From positions 1 through 39,455 of the forward strand of contig DASWCL010000292.1 in NCBI GenBank assembly GCA_036390135.1: a stretch of DNA of 39,455 nt, written 5' to 3'. Below, one piece after another: positions 1 to 39,455 of the stretch. This DNA is from Candidatus Binatia bacterium. GTDB lineage: Bacteria > Desulfobacterota > Binatia > UBA9968. Below the pieces are notes generated by a model. The model searched no databases. It saw only the letters and a program-made list of their open reading frames with translations, and had not been told where the DNA came from. Position 1 is the first letter of the stretch, and each line of letters begins with the position of its first letter. The translations under genes and the position numbers were made by a program.

Positions 1-79
1 GTCATGCTGAAACGAAGTGAAGCATCTCGCCTTTTCGGTCACTCCAAACGAGATCCTTCGACGATCGTCTCAGGATGAC
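1..79. repeat. Imperfect long inverted repeat (hairpin-forming REP/MITE-like palindromic element) at the window edge
   Basis: Left arm GTCATGCTGAAACGA..AGTGAAGCATCTCG (1-29) pairs with the reverse complement of CGAGATCCTTCGACGATCGTCTCAGGATGAC (49-79). The outer 15 nt match 13/15, with a ~19-nt central spacer. Non-coding context. May be truncated by the window start. Confidence 0.4.
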
Positions 80-239
80 ATTGTGACCCAGTCGCTCTGT
101 CGACGGGTGCGTTCGCGATCAATCCTCGCTGCATTCGTTGACTCGGCGAACAATATTGCACAAACCTGGCGGTGTTTTAGCGTCTTTGCGCCCTCTCTGG
201 GCTAATTTTCTGGCATGGCGGTTGCTCGCTTAAGCTCAC

Positions 240-782
240 GTGTCACCAATTGCCGCTGCTGTAACCGGACTCGCATCCGGAAAAATGCGCTATTCGTCAG
301 TCCTTCGATGCCTCGGTCAAACCATCGAAACGCTTGAATTGAAGGCGGTTGAGATAAAGTCCCATGGTGTCAATTTCATCGTGCAAGCGTGGCACAGAGG
401 AACCTCCATGGCGATGAACGTGGAGAAGCATTATTCGCCGGAAGATTTGCGCAGACTCGACGTAGCAGGGCGCGAAAAGCGAAAACCGTTCGCCGGACCT
501 CCGAATCTCTTGAGCTTATCGCAAGTGCTGCGATGGGCGGGCAATTATGTCGATCGCGCCGGCGGGAGGCTGCTCCGCGTCTCGTGGCAGGATCAGTCCG
601 ACAAAATTCAATCGATCACGATCCAGTGGGAAGCGGCTCAAGTTGAAGCTCGAGCCGGTGAATCCGTGCCGACGACGGTCGAAGAACTGTGTATCCACAT
701 TTACAAGCAGCGAAAGAAAATCCAACTCGCTTCCGAGCGCCAGGCGCATCGGCCGTTCGTCAGTGTCGCCCGCGATAAGTGA
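240..782 (+). CDS. Hypothetical protein with no recognisable motif
   Basis: 180-codon ORF with a GTG start at 240; an in-frame ATG at 285 is an alternative start. Convergent with the next gene, 14 bp between stops. No strong RBS, and several overlapping alternative-frame ORFs exist, so coding status is uncertain. Confidence 0.4.
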   Translation: MSPIAAAVTGLASGKMRYSSVLRCLGQTIETLELKAVEIKSHGVNFIVQAWHRGTSMAMNVEKHYSPEDLRRLDVAGREKRKPFAGPPNLLSLSQVLRWAGNYVDRAGGRLLRVSWQDQSDKIQSITIQWEAAQVEARAGESVPTTVEELCIHIYKQRKKIQLASERQAHRPFVSVARDK

Positions 783-796
783 CCGCCGGAACGCAC

Positions 797-2440
797 TTAA
801 GCTTGATATTTGATTTCGCCGCCAACCAGCGTCATTTCGACTTTTAGCTCCTTGATTTTTTCCGGCTGAATCGCGAACGGATCCTCGGCGAGCACGGCGA
901 TATCGGCGAGCTTGCCGACTTCGAGCGTGCCCTTCTCATTTTCTTCGAAGCCGACCCATGCGGCGGTCGTTGTGTGCATGGCAAAAGCTTCGCCGACGCT
1001 AATTCTTTCTTCGGGAACCCAGACTTCGCCCCAGCGCATCTTACGCGACACGCACGCGGCGATATCCCTCAGGGGGTCGACGGGCCAATAGCCGGGCGAA
1101 TCCGAGCCGCCGGCGATGATCACGCCGTTTTTAAGCAGCGTCCGAAACGGGAATGCTTTGGTCAGCCGCTTTTCGCCGACGCAGTCGAGAATGGCATCGC
1201 CGACGTAGTAACCGATGGCGATGTTCGGAATGGCAATGACGCCGGAGCGAACCATGCGCTGCATCCGCTCGGGCGTGCACAACCAGTTCCCCATGTGCTC
1301 GATGCGGTGGCGGTGGTCTTTGCGCGGCGAATGTTCGATGGCGCTCTCGTAAGCGTCGAGCGCCATATCGAAGGCACGGTCGCCGATCGCGTGGACGCAG
1401 CACCGTAATCCTGCTTCGTGGCATTTCTGCACGGTGTGGTTCAACTCATCCTGCTGGATGCGGATGATGCCATGGTTGTGCTCGTCGTCTTCGTAGGGCT
1501 CATAGAAGCAAGCGTTGCGTCCGGTGATGCCGCCATCGATGCTCATCTTGACGCCGCCCACGCGCAGCCATTCGTTGCCGAAGCCGGTGATGAGACCAAG
1601 CTCGATCAAGCTCTTCGATTCGATCATCGATTCGATGACCCGCGGCAGGATGCTCACGCGCGCGTGCATGTTGCCTTCTTTGTAGATTTCCTGATAGGCG
1701 CGCACCGGTTCGGCGTAGCGCACGATGTCGTGCACGGTGGTGACGCCGCGTTCGAGACATTGCTGCAATGCGAACACGATACCGTCTTTGAGCTGCAGAT
1801 AATTAAATTCTGGCGCGACTTTTTTGACGATGAGTTGCGCGCGCTCATGCAGCTCGCCAGTGGGCTCGCCGCTTTGGGGATCATGCTTGATGTGGCCGCC
1901 CGCCGGGTCGGGCGTGTCGCGCGTAATCTTTGCCGCGGCCAAGGCGAGAGTATTCGCCACCGTAATATGCGCGCCGAAGGAAACGGAAACCGGATTGTCC
2001 GGCACGGCGCGGTCGAGATCATGCCTGTCAGGAAAGCGTTTGTCATGCAGTCGAAAATCTTGCATTGGGCTACCGTGCGCAACGATCCACGAACCTTTGG
2101 GCGCGCCGGCCGCTGCATTGGCGAGACGCTGCAAGATATCGGCGACGGAATGCACATCGACGTAAAAGTCGCGGCAGTCGACGAGTTTCATTTCTGCCGT
2201 GCCCTTTTCCGAGAGATGAACATGAGTGTCTGTGAGTCCGGGAATGGCGGTGCGGCCCCTGAGGTCAACCGCCTGAGTCTCTGGTCCGGCGAAGCGGCGA
2301 ATATCGTCGGATGTTCCCGTGGCGACGATGCGCGAACCCGCGCAGGCAATCGCTTCGCACGTCGAAGTTTCACTAGCGAAGGTGCGGATCTTGCCGTTGT
2401 AGAGAATCAGATCGGGATAAGGTAACGGGCGCTTGTTCAT
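797..2440 (-). CDS. Metal-dependent amidohydrolase (amidohydrolase_3 / YtcJ-like)
   Basis: 547 aa. HxH metal motif in GLTDTHVHL, conserved VHAIGDRA and C-terminal GGSDSPGY, typical of YtcJ-like hydrolases. GGAG RBS upstream of the ATG at 2440. Confidence 0.85.
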   Translation of the reverse strand: MNKRPLPYPDLILYNGKIRTFASETSTCEAIACAGSRIVATGTSDDIRRFAGPETQAVDLRGRTAIPGLTDTHVHLSEKGTAEMKLVDCRDFYVDVHSVADILQRLANAAAGAPKGSWIVAHGSPMQDFRLHDKRFPDRHDLDRAVPDNPVSVSFGAHITVANTLALAAAKITRDTPDPAGGHIKHDPQSGEPTGELHERAQLIVKKVAPEFNYLQLKDGIVFALQQCLERGVTTVHDIVRYAEPVRAYQEIYKEGNMHARVSILPRVIESMIESKSLIELGLITGFGNEWLRVGGVKMSIDGGITGRNACFYEPYEDDEHNHGIIRIQQDELNHTVQKCHEAGLRCCVHAIGDRAFDMALDAYESAIEHSPRKDHRHRIEHMGNWLCTPERMQRMVRSGVIAIPNIAIGYYVGDAILDCVGEKRLTKAFPFRTLLKNGVIIAGGSDSPGYWPVDPLRDIAACVSRKMRWGEVWVPEERISVGEAFAMHTTTAAWVGFEENEKGTLEVGKLADIAVLAEDPFAIQPEKIKELKVEMTLVGGEIKYQA

Positions 2441-2497
2441 AGTAAATTACTCCTTTGTTGATTTGAGAACGGCGCGGTAAAGCGATTACCCTCGCCG

Positions 2498-3568
2498 CTA
2501 TCTTTTGCGTATCAGCAATTGGCGCATCAGTTTTTCCCATTGGTTGAACTTGATTTCGATCTCCTCGAGCGAGTACTTCTCGTCGAGATAAATTTTCTTA
2601 AACTTCTGCTCGCGCGTGCCGGTATCTTCGCGCGGCGACCAGAGCCCGCCTTGCATCATCAGCTGCTGGCCTTCCTTGGAATGAACGTAGTCGAGAAAGA
2701 GCAGCGCGGCGTGCGGGTGCGGCGCTTTCGAGGACAACGCGGAATAGCCTACGGTCGTCACCACGGGTTCTAGCGGACGCCACTCGATCGGCGCGCCTTT
2801 CTGTTTTGCCACCGTCACGTCGGCGTCGAAGATCGTCGGCGACAAAGGAACCTCGCCTGCTCCGACGAGCCCGGCCAACGCGGCGCCGGACATGTCCTGA
2901 ACTTTGATTTCCTGCTCGGCCAGCTTATCGAGAAACTCGCGTCCCATGACTTCGATGATGCTGCCGATCCAGCGCACCCCGGTGGAGGTGCCGGCGATGG
3001 ACATTTTGCCTTTCCATTTCGCATCGACAAGATCCTTGACGGTCTTCGGCGCTTCATTCGCTGCAATCAGCGTGGTGTTGAACCCCAAGCTGTTGTACGT
3101 CTCGCGATTGCCAAGATAATACAAGCCGGATTTTCCTTTTGACTTCACCGTGTCGGGGTAGAAGCGCGCTTCCGGGGTAAAATATTCTTGAAACAAGCCG
3201 TCCCGCCGCATCAATCCCATGCCTTCGGAAGTGGTTTCGACGACGTCGACAATGGCGCGACTGGCATTGAATTCTTCCATCGCGCGCCGGATCAAGTTCT
3301 TCGAATCGTTGCGCCATTCGGATACCGTGATGAACGGGTATTTTTTCTCAAATGCTTTGACGTAGGTGCGAAACCAGGTGTGCGAATCATAGAGAGTGAA
3401 TTGTCCCTCGCGCTTGGCCCCTTCGATGAGAATTTTTTCTCGATCGGTGCCTTGATAAAGCGCTAACTGGGGAATCGACATCGGCGCACCGGCGGCGAGG
3501 ATCGGCGATGGCGCGAATGCGACGAGAACGAAGCCGATGAAGGCCGAAGCCAGAGTTTTCACAAACAT
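2498..3568 (-). CDS. ABC transporter periplasmic substrate-binding protein, family 1 (Fe3+/AfuA-like fold), paralog 1
   Basis: ORF trimmed to the internal ATG at 3568 (MFVKTLASAFIGFVLVAFAPSPILAAG signal peptide, GGAGAG RBS). The track start at 3721 would overlap the upstream gene. Roughly two-thirds identical by eye to the adjacent paralog. Confidence 0.85.
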   Translation of the reverse strand: MFVKTLASAFIGFVLVAFAPSPILAAGAPMSIPQLALYQGTDREKILIEGAKREGQFTLYDSHTWFRTYVKAFEKKYPFITVSEWRNDSKNLIRRAMEEFNASRAIVDVVETTSEGMGLMRRDGLFQEYFTPEARFYPDTVKSKGKSGLYYLGNRETYNSLGFNTTLIAANEAPKTVKDLVDAKWKGKMSIAGTSTGVRWIGSIIEVMGREFLDKLAEQEIKVQDMSGAALAGLVGAGEVPLSPTIFDADVTVAKQKGAPIEWRPLEPVVTTVGYSALSSKAPHPHAALLFLDYVHSKEGQQLMMQGGLWSPREDTGTREQKFKKIYLDEKYSLEEIEIKFNQWEKLMRQLLIRKR

Positions 3569-3596
3569 AGTCAACAGGCTCTCTCCACTGGAATCT

Positions 3597-4676
3597 TCAG
3601 CGCTTGCGAAGAAAAAGTTGGCGCAGCAAAGTTTCCCATTGGCCGAGTTTCGTTTCCATCTCTTCCGAAGAATACCTTTCGTCCAAGTAATTCTTCTTAA
3701 ACTTCTGTTCCAAGGAACCAATGTCCTCGCGTGGCGACCACAGTCCGCCCTTCATGATCAGTTCCTGTCCTTCCTTGGAAAGCAAATAGTCGATGAACAG
3801 TAGCGCGGTGTGCGGGTTGGCGGCTTTGGCCAACAATCCCGCTGAACCGACGGTGGTAACGACCGGCTCTAAAGGGCGCCATTCCACCGGCGCACCTTTC
3901 TGTTTGGCCAGTGTGACGTTGGCATCGAAGATCGTCGGCGACAGTGGTATCTCGCCGGAGACGACCAGATTGATCAGCGCCGCCGGTGCCATGTCCTGGA
4001 CGCTTATGTCCTGGTCGGCCAACTTATCCAAAAACTCGCGGCCCAAAGTCTCCAAAGCGTTACCGATCCAACGAGCGCCGGTCGTCGTGCTGGTGATCGC
4101 CATCTTGCCTTTCCATTTGGGATCGATCAAGTCTTTGAGGTTTCGCGGCGCGACTGCCGGAGGAACGAGCTTGGTGTTGAACCCCAAGCTATTGTAGGTT
4201 TCGCGGTTGGGCAGATAAAAATAGCCGCTTTTGCCTTTTGGCTTGAGCTCGTTCGGGTAGTAGCGCGCTTCAGGAGAATAATATTCTTGGAACAACCCTT
4301 CGCGCTTCAAAAGGCCCATGCCGTCGGCGGTGGTTTCGACGATGTCGGCGAGCACGCGGCTGGCTCTTACTTCTTCGAAAACTTTGCGGAGAATGTTCTT
4401 CGAATCATTGCGCCATTGCGACGCTCGGACAAAGGGATATTTCTTCTCGAATTCCGTAACGAAGGTTTTGAACCAAGTATGCGAGGTATAGAGCGTAAAT
4501 TGTCCTTCGCGCTTTGCGCCGTCGATGAGAATTTTTTCTCGGTCCGCGCCTTGATACAGAGCCAATTGCGCGCTGGACAGCGGCGCACTGGCGGCCATCG
4601 CCGCAGCAGCGCCTGATAAGTAGAAGAGACAAACAATGCCGGTGTAGATCAGTTGTGCTCGCTGTAGAAACATCAT
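3597..4676 (-). CDS. ABC transporter periplasmic substrate-binding protein, family 1, paralog 2 (tandem duplicate)
   Basis: Trimmed to the ATGATG at 4676/4673, preceded by GAGGAG. Signal peptide MMFLQRAQLIYTGIVCLFYLSGAAAAMA. Shares LALYQG.DREKILI.GAKREGQFTLY and KQKGAP.EWRPLEPVVTTVG blocks with paralogs 1 and 3. Confidence 0.85.
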   Translation of the reverse strand: MMFLQRAQLIYTGIVCLFYLSGAAAAMAASAPLSSAQLALYQGADREKILIDGAKREGQFTLYTSHTWFKTFVTEFEKKYPFVRASQWRNDSKNILRKVFEEVRASRVLADIVETTADGMGLLKREGLFQEYYSPEARYYPNELKPKGKSGYFYLPNRETYNSLGFNTKLVPPAVAPRNLKDLIDPKWKGKMAITSTTTGARWIGNALETLGREFLDKLADQDISVQDMAPAALINLVVSGEIPLSPTIFDANVTLAKQKGAPVEWRPLEPVVTTVGSAGLLAKAANPHTALLFIDYLLSKEGQELIMKGGLWSPREDIGSLEQKFKKNYLDERYSSEEMETKLGQWETLLRQLFLRKR

Positions 4677-4699
4677 CTGACTCCTCGGTTGATCCGTGA

Positions 4700-5644
4700 C
4701 TATAACCGCAAACTGTTTTTGTGCTCCGTTAGCCAAGCCGCCAGGCGCGCGATGCCTTCTTCCAGATAGATTTTCGGCTCCCAGGCCAGCTCTCGCTTGG
4801 CGAGGGAAATATCGAGCGGGCTGCGCAGGCGATGGGGCGCGACTTCGGCGGCGTTGGGATGCTGGCCGATTTCGAAATTCAGATTCGGCAGCGCTTTTCG
4901 AATCGCGCGCTCGAGGTCTTCACTGACGTAGGATTTGTCGAGTCCGATGTTGTAGGCACGGCTGAGCGGTCCTTCCGAGAACAGCGCGCGCTGCACGGCA
5001 TCGACCACATCGTCGATGTAAATCAAATCATCGAGGGGACGAGTCAGAAACGGGTGGCAGGCTTGGCCGAGGATGCCTTTCTTCAATTCAAACGGAATGC
5101 TCCGGTATAGGCCCGGGCCGTAAACCGACGAGTATCTCAGCGCGACGAAGTCAACGCCGTGCTTCTCTTTGTAAGAATCGCCCATCCATTCGGATACGGT
5201 TTTTGCGGCGCGATAGAAATAGGTCGGATAGATGGAGACGGCATCCTCCTCTTTGACCAAGCTCCCGTCCGGTTTCTTGAGCTGGCCGTAGATCGATGCC
5301 GAGCTCGAATAGACGACTCGACTCATGCCGAGCTCTTTTGCCGCTTCCAAGACGTTAGTCATTGCGTGATAGCAGTAGTTGATCACGGAAGGATCTTCAT
5401 TGCGCGGAGGATGTGCCGCATGAAAAATATGCGTGGGCTTCTCCTTCTGGCAGAGCGCCCGAAATGCCGCCGCGTCGGTGACGTTCATGATGTGGCCGGG
5501 AGTTTTGATGCTCAGCAAGGAGAGATCCGGCGAGCGCTGTACAACATCGATGGGCACGACTCGATATCCGAGGGATTCCATCAGCCGAGCCGTGTGCGAG
5601 CCGATGAAACCGTTGGCGCCCGTGATGAGTATCGTCGAGGGCAT
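4700..5644 (-). CDS. NAD-dependent epimerase/dehydratase (extended SDR)
   Basis: ILITGANGFIGSH Rossmann motif (GxxGxxG) and YRAAK (YxxxK) catalytic motif. GGAG RBS overlaps the stop of the upstream gene. Confidence 0.85.
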   Translation of the reverse strand: MPSTILITGANGFIGSHTARLMESLGYRVVPIDVVQRSPDLSLLSIKTPGHIMNVTDAAAFRALCQKEKPTHIFHAAHPPRNEDPSVINYCYHAMTNVLEAAKELGMSRVVYSSSASIYGQLKKPDGSLVKEEDAVSIYPTYFYRAAKTVSEWMGDSYKEKHGVDFVALRYSSVYGPGLYRSIPFELKKGILGQACHPFLTRPLDDLIYIDDVVDAVQRALFSEGPLSRAYNIGLDKSYVSEDLERAIRKALPNLNFEIGQHPNAAEVAPHRLRSPLDISLAKRELAWEPKIYLEEGIARLAAWLTEHKNSLRL

Positions 5645-5652
5645 AATATCTC

Positions 5653-6984
5653 CTAAGCTGGTTGCAGCAAGTTTGCTAATTCTCGGATAGACTGCAGGCT
5701 TTCCAGGTGGGCGACATGCTCCGTGATATTCTGTGTCTGATTTTCAGAAAAACCGCTGCGCACCGACTGAGCGAACTTGTCGCGCACCTGCTCGAGATCG
5801 GTGAGATTGGTCGCCGGCTTGAACGGCTCCGACAATGTCCTGCCGTCTTTGAGAATTATCGTGAGCTGTTCTTTCGCCGCATGCTGGGTTCGGCGGATCA
5901 GATTTTGGATTCGAGCATCTTTCAGTCGTGCGTCGGTAAAGTCATCCGGCACGACCTTGCCATTGACGAGCGCCACCGCGAGGCAAAAAGGCATGCTGAA
6001 CCGGCCTTCGTATCCACGGTTGGGTTGGGCGCGAACGAGCGGATAGGGACGCAGGTCGCAATGAATAGTTTCCACTTCATCGGGTGCGATTTTTTCCCGC
6101 TGCGCCAGCCGTAACATCGCTTCCAGTCCGCTGTGCGTGGCCGTGCACGAGGCGAACGGTTTGATGCGAAGACTTTTCTCCAGATCCCATTCGGCGCCGA
6201 GATGCACGCCGAGTGAATCGAGAATGTCTTCATTGAGCGGGCCGACGGCTTCGAGCAGGCCGTAACGACCTTCCAAAACCGTTTCGTCGCTGGAAAATCC
6301 GGCTTGCGCCAGCAATGCCGACGTGACGCCCGTCGCGGCGGCATGGCCGCAGCGAAAGGGTTTCGCCATGGTGCCGCCGTCGCGCGTAAGCGCGCCGCAC
6401 GCGCCGGCTGCCAGACCGATGGCGGCCAAAGTTTGTTTTGTTTCAAATTTTAGAATTTTGCTCGCGCTGCAGGCCGACGCCAGCGGACCCAAAATTCCAT
6501 TGGAGTGCCAACCCCGGGCGCCTGGACCGATACCGCTGGACCGCGCGGAGAAAATGCAATCCAAGCTGGCGCGGACCTCGCGGCCGGCGATAAATGCTTC
6601 CAACACCTGGCGTCCCGTAGCAGTGACGCTTTCACCCGTGGCGATGGCAGCCGCGAGTGTGTAAGTGCTCGAGTGATTTCTGTCATCATAGTCGAGGCCG
6701 TGCGCGAGAGTGCCGTTTAAAAACGCCGCGTCGCGGACGCCCGTTTTAATGTTCGTGCCCCATACCGTGCAAGCGCCGGGAGTGATATTCACGCGCGCGA
6801 ATTTTCGCAAGCAATCGCCGATTTCCTGGGTTGTGGCTAAAATTGAAACGCCGAGGCAGTCGAGGATCGCCAGCTTGGCGTTGTCCAAGACCGCCGGCGG
6901 CGCTTGTTCGAGTCGAAAGTCATGGGCAAACTCGGCAAGCCGTCGCGACAGGCCGTCAAGAGAAGGTCGAACGACATCGTTCAT
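5653..6984 (-). CDS. MmgE/PrpD family protein (2-methylcitrate dehydratase-like)
   Basis: 443 aa. The N-terminal LAEFAHDFRLEQAPPAVLDNAKLAILDCLGV pattern and overall length are typical of the PrpD/MmgE/IDS-epimerase/CAD family. Confidence 0.8.
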   Translation of the reverse strand: MNDVVRPSLDGLSRRLAEFAHDFRLEQAPPAVLDNAKLAILDCLGVSILATTQEIGDCLRKFARVNITPGACTVWGTNIKTGVRDAAFLNGTLAHGLDYDDRNHSSTYTLAAAIATGESVTATGRQVLEAFIAGREVRASLDCIFSARSSGIGPGARGWHSNGILGPLASACSASKILKFETKQTLAAIGLAAGACGALTRDGGTMAKPFRCGHAAATGVTSALLAQAGFSSDETVLEGRYGLLEAVGPLNEDILDSLGVHLGAEWDLEKSLRIKPFASCTATHSGLEAMLRLAQREKIAPDEVETIHCDLRPYPLVRAQPNRGYEGRFSMPFCLAVALVNGKVVPDDFTDARLKDARIQNLIRRTQHAAKEQLTIILKDGRTLSEPFKPATNLTDLEQVRDKFAQSVRSGFSENQTQNITEHVAHLESLQSIRELANLLQPA

Positions 6985-7011
6985 GAATCACCTGGGCGTA
7001 AAAATTCGACT

Positions 7012-8043
7012 TCATCCTTTGGAATAAAGGCCGTCGATATAACCGCTTTCATCGAGCTTGCGAATGAAGCGGTTGTCGATGATCTCGTCGACTTTGATCC
7101 GGCTCACTTTGGGATTTAAGTTGCCCATCATGCGTTGGATGTTGCGCAGGGCGTCCGCCGAGCCGTACGGTTTCTTTTCGAAACCAACCAGCAGATCCTG
7201 ATAGCCCTCATCCAATATGGCGAGATCGTTGAGCTTCATATGATGCATCATGGTCCGCAATACGATGTTTCGGTTGGCCGGAAAAGAAATGAACGCTTGC
7301 GCTTCGAGCAACCCTCTCACGACGTTTTCGACGACATCCGGGTGATCGCGCAGATAATTGCCGCTGACGATGACGCTGGTGTTGACGAACGGGATTCCGG
7401 CTCGATAGAGCTCGACTAGAATCGACAACCCTTTTTGTTTCATTTTGCGACTCAGAAAAGGATCGAGCAGCGTGATGTCAATATTCCCCGCCTCGAGCGC
7501 TTGCGCGAGAATCGTCTGATTGCCGATGGCGTTGATGCGCACTTGGTCGCGGGTTGCATCCAGACCCAAATGCTCCAAAGCAAGGATGGCTGCCATCCAC
7601 GTCGTGCCGCCGATATTGGTGACGCCGAAACGCTTGCCGCGCAAATCTCTGGCTTCCTTGATCTCGGGCCGCACCACAACATCGTAAGCTAGCCGGTTGC
7701 TCGGACTGGCGACGATCTTTAACTCCTGGCCGCCGGAAACTGCCGATAATACCGGCGCGCCGCCACTGCTGGCGATCTGCACATCGCCGGTTGCCAATGC
7801 CGCCATCTGCAGGTTGCTGTTGCGCAAGTAGATCGTTTCCACTTCGAGGCCGTGCTTGGCAAAAATTCCCTGACCCTGGGCGATCCAAAGAACCGCCGAT
7901 CGCGCATTGACCGCCGATTGGCTGATGCGAAGTTTGGTTAGTGCCGCTTTACCGCTTGTCGGCGCTGCTGCGGCGCAGGAGTCTACGCGACCAGTATTCA
8001 AGACAAAGGTGATGAATAGGATTGCGAGAATTCTTAATCGCAT
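7012..8043 (-). CDS. ABC-type substrate-binding protein, NMT1/THI5-like (nitrate/sulfonate/bicarbonate class)
   Basis: 343 aa with an N-terminal signal peptide. DLRGKRFGVTNIGGTTW and LEAGNIDITLLDPF blocks are typical of COG0715-type SBPs. Paralogous to 27533..28549 and 35709..36716. Confidence 0.8.
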   Translation of the reverse strand: MRLRILAILFITFVLNTGRVDSCAAAAPTSGKAALTKLRISQSAVNARSAVLWIAQGQGIFAKHGLEVETIYLRNSNLQMAALATGDVQIASSGGAPVLSAVSGGQELKIVASPSNRLAYDVVVRPEIKEARDLRGKRFGVTNIGGTTWMAAILALEHLGLDATRDQVRINAIGNQTILAQALEAGNIDITLLDPFLSRKMKQKGLSILVELYRAGIPFVNTSVIVSGNYLRDHPDVVENVVRGLLEAQAFISFPANRNIVLRTMMHHMKLNDLAILDEGYQDLLVGFEKKPYGSADALRNIQRMMGNLNPKVSRIKVDEIIDNRFIRKLDESGYIDGLYSKG

Positions 8044-8053
8044 AAGCTGCGAA

Positions 8054-8797
8054 TTAGATGCTGTTCAAGAGTTGGCCGAAACCTGCGCCAACTTTTATGG
8101 TCAGCGGTTTTAGCGAACCCCAAATATTGGCGCTGTTGGAGCTGACGACGGGTTTGCCGATCTTTTGTTCCAGTGCGTCGATGATGCCCATGGTCGCCAT
8201 CGTGCCCGACTGGATGTAAACCGCGTCGATGTCGGGGTATTTTGCACAGGCGGCCAGCGCATTGGCGTAAATCTCGGCCGGCGTCAGCCCGAGTTTCTCA
8301 TAGGACTGCAGCTGGCGCTCGCCGATGCCCTCCACCGCTGCGATCTCTATGCCCTCGGACAAAAGAAAGTTGCGTAGATTATTAGCGAGATGAACCGACT
8401 CCTTGCGCCAGGAGGAAATCAGCAGAATGCGCTTCGCCCTCAACTCATGAAACGCTTCCGCCAGCGCTTGTGAACTGGTGGTCGCCGGAACTTTCGAAGC
8501 AGAGCGCAGCCGTTCGAGAATTCGCTTGTGGCCGTCGACGCCAAAGTGCAAGTGCACCGGCGCGCCATTTTTCATGATGAAGTCAACGCTGGCCAAATTA
8601 AGACGCTCGACGGCGCGTTCGAGCAAACTCAGCGAAGCCTCGACTTCTTCTTTGCGTGCCGAGTCGACGACTTCCAGATGCGTCACGACCAGCACCACGT
8701 CTTTCGGCGCGGCTTGGTAAAAGTCGTAGACTTCAATATCGCTGTTTACGCGCGGGTGGATCCAACCGATACGAGCGCGCCAGTGATCGAGCATCAT
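8054..8797 (-). CDS. Asp/Glu/hydantoin racemase superfamily protein (maleate isomerase / arylmalonate decarboxylase-like)
   Basis: 247 aa. RIGWIHPRVNSDIE, VPATTSS.ALAEAF and GKPVVSSNSANIW blocks resemble maleate isomerase (RIGQIVPSSNTTME, GKPVLSAA...). Only one Cys in the whole protein, and it is not at either catalytic position. Confidence 0.65.
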   Translation of the reverse strand: MMLDHWRARIGWIHPRVNSDIEVYDFYQAAPKDVVLVVTHLEVVDSARKEEVEASLSLLERAVERLNLASVDFIMKNGAPVHLHFGVDGHKRILERLRSASKVPATTSSQALAEAFHELRAKRILLISSWRKESVHLANNLRNFLLSEGIEIAAVEGIGERQLQSYEKLGLTPAEIYANALAACAKYPDIDAVYIQSGTMATMGIIDALEQKIGKPVVSSNSANIWGSLKPLTIKVGAGFGQLLNSI

Positions 8798-8830
8798 CCC
8801 TTCATTCCAAGTCTGTTTATGACCGCGCCT

Positions 8831-9976
8831 TCACGCCACACCATAAAACTTAGCGGCATTATCCCAGATCAATTTTTGCTGAATTACCGGCGCGACGCCG
8901 GCGAATTGTGTGTCTACGACTTCGCACGAGCGCGGCCACGTGGAGCCGCCGTGCGGGTAGTCGCTCGCCCACATGTAATTGTCCGCCATGTTGAAAATAT
9001 CGGCGCCGAGCACGCCGATCCGATCTTCTTGGAAAGTGATAGAAACCTGACGCCGGATAACTTCGCTGGGAAGCAAAGCGACGGTCAGCGAATCCGGCGC
9101 TTCCGAGCGGGCACGCTGCAAGGTGCCGTCCATTTTACTCATGAACGGATGCAGCCAAGATAGATCGTATTCCGCGAGCACCACGCGGAGCTTAGGAAAA
9201 CGTTCCAGCACGCCACCGAAAACCAGATCGGTGAGCAGCTTCAACGGTTCCAAAATCGCGCGATTGACCGCGTTGCGCCCTTGTTGAAGCTTGGTTATTA
9301 CTTTCAGCCTGGCGGCCATTCGATCGCGACCCTGAACGATATTGACGTGATAGTGAATCGGAAAGTTCATGTCCTGAGCCAAAGTCCAGAGCGGATCGAA
9401 TTCAGGATCGGAGTAACTTATCCCTTCGGGCAAAGCCGACGGCAGCACGACACCTTTGTGGCCGCGTTTGGCGCAGCGCTTCATTTCTTCCAAAGACCAA
9501 TCGATATCGAGCGCCGAGAGCAGGCACAAACCGATCAGCCGATCCGGCGCCACCGCGCAGTAGTCGAGAAGCCAGTCGTTGTAGGCAATCAGACCGGCTT
9601 TTTGCAGCGGCGTTTCTTCGCCTTTAAGGCTGTAAAAGTTCCGCGCCATGCTGGGATAAAGCGCTTCCATCTTTACGCCGTCCAAATCCATGTCTCCCAA
9701 GCGCGCGTGAGCGTCCCAGGGCCCACGCCAATCTTCCCAAGTAAAGTTCTCGATGACTTTGCGAAAATTACCGCCGGTTTTTTCCTTTCCCGCCGTAAAA
9801 GTCATGCCGACCGGGTCCGGTTCATGGCCGTCGAAAACCATATAAAGACCCTTTTTGCCGGGCGGGTCCTGAACGAAACGCGGACCGTGCTCACGCAAAT
9901 TTTTTGGGATGCGCTCCCAGGCTTCTGGCGGTTCGTTTACGTGGGAATCGGCGGAGAACAATTTTGGTTCTTGCAT
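8831..9976 (-). CDS. Amidohydrolase_2 family metal-dependent hydrolase/decarboxylase (ACMSD-like)
   Basis: 381 aa. N-terminal FSADSHVNEP and C-terminal ASDYPHGGSTWP motifs are characteristic of PF04909-type enzymes. GGAG RBS. Confidence 0.85.
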   Translation of the reverse strand: MQEPKLFSADSHVNEPPEAWERIPKNLREHGPRFVQDPPGKKGLYMVFDGHEPDPVGMTFTAGKEKTGGNFRKVIENFTWEDWRGPWDAHARLGDMDLDGVKMEALYPSMARNFYSLKGEETPLQKAGLIAYNDWLLDYCAVAPDRLIGLCLLSALDIDWSLEEMKRCAKRGHKGVVLPSALPEGISYSDPEFDPLWTLAQDMNFPIHYHVNIVQGRDRMAARLKVITKLQQGRNAVNRAILEPLKLLTDLVFGGVLERFPKLRVVLAEYDLSWLHPFMSKMDGTLQRARSEAPDSLTVALLPSEVIRRQVSITFQEDRIGVLGADIFNMADNYMWASDYPHGGSTWPRSCEVVDTQFAGVAPVIQQKLIWDNAAKFYGVA

Positions 9977-10061
9977 TGGCGATCTCCTGGATAGTGACGA
10001 CGGCTATGGCTGTTGCCGCACAGGTCTTGTTTGTACCGAACGGGTCTTTCGTTTAGTCGGC

Positions 10062-11135
10062 TCAGCGCCTGCTGATGAACAGACGGCGCTTCAGACCTTC
10101 CCACTCTGCGAATTTTCTCTCCATGACTTCCGGAGGATACTTGCTCTCGATGTAAACTTTTTTGAACTTTTGGTCCGATGATGCCACGTCTTTGCGCGCC
10201 GAACTTAGCCCGCCTTTCAGAACCGCTTCCTGTCCCTCTTTGGAGTGGAGGTAATCGAGGAACAAAAGCGCCGCGTGCGGGTTGGGCGCTTTGGCCACCA
10301 TGCCGGAGGTGCCGGTGGTGGCGACTACCGGATCGATCGGCCGCCATTCCACCGGCGCGCCTTTTTGCTTGGCGACGGTAATGTTCGAATTGAAGATCGT
10401 CGGCGACAGCGGCACTTCGCCGGACGCGATCAGCTCGGCGAGGGCGGCACCGGAAATGTTCTGCACGTTCACATCTTGCTTGGCGATCTTTTCGAGAAAC
10501 TCGCGGCCGTAAGCTTCGACCACTGCGCCGATCCATTGCGTGCCGGTGGTCGTGCCAGCGATGGACATTTTACCTTTCCATTTCGCATCAAGCAGATCTT
10601 TCATCGTCTTTGGCGCTTCCGCGGGGGCAATGAGACTCGTGTTGAAGCCCAAGCTTATGTAAAGCTCGCGACTCGTCCAATGATATACGCCGCTCTTTCC
10701 GCTCACTTTGACGTTTTTATCGTAAGGCGCGAGCTCCGGCGAGAAAATTTCTTGAAACATATGGGTGGGGATCAAGAGCGCCATGTAGTCGGGGCTGGTT
10801 TCAACCACGTCGCCGATAAAACGTCCCGCCGCCGCCTCGTCGGTCAAGCGCTTGAGCAGCTCTTTTGAATCGCTGCGCCAGACGTCGGTCTTGATAAACG
10901 GATATTTCTTGCCGAACTCCTGCGACACGTAGCCCGCCATCCAGGTGTTCGACGTGTAAAAAGTGACATGCGCTTCTTTTTTCGCGCCCTCGAGCAGAAT
11001 CTGCTCGCGATCCTTGCCCTTATAAAGAGCAAGTTCGGCGACGGACATCGGCTTCGTTTGAGCCGCTAACGACCACGCAGGCGGCCAACTGAGAGTGACC
11101 AGCGCAACGAGTACAATTAAATGTCGGACCTGCAT
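10062..11135 (-). CDS. ABC transporter periplasmic substrate-binding protein, family 1, paralog 3
   Basis: Trimmed to the ATG at 11135 (AGGAG RBS; signal peptide MQVRHLIVLVALVTLSWPPAWSLAA). Same conserved blocks as 2498..3568 and 3597..4676. Confidence 0.85.
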   Translation of the reverse strand: MQVRHLIVLVALVTLSWPPAWSLAAQTKPMSVAELALYKGKDREQILLEGAKKEAHVTFYTSNTWMAGYVSQEFGKKYPFIKTDVWRSDSKELLKRLTDEAAAGRFIGDVVETSPDYMALLIPTHMFQEIFSPELAPYDKNVKVSGKSGVYHWTSRELYISLGFNTSLIAPAEAPKTMKDLLDAKWKGKMSIAGTTTGTQWIGAVVEAYGREFLEKIAKQDVNVQNISGAALAELIASGEVPLSPTIFNSNITVAKQKGAPVEWRPIDPVVATTGTSGMVAKAPNPHAALLFLDYLHSKEGQEAVLKGGLSSARKDVASSDQKFKKVYIESKYPPEVMERKFAEWEGLKRRLFISRR

Positions 11136-11157
11136 CGAAGAATCTCCTTGCCGCTGG

Positions 11158-12336
11158 TTAGTCGAAATAACCGTGCTTATGAGCCCAGAGCCAAAGATAA
11201 GCGATCTTCTCGTTGTAGAGTTCCGCATATCCCACATGACCATAGCGCGGAATGAGCACGACGTGCGCGCCGCGCGTGGTCGCGGCGTATTTAGCTCCCA
11301 TGAACATCTCGCGTTTGTCTTCTAAGCGTTCGCCGCGCACCCAATGGCCTTTGTCATTTTCGCCGGCGGTAAGCAGCACGCGAATGGTTTTCAACCAGTT
11401 TGGATCGGGTTCCTGCAAGTGATCGAAATATTCTTCGCGCGGCAAGCCGGTGCGCTTCGGATACTCTTCGAGAATACCGACGGCGGCATTATGCTGATTG
11501 TCGCATAGGCTGGTTTTCATCTGCGAGCGCAGCGGGCTGACTAAACGGATGTAGTCGTCGGCGCCGCCCCACGGTGTAAGATCCTCCGGGTCGACGTAAC
11601 CCGACTCTTTAAACGAGTCAGGCGAGCGCCGCGACACATGATCGATCGGCTTCTCGTTGTATTTCTCGGCGCCGGTTTTGTTGCGCCATTCTAGCCGCCA
11701 GCCGTCGGGACCGCCGCTGCCGAAGCCAACGATGCCGATGACTTTCGTCTTCTTGGAAAAGCGCGTGAGGTGTGCCGCCATCGGCCCGCCGGTGGAATGA
11801 CCGAAGGCGATGATGTCTCTTCCGGCAAAATGCTCATCGGCCAGCGCTGCAGCGCCCTGAAGAATGACGTTGAACGTGCATTTCAAATTGCGGTCCGAGA
11901 TTTCATCCAACGGCAGGTCGCGATCCTTGAGATAGATCGGATTGCGCTCGGCGACGGGTTGCTTCCAGACGCCGCCGAGTGGGTAATGTCCCGGATAAGT
12001 AAGCGCCAGCACTTTGAACCCCTGCGCAGCGAGCACGCGCGCTAATCCAGGCCGGCCGTCGGGCGTCAGATCCATGATCTTTTCGCTGCCTGCGCCGCCG
12101 TGAAAGAAAACAGAAGCCCGACGTGGGTCAGTTTCTTTTTCCGGCGCGTAGAGTGTGCCGTGCATGTCCCATTCATAACCATTGCGCTGATAACGGGTCC
12201 AGGCGTCGGCGGTGGTTATTTGAGTCGCGCTGTATGGCGCGTCCAACGCCAGCCATTCATCCCAGTTGAGTTTTAACAGCAACTCGCTCGATTTGAGTCC
12301 GGTGAGAAATTTTTCAATTGCGCTATTCATCGACAT
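11158..12336 (-). CDS. Alpha/beta-fold hydrolase
   Basis: 392 aa. Nucleophile elbow FGHSTGGPM (GxSxG), C-terminal His region (PRYGHVGY). AGGAG RBS upstream of the ATG at 12336. Confidence 0.7.
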   Translation of the reverse strand: MSMNSAIEKFLTGLKSSELLLKLNWDEWLALDAPYSATQITTADAWTRYQRNGYEWDMHGTLYAPEKETDPRRASVFFHGGAGSEKIMDLTPDGRPGLARVLAAQGFKVLALTYPGHYPLGGVWKQPVAERNPIYLKDRDLPLDEISDRNLKCTFNVILQGAAALADEHFAGRDIIAFGHSTGGPMAAHLTRFSKKTKVIGIVGFGSGGPDGWRLEWRNKTGAEKYNEKPIDHVSRRSPDSFKESGYVDPEDLTPWGGADDYIRLVSPLRSQMKTSLCDNQHNAAVGILEEYPKRTGLPREEYFDHLQEPDPNWLKTIRVLLTAGENDKGHWVRGERLEDKREMFMGAKYAATTRGAHVVLIPRYGHVGYAELYNEKIAYLWLWAHKHGYFD

Positions 12337-12349
12337 GCAACGATCTCCT

Positions 12350-13183
12350 TCAAGCTTTGGTTACGTAATGATCGAGATAATACTTGGCGATCTCGCCTTT
12401 GGTGGCAAACCAAACATCGGGGAAACTTTTGGCGTAGCGGATGCACTCTTCAAAAACGCCGATGATGTTCGGCCGCCCGCCGATGTGCGCGTGCACGAGA
12501 CAATCGATGAGCTTGGGCGCGCCGTTTTGGCCTTCGGCGTACAGGCAATCGAAGGCTGCCTTGAAGCTGTCGAAATAAATTCGCGCTGGATTCTTATGAG
12601 TGAACAAAAGACTCAAGTCGTTGGCGTAATCCAGCCGCGGCATGATGATGATTGGCTTGCCATTAACAATCCGATGCTGCGGGATATCGGGTCCCGGCAG
12701 GTCACCGGTCCAGAAAATACCTTCATCCACATAGTGGCCGAAACTATACTCATTGATTCGATGACCGGGACTGACCCAGCCCACCGGGCGCTTACCGGTC
12801 GCGGACGCGAGGGCGTCAAGAGTTCGCCGGATGAGTTTTTTTTCCGCCTCGGCATCCAATGACGATAGCGCGGTGTCGTTGACCCAGCCATGGCCGACGA
12901 TCTCATGACCGCCGGCATGAAGTTCCTTCAACGCATCGGGAAAGTCTTCGGCGATACGGCCATTGGTATCGATGGTGCCTTTGACTCCGTTACGGTTTAG
13001 CGCGTCCATGATGCGCCAGATGCCAGCCTTGCCGCCGTATTCGCCGTAGGCAAGCGACGCATAGTCGGGCTTGCCGTCTTCGCTGCGCCGATACTGGGAG
13101 GATTTATCGAACGCTTCGAAGGCGACAAAAAAGCTGACGGCGATCTTCGCGTCGTTAGGCCATTGGATTGGTTTGAGTCTCAT
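12350..13183 (-). CDS. Polysaccharide deacetylase family protein (divergent, PuuE-like)
   Basis: Trimmed to the ATG at 13183 (MRLKPIQWPNDAKIAVSFFVAFE), which avoids overlap with the upstream SBP. HEIVGHGW and the overall pattern resemble divergent NodB-fold deacetylases. Assignment is from memory only. Confidence 0.6.
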   Translation of the reverse strand: MRLKPIQWPNDAKIAVSFFVAFEAFDKSSQYRRSEDGKPDYASLAYGEYGGKAGIWRIMDALNRNGVKGTIDTNGRIAEDFPDALKELHAGGHEIVGHGWVNDTALSSLDAEAEKKLIRRTLDALASATGKRPVGWVSPGHRINEYSFGHYVDEGIFWTGDLPGPDIPQHRIVNGKPIIIMPRLDYANDLSLLFTHKNPARIYFDSFKAAFDCLYAEGQNGAPKLIDCLVHAHIGGRPNIIGVFEECIRYAKSFPDVWFATKGEIAKYYLDHYVTKA

Positions 13184-13196
13184 CGTTTTGACCTCT

Positions 13197-14222
13197 CTAG
13201 GATTTGGGCGCGCCAAAGATGCTGCGGAAAAGCTCGCTATATCTGTTAAAGTCATCGCCGGCGCCGATGTCGTCGATGACGTAATTTAGTTTGTCGATGC
13301 CTTGAGTCGTCGTTGGCACGCCACGCCGCGTTGGCACCCGTCCAAACGAGGCGATGATCTTTTGTCCTTCCTCGGACAGCGCGAAGTCGACAAATAATCT
13401 CGCCGCGTTGGGATGAGCCGCTTTGGCACCGACGCCGATGGGCTGGAACTTGGTAAAAACCGGATCCTGCGCGAGCCAATCCACCGGGGCGCTTTTACGT
13501 TTGGCGTCCTCGACGTTGTGCAAATAAGTATTCAGCACGAGCGGAAATTCGCCGGCGGCGAGCAGCCCGGTCAGAATGGTCAGGCCGGAGTAAAGCTTGA
13601 AGTCTTGGGCGCCGAGTTTTTTCATGTAAGCCAAGCCCTTTTCTTCGCCCATGCGCTTGAGCTTCCAGGAAAACCACTCGGGTTTGGAATGATCCATGCC
13701 GATCTTGGCTTTCCATCTAGGATTCAATAATTCATCGTCGGTCTTGGGAACTTCGTTGCGCTTTAACATGCGGGTGTTGTAGCCGATCACGTTGGGCATC
13801 ATGTAGACCGCCGCCCAATATCCGTCGGGATCGAAAAACGGCTTTTGGATATTTTTCACCTCCGGCGACGGATATTTCGCGAGCAGGTTTCGCTTTTTGA
13901 GAAAGTAAGCTTGGGTCTCGGCCGATTGAACCACATCGAAATCATACCGGCCGGCCTGTGCCTCCGTCATGATTTTGGTCAGCAAACGCTCCCCAACGGC
14001 GCGAAACATGGTCGGCTGGACGAAAGGATACTTGGCTTTAAAGGCGTCGTTGAGTTTCTGCGCCTGGTCGACGGTCATTGAGGTGTAAACGACGAGCGCG
14101 CTTTCTTTCTTGGCGCCGTCAATCAGCGCCTCATCGCTAGCTCGGAGCGGTGTGCCCGACAGCGCAAGAATCGCCGTCGCTACGAAAATTAATTTGCCGG
14201 CCAGAGTAATCATCTGCCTCAC
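13197..14222 (-). CDS. ABC transporter periplasmic substrate-binding protein (Fe3+-type, COG1840-like), distant relative of the three paralogs
   Basis: 341 aa with a signal peptide (LAGKLIFVATAILALSGTPLRA). GTG at 14222, or ATG at 14213 as an alternative start. AKYPFVQP and DPVFTKFQPIGVGAKAAHPNAARLFVDFALSEEGQ blocks. Confidence 0.8.
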   Translation of the reverse strand: MRQMITLAGKLIFVATAILALSGTPLRASDEALIDGAKKESALVVYTSMTVDQAQKLNDAFKAKYPFVQPTMFRAVGERLLTKIMTEAQAGRYDFDVVQSAETQAYFLKKRNLLAKYPSPEVKNIQKPFFDPDGYWAAVYMMPNVIGYNTRMLKRNEVPKTDDELLNPRWKAKIGMDHSKPEWFSWKLKRMGEEKGLAYMKKLGAQDFKLYSGLTILTGLLAAGEFPLVLNTYLHNVEDAKRKSAPVDWLAQDPVFTKFQPIGVGAKAAHPNAARLFVDFALSEEGQKIIASFGRVPTRRGVPTTTQGIDKLNYVIDDIGAGDDFNRYSELFRSIFGAPKS

Positions 14223-14240
14223 TGTGGGATTTAGGCAATT

Positions 14241-14268
14241 AGTATCAAGCAGCGGTGAAGAAGGTCAA
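14241..14268 (-). promoter_or_regulatory. Candidate sigma-70 promoter for the SBP-led gene array
   Basis: On the minus strand: TTGACC (14263-14268), a 16-nt spacer, then GATACT (14241-14246). Located in the 156-bp gap upstream of the 14222 start. Confidence 0.3.
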
Positions 14269-14378
14269 CCTAGCGCGGATAGAAAACGGGATGACGGGGC
14301 AGCGATTATGAATCGGTGGAAATGAGAATGTGATAGGGCCGAGGCACCCAGCCGTGAGTGCGATGATCGCTCGGAAAA

Positions 14379-15638
14379 TTAATTCGCCGGGCACTTGCCC
14401 GTCGTGAGGTGCGCTTCGAAATCGGCAGGGAAAAGCTTGATTGCGCTCTCGATCGGCGGGCCGGGCATGGCGATCAGATTACAAAAGCCTTTGCCCTTAT
14501 TGAAGGCGAGAATCTTACTGAACTGTTCCAGCATCGGCTGGCCGCCTTGTCCCGCCTGAACTTTTTTCAGCATCATGGTTAGCGTATTGGTCTCCATGCG
14601 GCAGGCCGGGCACTGACCGCAGGATTCCGTAGCGAAGAATTCCGAAATTTTTATTACTTCTTCGACGATACAGGTGCCTTCGGCGATGAACCGCATAACG
14701 CCGCACCCCAGCCCGGCGCCAGCGTCGCGCATTGAATTGTGATCCAACCGGGTGTCGATTTTTTCGGCTGGTAAAAACGCCGATGACGGCGCCGCCGGCA
14801 TGATCGCCTTGATCTTTTTATCGTCCTTCATGCCGCCGCCGCATTCTTCGATTAAATACCGTAGCGGCGTGCCGAAGGGCAGCTCATAAACGCCGGGGCG
14901 GTTGACGTCATCATTGAGCGAGAAAATCATCGTCCCGGTACTCTCGGCCGTACCAAATTTGCGGTACCAATCGGCGCCCTTTAACACGATCGGCGCGACG
15001 TTGGCTAAGGTCTCGACGTTATTGATCAATGTTGGTTTACCGAACAATCCGACCGTCACTGGAAATGGCGGCTTTTGCCGAGGCCAGGCCTTTTTGCCTT
15101 CGAGGACTTCAAGAACTGCAGTGTCCTCGCCGGCGACGTAGTTATGCGGGGCAGGAACGACTTCGATGTCCAGATTGAAACCGCCACCGAGAATATTTTC
15201 CCCGTAGTAGCCAGCACCTTTGGCTTCACTCAGGGCATCGTTGATGCTCTTTGTTGCGGCATCATACCGAGCATTGATGTAAAGATAAGCCTTGGTCGCG
15301 CCGATCGCGTAAGCGCCAAGGATGCTGCCTTCAAGCACCAGGTGAGGAAGATTCTCGAGAAGGACGCGGTCCTTTTTGCTGCCGGGCTCGTCTTCGCCGC
15401 CGTTCAATACCAGATAACGCGGCTGCTCCGGGGCTTCGCAGGTAAACTGCCATTTCTTTCCCGTCGGAAAGCCAGCACCGCCGCGACCACGGAGTCCCGC
15501 ATCTGCGACTCGCTGGATGAGCTCTTCGGGAGAAGCCTTAAGCGCTTTAGCTAACGCTTCATAGCCGCCGCGGGCGCGATACTCCTTCAACGCCTCTCTT
15601 CCCTCCGGGACACCGTGCGGGAAAAGGATACCGTCCAT
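14379..15638 (-). CDS. NuoF-like NAD(P)H-oxidising FMN/4Fe-4S flavoprotein (complex I 51-kDa subunit family)
   Basis: 419 aa. GLRGRGGAGFPTGKKW (FMN/NADH site), GEDTAVLE, ESCGQCPACR plus a distal GFCN Cys (N3-type 4Fe-4S). Start is 3 nt after the stop of the upstream ferredoxin gene. Confidence 0.9.
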   Translation of the reverse strand: MDGILFPHGVPEGREALKEYRARGGYEALAKALKASPEELIQRVADAGLRGRGGAGFPTGKKWQFTCEAPEQPRYLVLNGGEDEPGSKKDRVLLENLPHLVLEGSILGAYAIGATKAYLYINARYDAATKSINDALSEAKGAGYYGENILGGGFNLDIEVVPAPHNYVAGEDTAVLEVLEGKKAWPRQKPPFPVTVGLFGKPTLINNVETLANVAPIVLKGADWYRKFGTAESTGTMIFSLNDDVNRPGVYELPFGTPLRYLIEECGGGMKDDKKIKAIMPAAPSSAFLPAEKIDTRLDHNSMRDAGAGLGCGVMRFIAEGTCIVEEVIKISEFFATESCGQCPACRMETNTLTMMLKKVQAGQGGQPMLEQFSKILAFNKGKGFCNLIAMPGPPIESAIKLFPADFEAHLTTGKCPAN

Positions 15639-15641
15639 GGA

Positions 15642-15965
15642 TTAGAAGACCCCCGTGTCGAGAAGTTGGTAGATGAGTTCTTTCAGCGACGAATCGATGG
15701 TGTCCAACCGTTGGACATGGGGTCCGCCGGCAAGATGATCGATAATCTCGTCGAGGTCTTCGACCTTAACTTTTGCGTACCAGCTTTTCTCGGGATAGAG
15801 CACGATGTTTGGTCCTTCTTGGCAGGCGCCGAAGCACATATACGGTTTAACTTCGACATCGTTCAGCCCCTTGGCAGCAATTCTTTTCTCGAGCTCCGCC
15901 GTGAGTTGTTCCGAGCCGCGGGACTTGCAATCGATATTTTGACAAACTAGACAGACTCGACTCAC
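15642..15965 (-). CDS. Thioredoxin-like [2Fe-2S] ferredoxin (NuoE-like fold)
   Basis: 107 aa, GTG start with a strong AAGGAG RBS. Cys pattern C-x4-C (CQNIDC) ... C-x3-C (CFGAC), as in NuoE/HoxF-type 2Fe-2S domains. Confidence 0.8.
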   Translation of the reverse strand: MSRVCLVCQNIDCKSRGSEQLTAELEKRIAAKGLNDVEVKPYMCFGACQEGPNIVLYPEKSWYAKVKVEDLDEIIDHLAGGPHVQRLDTIDSSLKELIYQLLDTGVF

Positions 15966-16034
15966 TACTTTCTCCTTATTGCCGTACTTACTCGGCTATA
16001 AACGGAGTTGCAACAGGGCAGGCGTTTGGCCGGA

Positions 16035-17141
16035 TTAATTCAACTGTGTCTGTGCAACCCAGTCTTTACCTTCGATAATTTCAGCTAGCACCTTTTCGTC
16101 TTCCCCCGTCGGCAGAACTTCTTGCACATGTTTCTTATACGCTTCGGCAGTTAGCAATTCCCCCGTGACGCTGAAGGTCTTATCGACATGCTCACCGATG
16201 GAACGGTTGAACTTAAAATCGGGGGCATAGAGCTTCGGCTGTCCGTCGGGAACTAACTGATTGAGCTGACCGATGAGTTTGGCGCTCTCTGCCATATAGT
16301 GCGCCCGCGCCAAATCGTTGAGCTTGTCCTTCTCAGCGGGAACCGTCGCATCGTGCTCGTCGAATCGCCCCTTTAGTCCCCAGGTGTAAGCCCAGTGCGC
16401 GGAAGATGAGTGATCGGTTCCGAACAAGTCATAGGCGGTCGATAGCCACTTGTTAAAATATTTTTGCACGATGGGAATCGGGATTTTTCCGGCTCGGAGA
16501 ATGCGCGTCAGCCCCGTGTGGCCGGTAAACATATGAAAAAACTCTTCTTTCAACATAGCGGTTACACTCTCGGCTAAAGGCGCGAACGCCGAGTGGGATA
16601 GCATGGTTAGTTGATACTTACCGTCGCGATCGACAAATTCCGTGTAGGTAAAAAAGTCGAGCCAGTTATTAATCGGCGCATTGAACGAATCGAGCAGTCG
16701 ATCACCGCGAAAGGCACGGCGCTCCAAAAGCTTGCGTGCTTCCAATTTTCCTGAATCACCGAAATAATTAACCAGGAGATAGCACATCTGCCAACCATGG
16801 CGCATCTCCTCGCTATTGACTCGGGTGAGCGCTTGCCTGTCGTATTCGGTCGGGGCGGTATCGAGCAGGTTTTTTTGCTGTTCGACGGACGCAAACTCCG
16901 TATCACCTTGATAAACGATAAGATTCATCAAGGCATCGCGGATCGATTGGTTGGGAATTTGGGTCACTCGCTGCCACTTTGTTTGGCCTTTAAAATCACC
17001 AAATTCGATCTCGGGTGCGTGCAATTCGCCGAGCTTGGTTTCGAATTTATAGTTGCCCAGTAGCTGTGGGTCGTAACCGATGTCCTTTTGCCACTGGCGG
17101 AAGTATTCAATCCAATCGTCAAAGGTTGAAATCTTGATCAT
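16035..17141 (-). CDS. Diiron oxygenase of the PaaA/BoxB ferritin-like family (benzoyl-CoA 2,3-epoxidase subunit B-like)
   Basis: Trimmed to the ATG at 17141 (MIKISTFDDW; AAAGGAAA upstream). Motifs QGDTEFASVEQQ, NSEEMRHGW (ExxH), FVDRDGKYQ and LKEEFFHMF (ExxH) match my recollection of the six diiron ligand positions of BoxB. At 368 aa it is shorter than canonical BoxB. Confidence 0.75.
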   Translation of the reverse strand: MIKISTFDDWIEYFRQWQKDIGYDPQLLGNYKFETKLGELHAPEIEFGDFKGQTKWQRVTQIPNQSIRDALMNLIVYQGDTEFASVEQQKNLLDTAPTEYDRQALTRVNSEEMRHGWQMCYLLVNYFGDSGKLEARKLLERRAFRGDRLLDSFNAPINNWLDFFTYTEFVDRDGKYQLTMLSHSAFAPLAESVTAMLKEEFFHMFTGHTGLTRILRAGKIPIPIVQKYFNKWLSTAYDLFGTDHSSSAHWAYTWGLKGRFDEHDATVPAEKDKLNDLARAHYMAESAKLIGQLNQLVPDGQPKLYAPDFKFNRSIGEHVDKTFSVTGELLTAEAYKKHVQEVLPTGEDEKVLAEIIEGKDWVAQTQLN

Positions 17142-17156
17142 AGGGTTTCCTTTCAG

Positions 17157-17174
17157 TTCGAACGCTCGTTCGAA
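17157..17174. promoter_or_regulatory. Perfect 8+8 palindrome TTCGAACG-CT-CGTTCGAA; candidate operator
   Basis: Seen directly at 17157-17174, 16-33 nt upstream of the BoxB-like ATG and just downstream of a candidate -10 element. Confidence 0.45.
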
Positions 17175-17178
17175 TACT

Positions 17179-17207
17179 AATTTAACCCGTATGCCGTGCC
17201 AATTCAA
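17179..17207 (-). promoter_or_regulatory. Candidate sigma-70 promoter of the BoxB-like operon
   Basis: Minus strand: TTGAAT (17202-17207), a 17-nt spacer, then TAAATT (17179-17184). Lies in the 107-bp gap after the ptsP stop. Confidence 0.3.
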
Positions 17208-17248
17208 CCCCTATCAGCCTGCAGCCCCGCTTTGTGTCTTATGCCCGC

Positions 17249-19648
17249 TTAGTGATACATCTCCAAGAGCTCGACCATGTCAAGCTGACGCATCTGTTCG
17301 AACAAATAGCGCTTAATTTCACCCACCGTGTCCATCTCGAGAACGATCTCTGCCGTCGCCTTCGCAGCTTGGTAGCTGATCGATCGAATCGCTTTCTTTA
17401 TGACGGGAATATAAAGAGAGCCTGTACTGAACTCTTCCAAACCCATTCCCAAGAGTAAAATTGCGCACAGCGGGTCGCCGGCCATCTCGCCGCACATGCC
17501 GACTCGCTTGCCTTCTCTCTTACCCGCGGTGATGGTTGCGTTCAGAGCGGACAACACCGCGGGATGCAAGGGCTCGTAGAGGTTTGCCACTTTTCGATTG
17601 CTGCGATCGACGGCGAGGATGTATTGAATCAGATCATTCGTTCCGATGCTCAGGAAATCCACCTCGCGCAAAAACCGCTCGGCAAGTTGAACCGCGGCAG
17701 GCACTTCGACCATAATCCCAAGCTCCATTTGCCGATCATAAGGAGTGCCCTCGTGATCAAGCTCGCTCTTAGCTTCGGTGAGAATTTCTTTGACTTTTTG
17801 AATTTCCTCGAGGCTCGTGACCATGGGAATTAGCAAGCGAACCCGGCCGAGTTCGCCGACCCGAAGAATGGCCCGCAGCTGGGTTTTAAAGATTTCCTCG
17901 ACTTCGAGCGAAATGCGAATTGAGCGCCAGCCCAAAAAAGGATTTGGCTCGATGGTCGCGCTGCGCATGTAAGTCGGATATTTATCCGCACCAATATCCA
18001 AAGTTCGGATCGTGACGGGCTTACCCACCATGCTCTCGACTACCCGGCTGTAAAGCGAATACTGCTCTTCTTCGCTGGGAAAATCCCGGTGCGACAGAAA
18101 CGGGATTTCAGTGCGGTAAAGGCCGATTCCCTGCGCGCCGTGAAGCTGGGCAAAGGCGACATCGCTTAACAAGCCGATATTTGCGTAAAGCGACACGCGC
18201 CGACCGTCGGTGGTTTCAGGAGGTAAATTTTTGAGCCCGCTGAGTTCGCGGTTCAACGCGGCATAATCCTTTTCCAGGCGATTATACTCGCGGGTCACTT
18301 CCGGGTTGGGGTTGACATGGACATTGCCCGCGTTGCCATCCACGATCAGCATATCGTCGTTATGGATGGAGTCCATGAGTCCTTCAATGGCGACCACGCT
18401 GGGAATCTCGAAAGACTTGGCGAGGATCGATGCGTGGGAAGTAACGCCGCCGGTCGCCAGCGCGATGCCTTTGAACTTGTCGCCCTCGAGCATGCTCAGA
18501 TCCGCCGGCGAGAGATCTTCGGCGACCAAGACCGCGTCGTCGGGAATATTATATTGTTGGCCCGCTGCGCCGGATAGGTTTTCCAAAAGCCTTTGCGCGG
18601 CGTCTTTGACATCGGTGGTTCGCTCGCGCAGGTAGTTATCCTCGAGGTTCGCGATCGATTGCAAATAGCGCTCGAAGACGACCTTAATCGCATAGTCGGC
18701 CGTATAGCCTTCTTTAAGAATTTGATTTTCGATCTGCTGGATGATTGTCGGATCTTCCAAGATGAGCCGGTAGACATCGAAGATCGCGTTTTCCTCCTTG
18801 GAGATCAGTTGATTCATGCGTGTCTTAACAACGTTGACCTGGTCGATGCCGCGCTCGACGGCGCCGCGAAAGCGTTCCATTTCACGCTGCCGATTTGTCG
18901 CTTTTTTCTTTTTGATTGCGCTCAAATCCATGCGCGGCTCCAAAACGAACGCACGGCCGCGACCGAAACCGGGCGACGCGGCCAAACCGTTCAAACGGCC
19001 GCGCCAGTGCAGTTTGGATTTCGCTGCTTTCTCGCGGCGATTGCCTTCGTAGGAGCGCAGCTTGCGCATGGCGTCGTTCATGCGCTTCTCAAAGTCCTTG
19101 CGCTCCTCTTCTTTACTCTTGAGGGATTCTGCGAGTCGGGCTTGGACGATGATACTTGCGGCTTGCGCAGAGATCGCCTTGAGCAGGCGGATTTCGTCGC
19201 GGGAAAATTCGCGCCGTCGCGAAGTCTGCACGACCAAAACGCCAAGAGGCAGTTTCCCTTCAATCAGCGGCACGCCGAGAAAAGAGTGAAAATGTTCTTC
19301 ATGGGTTTCCGGAAAATACTTGTAGCGCGGATGAGCGAGCGTGTCGGCGACCATTACCGGCCGCATTCTCTCAATGACTAACCCGGTGAGACCTTCGCTG
19401 GTGCCCATCGAGACTTTGTCGACGGATTCAGGGTCCAATCCTCTGGTTGCGCGCAGCGTCAGGCGGTTTTTTTTTCGGTCGAGAATGTAGATGGAACAAA
19501 CTTCAGTCTGCACTCGGTCCACCACGGTGGCGACGATCCGATCGAGGGTTTCTTGGAGGTCGTGAGAATGACTGATGAGGGTGCTGATATCCTCAAGGAT
19601 GTCGAGGTGCGGCGGACTGTTGCGGGTATTTGTTTTTATTTTTGCCAT
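17249..19648 (-). CDS. ptsP: Phosphoenolpyruvate-protein phosphotransferase with N-terminal GAF domain (EI-Ntr)
   Basis: 799 aa. N-terminal GAF-like region, phosphohistidine motif GGVTSHASILAKSFEIPSV, PEP-utilising TIM barrel with IGTNDLIQY and GMCGEMAG. Confidence 0.9.
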   Translation of the reverse strand: MAKIKTNTRNSPPHLDILEDISTLISHSHDLQETLDRIVATVVDRVQTEVCSIYILDRKKNRLTLRATRGLDPESVDKVSMGTSEGLTGLVIERMRPVMVADTLAHPRYKYFPETHEEHFHSFLGVPLIEGKLPLGVLVVQTSRRREFSRDEIRLLKAISAQAASIIVQARLAESLKSKEEERKDFEKRMNDAMRKLRSYEGNRREKAAKSKLHWRGRLNGLAASPGFGRGRAFVLEPRMDLSAIKKKKATNRQREMERFRGAVERGIDQVNVVKTRMNQLISKEENAIFDVYRLILEDPTIIQQIENQILKEGYTADYAIKVVFERYLQSIANLEDNYLRERTTDVKDAAQRLLENLSGAAGQQYNIPDDAVLVAEDLSPADLSMLEGDKFKGIALATGGVTSHASILAKSFEIPSVVAIEGLMDSIHNDDMLIVDGNAGNVHVNPNPEVTREYNRLEKDYAALNRELSGLKNLPPETTDGRRVSLYANIGLLSDVAFAQLHGAQGIGLYRTEIPFLSHRDFPSEEEQYSLYSRVVESMVGKPVTIRTLDIGADKYPTYMRSATIEPNPFLGWRSIRISLEVEEIFKTQLRAILRVGELGRVRLLIPMVTSLEEIQKVKEILTEAKSELDHEGTPYDRQMELGIMVEVPAAVQLAERFLREVDFLSIGTNDLIQYILAVDRSNRKVANLYEPLHPAVLSALNATITAGKREGKRVGMCGEMAGDPLCAILLLGMGLEEFSTGSLYIPVIKKAIRSISYQAAKATAEIVLEMDTVGEIKRYLFEQMRQLDMVELLEMYH

Positions 19649-19724
19649 GGCTGCAGCGGAAAAAAACCGCGCTTTCTATAAAACACAATTCCTGACCTTT
19701 CGCTAGGCAAGAACCGGGTAGCAG

Positions 19725-20786
19725 CTACTGCGGAAGCGATTGCAAGGTGCGATGATGCCGGCTAAACGGCATTTGCGCGAAAGTAAAGCGCCCGGGAATG
19801 ACTTCGCCACAAGAGCAGCGATCGCCGTTCATGCGCTTTTCGATGATCTCGTGCCACGAACGACGGATCAGCGCGCGCCGGCATGCCGGACAATAGGTTG
19901 TTTGTCCTTCATCGTGATGAACATTGCCGACGTAGCAAAATTTGATGCCGCATGATTTAGCGATTGCCCGTGCTCGCGTCAGCGTCACGGCCGGTGTTCG
20001 GGGTTTATCGATGAGCTTAAAGTCGGGATGAAATGCCGTAAAGTGCAGCGGCACCGCGTCACCGAGATTTTCCACAACCCAATCGCAAAGCCGCTTGGTC
20101 TCGTCGGCATCGTCATTCTCACCGGGAATCATTAAATTGGTGATCTCGAACCAGATTTCGGTTTCATGTTTCAACCACTTGAGCGTGTCGAGCACCGGAT
20201 CGAGGTGCGAAAAAGTGAGCTTGTGATAAAAACGTTCCGTGAACGCTTTGAGGTCGACGTTGGCGGCATCGATATGGCGAAAGACTTCCGGACGAGCTTC
20301 AGGCGTGATGTAACCCGCCGTCACCATCACGCTATTCAGACCCGTTTGCCGCGCCAGCCGGGATATATCGATAACGAACTCGCCCCAAATCACCGGATCG
20401 TTGTAAGTGAAAGCAAGGCTCGGCACTTTGTGCTTTAGCGCAAGCTCAACCACCTTTTCTGGAGATGCCTGAAGACTCTGCGCGTCGTCGAGTTTTGCCT
20501 TGCTGATGCTCCAGTTCTGACAGAAGCGGCAGCCCAAGTTGCAGCCGGCGGTGCCAAAGCTCAGGATTTCGCTCCCAGGGAGAAAGTGATTGAGCGGTTT
20601 TTTCTCGATGGGATCGATGGCGAAGCCTGTCGAAGCGCCATAGCCAAGCGAATAAAGCTTACCGCCGACATTTTTCCGGATATAGCAGAAACCGGCTTGG
20701 CCGTCGCCGATGCGGCACAAACGCGGGCAAAGTGTGCAGAGGAGCTTGCCGTCAGCCTCGGCATGCCACCACAGGGCTTCTTTCAT
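19725..20786 (-). CDS. AmmeMemoRadiSam-system-type radical SAM enzyme
   Basis: Trimmed to the ATG at 20786 (MKEALWWHAE..GKLLCTLCPRLC). CxxxCxxC cluster in GCNLGCRFCQNW, plus a C-terminal Cys-rich tail (YCPACRR...CSCG) typical of this subfamily. Confidence 0.8.
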   Translation of the reverse strand: MKEALWWHAEADGKLLCTLCPRLCRIGDGQAGFCYIRKNVGGKLYSLGYGASTGFAIDPIEKKPLNHFLPGSEILSFGTAGCNLGCRFCQNWSISKAKLDDAQSLQASPEKVVELALKHKVPSLAFTYNDPVIWGEFVIDISRLARQTGLNSVMVTAGYITPEARPEVFRHIDAANVDLKAFTERFYHKLTFSHLDPVLDTLKWLKHETEIWFEITNLMIPGENDDADETKRLCDWVVENLGDAVPLHFTAFHPDFKLIDKPRTPAVTLTRARAIAKSCGIKFCYVGNVHHDEGQTTYCPACRRALIRRSWHEIIEKRMNGDRCSCGEVIPGRFTFAQMPFSRHHRTLQSLPQ

Positions 20787-20864
20787 GAAAGAAAATATCC
20801 CGCTTTTGAGGCGAAGTGGCAAGGGTTGAGAATCCGTCGCCGGGTCCGCATTTTTTTGATGTTG

Positions 20865-20873
20865 TGTTATAGT
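20865..20873 (+). promoter_or_regulatory. Candidate extended -10 promoter (TGtTATAGT)
   Basis: TG at 20865-20866 and TATAGT at 20868-20873, only 7 nt before the ATG at 20881. There is no SD sequence in between. Confidence 0.3.
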
Positions 20874-20880
20874 CAAAACC

Positions 20881-21291
20881 ATGGGTCGAATTGCCGGACT
20901 CAAGGGCATGCGCCACATCGCCCTCAAAGTTAAAGATGTGGCGCGGTCAAAAAACTTTTACCAGGAAATTCTCGGGATGGATGTAGTCTGGGAGCCCGAC
21001 CCGCAAAACGTCTATCTTTCTTCCGGCTGCGACAACATCGCGATCCACGGCGTTTCTGCGAATTTCACGAGCGACGCTGAGGAGAGGCAACTGGATCATT
21101 TGGGCTTCGTGGTTGAAAGCATCGCCCGCGTGAAAGAGCTGGAACAGGAGTTCGTTGCCAAAGGCGTGCGGATCGTTCACCCGTTCAAGATTCATCGCGA
21201 CGGCAGCGCGTCATTTTACTGCACCGATCCCGACGGCATCGTCATCCAAATGCTTTACGAGCCGCAGTTGAGCCAGCAGACGATCACATGA
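20881..21291 (+). CDS. VOC (glyoxalase/bleomycin resistance/dioxygenase) family protein
   Basis: 136 aa. MRHIALKVKDVARSKNFYQEILGM and HLGFVVE blocks are typical of the paired beta-alpha-beta-beta-beta fold. Alternative ATG at 20908. Confidence 0.8.
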   Translation: MGRIAGLKGMRHIALKVKDVARSKNFYQEILGMDVVWEPDPQNVYLSSGCDNIAIHGVSANFTSDAEERQLDHLGFVVESIARVKELEQEFVAKGVRIVHPFKIHRDGSASFYCTDPDGIVIQMLYEPQLSQQTIT

Positions 21292-21330
21292 GCTAGAAGT
21301 GTTTCTTGTGGAGCATTCGCGTCTTGCAGC

Positions 21331-22401
21331 ATGCTCATGAAGATTAACCGCATCGAATTCATTCCGCACCGTCTCCAGCGCAAAGTGCGCTGGCAGACCG
21401 CAAGCTACAGCGCCGATTCGCTGCAACTGTTTTACGTCAAGCTGCACAGCGAAAACGGCTTGACCGGCATCGGCGCGGCGTCGATTCTACCGACACGGGC
21501 GGCGACGTTTGAGCCGGGTATGGCCACGCTCAAGTCGGCGACGCAGTTCTTTATCGGGCGCAATTCCAGCCAAATCGATAGTTTGATGAACGAACTGGCT
21601 CAAGCCATGCCGGACTTTCCGTATCACAAAGTCGCGATGGAGATGGCGCTGTTCGACTTGCAAGCGAAGGCACAAAAAGTTTCGCTTGCCGAGCTGTTAG
21701 GCGGCAAAAAGCGCAACGTTATTCCGGTCCTCAAGATGCTCGGCATGGGCACGACCGAATGGATGGCCGAGCGCGCCGCGCAGTTTGCCACACGGGGTTA
21801 TCGTTATCTCAAAGTAAAATTGGGCGCGGGCGCACGCCAGGATATCGAGTGCTTCTCGGCGATCCGCGAAAGCGTCGGCACCGGCGTGACGCTGACCGCG
21901 GATTTTAACGGTGCGTATGATGCAGCGACGGCGATCGACGTAATCATCAAGCTCACGCCCGCGGGATTGACCATGGCTGAGCAGCCGGTGCCGGCGAAAG
22001 ACTTGGCGGGCATGGCGGCCGTTACAGCTGCGGTTAAACCGCTGATTCTGGCCGATCAATCGATCAATTCAGCCGAGGACGTCTACGCGGTGGCGCGACG
22101 CAAAGCGGCCGGCGCGGTGAGCATTAAGTTGCTTAAGCTCGGCGGGATTCGCCAGAGCCGCGCGGTGGTCGAAGCCTGCCAATCGGTCGGACTCGCTTGT
22201 CATGTCGGCGGAACCGGATCAACTCGGCTGGTGGAAGCGGCGCAAGCCCACTTCATCAGCGCCACGCCGGGAGTCATCGTACCATCGGAGATTGCGGAGT
22301 TCGAAGAACTCGATGGCGATCTGGTCGAGGGATTAGAAGTCATCGACGGTGCGGTTCGCCTGCCCGATGGACCGGGGCTCGGTGTGAAATTAACAGTCTG
22401 A
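21331..22401 (+). CDS. Enolase superfamily enzyme, muconate-lactonising-enzyme subgroup (dipeptide epimerase / N-acylamino-acid racemase-like)
   Basis: 356 aa. KxK in YLKVKLG, metal ligands in ADFNGAY, MAEQP and LADQS, and a second catalytic Lys in SIKLLKLGG. Confidence 0.85.
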   Translation: MLMKINRIEFIPHRLQRKVRWQTASYSADSLQLFYVKLHSENGLTGIGAASILPTRAATFEPGMATLKSATQFFIGRNSSQIDSLMNELAQAMPDFPYHKVAMEMALFDLQAKAQKVSLAELLGGKKRNVIPVLKMLGMGTTEWMAERAAQFATRGYRYLKVKLGAGARQDIECFSAIRESVGTGVTLTADFNGAYDAATAIDVIIKLTPAGLTMAEQPVPAKDLAGMAAVTAAVKPLILADQSINSAEDVYAVARRKAAGAVSIKLLKLGGIRQSRAVVEACQSVGLACHVGGTGSTRLVEAAQAHFISATPGVIVPSEIAEFEELDGDLVEGLEVIDGAVRLPDGPGLGVKLTV

Positions 22402-22535
22402 CAATCAGCTTGTTTCGCTCCTGCGCCGCTTTTTGAATCACTTGACTGGGGCTAAAGGCATCGAATAACGTTCATTCGATTAGTTGTTTTGCAGCGCGCT
22501 GCTGGAAAATTCGGCGGTGAAGGGGAGCGAACGCT

Positions 22536-24212
22536 ATGTACGATCTCGTACTCAAAGGTGGGAGAATTTACGACGGCTCGGGCATGCCGAGTTACTATGG
22601 CGACGTCGCCATTCAAGACGGTAAAATCGCCGAAATCGGCCGGATCAACGGCGGCGCGAAACGAACGGTCAACGTTGACGGCTTGGCCGTGGCGCCCGGC
22701 TTTATCGATCCGCACACCCATCTCGACGCGCAATTGTTTTGGGATCCGCTCGGCACTTCTTCTTGCTTTCATGGCGTGACGTCCGTGGTCGTCGGCAATT
22801 GCGGCTTGAGCCTGGCGCCGGCAAAGCCCGAAGATCGTGACGCGGTGATCAAAAGCTTCGTGCGAGTCGAGGCGATTAGCCGGCGCGTGCTCGAAGCGGG
22901 GATTAAGTGGCAATGGACTTCGACGAGCGAGTATTTAGATGCGCTCGACACACGCCTCGGCATTAACGCCGCAGCGCTGGTCGGCCATATTGCGGTGCGC
23001 CATTACGTTATGGGCGAGGACGCGGTCGAGCGTCAGGCGACAGCCGAAGAAATTGCCAAGATGAAACAGCTCGTGCGTCAAGGCATGGAAGCGGGCGCCG
23101 TTGGTTTTTCCACCAATCAGAACCCGCGCCACATCAGGGAAGACAAAAAGCCGGTGGCGAGCCGGCTCGCGTCCGACGAAGAGCTTGGCTCGCTGTTAGA
23201 TGTCTTGGGTGAAATGAATGCGGGCGTCGTGCAATTGAGTGGCGGTGGCGCCGATGCGCGCGGCCGCATCGCCTATGCCGCCGCCATGGCGCGTCGGACG
23301 GGACGACCGGTGTTATGGCAGAGCATCAATCATAGCTGGAGCCGGCCGGATCACTGGAAGGGAATGCTGGAATCGACCGCGAAAGTTATCCAGGAAGAAG
23401 GGTTGCAGATATTCGCGATGACTCAGGCCAAACCTTTTCAGAACCGTTACACGCTACTCAATGCGCAGTGTTTCGACGAATTTCCCACCTGGAAGGCGGC
23501 AATGTTCGGTCCGGTGGAAACGCGCAAGCAGATGTTCACCGATCCCCATGTCCGAAAAAAACTCCGCGCCGAAGCGATCGAAGATCCATCGCCATCGGTT
23601 TTTCCGCGCCGATGGGACGTCATCTTCGTCGACCACGTTAAGCTATCAAAGAATAAGCCGCTGGAAAGAAAATCGGTCCAGGAGGTCGCTGCGATGCAAG
23701 GCAAGGACGGTCTGGACTGCTTTTTGGACCTTTCGCTCGAAGAAAATCTCGAAACTCGCTTTGTTCATACCAATACGCAAGGCGATCCGAGCGCGGTGTG
23801 CGAGATTCTCAAACATCCCGCCGTAATGATCGGCCAATCGGATGCCGGCGCCCATATGGGTTACGACGCTCGATTCGGTTACTCCACGGCGTTCCTCGGT
23901 TGCTGGGTGCGCGACCATGGCATTATGAATTTGGCAGACGCCGTGAACAAGTTGACCTTCCGCGTGGCATCGGTCTTTGGCTTGAACGATCGAGGTTTAC
24001 TGCGGCGCGGTTTCGCGGCCGATATCGCAATTTTCGATCCGGCAACGGTCAATACACAGGAGCCGGAATACGTTCAGGACTTGCCGGGTAATGAAACGCG
24101 GATGATCCAAAACGCCACTGGCGTACCTTATACGATCGTGAACGGCGAGATCGTTATCGAAGACGGCGCCGCGACGGAAGCCCGTCCGGGAAAAGTGTTG
24201 CGACATCAATGA
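22536..24212 (+). CDS. N-acyl-D-amino-acid deacylase (D-aminoacylase) family amidohydrolase
   Basis: 558 aa. The N-terminal YDLVLKGGRIYDGSG...VAIQDGKIAEIG...APGFIDPHTHLD signature is typical of D-aminoacylases. GGGGAG RBS. Confidence 0.85.
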   Translation: MYDLVLKGGRIYDGSGMPSYYGDVAIQDGKIAEIGRINGGAKRTVNVDGLAVAPGFIDPHTHLDAQLFWDPLGTSSCFHGVTSVVVGNCGLSLAPAKPEDRDAVIKSFVRVEAISRRVLEAGIKWQWTSTSEYLDALDTRLGINAAALVGHIAVRHYVMGEDAVERQATAEEIAKMKQLVRQGMEAGAVGFSTNQNPRHIREDKKPVASRLASDEELGSLLDVLGEMNAGVVQLSGGGADARGRIAYAAAMARRTGRPVLWQSINHSWSRPDHWKGMLESTAKVIQEEGLQIFAMTQAKPFQNRYTLLNAQCFDEFPTWKAAMFGPVETRKQMFTDPHVRKKLRAEAIEDPSPSVFPRRWDVIFVDHVKLSKNKPLERKSVQEVAAMQGKDGLDCFLDLSLEENLETRFVHTNTQGDPSAVCEILKHPAVMIGQSDAGAHMGYDARFGYSTAFLGCWVRDHGIMNLADAVNKLTFRVASVFGLNDRGLLRRGFAADIAIFDPATVNTQEPEYVQDLPGNETRMIQNATGVPYTIVNGEIVIEDGAATEARPGKVLRHQ

Positions 24213-24310
24213 TGCGCTGATTGAAATCGGCTCCGACGAAAACGCTACATCCATCAAGATAACCGCTTATCAACCGGCCCGTTTACTAAATCTCAATGCC
24301 GTCTCCTAGT

Positions 24311-24350
24311 ACTCGTGCCTGCAAACTTCGAGGTTCGCGCCACTCGTGCC
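24311..24350 (+). promoter_or_regulatory. Exact 9-bp direct repeat ACTCGTGCC (x2); candidate upstream activator sites
   Basis: Copies at 24311-24319 and 24342-24350, 31 bp apart (about three helical turns). They lie roughly 140-180 bp upstream of the sigma-54-like promoter. Confidence 0.25.
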
Positions 24351-24486
24351 CCGCGCGTCCCAGTTTTTTCCTTCATTCAAAAAGCTCATTTCGGTGACTA
24401 GGTAATTTCTTCCTGCGTTGTTCAGTTTTCCCCGTAATTGAAAAATTCGCGTTTTCGTAACCCGCTGATGTCACGACGATTCCTTG

Positions 24487-24501
24487 TGGCACGAGGGTTG
24501 C
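24487..24501 (+). promoter_or_regulatory. Sigma-54 (RpoN) type -24/-12 promoter
   Basis: TGGCACG-AGGG-TTGC at 24487-24501 matches the TGGCACG-N4-TTGC core exactly. It lies in a 450-bp ORF-free AT-richer region, about 160 nt upstream of the ATG at 24663. Confidence 0.55.
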
Positions 24502-24662
24502 CCTTACATCAATTCGGCTCGCGCACATAGTGTCGTGAGCGGGAAAAATCGACGATTTTGAGCGTAAGCGATGATCAAGGTGATTATTTTTCAGGCGTGT
24601 AATCTTATGCGATTTAAAACGTCCAATGAATTGAAAGGATTAACGGACGAAAAGGAGGTTTT

Positions 24663-24953
24663 ATGATTAGAGCATTCAAAACACTAATTATGGGAAGCGT
24701 GATTGCCGGGTCGTTGTTGACGGTGGCCGTGCCGGCTATGGCGCGAGACTATTGGCATTGGTCGGAACGTCAATCGAACTGGGAGCGTCGAGCGGACTTG
24801 CGTAGCGACTATCGCGATTTGGCCGCGGCAAGGCGCCAGCTTGACTATGATCGCGCGCACCATGCCAGCCGTCGCCGCATCGCGGCGGACATGGCGCGCA
24901 TTCGTGATATTGAAAACGATATTCGCGCTGATCGCTACGCGTACAGACGCTAA
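24663..24953 (+). CDS. Small secreted Arg/Asp/Trp/His-rich protein (module A), unknown family
   Basis: 96 aa. Strong AAGGAGG RBS, Sec-type signal peptide MIRAFKTLIMGSVIAGSLLTVAVPAMA, and a mature ~69-aa module paralogous to the following ORF. Confidence 0.7.
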   Translation: MIRAFKTLIMGSVIAGSLLTVAVPAMARDYWHWSERQSNWERRADLRSDYRDLAAARRQLDYDRAHHASRRRIAADMARIRDIENDIRADRYAYRR

Positions 24954-25191
24954 TGCCGTTGGTTCTGCGTCTCGCGATTTTGATCATCATTATGATTGGT
25001 CGCGCTCGCGCTATGAGTGGAACAGACGAGCGGATTTCCGCAATAATCGTGAAACTCTAGAGCAGCTGCGGGCGAAACGCGATTACGACGCAACCCATCA
25101 CGCCAGCCGGAAAAAGATCGCGGAAGACAATCAAGCGGTTGAGAATCTCTACAACGACATGCACGATCGCAGAGGCGGTTGGAGATGGTAA
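24841..25191 (+). CDS. Small Arg/Asp/Trp/His-rich protein (module B), paralog of 24663..24953, overlapping it out of frame
   Basis: The C-terminal 72 aa (RDFDHHYDWSRSRYEWNRRADFR...DYDATHHASRKKIAED...) align with module A (RDYWHWSERQSNWERRADLR...DYDRAHHASRRRIAAD...). Candidate starts are TTG 24841 (AAGG 7 nt upstream), ATG 24847 and ATG 24862, all inside ORF A. The overlapped segment encodes a signal-peptide-like stretch, RRTWRAFVILKTIFALIATRTDANA. Confidence 0.5.
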   Translation: MTMIARTMPAVAASRRTWRAFVILKTIFALIATRTDANAVGSASRDFDHHYDWSRSRYEWNRRADFRNNRETLEQLRAKRDYDATHHASRKKIAEDNQAVENLYNDMHDRRGGWRW

Positions 25192-25211
25192 GGCCGCTAT
25201 CAACGGCAAAT

Positions 25212-25243
25212 CGCCTGGCCGTCGAGAGCGCGACGGCCAGGCG
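25212..25243. terminator. Bidirectional terminator-like hairpin between convergent genes
   Basis: Perfect 13-bp GC-rich stem: CGCCTGGCCGTCG (25212-25224), loop AGAGCG, CGACGGCCAGGCG (25231-25243). U-tracts are weak on both strands. Confidence 0.55.
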
Positions 25244-25280
25244 CCCTATTAAAGTTTGAGTCGCCGGCGCCGCATCGCGA

Positions 25281-27485
25281 TCAAACCATCGCCGCCTTCA
25301 CCCGTTCCGGCGTGAATGGCACGGTGCGCAGACGCGTGCCGGTGGCGTTATAAATGGAGTTGGCGATGGCAGCGGGGATGGCGCTTGTCGTCGCTTCGCC
25401 GGCACCGACCGCGGGCTGATCCGGGCGGTTGATGAGTTCTACAATGACATCGGGGATTTCGGGAAACTTGAGGATCGGATAGAGAGTCCAATCGAGACTC
25501 GTCACCATCGCGCGGTCAAACTTCACTTCTTCTTTCAATGCGCGGCTGGTCGCTTGGATAACGTTGCCTTCGATCTGGTTTCTCAGTCCGTCGGGATTGA
25601 TGATCAGTCCGCAATCGTGCGCGACGATCACGCGTTTCACCCGCACTTGGCCGTCGGCAGGGTTCACTTCGACATCGGCTATCGCCGCGACATAAGCTTC
25701 CGTGCGGTCATAGCGCACAAACGCTACGCCGCGTCCGCTCTTTACTGCTGCCGCTGAAGACTGAGGCCGATTCGACCAATCGGCGCGTTTGGCCGCAGCT
25801 TCCAATACCGCTTTGGCGCGGGGATCGCCGAGATGGCGCAGGCGAAATTCCACCGGGTCGGCGCCGGCCGCAATGGCCAATTCATCCATGAACGATTCAT
25901 TGGCGAAAGTATTTTGCGGCGAGCCAAGACCGCGCAACGCGGAAGCGCGCAGCGGACTCGATTGTAACCAGTGCACCATCACCCGGTTGTTTTTAAAATT
26001 GTAGGTGTGATCGGCGTTGCGATCGGCGCCCGACTGATTCGGTGTTCCCGGCGACATATTTGTGAGCAAACCGGCGAGTAGGCTGCCGGCGCTGCCGTTG
26101 GGTCGGCTCGAATGCGTTGGTGTCCAGCCGTGGAAGTCCCATGCCACCACGTTGCCCTGCTGGTCCAAACCGCCGCGCACCTCCATGACCATCGCCGGCC
26201 CGAGCGGCTCCCAAGCGTGCTCATCGTAGCGCATCCACTGCACGCGCACGGGTTTGGCCACGGCTTGTGAGAGCAGCGCGGCATCGGCAGCCGCATCATC
26301 CGCGCCATTGTGTCCGTAGCAGCCGGCGGCCTCGACATAAACAACTCGAACATTGGCCGGAGAAACTCCGATCAATTGCGCGATCGTCGGACGTAGCTGA
26401 TGGGCTCCCTGGGTTGCCGACCAGATCGTTGCCTCGCTGCCTTTCACATCGGCGACCGCGCACGATGGCCCCATGGAGGCATGCAGCTGATACGGCCAAC
26501 GGTAAGTTGCCTGAAAAGTTTTAGCTGCGGCTGAAAGCGCCGCCTCGACGTCGCCGGTATTGGCCGGCGGCTTGTCGTTGCTCGGGATTTTTTTCAGCGC
26601 ATCGAATAGCTCGTTCATGGGTGGCAGCGTTTGCTCGCTCTTCCAAGTGATTTTGAGCTCGCGGGCGGCGCGAATCGCCTGCTCTTCGCGCTCGCACACG
26701 ATGCCGACAAAGGCGTCTTTGACGACGATTTTCACCACACCGGCAATTTCTTTGATCGAAGCTTCGTCGACGCTGGTTAATTTGCCGCCGACCGAAGACG
26801 GCCGGATCACCCGACCGTGAAGCATTCCCGGTAGACGCAAATTCTGCAGGTAGAGGTGTTCACCGCTAATCTTCGCAGGAATATCGACGCGCGGCACCGC
26901 TTGACCGACGAGTTTGTATTCGCTGGGGGTTTTCGGTTTGACCTTGCCGGTGATCTCACGATTGAACGCCATGCCGCCGAGCAACTCGGCGAAGCTTATT
27001 TTTTTCTTGGCGTCGTCGTGGGCGATGATCATGCTATGGGCGACGCGCAGCGATTCGGCCGGCACAGATAATCGGCTCGCCGCCAGCGATAACAGCGTCG
27101 CCTTGGCTTCGGCAGCAGCTTGACGCAGTTGGCTGCCGCCGCGCTTGATCGTCTGGCTGCCGAACGTGGGCGCCTGATCGACGGTGTTGGCGGTGTCGCC
27201 TTGAATCCAATTAATTTTCTCAAAGGGATGATCGAGCTCCTCGGCGACGATCTGGCGCAGAGAGGTGGACACGCCGGTGCCCAGCTCGACTTTGCCGGTC
27301 ATCACGGTGACCATGCCGTCTTTCTGAATAATGAGCCATGAATCGAGTTGGTTCGGCGGCAGCGGCCCGCCGGAAGCTCGCAACGCCGGCGCCCCTTGTG
27401 CTTCCGCATCGAGCGGAAAGCCGAAGGCGACAATCAGGGCTCCGGTTGCCTTAAGAAATTGTCGGCGGGTGACATTGAGGCTCAT
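25281..27485 (-). CDS. Xanthine dehydrogenase/aldehyde oxidase family molybdopterin-binding subunit (IorB-like), Tat-exported
   Basis: Trimmed to the ATG at 27485. Twin-arginine signal MSLNVTRRQFLKATGALIVAFGFPLDAEA. The 734-aa length and overall pattern are typical of isoquinoline oxidoreductase beta-like subunits. Confidence 0.85.
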   Translation of the reverse strand: MSLNVTRRQFLKATGALIVAFGFPLDAEAQGAPALRASGGPLPPNQLDSWLIIQKDGMVTVMTGKVELGTGVSTSLRQIVAEELDHPFEKINWIQGDTANTVDQAPTFGSQTIKRGGSQLRQAAAEAKATLLSLAASRLSVPAESLRVAHSMIIAHDDAKKKISFAELLGGMAFNREITGKVKPKTPSEYKLVGQAVPRVDIPAKISGEHLYLQNLRLPGMLHGRVIRPSSVGGKLTSVDEASIKEIAGVVKIVVKDAFVGIVCEREEQAIRAARELKITWKSEQTLPPMNELFDALKKIPSNDKPPANTGDVEAALSAAAKTFQATYRWPYQLHASMGPSCAVADVKGSEATIWSATQGAHQLRPTIAQLIGVSPANVRVVYVEAAGCYGHNGADDAAADAALLSQAVAKPVRVQWMRYDEHAWEPLGPAMVMEVRGGLDQQGNVVAWDFHGWTPTHSSRPNGSAGSLLAGLLTNMSPGTPNQSGADRNADHTYNFKNNRVMVHWLQSSPLRASALRGLGSPQNTFANESFMDELAIAAGADPVEFRLRHLGDPRAKAVLEAAAKRADWSNRPQSSAAAVKSGRGVAFVRYDRTEAYVAAIADVEVNPADGQVRVKRVIVAHDCGLIINPDGLRNQIEGNVIQATSRALKEEVKFDRAMVTSLDWTLYPILKFPEIPDVIVELINRPDQPAVGAGEATTSAIPAAIANSIYNATGTRLRTVPFTPERVKAAMV

Positions 27486-27532
27486 GTGACGATCCGTCGC
27501 TCTCGTAGGATTCGATTGCACACGGCGCACAA

Positions 27533-28549
27533 TCATCGTCTCGCTCTTTCGGCGAACGTCCAGTCGTAAACGACCTGCGGTTTGACGCTGATCTTTTCTT
27601 TCGCGCGAAACGTGCCCACGGCGACCCATTCTTCGGCCACGGAGTCCGGCACCGTTAGGTCCGGATTATATTGGTCGCGGTAAACCGAGTAGAATCTTTC
27701 AGCAGCAGAATGGTCGAGTTGAAGGAGTTTCTCCAGTAGGCTGACGCCGATTTCCCGTTGGCCTTGCAGAAACAACATCGCTGCGCGCTGGCCGCGCAGC
27801 ACCCGCACGATCTCATCCGGTTCCTTGTCGATCTTTCGCTGTGTCGTGCTCAGGCCGGCAATGGGAATACGGACAAATTCCGCGGTCTCTTTTACGGATA
27901 GGAGGGTCTTGAATCCCTTCTGTTCGGCTCGATATTCGAAAGGGCTGCTGACGACGGTGGCTTCGACGGCGCCGGCGACGAGAGCCGCAAAGCGCGCGTC
28001 AGGGCTACCGGCGATGGCTTGCAGCGTGACATCTTTGTTCGGATCAAGACCATTGCGGCTGAGCAATTGATAAATCGCGAAATCGGCGGAGCTGCCGAAT
28101 GTGTTGATCGCGATCCTTTTCCCTTTCAGTGCTTTGACACTGTCGATTTCCGGTCGGGAAATAATCGCGTAGCCGCTTGACTTGGTGCTTGCGCCGACGA
28201 TCTTTACCGGTAGCCCGCGCGTGGCAGCGCCCGCGATGAAGGGCAAGATCGTAACGTAATCAAGCTCGTTTGCCATCAGGGCACTCAGCATCAAATTAGT
28301 ACCTTGAAACTGAATGTAACGAACCCGAAGTCCCTCCTTTTCGAAGAAGCCGCGTTCACTCGCGATTCGATCCGGCAGCGCGGTCCAAGCCGAGCCGCCG
28401 GTCCAGCCTATATTGATCGCTTTCGGCTCAGCGCCGTTGATGGCGGCAGCTTGACCGATCATTAGAACGAAGAATGAGACAAATGTGACGAAGCGCCGGC
28501 TCACTTTCGAAGCTCTTTTTCTTTTTTCGCTCTCACCCTGCCACCGCAA
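27533..28549 (-). CDS. ABC-type substrate-binding protein, NMT1/THI5-like
   Basis: 338 aa as tracked, overlapping the upstream gene by 17 bp. An alternative GTG at 28504 would begin VSRRFVTFVSFFVLMIGQAAA (signal peptide). The LKGKRIAINTFGSSADF block is typical of COG0715 SBPs. Confidence 0.75.
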   Translation of the reverse strand: MRWQGESEKRKRASKVSRRFVTFVSFFVLMIGQAAAINGAEPKAINIGWTGGSAWTALPDRIASERGFFEKEGLRVRYIQFQGTNLMLSALMANELDYVTILPFIAGAATRGLPVKIVGASTKSSGYAIISRPEIDSVKALKGKRIAINTFGSSADFAIYQLLSRNGLDPNKDVTLQAIAGSPDARFAALVAGAVEATVVSSPFEYRAEQKGFKTLLSVKETAEFVRIPIAGLSTTQRKIDKEPDEIVRVLRGQRAAMLFLQGQREIGVSLLEKLLQLDHSAAERFYSVYRDQYNPDLTVPDSVAEEWVAVGTFRAKEKISVKPQVVYDWTFAERARR

Positions 28550-29273
28550 CGCTTGCTGTCATGGCGCCGCCGAGATGCCTGGAGAAAAATTCCAACGTGC
28601 GTGCCCAGGATGTGGCGTCGGCTTCCGGCCGGTAACCTTTCCAGCCACTGCGGTTAAAGCCGTGCGGCGCATCGGCGTAATAGAAAAACTCGTGTGGCTT
28701 GCCAGGCTTCGTCAGCTCGGCGTCGAGCCGGCGCATTTCGTCCGGCGGCGGATTTTTGTCCAGCTCACCGAAGTGACCTTGGACTGGACAGGAAACATCG
28801 GCCGCCAAGGTCGCGGGCGCGGGGCGATCGCCCCATTGCTGATAAGCGCCGCCGCCGTAAAAATCGACCGCGGCTTTAAACGAATCGCATGCCGCGGCCG
28901 CGAGAAATGCGATGCGCCCGCCCATGCAGAAGCCGACAACGCCGAGTCTGGAGGTGTCGGCCGTGGCACACCCTTTTAAGAAATGAATCGTCGCTTTGAT
29001 GTCACTGATGACGTTGACGTCGCGCCGAGTATTTTTAATATTTGCCGTGTCTTCCGACGTTTTCGGTTCACCTTCGCGGTGGTAGAACTGCGGCGCGATG
29101 CCGATATAGCCGGCCTCGGCGATGCGGCGGGTCATCTCTTGAGTGAACGCGGCAACACCGTCTTGGTTCTGACCGACGAGGATCGCTGGAAACGGGCCCG
29201 TGCCATCGGGTTGGCTCAAGTAAAGTTGCATGGGACTCTCGTCGACGGTTACCGTCTCCCATGAGGTTCTCAT
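28533..29273 (-). CDS. Dienelactone hydrolase family protein
   Basis: 246 aa. Cys nucleophile in VVGFCMGG and His in YADAPHGF, on an alpha/beta fold. Confidence 0.85.
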   Translation of the reverse strand: MRTSWETVTVDESPMQLYLSQPDGTGPFPAILVGQNQDGVAAFTQEMTRRIAEAGYIGIAPQFYHREGEPKTSEDTANIKNTRRDVNVISDIKATIHFLKGCATADTSRLGVVGFCMGGRIAFLAAAACDSFKAAVDFYGGGAYQQWGDRPAPATLAADVSCPVQGHFGELDKNPPPDEMRRLDAELTKPGKPHEFFYYADAPHGFNRSGWKGYRPEADATSWARTLEFFSRHLGGAMTASVAVAG

Positions 29274-29444
29274 AAAACATCCTCCCTTACCGCGTTGAAT
29301 AGTTTGATCCTTCCATTAGTACCTTGGGGTAGGGGTGTCAATGGTGAAAGCCGATTGCGCTTTGCCAACGTCTTGTAGCGCTTGATTGTGGCCGTCGATG
29401 GTTTCCTTGGCGCGCGGAATGGTGTTAGGTTTATGCAATGAATC

Positions 29445-30935
29445 ATGCGCAGAGGGGAGCTTTCATTGTCGCCAACGCATAATTTTTTGCCAAGGCGGTG
29501 GGTCCGCCTTTTATTGGCGCTCGGTTGTACGGTTTGTTCCATCATTGCCACAGTCGACTTGCCCGCGGCTCAAACCAAAACCGCCCAGCGAGCCAAAACA
29601 CCGGCAAAGTCAGTTGCTCCGGCAAAGCCCGACGAAATAACCGAATCGGCTAGGCAGAAAAAAAACTACGATATCGACTTTAAAGAATTTAAGCTCAAAA
29701 ACGGCTTACGCGTTTTGCTCGCCGAAGACCATAGCGCGCCGACCTACTCAATTTGCGTCACCTACAACGTCGGCTCGCGCGATGAGCAGCCGGGTCGAAC
29801 CGGTTTCGCGCATCTGTTCGAGCATATGTTCTTTCAAGGCTCGGAGAACGTCGGCAAGGGCGAGCATTTCATTTTGATTCAAAACAACGGCGGCAGCGCC
29901 AACGGCACGACCAATATCGACCGCACGAATTACTTCGAGACTCTGCCGGCGAATCAGCTGGAGCTCGGCATCTTTCTTGAAGCCGACCGCATGCGCGCGC
30001 CGGCGATTACCCAGGCCAATTTCGACAATCAACGTTTGACCGTACAGGAGGAACGCCGGCAGAGCTACGACAATCGACCCTATGGCAAGACCTATGAAGC
30101 GATCATCGGCTTGGCCTACGACAATTTCGCCTACCAACACTCCACCATCGGCTCAATGGACGATCTCAATGCCGCAACCGTGGCCGACGCCGAGGCTTTT
30201 TCTAAAACCTATTATGCGCCGAATAACGCAGTGCTTGCGCTGGTCGGCGACTTCAAGACCGAAGTCGCGCTTGGCCTGATCGAAAAATATTTCGAGAAGA
30301 TTCCGGCGCATACGCCGCCGCGCCCGCCTGATATGACGGAGCCCGAGCAGAAGGGCGAACGACGCAAAGTCATCGACGACGGTTTTGCGCGCACGCCGCG
30401 CCTGGACATCGTCTATAAAATTCCCCCGGGGAACACGCCTGACTGGTATGCGCTCGATGTGCTCGGTAACCTACTTTCGAACGGCGTATCGTCCCGGCTT
30501 TACCAGAAATTCGTTAAAGAGAAAGAGATGGCGCTGAGCGTCGAGGCCGACGCCAATGAACACCGCGGCCCCTCGCTGTTTTGGTTCAGCGTCATGGCCC
30601 GGCCGAACACCGATCTCGGCGAGCTCGAAAAACTGCTGTATGAGGAGATTGCACGGGTGCAAAACGAGCCCGTGGCGGATTGGGAGCTTAGGAAAGTTCA
30701 AATGCAGTTGCGGCGCCAACGCGCCCAGCAGACTTACAGCAACCGCTCGCGCGCCAATGCCCTGGGGCATTTTGCGGTTTATTACAACCAACCGGACTTG
30801 ATTAATGCGATATGGCAGCAGTACGAACGAGTGACAAAAACCGATCTGCAACGAGTCGCCCGGATCTATTTCAAAGACAGCAACCGCACCGTGGTTACGA
30901 CGCTTCCCAAGTCAGCTGGCGGTCCAGTCCAATGA
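29445..30935 (+). CDS. M16 (pitrilysin/insulinase) family zinc peptidase, catalytically competent subunit, secreted
   Basis: 496 aa. Inverted zinc motif HxxEH in GFAHLFEHMFFQG. N-terminal hydrophobic signal (RRWVRLLLALGCTVCSIIA). Confidence 0.85.
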   Translation: MRRGELSLSPTHNFLPRRWVRLLLALGCTVCSIIATVDLPAAQTKTAQRAKTPAKSVAPAKPDEITESARQKKNYDIDFKEFKLKNGLRVLLAEDHSAPTYSICVTYNVGSRDEQPGRTGFAHLFEHMFFQGSENVGKGEHFILIQNNGGSANGTTNIDRTNYFETLPANQLELGIFLEADRMRAPAITQANFDNQRLTVQEERRQSYDNRPYGKTYEAIIGLAYDNFAYQHSTIGSMDDLNAATVADAEAFSKTYYAPNNAVLALVGDFKTEVALGLIEKYFEKIPAHTPPRPPDMTEPEQKGERRKVIDDGFARTPRLDIVYKIPPGNTPDWYALDVLGNLLSNGVSSRLYQKFVKEKEMALSVEADANEHRGPSLFWFSVMARPNTDLGELEKLLYEEIARVQNEPVADWELRKVQMQLRRQRAQQTYSNRSRANALGHFAVYYNQPDLINAIWQQYERVTKTDLQRVARIYFKDSNRTVVTTLPKSAGGPVQ

Positions 30936-32446
30936 ACCTACGCAGTGATCGTTGCACAGGAGTTTTGCGCAAGCTCGGTGGCTCTGTTCTTTTTGGCGCG
31001 TTGATATTTGTCAGCAGCTCGTTGCCGCTCAGCGGTCAAGAGTCGATCAGCACGCCGCAAAGCAAAGTCGAGCGCAAAAACAAAGCGCCGGTATCGCGCG
31101 AGATCCTGCGTGTCAAGCTTCCCAAACCGATCGAAGCCAAATTAAAAAATGGTCTGACGGTGCTCATCCTCGAAGATCATCGCGCGCCGTTCGTTAACCT
31201 GCAGTTGCACATTGGCGGCGCCGGCGCGCTATTCGAACCTGCCGATATGGCCGGCTTGGCCAACGCCACGGCACAAATGCTGCGCGAAGGAACCCAATCG
31301 CGGAGCAGCATCGAGATCGCAGAAGAGATTGACCGACTCGGCGCGGCGCTTGGCGCCGGCACCTCGTTCGGTTCCCCGAACACCGTGTTGAGCGCGTCGG
31401 GCTTGAGCGATAACTTTGACGACTGGTTCGGCGTGGCCGTCGATGTGTTGCTGCACCCGAGTTTCCCAGCCGACGAGTTGGAAAAATTCAAACAGCGCCA
31501 GCGCGTGCAACTGCGCGAGCAGCGCTCGGCGGCGAATTTTCTGGTAAATGAGCGGTTTAACCGCGCCGTGTACGGCGAGCACCCGGCTGCGATCGTGTCG
31601 CCGACGGCCCAATCGGTCGATCATCTGACCCAGGACGTTCTGATCAAATGGCATCGCGAGCGTTACGCGCCGCAGAACGCGATCCTCGGTGTCGCCGGCG
31701 ACGTGCGTGCAAAGGAGTTGATTGCCAAGCTGGAGAAACGGTTGGCAGGTTGGAAAAACAGCGAGGTCAAACAAGCCTGGCCGCGCGATCCCACCGCGGC
31801 GAAAGGGCGCAAGGTGCTGTTGGTGAACCGGCCGAATTCGGTGCAAACTACGTTGGCGCTGGGCAACATCGCCATTGACCGCCTCAGTCCGGATTACACG
31901 GCGATGGTGGTGATGAATCACGTACTCGGTGGCGGTGCCTCGTCGCGTTTGTTTCTCAACCTGCGCGAGGAAAAGGGTTACACTTACGGTGTCTACAGCG
32001 ACTTTAGCGCGTTGCGTTATCCGGGGCCCTGGCGCGCCGGCGGCAATATGCGAACGGAAGTCACGGCAGACGCGCTGGCGGAATTTTTCAACGAGATTCG
32101 CCGCATCCGAGAAGAGAAAGTTCCCGTGGGCGAGCTCGAAGCCAGCAAGCGCTCGATTGTCGCCAGCTTCGCGCTGACTCTGGAGCAACCATCGCGCGCG
32201 CTGGGATTTGCTATCGCGACGAAGCAATACCATCTTCCTGCGAACTATTGGGATGCTTACCCTACGAAAATCATGACGGTGACGGCCGCCGACGTGCAGC
32301 GCGTCGCGCGCAAGTACTTGGAGCCGGACGCCCTGCAGGTTGTGGCCGTCGGGGACGCGAATAAGATCCAACCGGTCTTGGAGAAGTACGGCAAAGTGGA
32401 AGTTTTCGACACCAATGGCGTCGCCGTTGACGCGGCTCCTCGTTAA
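30932..32446 (+). CDS. M16 family peptidase, non-catalytic (HxxEH-less) partner subunit, secreted
   Basis: Trimmed to the ATG at 30932, which overlaps the upstream TGA (ATGA). Signal peptide LGGSVLFGALIFVSSSLPLSG. The position of HxxEH reads GLANATAQMLREGT. Confidence 0.85.
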   Translation: MNLRSDRCTGVLRKLGGSVLFGALIFVSSSLPLSGQESISTPQSKVERKNKAPVSREILRVKLPKPIEAKLKNGLTVLILEDHRAPFVNLQLHIGGAGALFEPADMAGLANATAQMLREGTQSRSSIEIAEEIDRLGAALGAGTSFGSPNTVLSASGLSDNFDDWFGVAVDVLLHPSFPADELEKFKQRQRVQLREQRSAANFLVNERFNRAVYGEHPAAIVSPTAQSVDHLTQDVLIKWHRERYAPQNAILGVAGDVRAKELIAKLEKRLAGWKNSEVKQAWPRDPTAAKGRKVLLVNRPNSVQTTLALGNIAIDRLSPDYTAMVVMNHVLGGGASSRLFLNLREEKGYTYGVYSDFSALRYPGPWRAGGNMRTEVTADALAEFFNEIRRIREEKVPVGELEASKRSIVASFALTLEQPSRALGFAIATKQYHLPANYWDAYPTKIMTVTAADVQRVARKYLEPDALQVVAVGDANKIQPVLEKYGKVEVFDTNGVAVDAAPR

Positions 32447-32507
32447 GCCGCGCACCGGCTACAGTCCGACGCCAACTTGGCACCAAGTAGTCACGATTCA
32501 CTGTCTC

Positions 32508-32537
32508 TTGTTTCCGAAGGCTGTCTATAAATATACT
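32508..32537 (+). promoter_or_regulatory. Candidate sigma-70 promoter for the CoA-transferase gene
   Basis: TTGTTT (32508-32513), an 18-nt spacer, then TATACT (32532-32537), followed by a GGAG RBS at about 32567. Confidence 0.25.
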
Positions 32538-32571
32538 CTGGCAATTCGCGGTCAAATTTTAATCACGGAGC

Positions 32572-34992
32572 ATGAAAATGCCGGCTGAAGCGTCTGACTC
32601 TTCTAAAGCATTGACCGGCTTGCGCGTCCTGGATCTCACCGGACGCATGGGCGGCTACTGCGGTTTGCTGCTTGCCAATCTCGGCGCAGACGTGATTCTG
32701 ATCGAGCCGCCTGCAGGTGACCCGATGCGCCGTGAGGGACCGTTCAAAAACGACCGCCCCGACCCCGAAGGAAGTTTATCCTTTGCGGCATACCATGCCA
32801 ACAAGAGTGGCATCGTCTTAAACCTGGAGAATGATGAAAATCGGGAAAGCTTGCGGCAACTCGCACGTCGTGCGGACGTGCTCGTTGAAGACAAGCCGGC
32901 GGGTTACCTCGATCGGCTCGGCCTAGGCTACCGCGCGCTGCAATCGCTCAATCCCGGCTTGGTGATGACTTCGATCACCGGCTTCGGCCAATCCGGCCCC
33001 TATCGTGATTTTAAAGCTCCTAACATTGTTGCCTTTGCGATGGGCGGTTTGATGAACCTGTGCGGACATCCGGGCCGGCCGCCGCTAATGGGGCCGTGCG
33101 ATGTAGCGTACCATTTAGGTTCCGTGCACGCTGCCTTCGGCACTCTCGTAGCGCTGTTTAACCGGCGCAGCTCGGGGCGCGGCGAGCATGTCGACGTGTC
33201 GCTTCAGGACGTATTGGTTGCCGATCCGTTTCTGCGGATCATCACGCGTTACAGCGTGACCGGCGAGGTCCCTGAGCGCACCGGCCATAGTCAATCGACC
33301 ACCGTGGCGGAAACCTATCAATGCAAGGATGGTTACGCGCGCGTCTTCGTCAATCAGACCGACCACTGGACGCGATTTGTGGATTGGCTTGGCCGCCCGC
33401 CGGAATTGCTTGACCCGAAATATGAAAATGTGCAGAACCGATTTCCCTTGCGTCCAACCATCGATCGGCTGATGGAAGCGCGCACGCTCAACTACGAATG
33501 CAAAAGGTTTTTCGAAGAGTTTCAGTCGCTGCGTTTGGCCGCCGCGCCGATCAATCCGCCGAGCGCCTTTCTCGCCGACGAACAGACACAGCACCGAAAC
33601 TTTCTGACCCATGTCGAGCACGCCTATTTGGGCCGCCACGGATTTCCCGGCGACCCATATAACCTTTCCGAGAGTCCGTGGCGCGTCGAGCGAGGGGCGC
33701 CGCTGTTGGCCGAACATCAACAGCAGATCGGTGAGCAATTGACCGGCCCGTCATCCTGGTTGGCAGAGTCGCAGCGTGGCGGGGCATCGTTGGTTCCCGA
33801 CAGAAGTCTCTTCGAAGGGATTCGCGTGGTCAGCTTTCCCACCGGTATCGTCGGGCCCGCGCTGGCCGGCTTGCTTGCCGAACACGGGGCGGAAGTTATC
33901 TCGATCGAACCAGGTCGGGCGGTTCGCAGCCCGCAGCGCGGACAGAAATTTCAAACTGCCGCTGATCTGGAAAGCAATCGCGACCGTAAACGGATCGCCG
34001 TGGATATGAAACATCCGGAGGGCGTCGCGCTGGTGAAACGGCTTATCGCCAAATCCGATGTCGTTGCGGAAAATTTTAGCGCCCGCGTCATGGCGAGCTG
34101 GGGACTGGATTATCCACGCGTGAAAGAAATTCGCCAGGATATCGTTATGGCCAGCCTGCAGGCGTTCGGCCAGACGGGCCCCCGGCGTGATTACGTCAGC
34201 TTCGGCCCGATTCTCATGTCTTACTCGGGCATGGCGTATCTTTGGCGCGATCCGGAAAGCGAGCGGCCAGGCGCAGGCTGCCAGACGGCATTCCCCGATT
34301 ATGTCGCGCCGTCATACGGAGCGTTGGCGATCCTCGCCGCGCTGCATTATCGCGCGCGCACCGGCAAAGGGCAGTACGTCGATATTTCTCAGGCGGAAAC
34401 CGCAGCAGCGATGATCGGACCCGCCTATTTGGAATTGCTCGTGAACGGCCGCGAACCGCAGCCACAGGGTAACTTTAGCACGACTGCTGCGCCCCATGGC
34501 TGCTATCGCTGCAAAGGCGACGACCGCTGGTGCGTCATCGCCATCCAATCCCAGGAAGAATGGATCCGCTTCTGCGAGTTCGCCGGACATCGCGAGTGGC
34601 TGACCGATCATCGGTTTTCCGAGCCGAGTGCGCGGATTGCCTATCGGCAGGAGCTCGACTACTGGATCGAAAAGTGGACCGCCAAGTACACGCCGCACCA
34701 GGTGATGGTGATGTTGCAGCGCGCCGGCATCGCTGCGGGCGTCGTGCAAACGGCCGAGGATCTTTACCGTGATCCGCATCTGCGCGAGCGCGGCTTCGCG
34801 CGCGAAGTCTTCCATCCGCAACTCGGTTGGGTTACGCGCGTCGGACCATCGGTGCAGTTGGCCGAAAGTAAATTTCTGCCGCGCGGCGACGCTCATGTCG
34901 CCGGCCAAGACAACGAAACGGTGCTCGGCAAGATCCTCGGCATGTCGAGCGTGGAGATACGCGATCTTGTCGAGCGCCAGGTACTCAAGTAG
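32572..34992 (+). CDS. Tandem-fused double family III (CaiB/BaiF) CoA-transferase
   Basis: 806 aa with two complete family III domains. N-terminal signatures are LRVLDLTGRMGGYCGLLLANLGADVILIEP (domain 1) and IRVVSFPTGIVGPALAGLLAEHGAEVISIEP (domain 2, from about residue 410). A candidate catalytic Asp is present in each (GPCDVAYHLG; AFPDYVAPSYG). The start may be the second ATG at 32578. Confidence 0.85.
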   Translation: MKMPAEASDSSKALTGLRVLDLTGRMGGYCGLLLANLGADVILIEPPAGDPMRREGPFKNDRPDPEGSLSFAAYHANKSGIVLNLENDENRESLRQLARRADVLVEDKPAGYLDRLGLGYRALQSLNPGLVMTSITGFGQSGPYRDFKAPNIVAFAMGGLMNLCGHPGRPPLMGPCDVAYHLGSVHAAFGTLVALFNRRSSGRGEHVDVSLQDVLVADPFLRIITRYSVTGEVPERTGHSQSTTVAETYQCKDGYARVFVNQTDHWTRFVDWLGRPPELLDPKYENVQNRFPLRPTIDRLMEARTLNYECKRFFEEFQSLRLAAAPINPPSAFLADEQTQHRNFLTHVEHAYLGRHGFPGDPYNLSESPWRVERGAPLLAEHQQQIGEQLTGPSSWLAESQRGGASLVPDRSLFEGIRVVSFPTGIVGPALAGLLAEHGAEVISIEPGRAVRSPQRGQKFQTAADLESNRDRKRIAVDMKHPEGVALVKRLIAKSDVVAENFSARVMASWGLDYPRVKEIRQDIVMASLQAFGQTGPRRDYVSFGPILMSYSGMAYLWRDPESERPGAGCQTAFPDYVAPSYGALAILAALHYRARTGKGQYVDISQAETAAAMIGPAYLELLVNGREPQPQGNFSTTAAPHGCYRCKGDDRWCVIAIQSQEEWIRFCEFAGHREWLTDHRFSEPSARIAYRQELDYWIEKWTAKYTPHQVMVMLQRAGIAAGVVQTAEDLYRDPHLRERGFAREVFHPQLGWVTRVGPSVQLAESKFLPRGDAHVAGQDNETVLGKILGMSSVEIRDLVERQVLK

Positions 34993-35070
34993 CTGACTTC
35001 GAACATCTACGCGTATTTGACCACCCAATCACGCTTCTTTGACTGCAGATTGGCTTGGCTTCACCCCGGC

Positions 35071-35697
35071 TTAACGCCGGAAGTTGTTCGGCCAAATATC
35101 GATGATTTCCGTTGACGACGCTACACGGCCGTAGTGCTTCTTGACCAGAGCGACGGCATCGTGGTGCGCTTGTGGACCGTAGGTGGTGGCGCAGCAGTCT
35201 TCGACGAGGGTGATATAATAGTCGAGCATGAAGCCAACGGTGAGAGTATGAAAAACGCACATGCCGGTGCCCACGCCGGCGATGAGAAGACTCTTCACGC
35301 CGCGAGCGCGCAGCAGCATGTCGAGATCGGTACCGATAAAAGCGCTGTAGCGATGCTTCGTCACGATCATTTCTTCGGGTCGCGGTTGTAATCCCTCGTG
35401 AAACTCAGCGCCCCACGTGCCGTCGGCGCAGGCGAGCAGCTCGGGATTCTTAAACTCCGTCCAGACCGGTGAGTTCGTCCATCGGTTGCCCGAGGTTCTG
35501 ACGAAGCAGATGGGAAAATGATGCCGGCGGGCTTGGTTTACGAGATTGACCAGACGCGGAATCATGTTCTCGACGAACGCCATATCGCGTCCCCGCTTGC
35601 AGGCGGCGCCGTCGCGGTGACAAAAGTCGTTTTGCATGTCGACGACGATCAACATGCCATGCTTTGAGTCAACGCGCTCTTCTAGAGATAGAGCCAT
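35071..35697 (-). CDS. Isochorismatase-family cysteine hydrolase
   Basis: 208 aa. Asp in LIVVDMQNDF, Lys in VTKHRYSAF and Cys nucleophile in GVGTGMCV form a D-K-C triad pattern. Confidence 0.85.
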   Translation of the reverse strand: MALSLEERVDSKHGMLIVVDMQNDFCHRDGAACKRGRDMAFVENMIPRLVNLVNQARRHHFPICFVRTSGNRWTNSPVWTEFKNPELLACADGTWGAEFHEGLQPRPEEMIVTKHRYSAFIGTDLDMLLRARGVKSLLIAGVGTGMCVFHTLTVGFMLDYYITLVEDCCATTYGPQAHHDAVALVKKHYGRVASSTEIIDIWPNNFRR

Positions 35698-35708
35698 AGT
35701 TCGAACCC

Positions 35709-36716
35709 CTAGTCGTAGAGTTTTTTGATGAAACCGCTGTCGTCCAGTTCTTTCACTAAGCTGTTGTCGATGAACGATCTGGGGTCCGCGGTGCGCGCTT
35801 TCGGATTATCTTTGGCGAGGAATTCAAGCACCGTGTTGACCCCTTTCAACGACGGGTAAGGCGTGTTTTCAAAGTACCCCGAACTGTAAAGCGCGTGCGA
35901 GCGTTCCAAATATTTCGTCTGTGACGGCGCCGTGCGCAGTTTCCTGGCGAGTACGTCGATGCTTTCTTTGCGGTTCTTTTTAAAAAAAGCGATGCCTTCG
36001 ATATATCCCCGCAGAAATCGCAGCGCCACGTCATGATGCGTGCGAATGAAGGCGCGGGTCGTATCGATCATGCTGTGCAGGTAGTAAATGTCCATATCAC
36101 CGAGATCGGCGAGCACGCGATAGCCTTGATCTTCGGCGAAGAAAAAAGTCGGCTCGGTCAGCACGGCGGCGTCAATGCCGCCTTTCTCGAGCGAGGCCAT
36201 CATGGCGGGCGAAGATCCGATTTGCATCGTCTGTACATCGTTGGGATTCATGCCCCAAGCGCGCAGCATCATCGATAGTACCAAGTGCGACGCCGCGCCG
36301 AGACGGGTCACCCCGACCCGCTTGCCACGCAAGTCCTCAGGTTTCTTTATATCACCGCGGGCCATGACCCGTTGAACGCCCCGGTTAACGATGGAAGCGA
36401 TCATGACCACGTCGGCGCCATTGAGGCCCGCGCTAATGACTGCCCCGCCGGCGCCGCCGAGAAATTGCACGTCTCCGGCAATTAGGGAGCTAACCCCGCC
36501 TGCCGACGCTCCGCCGATCAAAACAACTTCGCTTTCGATGCCATGCCTTTTGAACAGCCCTTTGTCCTCGGCGATCCATAAGGCCGCATTGATCGGTGTA
36601 AAGGAACTGAGGCCGACGCGGATGCGATCGGCGGGAAAAGCCGGCGGGCTGAGGCAAAGACCGACCCAGAGCACGAGAACACGGATGACGAAAAATTTCG
36701 TTGTCATGGAGTTCAT
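35709..36716 (-). CDS. ABC-type substrate-binding protein, NMT1/THI5-like
   Basis: Trimmed to the ATG at 36716 (MNSMTTKFFVIRVLVLWVGLCLSPPAFPA signal peptide; GGAG RBS). DLRGKRVGVTRLGAASH and GGIDAAVLTEP blocks are paralogous to 7012..8043. Confidence 0.8.
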   Translation of the reverse strand: MNSMTTKFFVIRVLVLWVGLCLSPPAFPADRIRVGLSSFTPINAALWIAEDKGLFKRHGIESEVVLIGGASAGGVSSLIAGDVQFLGGAGGAVISAGLNGADVVMIASIVNRGVQRVMARGDIKKPEDLRGKRVGVTRLGAASHLVLSMMLRAWGMNPNDVQTMQIGSSPAMMASLEKGGIDAAVLTEPTFFFAEDQGYRVLADLGDMDIYYLHSMIDTTRAFIRTHHDVALRFLRGYIEGIAFFKKNRKESIDVLARKLRTAPSQTKYLERSHALYSSGYFENTPYPSLKGVNTVLEFLAKDNPKARTADPRSFIDNSLVKELDDSGFIKKLYD

Positions 36717-36837
36717 CGGGTCGCTCCGATCTTCGATGCGCAATGGGATTGGCGGCCGAGTTGAACAGCGCGATGCTCGCCGCAGTCGCGGAAAAGCAAC
36801 GGCTTGCCTACGCATGCGGCCGCCCGAAGCCGCCTTC

Positions 36838-37650
36838 CTATTTCCGATCTTCCGGTTTCACGTACTTTACCGTTCCGCCGCCTTTTTGCGAGTGGAGATA
36901 ACCTTCCACGTCGTTGAGCGGGTTGGTGTAGTAACGCAGGCGGTGCTGCACGAGATCGTCGGTGCGCAGCGCCATGTCGAAGGGCAAGTCTTTCTGCATG
37001 TAGGCGGCGATCTTGGCGTTCTCCAAGGTCGCGCCGTTGCGGCTGGCGAGCTCTTTTGCCAGCGTGTCGACGTAGCTATCGAGGTCTTTCTCCGCCACGA
37101 CATCGGAAACCAAACCGATCCGCTCCGCTTCGACGCCAGTTAAGTTTCTACCGGTGAGGGAAATGAAGAAAGCCTTCTTGAACGGAATGCCGGCATGAAA
37201 GAGCGATGGTGTCGCTGTGGCACCGTAGCTGCCTCGGATAATCTCGGGCATGCCGAACTTTGCCGTTTCGGTGCTGATCACCAAGTCGTGGCCATTGATT
37301 AAAGCGAGTCCGCCGCCGAGACACCAGCCGCGCACTTTGGCAACGGTGACTTGTGGGAGCTTGCGCATGATGTCGACGATTTCAGCGACGCCGCCGAAGC
37401 CGCGGGTGCGGCGGCGATTATCTTGCCCGCGCATGTCGTAGAGATCGCGGCCGGAAGAGTAAGAATCGCCTGCGCCGGCGGTGACGATGCAGCGAATTTG
37501 ATCATTTTCGGCGAGGGAGCGCAGGAGACTCGACAGTTCGGCGAGCAAGACGATGCTCAGCGCGTTTTTCTTTTCGGGGCGGCTGAGCGTTAGCCAGGCG
37601 ATGCCTGCGTTTTCGTCGATGTTGGCGTTGATGAGTTTGGTATCCGACAT
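36838..37650 (-). CDS. Enoyl-CoA hydratase/isomerase (crotonase) family protein
   Basis: 270 aa. LSRPEKKNAL, GAGDSYSSGRDL and GWCLGGGLAL...FGMPEIIRGSYG are typical crotonase oxyanion-hole and catalytic segments. GGAG RBS. Confidence 0.85.
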   Translation of the reverse strand: MSDTKLINANIDENAGIAWLTLSRPEKKNALSIVLLAELSSLLRSLAENDQIRCIVTAGAGDSYSSGRDLYDMRGQDNRRRTRGFGGVAEIVDIMRKLPQVTVAKVRGWCLGGGLALINGHDLVISTETAKFGMPEIIRGSYGATATPSLFHAGIPFKKAFFISLTGRNLTGVEAERIGLVSDVVAEKDLDSYVDTLAKELASRNGATLENAKIAAYMQKDLPFDMALRTDDLVQHRLRYYTNPLNDVEGYLHSQKGGGTVKYVKPEDRK

Positions 37651-37670
37651 TTTAATTCTCCGTTGGTTTA

Positions 37671-37718
37671 GTTCCGTTCAAAGGTTCAAAAGTTCAAGGT
37701 TCGGTTCAATGTCAAGTT
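37671..37718. repeat. Tandem GTTCAA-unit repeat (single arm)
   Basis: GTTCC GTTCAAAG GTTCAAAA GTTCAAG GTTCG GTTCAAT GTCAA, in the 116-bp spacer between the amidohydrolase stop and the crotonase start. The core GTTCAAAAGTTCAAGG is shared with 38804..38874. Confidence 0.6.
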
Positions 37719-37766
37719 ACGTCGCGATACGCAGTGACGAAGGCGCAAGCAGCCGTGGCGGCGAGA

Positions 37767-38771
37767 TTAGAATCGATAGAAAGACCGCGCGTTGTCGGCG
37801 AGAATCTTTTGCTTGGTCTTGTCAGAAATGTCCTTGCGCCGGACGACTTGGCTCACGCTATGCGGCCATTCCATGTCCCAATGCGGGTAGTCGGATGCGT
37901 ACATCATGCAGTCGTCGCCGAACTGTTCGATAACCAGTGCTAGCGCAGACTCTTCGCCTTCGCAGGTGAAGTAGCAGCGATGATCCTTGATGTATTCGCT
38001 CGGCAGCAGCTTGAGCGGCTCCATCTCGGATTTGCGCAGTAAATATTTTTCGTCGAAGCGCTCCATCCAGTAGGGTAAGAAGCCGACGCCGGCTTCGAGA
38101 AAGCCGACTTTGAGTTTCGGAAAACGGTCGAGCACGCCGTTGGAGATCACCGACACGATCGACAGCATCTGCTCGAACGGATGCGACGTCATGTGCACGC
38201 CGATATATTTGTGAAAGCGCGTGTTGCCGACCGCAACCTGCGCGGTGGCGTGAAAGCCGACCGGCACGCCGAGTTCCTGCGCTTCGGCGTAGATCGGATC
38301 GAACTGCGGTTGGCCAAGATCCAAGCCTTGCTGGACATAAGTCGGCATCATCACGCCGACGGCGCCCTTCTCGGTCACCGCGCGGCGGACTTCCTTGACC
38401 GCTTCCAACACGACTTGCGGCGCGATGACCGCGGCATATTTGATCCGATTACCGCTGCGCTTACAGAAATCGCAAGCCCAATCGTTGTACGCCTTGGCCA
38501 ACTCAACGGCGAGATCGAGCTCGCGCACCAGGCCGATGGCGAGCGCATTGCTTGGATAGGCGACGGCGTCACCGATTTTTTCCACGTCGAGGTCTTTGCA
38601 GTATTCGTCAGCATTGGTCGGCTTGCGACCGGTCGTGCCGTTTAAAAAAATATCCCAGCCAAAGGATGGAAAGTAAGGACCGCTGCGGGCGCGATATTTC
38701 TCCGGCAAATAATTTTTGTATGCCGGCTCGTCCAAGTGATGGGCGTCGGCGTCGATGATCGTAAATTCCAC
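37767..38771 (-). CDS. Amidohydrolase_2 family metal-dependent hydrolase
   Basis: 334 aa, GTG start with a GGAGG RBS. N-terminal IIDADAHHLDEP and C-terminal ASDYPHWDMEWP motifs. Paralogous in fold to 8831..9976. Confidence 0.85.
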   Translation of the reverse strand: MEFTIIDADAHHLDEPAYKNYLPEKYRARSGPYFPSFGWDIFLNGTTGRKPTNADEYCKDLDVEKIGDAVAYPSNALAIGLVRELDLAVELAKAYNDWACDFCKRSGNRIKYAAVIAPQVVLEAVKEVRRAVTEKGAVGVMMPTYVQQGLDLGQPQFDPIYAEAQELGVPVGFHATAQVAVGNTRFHKYIGVHMTSHPFEQMLSIVSVISNGVLDRFPKLKVGFLEAGVGFLPYWMERFDEKYLLRKSEMEPLKLLPSEYIKDHRCYFTCEGEESALALVIEQFGDDCMMYASDYPHWDMEWPHSVSQVVRRKDISDKTKQKILADNARSFYRF

Positions 38772-38803
38772 TATCGAACCTCCGAGTGAAATTGGTTCCT
38801 AAC

Positions 38804-38874
38804 GATTGAACCTTGAACTTTTGAACGGTTGAACGAACGGCGTTGTTCAAGGTTCAAAAGTTCAAAGGTCAATC
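38804..38874. repeat. About 70-bp imperfect palindrome built from inverted arms of the GTTCAA-unit repeat
   Basis: The left arm GATTGAACCTTGAACTTTTGAACGGTTGAACGAACG pairs with the right arm CGTTGTTCAAGGTTCAAAAGTTCAAAGGTCAATC (a 14-nt perfect core plus flanks with single indels). It lies in the 120-bp spacer between the permease stop and the amidohydrolase start. Confidence 0.65.
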
Positions 38875-38891
38875 GGAGCCAGCGATTGCAA

Positions 38892-39455
38892 CTAGTCTTG
38901 CAGCCCGTAACGCTGCGCGATGTTAAGAAAGACCGAGCCGACGAACACGGTGCCGATCGTGATAATCAGACTGAAAGCGGCCAGTTCGCCGACGTGGCCG
39001 TTGTCCCACAGCTCCCAGATCGTCACCGCCACCACCTGCGAACCCGGTGAATAAAGCAGCAGCGCGATCGATAGCTCTTTGAACGTGATCAGAAAAATAT
39101 AGATCCAGCCGGCCAGCAACGCGGGCATGATCAGCGGCATGACGACGTGGCGGATCATCTGGAAGAAGGTAGCGCCGCTTGCCATGGCGCCTTCTTCAAG
39201 CTCTTTATGCAGGCTCAATAAGGCCGAATGGCTGAAGCGTATGCCGTACGGCAGATAGCGGGCGGTGAACGCTAAAACCAAAATCCAGATCGTCCCATAA
39301 ACCGGGATGGGCAGGATCAAGTACATTTTCAAGATCGCGATGCCCATGACGATGCCGGGAAACACCAGAGGCAGCATCGACATTTGGTCGAGTAACCAGC
39401 GTCCCTTGATCGATGCGCGCACGATCAGCCAGGCGGCGAAAAAAGTGATGACGAC
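38892..39455 (-). CDS. ABC transporter permease (Fe3+/FbpB-AfuB-like), C-terminal part; gene continues beyond the window
   Basis: The reading frame is open to the window end. EAA-loop motif EEGAMASGATFFQMIRHVVMPLIMP and multiple hydrophobic helices. Confidence 0.8.
   Translation of the reverse strand, partial: VVITFFAAWLIVRASIKGRWLLDQMSMLPLVFPGIVMGIAILKMYLILPIPVYGTIWILVLAFTARYLPYGIRFSHSALLSLHKELEEGAMASGATFFQMIRHVVMPLIMPALLAGWIYIFLITFKELSIALLLYSPGSQVVAVTIWELWDNGHVGELAAFSLIITIGTVFVGSVFLNIAQRYGLQD

Follow-up and report, generated by a model that had tools for sequence, protein, structure and literature searches.

Three closely linked genes on the minus strand, preceded by a promoter candidate, make up the locus studied here. 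It lies within a window of 39,455 nucleotides, i.e., the whole stretch of DNA that was analyzed:

17141..16035, minus strand: gene of a short-form BoxB-like diiron oxygenase, ATG start, 368 aa; proposed catalytic component
15965..15642, minus strand: gene of a thioredoxin-like [2Fe-2S] ferredoxin, GTG start, 107 aa; proposed electron shuttle to the diiron site
15638..14379, minus strand: gene of a NuoF/HydB-core-like NAD(P)H dehydrogenase with FMN and [4Fe-4S], 419 aa; proposed reductase
17174..17202, minus strand: candidate sigma-70-like promoter (TTGGCA-17-TAGTAT), weak and from a consensus scan only, ~33 bp upstream of the BoxB-like start

The span of 17141-14379 and the intergenic gaps of 69 bp (BoxB-like/ferredoxin) and 3 bp (ferredoxin/NuoF-like) agree with an earlier note on this DNA. 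AAGGAGA lies just 5' of the GTG start of the ferredoxin gene. A TTG at 17207 is an unlikely start for the BoxB-like gene, as more than 100 homolog clusters are exactly 368 aa long. No terminator-like site was found on the minus strand inside the three genes. More than 5400 homologs were scored, so the genes are real and strongly conserved rather than chance open reading frames, and the cofactor motifs of all three proteins are intact.

The same note had reported that boxA, boxC and a benzoate-CoA ligase gene do not flank the trio; indeed, no boxA-, boxC- or CoA-ligase-like gene was found anywhere in the 39 kb window. Crotonase, aldehyde dehydrogenase and BzdR-like regulator genes are likewise absent near the trio in the window, the nearest ECH gene lying 20 kb away and being unrelated to the crotonase of the diverged clade described below. 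Domain and profile matches in the window revealed no hydrogenase, formate dehydrogenase or nuo genes near the trio. Furthermore, no PaaB/PaaC-like gene adjoins the BoxB-like gene, and paaB/C/E-like genes are absent at the locus. Since the trio has no pathway genes near it in the window, its pathway context is borrowed from a related clade.

The BoxB-like oxygenase

The first gene product matches the Pfam family PaaA_PaaC, i.e., the ferritin-like diiron superfamily to which the phenylacetyl-CoA 1,2-epoxidase PaaABC(D)E also belongs. It contains the motifs GDTEFASVEQQ (residues 79-89), EEMRH (111-115), DRDGKYQ (171-177) and EEFFH (199-203). In an alignment to PDB 3PER, residues E82, E112, H115, D171, E200 and H203 correspond to Glu120, Glu150, His153, Asp211, Glu240 and His243, the diiron ligands of BoxB (PMC5489048), so that each of the six ligands recognized in the earlier note pairs with a published one. 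The earlier estimate that the protein is ~100 aa shorter than canonical BoxB also holds: ~104 residues are missing in four segments, namely ~42 at the N-terminus, 16 after the EEFFH helix, ~25 after GLKGR and ~21 at the C-terminus.

A Foldseek search with an AF2 model of the protein (pLDDT 93.3, pTM 0.90) returned BoxB chains as all of its top 11 matches (TMq 0.87-0.89). The best PDB match was 3PM5, BoxB with benzoyl-CoA (TMq 0.89), and PaaA reached 0.56. In its predicted BoxB-like fold, the model retains the diiron ligands and most of the residues of the pocket: its likeness to BoxAB of Azoarcus/Aromatoleum evansii (3PER, 3PM5) comprises the fold (TMq 0.89), the six ligands and five of seven pocket residues. 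The ligands thus align in sequence, and the model as a whole superposes on BoxB (TM 0.89), so that the misalignment which the earlier note had named as a refutation was not observed. The second-best match in sequence (2.5e-19) and structure is SSO1313 (PDB 4MUD), which differs in comprising only the helical core within 235 aa and is of uncharacterized function.

The protein matches PDB BoxB with an E-value of 7e-52. With the NCBIfam BoxB model (TIGR03225) it scores 235.4 bits in two stretches (model positions 85-322), below the equivalog cut-off of 499.1 bits; full-length BoxB has ~470 aa, and P0154 and P0160, which represent genuine BoxB, reach 672 and 908 bits. BoxB works with BoxA and BoxC, mostly encoded together in a single box cluster; neither gene was found in the window or in the related loci inspected, although both may lie elsewhere in the genome. 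Judging from this score, its length of 368 aa and the lack of BoxA and BoxC at the locus, we rejected an assignment as BoxB proper. The protein falls outside the characterized BoxB clade, within a distinct short-form family whose members have 365-385 aa. An identity as PaaA (TIGR02156) was rejected as well, with 39 bits against a cut-off of 280, a TMq of 0.56 and no PaaB, PaaC or PaaE partners. The Paa system differs in that it depends on the structural subunits PaaB/PaaC and on PaaE, an FNR-type reductase, none of which is encoded at the trio locus. BoxB, in turn, is a monomer without a structural partner subunit, and the trio resembles it in having no PaaB/PaaC-like neighbor.

A closer inspection of the benzoyl pocket shows that Q78, T81, S85, F153 and F163 are identical to BoxB Gln116, Thr119, Ser123, Phe193 and Phe203. 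The two remaining residues differ consistently across the short-form family, Phe206 being replaced by Tyr and Thr210 by Val or Ile. As Thr210 has been assigned a role in regio-/stereoselectivity, these exchanges suggest that the substrate may not be benzoyl-CoA itself. They would also fit, as would the ~104 missing BoxB residues, a reading that we consider unlikely, in which the same electron chain serves another chemistry or substrate, e.g. a substituted benzoyl-, heteroaryl- or non-aromatic acyl-CoA or a non-CoA compound, maybe in biosynthesis or housekeeping. However, the identity of five of the seven pocket residues, together with that of the Gln116-Glu120 pair, argues against it.

The ferredoxin and the flavoprotein

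The match of the ferredoxin to Pfam 2Fe-2S_thioredx is confined to the C-terminal half of the model (positions 68-144), with Cys8, Cys13, Cys44 and Cys48 forming a C-x4-C...C-x3-C pattern, and its orthologs share the C-terminal motif IYQLLDxGxF. In the PDB, it comes closest to the N-terminal domain of HydB (residues 8-92 of 7q4v_B, 1.6e-12) and to Aquifex Fd4, whereas matches to NuoE/HydC chains are weak (E 0.0045-0.0078). With the NuoE model TIGR01958 it reaches 36.3 bits over model positions 73-147 only, against a family cut-off of 142.4 bits, and it lacks the N-terminal helical domain. We therefore rejected its identity as a NuoE/HydC-type subunit.

The flavoprotein consists of Complex1_51K, SLBB and NADH_4Fe-4S domains (Pfam) and retains the FMN loop RGRGGAGFPTGKKW and the cluster cysteines ESCGQCPAC...FC. 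Pfam matches and an alignment to Aquifex NuoF place an FMN/NADH site, the SLBB domain and an N3 [4Fe-4S] site within it. It is not complex I NuoF, as judged by 430.4 bits with the NuoF model TIGR01959 (equivalog cut-off 558.65 bits) and the absence of nuo genes from the window. Thus, the pair shares with complex I NuoE/NuoF the FMN/NADH motifs, SLBB, an N3-type [4Fe-4S] site and the C-x4-C...C-x3-C [2Fe-2S] site, but both proteins stay below the family cut-offs, the ferredoxin lacks the NuoE helical domain and there is no nuo operon.

The closer likeness is to HydB, NfnB and BamH of bifurcating hydrogenases, NfnABC and class II benzoyl-CoA reductase, which combine a thioredoxin-like [2Fe-2S] domain, an FMN/NAD(H) core and a [4Fe-4S] helical bundle. 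Ferredoxin residues 5-87 align with HydB 8-92, and flavoprotein residues 15-418 with HydB 129-535 and NfnB 129-531, so that the two proteins are collinear with one HydB/NfnB-type polypeptide, here split in two. The domain layout of BamH matches this arrangement (bioRxiv 10.64898/2026.04.10.717634). The earlier description of the pair as NuoE-like and NuoF-like is therefore upheld for the NuoF-like core domains and revised for the ferredoxin, which is not a NuoE but one half of a split HydB/NfnB-type subunit.

Elements of the bifurcating mechanism are a C-terminal ferredoxin domain with two [4Fe-4S] clusters and a HydC/NuoE-type partner, and in BamH the clusters of the C-terminal domain are described as the acceptors for external reduced ferredoxin (bioRxiv 10.64898/2026.04.10.717634). 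The flavoprotein has no such domain, no Fer4 domain being detected by Pfam, and ends with the core at 419 aa; HydB-type chains comprise 597-630 aa. The locus contains no HydC/NuoE-type or HydA/NuoG-type partner gene. Unlike HydB, NfnB and BamH, the pair stands beside an O2-dependent diiron protein. In evolutionary terms, a HydB/NfnB/BamH-type subunit may have been split after its N-terminal thioredoxin domain and have lost its C-terminal ferredoxin domain, and the product of this loss would be a simple, non-bifurcating dehydrogenase.

Conservation and gene neighborhoods

We compared hundreds of uncultured soil bacteria. Close relatives with 71-95% identity were represented by 22 loci of Binatia-type MAGs, three on contigs fetched by look-up (L001-L003) and 19 from a genome collection (L004-L022). 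The ferredoxin gene is present in all 22, and the NuoF-like gene in all 21 with enough contig (18/18 of the genome collection), mostly at a gap of 0-9 bp from the ferredoxin gene. Flanking genes vary, with PtsP or TctC/TctA upstream and hydrolases or a Leu/Phe-tRNA transferase downstream. In line with the co-conservation on which the earlier note had made its proposal depend, the pair is kept beside the oxygenase in all close relatives although the flanks differ, and also in one diverged clade.

In this deeply diverged, Acidobacteria-type clade, the trio recurs in the same order with 60-63% (BoxB-like), 57-63% (ferredoxin) and 54-57% (NuoF-like) identity. Linkage of the three genes is thus conserved in two deep clades. 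Here, they belong to a tightly packed operon of the order ALDH-ALDH-ECH-BoxB(short)-Fd-NuoF-like-glyoxalase-like, whose genes are 2-13 bp apart (L157, L169). A regulator gene that is transcribed divergently scores 283 bits, above the cut-off of 204, with the model for the 'anaerobic benzoate catabolism transcriptional regulator'. The second clade accordingly links the trio to a crotonase, aldehyde dehydrogenases and a BzdR/BoxR-type regulator, a set of partners that related clades share with the box genes. The linked crotonase, an ordinary enzyme of 260 aa, differs from BoxC, the larger of the two (~550 aa). In the case of PaaABC(D)E, likewise, epoxidation of an acyl-CoA precedes steps by crotonase-family enzymes and aldehyde dehydrogenase. 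BzdR, the prototype of the regulator family, binds benzoyl-CoA as inducer (PMC3602430), and BoxR has the same architecture (PMC10803450).

In a metagenome set, which was seeded with the ferredoxin and is hence a biased sample, the gene immediately upstream of the ferredoxin gene encodes a short-form BoxB in 41 of the 44 loci with enough upstream sequence, and a BoxB/PaaA-family gene adjoins the ferredoxin family in 43/44 informative loci. Two loci (L149, L164) place the ferredoxin and NuoF-like genes between two small PaaA/PaaC-family proteins (~250 aa), near a crotonase and a CoA transferase. One BoxB(short)-ferredoxin clade has no flavoprotein gene within 8 kb. A tree built by NJ from 128 BoxB sequences of the short form, whose basal branches are very short and bear no support values, gathers every ferredoxin-linked gene in one clade of 73; no ferredoxin or NuoF-like gene was found near the 55 others. 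Similarly, none of 61 more distant short-form members in a BoxB-seeded genome set has a flavoprotein nearby. The pairing is therefore restricted to part of the short-form family, most other members of which lack the module.

This lack of an adjoining reductase would suit a reading to which we give very little weight, namely that adjacency is non-functional: a BoxA-like or general cellular reductase encoded elsewhere would then supply the oxygenase, with the ferredoxin and flavoprotein acting as a stand-alone NADH dehydrogenase or as partners of another enzyme. One organism (L121/L122) indeed carries the pair in its usual context without the BoxB-like gene, and BoxA contacts BoxB only transiently. 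However, the trio is kept while both flanks change and across ~40% divergence in a packed operon, the ferredoxin family stands beside a BoxB/PaaA-family gene in nearly all informative loci, and the neighborhood lacks hydrogenase, formate dehydrogenase and nuo genes.

The wider family also bears on the substrate. Divergent short-form clades are orphan genes, and many family members stand singly in housekeeping-like contexts beside MutY, FabH or MgtE; in some clusters, genes of a xanthine-dehydrogenase-family Mo enzyme, an amidohydrolase and a CoA transferase suggest other ring substrates; and one MAG (SMAG_U13352) holds two paralogs (L009 and L045). All of this would favor another chemistry or substrate. 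Against it, a BzdR/BoxR-type regulator gene adjoins the short BoxB-like gene in two related clades, and crotonase genes directly upstream in 34/61 distant loci and in the diverged trio clade point to CoA-thioester ring chemistry. We thus retain use of a compound close to benzoyl-CoA as the preferred reading.

The proposed electron chain

From these sequences, we infer the direction and order of electron transfer as well as nucleotide, substrate and product. The NuoF-like flavoprotein would take a hydride from NAD(P)H onto FMN and pass single electrons via its [4Fe-4S] cluster to the small thioredoxin-like ferredoxin, whose [2Fe-2S] cluster would in turn reduce the diiron center of the BoxB-like protein. 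The latter would activate O2 and oxygenate, most likely epoxidize, an aromatic acyl-CoA close to benzoyl-CoA. Ferredoxin and flavoprotein would thereby stand in for BoxA, from which they differ: BoxA is NADPH-specific and contains FAD and two [4Fe-4S] clusters, and the trio has a thioredoxin-like [2Fe-2S] ferredoxin and an FMN/[4Fe-4S] flavoprotein. Such a replacement is plausible, as BoxA acts on BoxB only transiently and sub-stoichiometrically (PMC4498308).

We propose a likeness to toluene-4-monooxygenase-type three-component systems, in which an NAD(P)H flavoprotein reduces a small [2Fe-2S] carrier that serves a carboxylate-bridged diiron oxygenase. Bacterial multicomponent monooxygenases employ FNR-type reductases and Rieske or plant-type ferredoxins. 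They further differ from the trio in having multi-subunit hydroxylases and an effector protein, and none of these components is encoded at its locus.

Diiron ferritin-like proteins can also reduce O2 or peroxide, BoxB has been proposed to have a deoxygenase side activity (PMC5489048), and the trio in the window has no flanking pathway genes. The trio might then be an NAD(P)H:O2/H2O2 oxidoreductase, i.e., a rubrerythrin-style oxidase/peroxidase, or an epoxide deoxygenase, which does not oxygenate a substrate. We give hardly any weight to this reading: BoxB substrate-pocket residues are conserved, no rubredoxin-like domain was found by Pfam, and the crotonase, aldehyde dehydrogenases and benzoyl-CoA-type regulator linked in related clades argue for a CoA-ester substrate.

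The trio is thus probably a three-component NAD(P)H-dependent oxygenase, most likely an aryl-CoA epoxidase with a substrate close to benzoyl-CoA, and would represent a variant form of the Box system. As judged from gene context and homology, this supports the earlier view of a three-component acyl-CoA (or other) epoxidase/hydroxylase with a complex-I-type electron input. We found no published description of such a system in the literature. Taken together, our analysis indicates that the trio forms an uncharacterized oxygenase system that receives its electrons via a hydrogenase/complex-I-type module instead of BoxA.

A three-gene unit with a trimmed BoxB-type oxygenase

The trio encodes a BoxB-like diiron oxygenase, a thioredoxin-like [2Fe-2S] ferredoxin and a NuoF-like flavoprotein:

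17141..16035, minus strand: BoxB-like oxygenase gene, ATG start, 368 aa
15965..15642, minus strand: ferredoxin gene, GTG start preceded by AAGGAGA, 107 aa
15638..14379, minus strand: NuoF-like flavoprotein gene, 419 aa

These ORF coordinates bear out the spacers of 69 bp and 3 bp given in the earlier note. A promoter-like site lies ~33 bp 5' of the first gene and no terminator-like sites were found within the three genes, each of which is weak evidence.

The oxygenase matches the Pfam family PaaA_PaaC and reaches 235 bits with the BoxB equivalog model of NCBIfam, far under the cut-off of 499 bits. With the same model, genuine BoxB representatives score 672-908 bits and six representatives of the short-form family (i.e., BoxB relatives of 365-385 aa) score 100-234 bits. 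Alignment to 3PER places E82, E112, H115, D171, E200 and H203 at BoxB Glu120, Glu150, His153, Asp211, Glu240 and His243, which are the published diiron ligands (PMC5489048). Seven second-shell residues are reported to orient the benzoyl ring in BoxB, namely Gln116, Thr119, Ser123, Phe193, Phe203, Phe206 and Thr210 (PMC5489048). Five of these are identical in the window protein, while Phe206 is replaced by Tyr and Thr210 by Val, and this pattern is common to the whole short-form family. Four deletions make the protein ~104 residues shorter than BoxB. An AlphaFold2 model computed from a 40-sequence alignment was confident (pLDDT 93.3, pTM 0.90), and its best PDB matches were all BoxB chains with query-normalised TM-scores of 0.87-0.89, compared to 0.56 for PaaA and 0.52 for SSO1313. 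Because the ligands, five of the seven pocket residues and the fold match and the equivalog cut-off is not reached, we conclude that the oxygenase, as judged from its sequence, is a trimmed BoxB with a predicted, nearly BoxB-like active site outside the curated BoxB equivalog.

Assignment to canonical BoxB, with the usual reductase BoxA encoded elsewhere, was rejected as the protein failed both the equivalog score and the length tests; the absence of boxA covers the window only. One short-form representative (P0158, 367 aa) has lost four of the six ligand positions (E120H, E150N, H153S, D211N) and may be a PaaC-like non-catalytic paralogue.

No gene similar to boxA, boxC or a CoA ligase is present across the 39 kb window, in agreement with the earlier note. 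A search of the window for a box-type crotonase, an aldehyde dehydrogenase, a 3-hydroxyacyl-CoA dehydrogenase, a CoA ligase and a BzdR-like regulator also found none; the sole ECH (36838-37650) shares 20-27% identity with the clade-specific crotonases. Downstream of the trio follow genes for a solute-binding protein, a PuuE-like deacetylase-fold protein and an alpha/beta hydrolase, which are kept in the closest subclade only, and PDB searches with their products gave no lead to function. Directly upstream (17249-19648, minus strand) lies a gene for a GAF-domain enzyme I of the PtsP/EI-Ntr type (615 bits, above the cut-off of 583), whose position next to the trio is likewise kept in the closest subclade only, and beyond it one for an AmmeMemoRadiSam-system radical SAM enzyme (19725-20927, minus strand; 503 bits). 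The genes from 797 to 20927 form a ~20 kb run in one direction on the minus strand. Within it, at least seven 'orphan' periplasmic solute-binding protein genes (SBP_bac_6/8/11, NMT1) without adjoining permease or ATPase genes are interspersed with those for amidohydrolases, a PrpD-like protein, an arylmalonate-decarboxylase-like protein and an epimerase. The window also encodes an 806-aa protein with two family III CoA-transferase domains (32572-34992, plus strand) and a 782-aa molybdopterin-binding subunit of the xanthine dehydrogenase family (25281-27629, minus strand), with no adjoining FAD or [2Fe-2S] subunit gene among the annotated ORFs.

The ferredoxin and flavoprotein pair

The flavoprotein matches Complex1_51K, SLBB and NADH_4Fe-4S, and scores 430 bits with the NuoF model (cut-off 558). 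It has kept the glycine-rich FMN loop (RGRGGAGFPTGKKW), the nucleotide-site motifs and the four [4Fe-4S] cysteines (ESCGQCPAC...FC). Among proteins of known structure, those closest to it in sequence are NfnB (9n5u), Aquifex NuoF and HydB-type subunits. The protein aligns to residues ~129-535 of the ~600-aa HydB/NfnB chains, the flavoprotein subunits of bifurcating hydrogenases and NfnABC, and stops at that point, so that the two-cluster ferredoxin domain at the C-terminus of those chains is missing.

The ferredoxin displays the cysteine pattern C-x4-C...C-x3-C (Cys8, 13, 44, 48), and its match to the 2Fe-2S_thioredx model in the Pfam/NCBIfam search is limited to the C-terminal, thioredoxin-like half. 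Its closest PDB matches are the HydB N-terminal domain (residues 8-92, E 1.6e-12) and Aquifex Fd4; those to NuoE/HydC-type subunits are far poorer (E about 0.005). The order of the two genes across their 3 bp gap is collinear with one HydB/BamH-type polypeptide, in which a Trx [2Fe-2S] domain, an FMN core, a [4Fe-4S] bundle and a C-terminal ferredoxin domain follow each other, as described for class II benzoyl-CoA reductase (bioRxiv 10.64898/2026.04.10.717634). Judging from these alignments, the description that suits the pair best is a HydB-like subunit split in two and lacking the bifurcation-linked parts. Its previous description as NuoE-like plus NuoF-like is only approximately right: the core domains are of the NuoF type, but the ferredoxin is closer to the HydB N-terminal domain than to NuoE. 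A genuine NuoE-NuoF pair or a complex I fragment was rejected since the cut-offs were not reached, the N-terminal domain of NuoE is missing and there are no nuo neighbours.

Distribution of the module within the short-form family

Scores were obtained for more than 5400 homologues of the oxygenase, the majority of which are exactly 368 aa long, and 963 clusters at 50% identity matched with E 0.001 or better. There were at least 588 genome matches; the 80 listed are all MAGs, and their taxa include Binatia, Acidobacteriota, Zixibacteria, Eisenbacteria, Gemmatimonadaceae, Rokubacteria and others. In public databases the short-form proteins are labelled 'benzoyl-CoA 2,3-epoxidase subunit B' or 'phenylacetic acid catabolic protein', and their partners '(2Fe-2S) ferredoxin' and 'NADH-quinone oxidoreductase subunit F'.

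For genome comparison, we employed three look-up contigs (loci L001-L003) and the best 80 of the at least 588 matches by similarity to the window oxygenase (L004-L083). The first 22 loci (L001-L022; 71-95% identity to the window; all from Binatia-type MAGs, which carry various labels) are monophyletic. Here the trio is co-conserved, a check that the earlier note had named, with the ferredoxin in 22/22 and the flavoprotein in all 21 loci with enough contig, at ferredoxin-to-flavoprotein gaps of 0-9 bp. One subgroup is flanked by PtsP upstream and by the deacetylase-fold protein, the alpha/beta hydrolase and solute-binding proteins downstream; another carries TctC/TctA and a luciferase-like gene upstream and a Leu/Phe-tRNA transferase downstream. 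The conserved unit in this group is the trio rather than its neighbourhood. In the closest genome relative (L022:8001-9105, 94% identity) the BoxB-like gene is split into two ORFs, which is probably a long-read assembly frameshift and not a pseudogene.

Among the remaining 61 genome loci (57-64% identity), the flavoprotein is found in none and the ferredoxin in two. The arrangement seen most often in them is TetR - crotonase - aldehyde dehydrogenase - (UDG-like) - crotonase - oxygenase, followed by a CoA transferase, a 3-hydroxyacyl-CoA dehydrogenase, or a Mo enzyme of the xanthine dehydrogenase family with an amidohydrolase. Of these 61 loci, 34 have a crotonase close to the oxygenase. The best model for one of these crotonases is 'enoyl-CoA hydratase family protein' (237 bits), with oxepin-CoA hydrolase (alternative type; 230 bits) and PaaG (217 bits) as other top models. 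A second context is housekeeping-like (FabH, DUF5777, MutY), and in the still more divergent short-form clades represented by P0135/P0272, P0125/P0275 and P0297 the genes are orphans, with neither a reductase nor a CoA enzyme nearby, and gave no further lead. One MAG, SMAG_U13352, carries a trio-type copy (L009, DATMBL010000361; 83% to the window) and a partnerless short-form copy (L045, DATMBL010000223; 60%), reflecting either true paralogy or bin contamination.

A metagenome scan seeded with the ferredoxin returned 80 loci. Orthologues of the ferredoxin share a distinctive C-terminal motif, IYQLLDxGxF. Of the 44 loci that extend far enough upstream, 41 have a short-form BoxB directly before the ferredoxin, and of the 43 that extend far enough downstream, 29 have the flavoprotein after it. 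A second, deeply diverged trio clade was recovered (oxygenase 60-63%, ferredoxin 57-63% and flavoprotein 54-57% identical to the window). Its operon runs from two aldehyde dehydrogenases and a crotonase through oxygenase, ferredoxin and flavoprotein to a glyoxalase-like protein, is packed with gaps of 2-13 bp (L157, L169), and was confirmed by gene calls in two NCBI MAG assemblies, one labelled Acidobacteria. Upstream and divergent from it lies a regulator with HTH-XRE and shikimate-kinase-like domains, which scores 283 bits with the 'anaerobic benzoate catabolism transcriptional regulator' model (cut-off 204). The prototype of this type, BzdR, binds its inducer benzoyl-CoA through the kinase-like domain (PMC3602430), and this architecture is shared by BoxR, which regulates aerobic box genes (PMC10803450). 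In a third clade (L036, L089-L108), a BzdR/BoxR-like regulator on the minus strand is found directly upstream of short BoxB and ferredoxin, with no NuoF-like gene within up to 8 kb.

Two loci (L149, Ga0070741_10003658; L164, Ga0070738_10000038) hold the ferredoxin-flavoprotein pair flanked by two small PaaA_PaaC-family proteins of 252 and 260 aa, with a crotonase and a CoA transferase adjoining (L164:4509-10374 and L149). This suggests that the module serves a second, different diiron oxygenase. At L122:2939-8244 and L121, which represent one organism, TctA and TctC on the minus strand are followed ~200 bp on by ferredoxin and NuoF-like genes; the BoxB-like gene is missing, and the pair sits in the usual Binatia-type TctA/TctC context. 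In a neighbour-joining tree of 128 short-form sequences, which has short basal branches and no support values, all ferredoxin-linked genes fall inside one clade of 73, and either partner occurs in 0 of the 55 sequences outside.

A candidate three-component aryl-CoA oxygenase

The simplest account of the trio is a three-component aryl-CoA oxygenase. Electrons would pass from NAD(P)H via FMN and the [4Fe-4S] cluster of the flavoprotein to the [2Fe-2S] ferredoxin and on to the diiron site, which would oxygenate an aryl-CoA. As the tightly coupled partner of the oxygenase, the ferredoxin is likely to be the direct donor, and the flavoprotein would be its usual, though not universal, reductase. As BoxA acts on BoxB transiently and in small amounts (PMC4498308), a swap of the reductase is easy to imagine. 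From the pocket, the regulator type and the linkage to crotonase and aldehyde dehydrogenase, we infer that the substrate is most likely benzoyl-CoA or a near analogue; for the window clade this is taken from relatives, since the window has no pathway genes near the trio. The Phe206Tyr and Thr210Val exchanges and the 104-residue trimming leave room for other aryl- or acyl-CoA substrates.

Several observations fit this model less well: the module is missing in most short-form members, the flavoprotein in one clade and the oxygenase in L121/L122, and one MAG carries two apparent paralogues (L009/L045). They refute nothing, and mark the module as an accessory gained inside the short-form family rather than a trait that defines it. 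We see an even chance that these genes constitute a 'short box' route, i.e., an aerobic dearomatisation of the benzoyl-CoA type in uncultured soil bacteria (Binatia, Acidobacteriota and others), in which a trimmed BoxB is driven by a dedicated Trx-like ferredoxin and a HydB-derived NuoF-type FMN flavoprotein, and the same module, also serving the small PaaA/PaaC-type oxygenase, is a general electron input for acyl-CoA diiron oxygenases.

Full-text literature searches returned no paper in which a BoxB/PaaA-type oxygenase is accompanied by a NuoF/HydB-type flavoprotein and a thioredoxin-like ferredoxin, and no report of a NuoF/HydB-type reductase class for any oxygenase. The system would use the known strategy of aerobic, CoA-dependent epoxidation, here with a trimmed oxygenase and a new class of reductase. 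It occurs widely among uncultured soil bacteria and amounts to no new principle. We regard the finding as moderately surprising, specific and testable, and of interest to specialists in aromatic degradation and flavin/iron-sulfur electron transfer. The trimmed 368-aa enzyme offers a compact start for the study or engineering of CoA-ester epoxidases. Given the numbers of short-form genes in soil metagenomes and their public labels, surveys using boxB or nuoF/complex I markers may mix in the trio system. If confirmed, a NuoF/HydB-type flavoprotein with a Trx-like ferredoxin would be added to the reductase classes feeding diiron oxygenases, and an input module of hydrogenases and complex I would have been re-used for aerobic chemistry. 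These uncultured phyla are abundant in soil and, to our knowledge, their aromatic carbon turnover is known almost solely from gene counts; the trio provides a candidate pathway of aromatic degradation in them.

Follow-up and report, generated by a model that had tools for sequence, protein, structure and literature searches.

The two tandem, out-of-frame paralogous modules at positions 24663–25191 of the window (the whole stretch of 39,455 nucleotides that was analysed) are best explained as an intact gene, A, with the relic of a recently 5′-truncated paralog, B, directly behind it; we put the probability of this reading at roughly 0.63. The open reading frame which appears to overlap the 3′ end of gene A would have arisen incidentally, through a 2-nt contraction carried by a minority allele. 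An earlier note on this DNA had taken B for an overlapping gene with a signal peptide hidden in A's 3′ end. This proposal is not upheld: the frame is broken in 5/5 other contigs, 4/4 B-type relatives from outside the lineage carry a canonical leader, the candidate leader is atypical, and five of the six SNPs in the overlap change a residue of the B frame.

According to the history which we propose, the ancestral locus would have carried an A-type and a B-type gene in tandem. Both would have encoded small exported alpha-hairpin proteins, with a start and a Sec signal peptide of their own. A deletion in the window's lineage would have removed the spacer together with nearly all of B's leader, leaving the mature module of B 19–21 nt behind the stop of A with no ribosome-binding site, start codon or export signal. 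In the common (CG)3 allele the module would lie in A's frame behind A's stop and would not be translatable on its own; the relic would be young and presumably still co-transcribed with A up to the hairpin at 25212–25243. Contraction to (CG)2 in the window would then have linked it fortuitously with the +1 frame at the 3′ end of A, and the resulting ORF of 114/116 aa would only look like an overlapping gene. We infer that B makes no functional product. The features of the locus are as follows.

24652–24658, forward strand: Shine-Dalgarno-like AAGGAGG of gene A, 4 nt before its ATG, read directly from the sequence
24663–24953, forward strand: gene A, intact, for a predicted exported protein of 96 aa, from ATG 24663 to TAA 24951–24953 (ORF list)
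24663–24743, forward strand: putative signal peptide of gene A (residues 1–27), a signal-like leader with A-M-A at its end
24841–24972, forward strand: +1-frame extension, consisting of A's 3′ end and a 19-nt spacer, and holding TTG 24841, ATG 24847, ATG 24862 and a signal-like stretch
24973–24976, forward strand: (CG)2 run, which is (CG)3 in all five other contigs, seen there as a CG put in behind 24972
24973–25191, forward strand: module B (72 aa plus stop), corresponding to the mature protein of a tandem paralog, without its own ribosome-binding site, start codon or signal peptide
25212–25243, no strand assigned: hairpin with a perfect 13-bp stem, between module B and the convergent Mo-cofactor oxidoreductase gene

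Module B lies in the +1 frame relative to A and ends with TAA 25189–25191. In this frame the candidate starts (ATG, GTG or TTG) after the preceding stop are TTG 24841, which comes first, ATG 24847 and ATG 24862, and the ORF overlaps A by 92–113 nt according to the one at which it begins. All these candidates lie inside A, and direct reading of the sequence revealed no in-frame start between A's stop and module B, in agreement with the earlier note. The mature part of A is an alpha-hairpin module with a YDxxHHASR turn. Its paralogy with B is clear from BLASTP (37% identity over 97 columns, E 1e-15) and from the blocks W..RR(A/S)D, Y-D-x-x-H-H-A-S-R and I-A-x-D which are present in both modules, each of about 70 aa. 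A joint alignment of nine A-type and B-type sequences contains 20 invariant columns, and the two modules end at one common column. Thus the description of A as a 96-aa protein with a signal peptide (here a 27-aa signal-like leader ending in A-M-A), followed in another frame by a paralogous module which stops at the equivalent aligned position, was correct. So was the view that these are two proteins and not one, the modules descending from separate proteins as judged from B-type relatives with leaders of their own.

A further ORF of 35 codons (24953–25060, forward strand) starts in the third frame from the ATG of a TAATG at A's stop and specifies a strongly hydrophobic peptide. It shrinks to nine codons in the (CG)3 form and is probably another by-product of out-of-frame Asp/His/Tyr/Arg codons. 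The TAATG was also considered as a coupling start for B and rejected, since its frame in the window is the third, and in the (CG)3 form it opens only the nine-codon ORF.

The frame of module B is set by the 2-nt difference at 24973–24976, which we followed in L046 and, over 24500–25300, in Logan contigs of four soil runs (X2, X3, X5 and X7) from four studies. L046, a soil contig with 98% DNA identity to the window, lacks the same leader and has (CG)3 at 24973–24976; there TAA and seven codons precede module B, which shares the frame of A, and the ORF that starts inside A runs into another frame and stops after 73 aa. Contigs X2, X5 and X7 have CG inserted behind 24972, and X3, listed as a cluster of substitutions with one missing base, proves on re-alignment to have the same insertion along with the loss of one codon and an Asp>Gly exchange. 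X2 also has TAA>TAG at A's stop; its contig, which covers 24500–25208, differs from the window only at 24953, at the CG and at 25138. In 5/5 of these contigs B is cut off from its supposed leader and a stop stands between B and A (contigs drop rare variants, and minority alleles within those samples may have escaped notice). The +1-frame extension is joined to module B in the window's allele and in none of L046, X2, X3, X5 and X7. Conservation of the overlap frame in relatives, to which the earlier note had looked for support, was therefore not found: the frame is open and joined to the downstream module in 0/5 contigs of close relatives, and only in the window and in P0079.

The contracted (CG)2 allele is likewise confined to the window and P0079. 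Since P0079 comes from another source and has a different SNP background, the allele is probably real and possibly recurrent. The polymorphic tract, which does switch the frame, is only 2–3 units long. The earlier note was right to attach importance to an indel at the junction, the CG insertion changing B's frame in 5/5 other contigs. As one alternative it had named an assembly indel that fuses both modules; the insertion does bring B into A's frame but leaves A's stop in between, so that no continuous two-module ORF arises. None was seen in any contig examined, nor was an intact B leader.

A search with module B (query 24958–25188) gave five proteins. Four of them are B-type relatives from outside the lineage, namely P0080 (98 aa, 91% identity to the query), P0081 (97 aa, 82%), P0082 (102 aa, 69%) and P0083 (103 aa, 63%). 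All four begin with M-K-x-x-K and a hydrophobic leader of 25–26 aa (26 in P0080, 25 in P0081), whose final A-x-A is followed at once by R-D, the start of the module. The fifth protein is P0079 (114 aa), which has the overlap form of the window. Start and leader, present in these 4/4 relatives, are absent from the window, L046 and the four soil runs, and because all the outside relatives have a leader of their own it would appear that this lineage has lost the spacer and the leader of B. P0081 and the A-type protein P0002 are each found on four contigs and share the same longest contig (28788 nt), which fits their being adjacent, separate genes.

The deletion has been deduced from proteins because DNA of the intact form was absent from the loci found. 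Among 53 loci from a metagenome scan the sole close relative was L046, which has the truncated form; a contig scan with P0080 produced one weak, unrelated-looking locus, and a search of the genus with module B returned A-type orthologues only. The boundaries of the deletion, and the rooting of (CG)2 against (CG)3, rest likewise on proteins. Module B differs from the intact P0080 at 3/72 residues, and no stops or frameshifts were present inside it in the seven versions seen. With the module intact and so close to P0080, decay is not demonstrated, which counts against the relic reading.

Elsewhere in the genus, in more distant genomes, a different secreted protein with Arg/Asp/Glu repeats and its own leader is encoded 50–92 nt behind the A orthologue, and downstream of that pair lies the same Mo-cofactor gene. 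The repeat protein (118–139 aa, with repeats of the type R-N/D-D-R-x-E-L) occupies the position of module B and has no Pfam match in any of the three loci, which belong to other species of the genus.

L007, 1887–2243: secreted repeat protein behind the A orthologue
L008, 1031–1435, reverse strand: secreted repeat protein behind the A orthologue
L009, 1041–1460, reverse strand: secreted repeat protein behind the A orthologue

Gene A is a typical member of an unnamed soil-metagenome family of predicted exported proteins of about 95 aa with the turn YDxxHHASR(K/R)(K/R)IAxD. Module B is a member of the B subtype, without the leader which complete members carry. In a set of 5.8 billion proteins A has 78 homologues of 61–151 aa, the best matches being full-length at 94–98 aa, and 71 representatives were found at E ≤ 1e-3 among 1.84 billion cluster representatives. 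In a panel of 61 related genomes, matches to A occur in 17/30 other genomes of the window's own genus and in 0/30 outside it. The complete members inspected begin with a Sec-type leader. For 83 family proteins the longest stretch free of charged residues within positions 1–40 was determined, and its median, 21, is also the value of A. The hallmark of the family leader, that is, a basic start, about 20 uncharged residues and A-x-A, is found in A and not in B.

An AlphaFold (AF2) model of A, based upon an alignment of 44 sequences, has a mean pLDDT of 78.8, rising to 94–95 over residues 51–80. It predicts two long helices, 2–65 (the first 27 residues being the leader) and 70–95, joined at residues 66–69 by the conserved H-H-A-S. 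Neither the A nor the B ORF matches Pfam or NCBIfam, and Pfam gave no convincing match for any of the 44 family members. A sequence search of the PDB with the family profile found nothing, and Foldseek against the PDB gave no significant fold match, only generic helical hairpins (best E 0.67); the likeness to the helical hairpins of FrmR/CsoR, MexA, ZraP and DUF1090 was not significant. The Atlas search produced only unnamed clusters and generic helical hairpins, and Rfam nothing credible at the locus. Leader and model together indicate that A is a small exported alpha-hairpin protein. We would guess that it is a periplasmic or envelope helical protein, possibly oligomeric or binding metal via the His-His turn. 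The family as such, uncharacterised and made up of putative small exported alpha-hairpin proteins from soil bacteria with an invariant His-His turn, is of modest interest.

Two relatives have unusual arrangements. P0134, a distant relative of 134 aa, carries one leader and two shortened modules in a single chain, a natural two-module form; its module type is Q-L-N-x-D-L-Q-H-K-A-S-R-x-K-L-A-x-D-Q-A-x-I-D-Q-I-L. It shows that a two-module architecture exists in nature, but not at this locus, where no double-module fusion is encoded. Such chains were found in 0/70 other representatives, and a search for two-module relatives of sufficient length gave 0 matches among 1330 longer candidates, which is weak evidence. 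P0108 (184 aa) is A-type in its C-terminal 46 residues and resembles an unrelated enzyme in its N-terminal part; a frameshift or a wrong ORF call in its source is the probable cause.

The candidate leader of B ends in A-N-A. A Lys lies in the middle of its hydrophobic core, so that the longest uncharged run is only 8 residues, against the family median of 21. An AAGG stands 7 nt before TTG 24841, where it represents an Arg/Lys codon (AGG, AGA or AAG) which is common at that position in orthologues; no AGGAGG-type site lies at the usual distance before ATG 24847 or ATG 24862. In 14/49 family genes the +1 frame stays open for 37 codons or more at the 3′ end. The maximum Kyte-Doolittle value over 12 residues of the +1 frame is 2.49 in the window, the highest of 49 family genes, the medians of the family being 1.25 for the +1 frame versus 0.64 for the +2 frame; a value of 2.0 is reached by only 3/47 other family genes. 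The +1 frame is open and hydrophobic because Asp, Ile and Arg codons read one base later give Ile, Leu, Phe and Ala codons, and the case illustrates that helices rich in Asp, Ile and Arg, when read in the +1 frame, easily give hydrophobic peptides resembling leaders.

The window's value of 2.49 depends on T-ending codons (ATT, GAT) at all six Ile/Asp positions of RIRDIENDIRAD, which the earlier note had regarded as consistent with constraint on two frames. The choice is indeed peculiar, as 0/15 other family genes make it; pooled over those 15 genes GAT accounts for 25/44 Asp codons and ATT for 13/35 Ile codons, and in nine neighbouring genes the shares are 47% and 33%, respectively. In the non-overlapping part of A, ATT is used 3/3 times. 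The interpretation is another matter: L046 shares the T-ending codons despite its broken frame, so they must be older than the contraction, and the present overlap ORF cannot have shaped them. Codon usage was accordingly discarded as evidence of dual coding, the numbers being too small and the same codons occurring in alleles without the overlap.

When the window is compared with the other haplotypes, gene A shows 14 substitutions, 4 non-synonymous and 10 synonymous. The overlap (24841–24953, 113 nt) contains six SNPs, of which 5/6 are non-synonymous in the B frame, one of them removing ATG 24862; in the A frame four are synonymous (TAA>TAG counted) and two non-synonymous. In this small sample of six SNPs there is no sign of constraint on both frames. 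Module B has five non-synonymous and two synonymous changes, including R>C, D>G and D>E at conserved positions, and also the codon loss of X3; most of these come from one contig at depth 3.5, which may contain errors. The contrast with A in non-synonymous and synonymous changes is not significant (Fisher p 0.16), and relaxed constraint on module B is only suggested.

The substitutions which separate the window from L046/X5 are unevenly spread. Fourteen are clustered in gene A (24690–24945), the 100 nt upstream have 0, and module B with the downstream region (24954–25260) has one. The mosaic points either to recombination among strains or to a consensus that is chimeric.

Several other explanations have to be weighed against truncation. 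One might suppose that the (CG)2 allele rescues B by overprinting, with translation from TTG 24841 or ATG 24847 and (CG)2/(CG)3 acting as an on/off polymorphism; we consider this unlikely. Equally doubtful is the associated idea that A's C-terminal helix, when read in the +1 frame, supplies an unconventional new signal peptide with its cleavage site behind A-N-A. An uninterrupted ORF is present on the different SNP backgrounds of the window and P0079, yet its frame is broken in all five other contigs. Its +1 frame is the most hydrophobic of the 49 family genes, helped by T-ending codons at 6/6 positions, but these hydrophobic codons are already there in the "off" alleles and are thus older than the contraction. 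An A-x-A site is present, preceded by a core with a Lys in its middle and 8 uncharged residues where the family median is 21. TTG 24841, with its AAGG 7 nt upstream, and ATG 24847 are both retained in L046/X5; SNPs in the start region are nevertheless silent in A while they alter the B frame, and one removes ATG 24862. That module B is intact would agree with rescue, but the repeat tracts of known phase-variable genes are far longer than 2–3 CG units, and, to judge from a survey (Palleja, Harrington and Bork 2008, PMC2478687), co-directional overlaps of > 60 bp have a very low prior. Were rescue nonetheless real, it would mean the birth of a signal peptide by overprinting caught in the act, with an on/off polymorphism in a soil population.

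It is improbable, too, that (CG)2 in the window results from an error of assembly or consensus, in which case the true sequence would be (CG)3, there would be no overlap ORF, and B would still be a relic. The source is a fragmented metagenome-assembled genome (311 contigs, 88% complete), the CG is present in all five other contigs, and the nearly identical X2 contig differs from the window within 24500–25208 only by this CG and at 24953 and 25138. Against this, P0079 encodes the same junction in the same frame though it comes from another source, and a two-base deletion is an atypical short-read consensus error. We give very little credence to recoding, whereby a secreted A-linker-B protein would be made through a +1 frameshift near A's stop in (CG)2 or through stop readthrough in (CG)3. 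The latter allele does have B exactly in A's frame behind one stop, and an intact B has no other route to translation there; P0134, moreover, carries two short modules in one chain behind one leader. Two alleles would, however, need two different mechanisms, and the end of A coincides exactly with that of its single-module orthologues. The stop is TAA in 5/6 DNA versions (window, L046, X3, X5 and X7) and TAG in X2, with T following in each; its identity thus varies and neither form is known as leaky in this context. A conserved leaky stop with its context and extension, as readthrough requires, was not found, and in the window's allele B is out of frame. The programmed +1 frameshift which the earlier note had offered as an alternative fares no better. 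Frameshifting of the prfB type involves a slippery codon before the stop and an upstream SD-like element, but direct reading disclosed no slippery site and no +1 re-pairing at CGC-TAA-T, and the frame relation of B to A in 5/5 other contigs is 0 and not the +1 which a frameshift needs. A hairpin across the junction was tried as a recoding signal and rejected, being weak and no better than shuffles (z −1.69).

The apparent overlap may be compared with known systems. In the survey cited above, covering 338 genomes, co-directional overlaps > 60 bp were all judged artefacts, the largest class being downstream genes 5′-extended by a wrong start or a 5′ frameshift (PMC2478687). The present locus resembles these spurious overlaps in being co-directional and > 60 bp, in having a downstream N-terminus unlike that of the orthologues, and in that a 5′ indel decides the frame. 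It differs from them in that the downstream gene is truly without its own start and leader, no correct shorter start being available, and in that the long ORF exists in a minority allele and is not only the choice of a gene caller. In favour of an overlap the locus had its paralogous modules, an open frame, a peptide resembling a signal and codons of a suggestive kind. It may serve as a well-resolved cautionary case, in which a convincing-looking co-directional overlap of 113 nt dissolves once relatives and other assemblies are compared.

Remnants of genes truncated at the 5′ end (pseudogenes) arise by deletions between tandem paralogs. B is like them in that its body is intact while signals for translation and export are gone, in its position directly behind an intact paralog, and in that a frame-changing indel polymorphism is apparently tolerated; it is unlike them in being very young, with 3/72 residues different and no internal stops. 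Overprinting, in which a gene already present gives rise to new coding sequence in another of its frames, is best documented in viruses and phages. The (CG)2 allele would be comparable in that 92–113 nt would be read in two frames, with an N-terminus drawn from the +1 frame of the older gene; unlike such cases, the frame is not conserved among close relatives and there is no sign of selection on the second frame.

The hairpin at 25212–25243 (−34.7 kcal/mol, z −3.94, with 0/200 shuffles folding as well) is likely to be the terminator of the A-B transcript. A simple terminator scan made no call here because no T run follows. Between A and B there is no terminator-type hairpin, and promoter and terminator scans of that interval gave nothing useful. 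Other contigs of X2 and X5 (321 and 1006 nt) match only about 38 nt at 25190–25227, with five gaps and unrelated flanks; these matches may reflect a short repeated hairpin element or a chance similarity of GC-rich stems.

The neighbouring genes specify an amidohydrolase, a Mo-cofactor oxidoreductase, an enolase-superfamily enzyme, a dienelactone hydrolase and a substrate-binding protein, and give no functional link to A. The convergent neighbour (25281–27629, reverse strand) encodes a Mo-cofactor-binding oxidoreductase subunit of 782 aa, is syntenic in L007 and L046, and shows a weak match to a twin-arginine signal (E 0.0029, below the Pfam cut-off).
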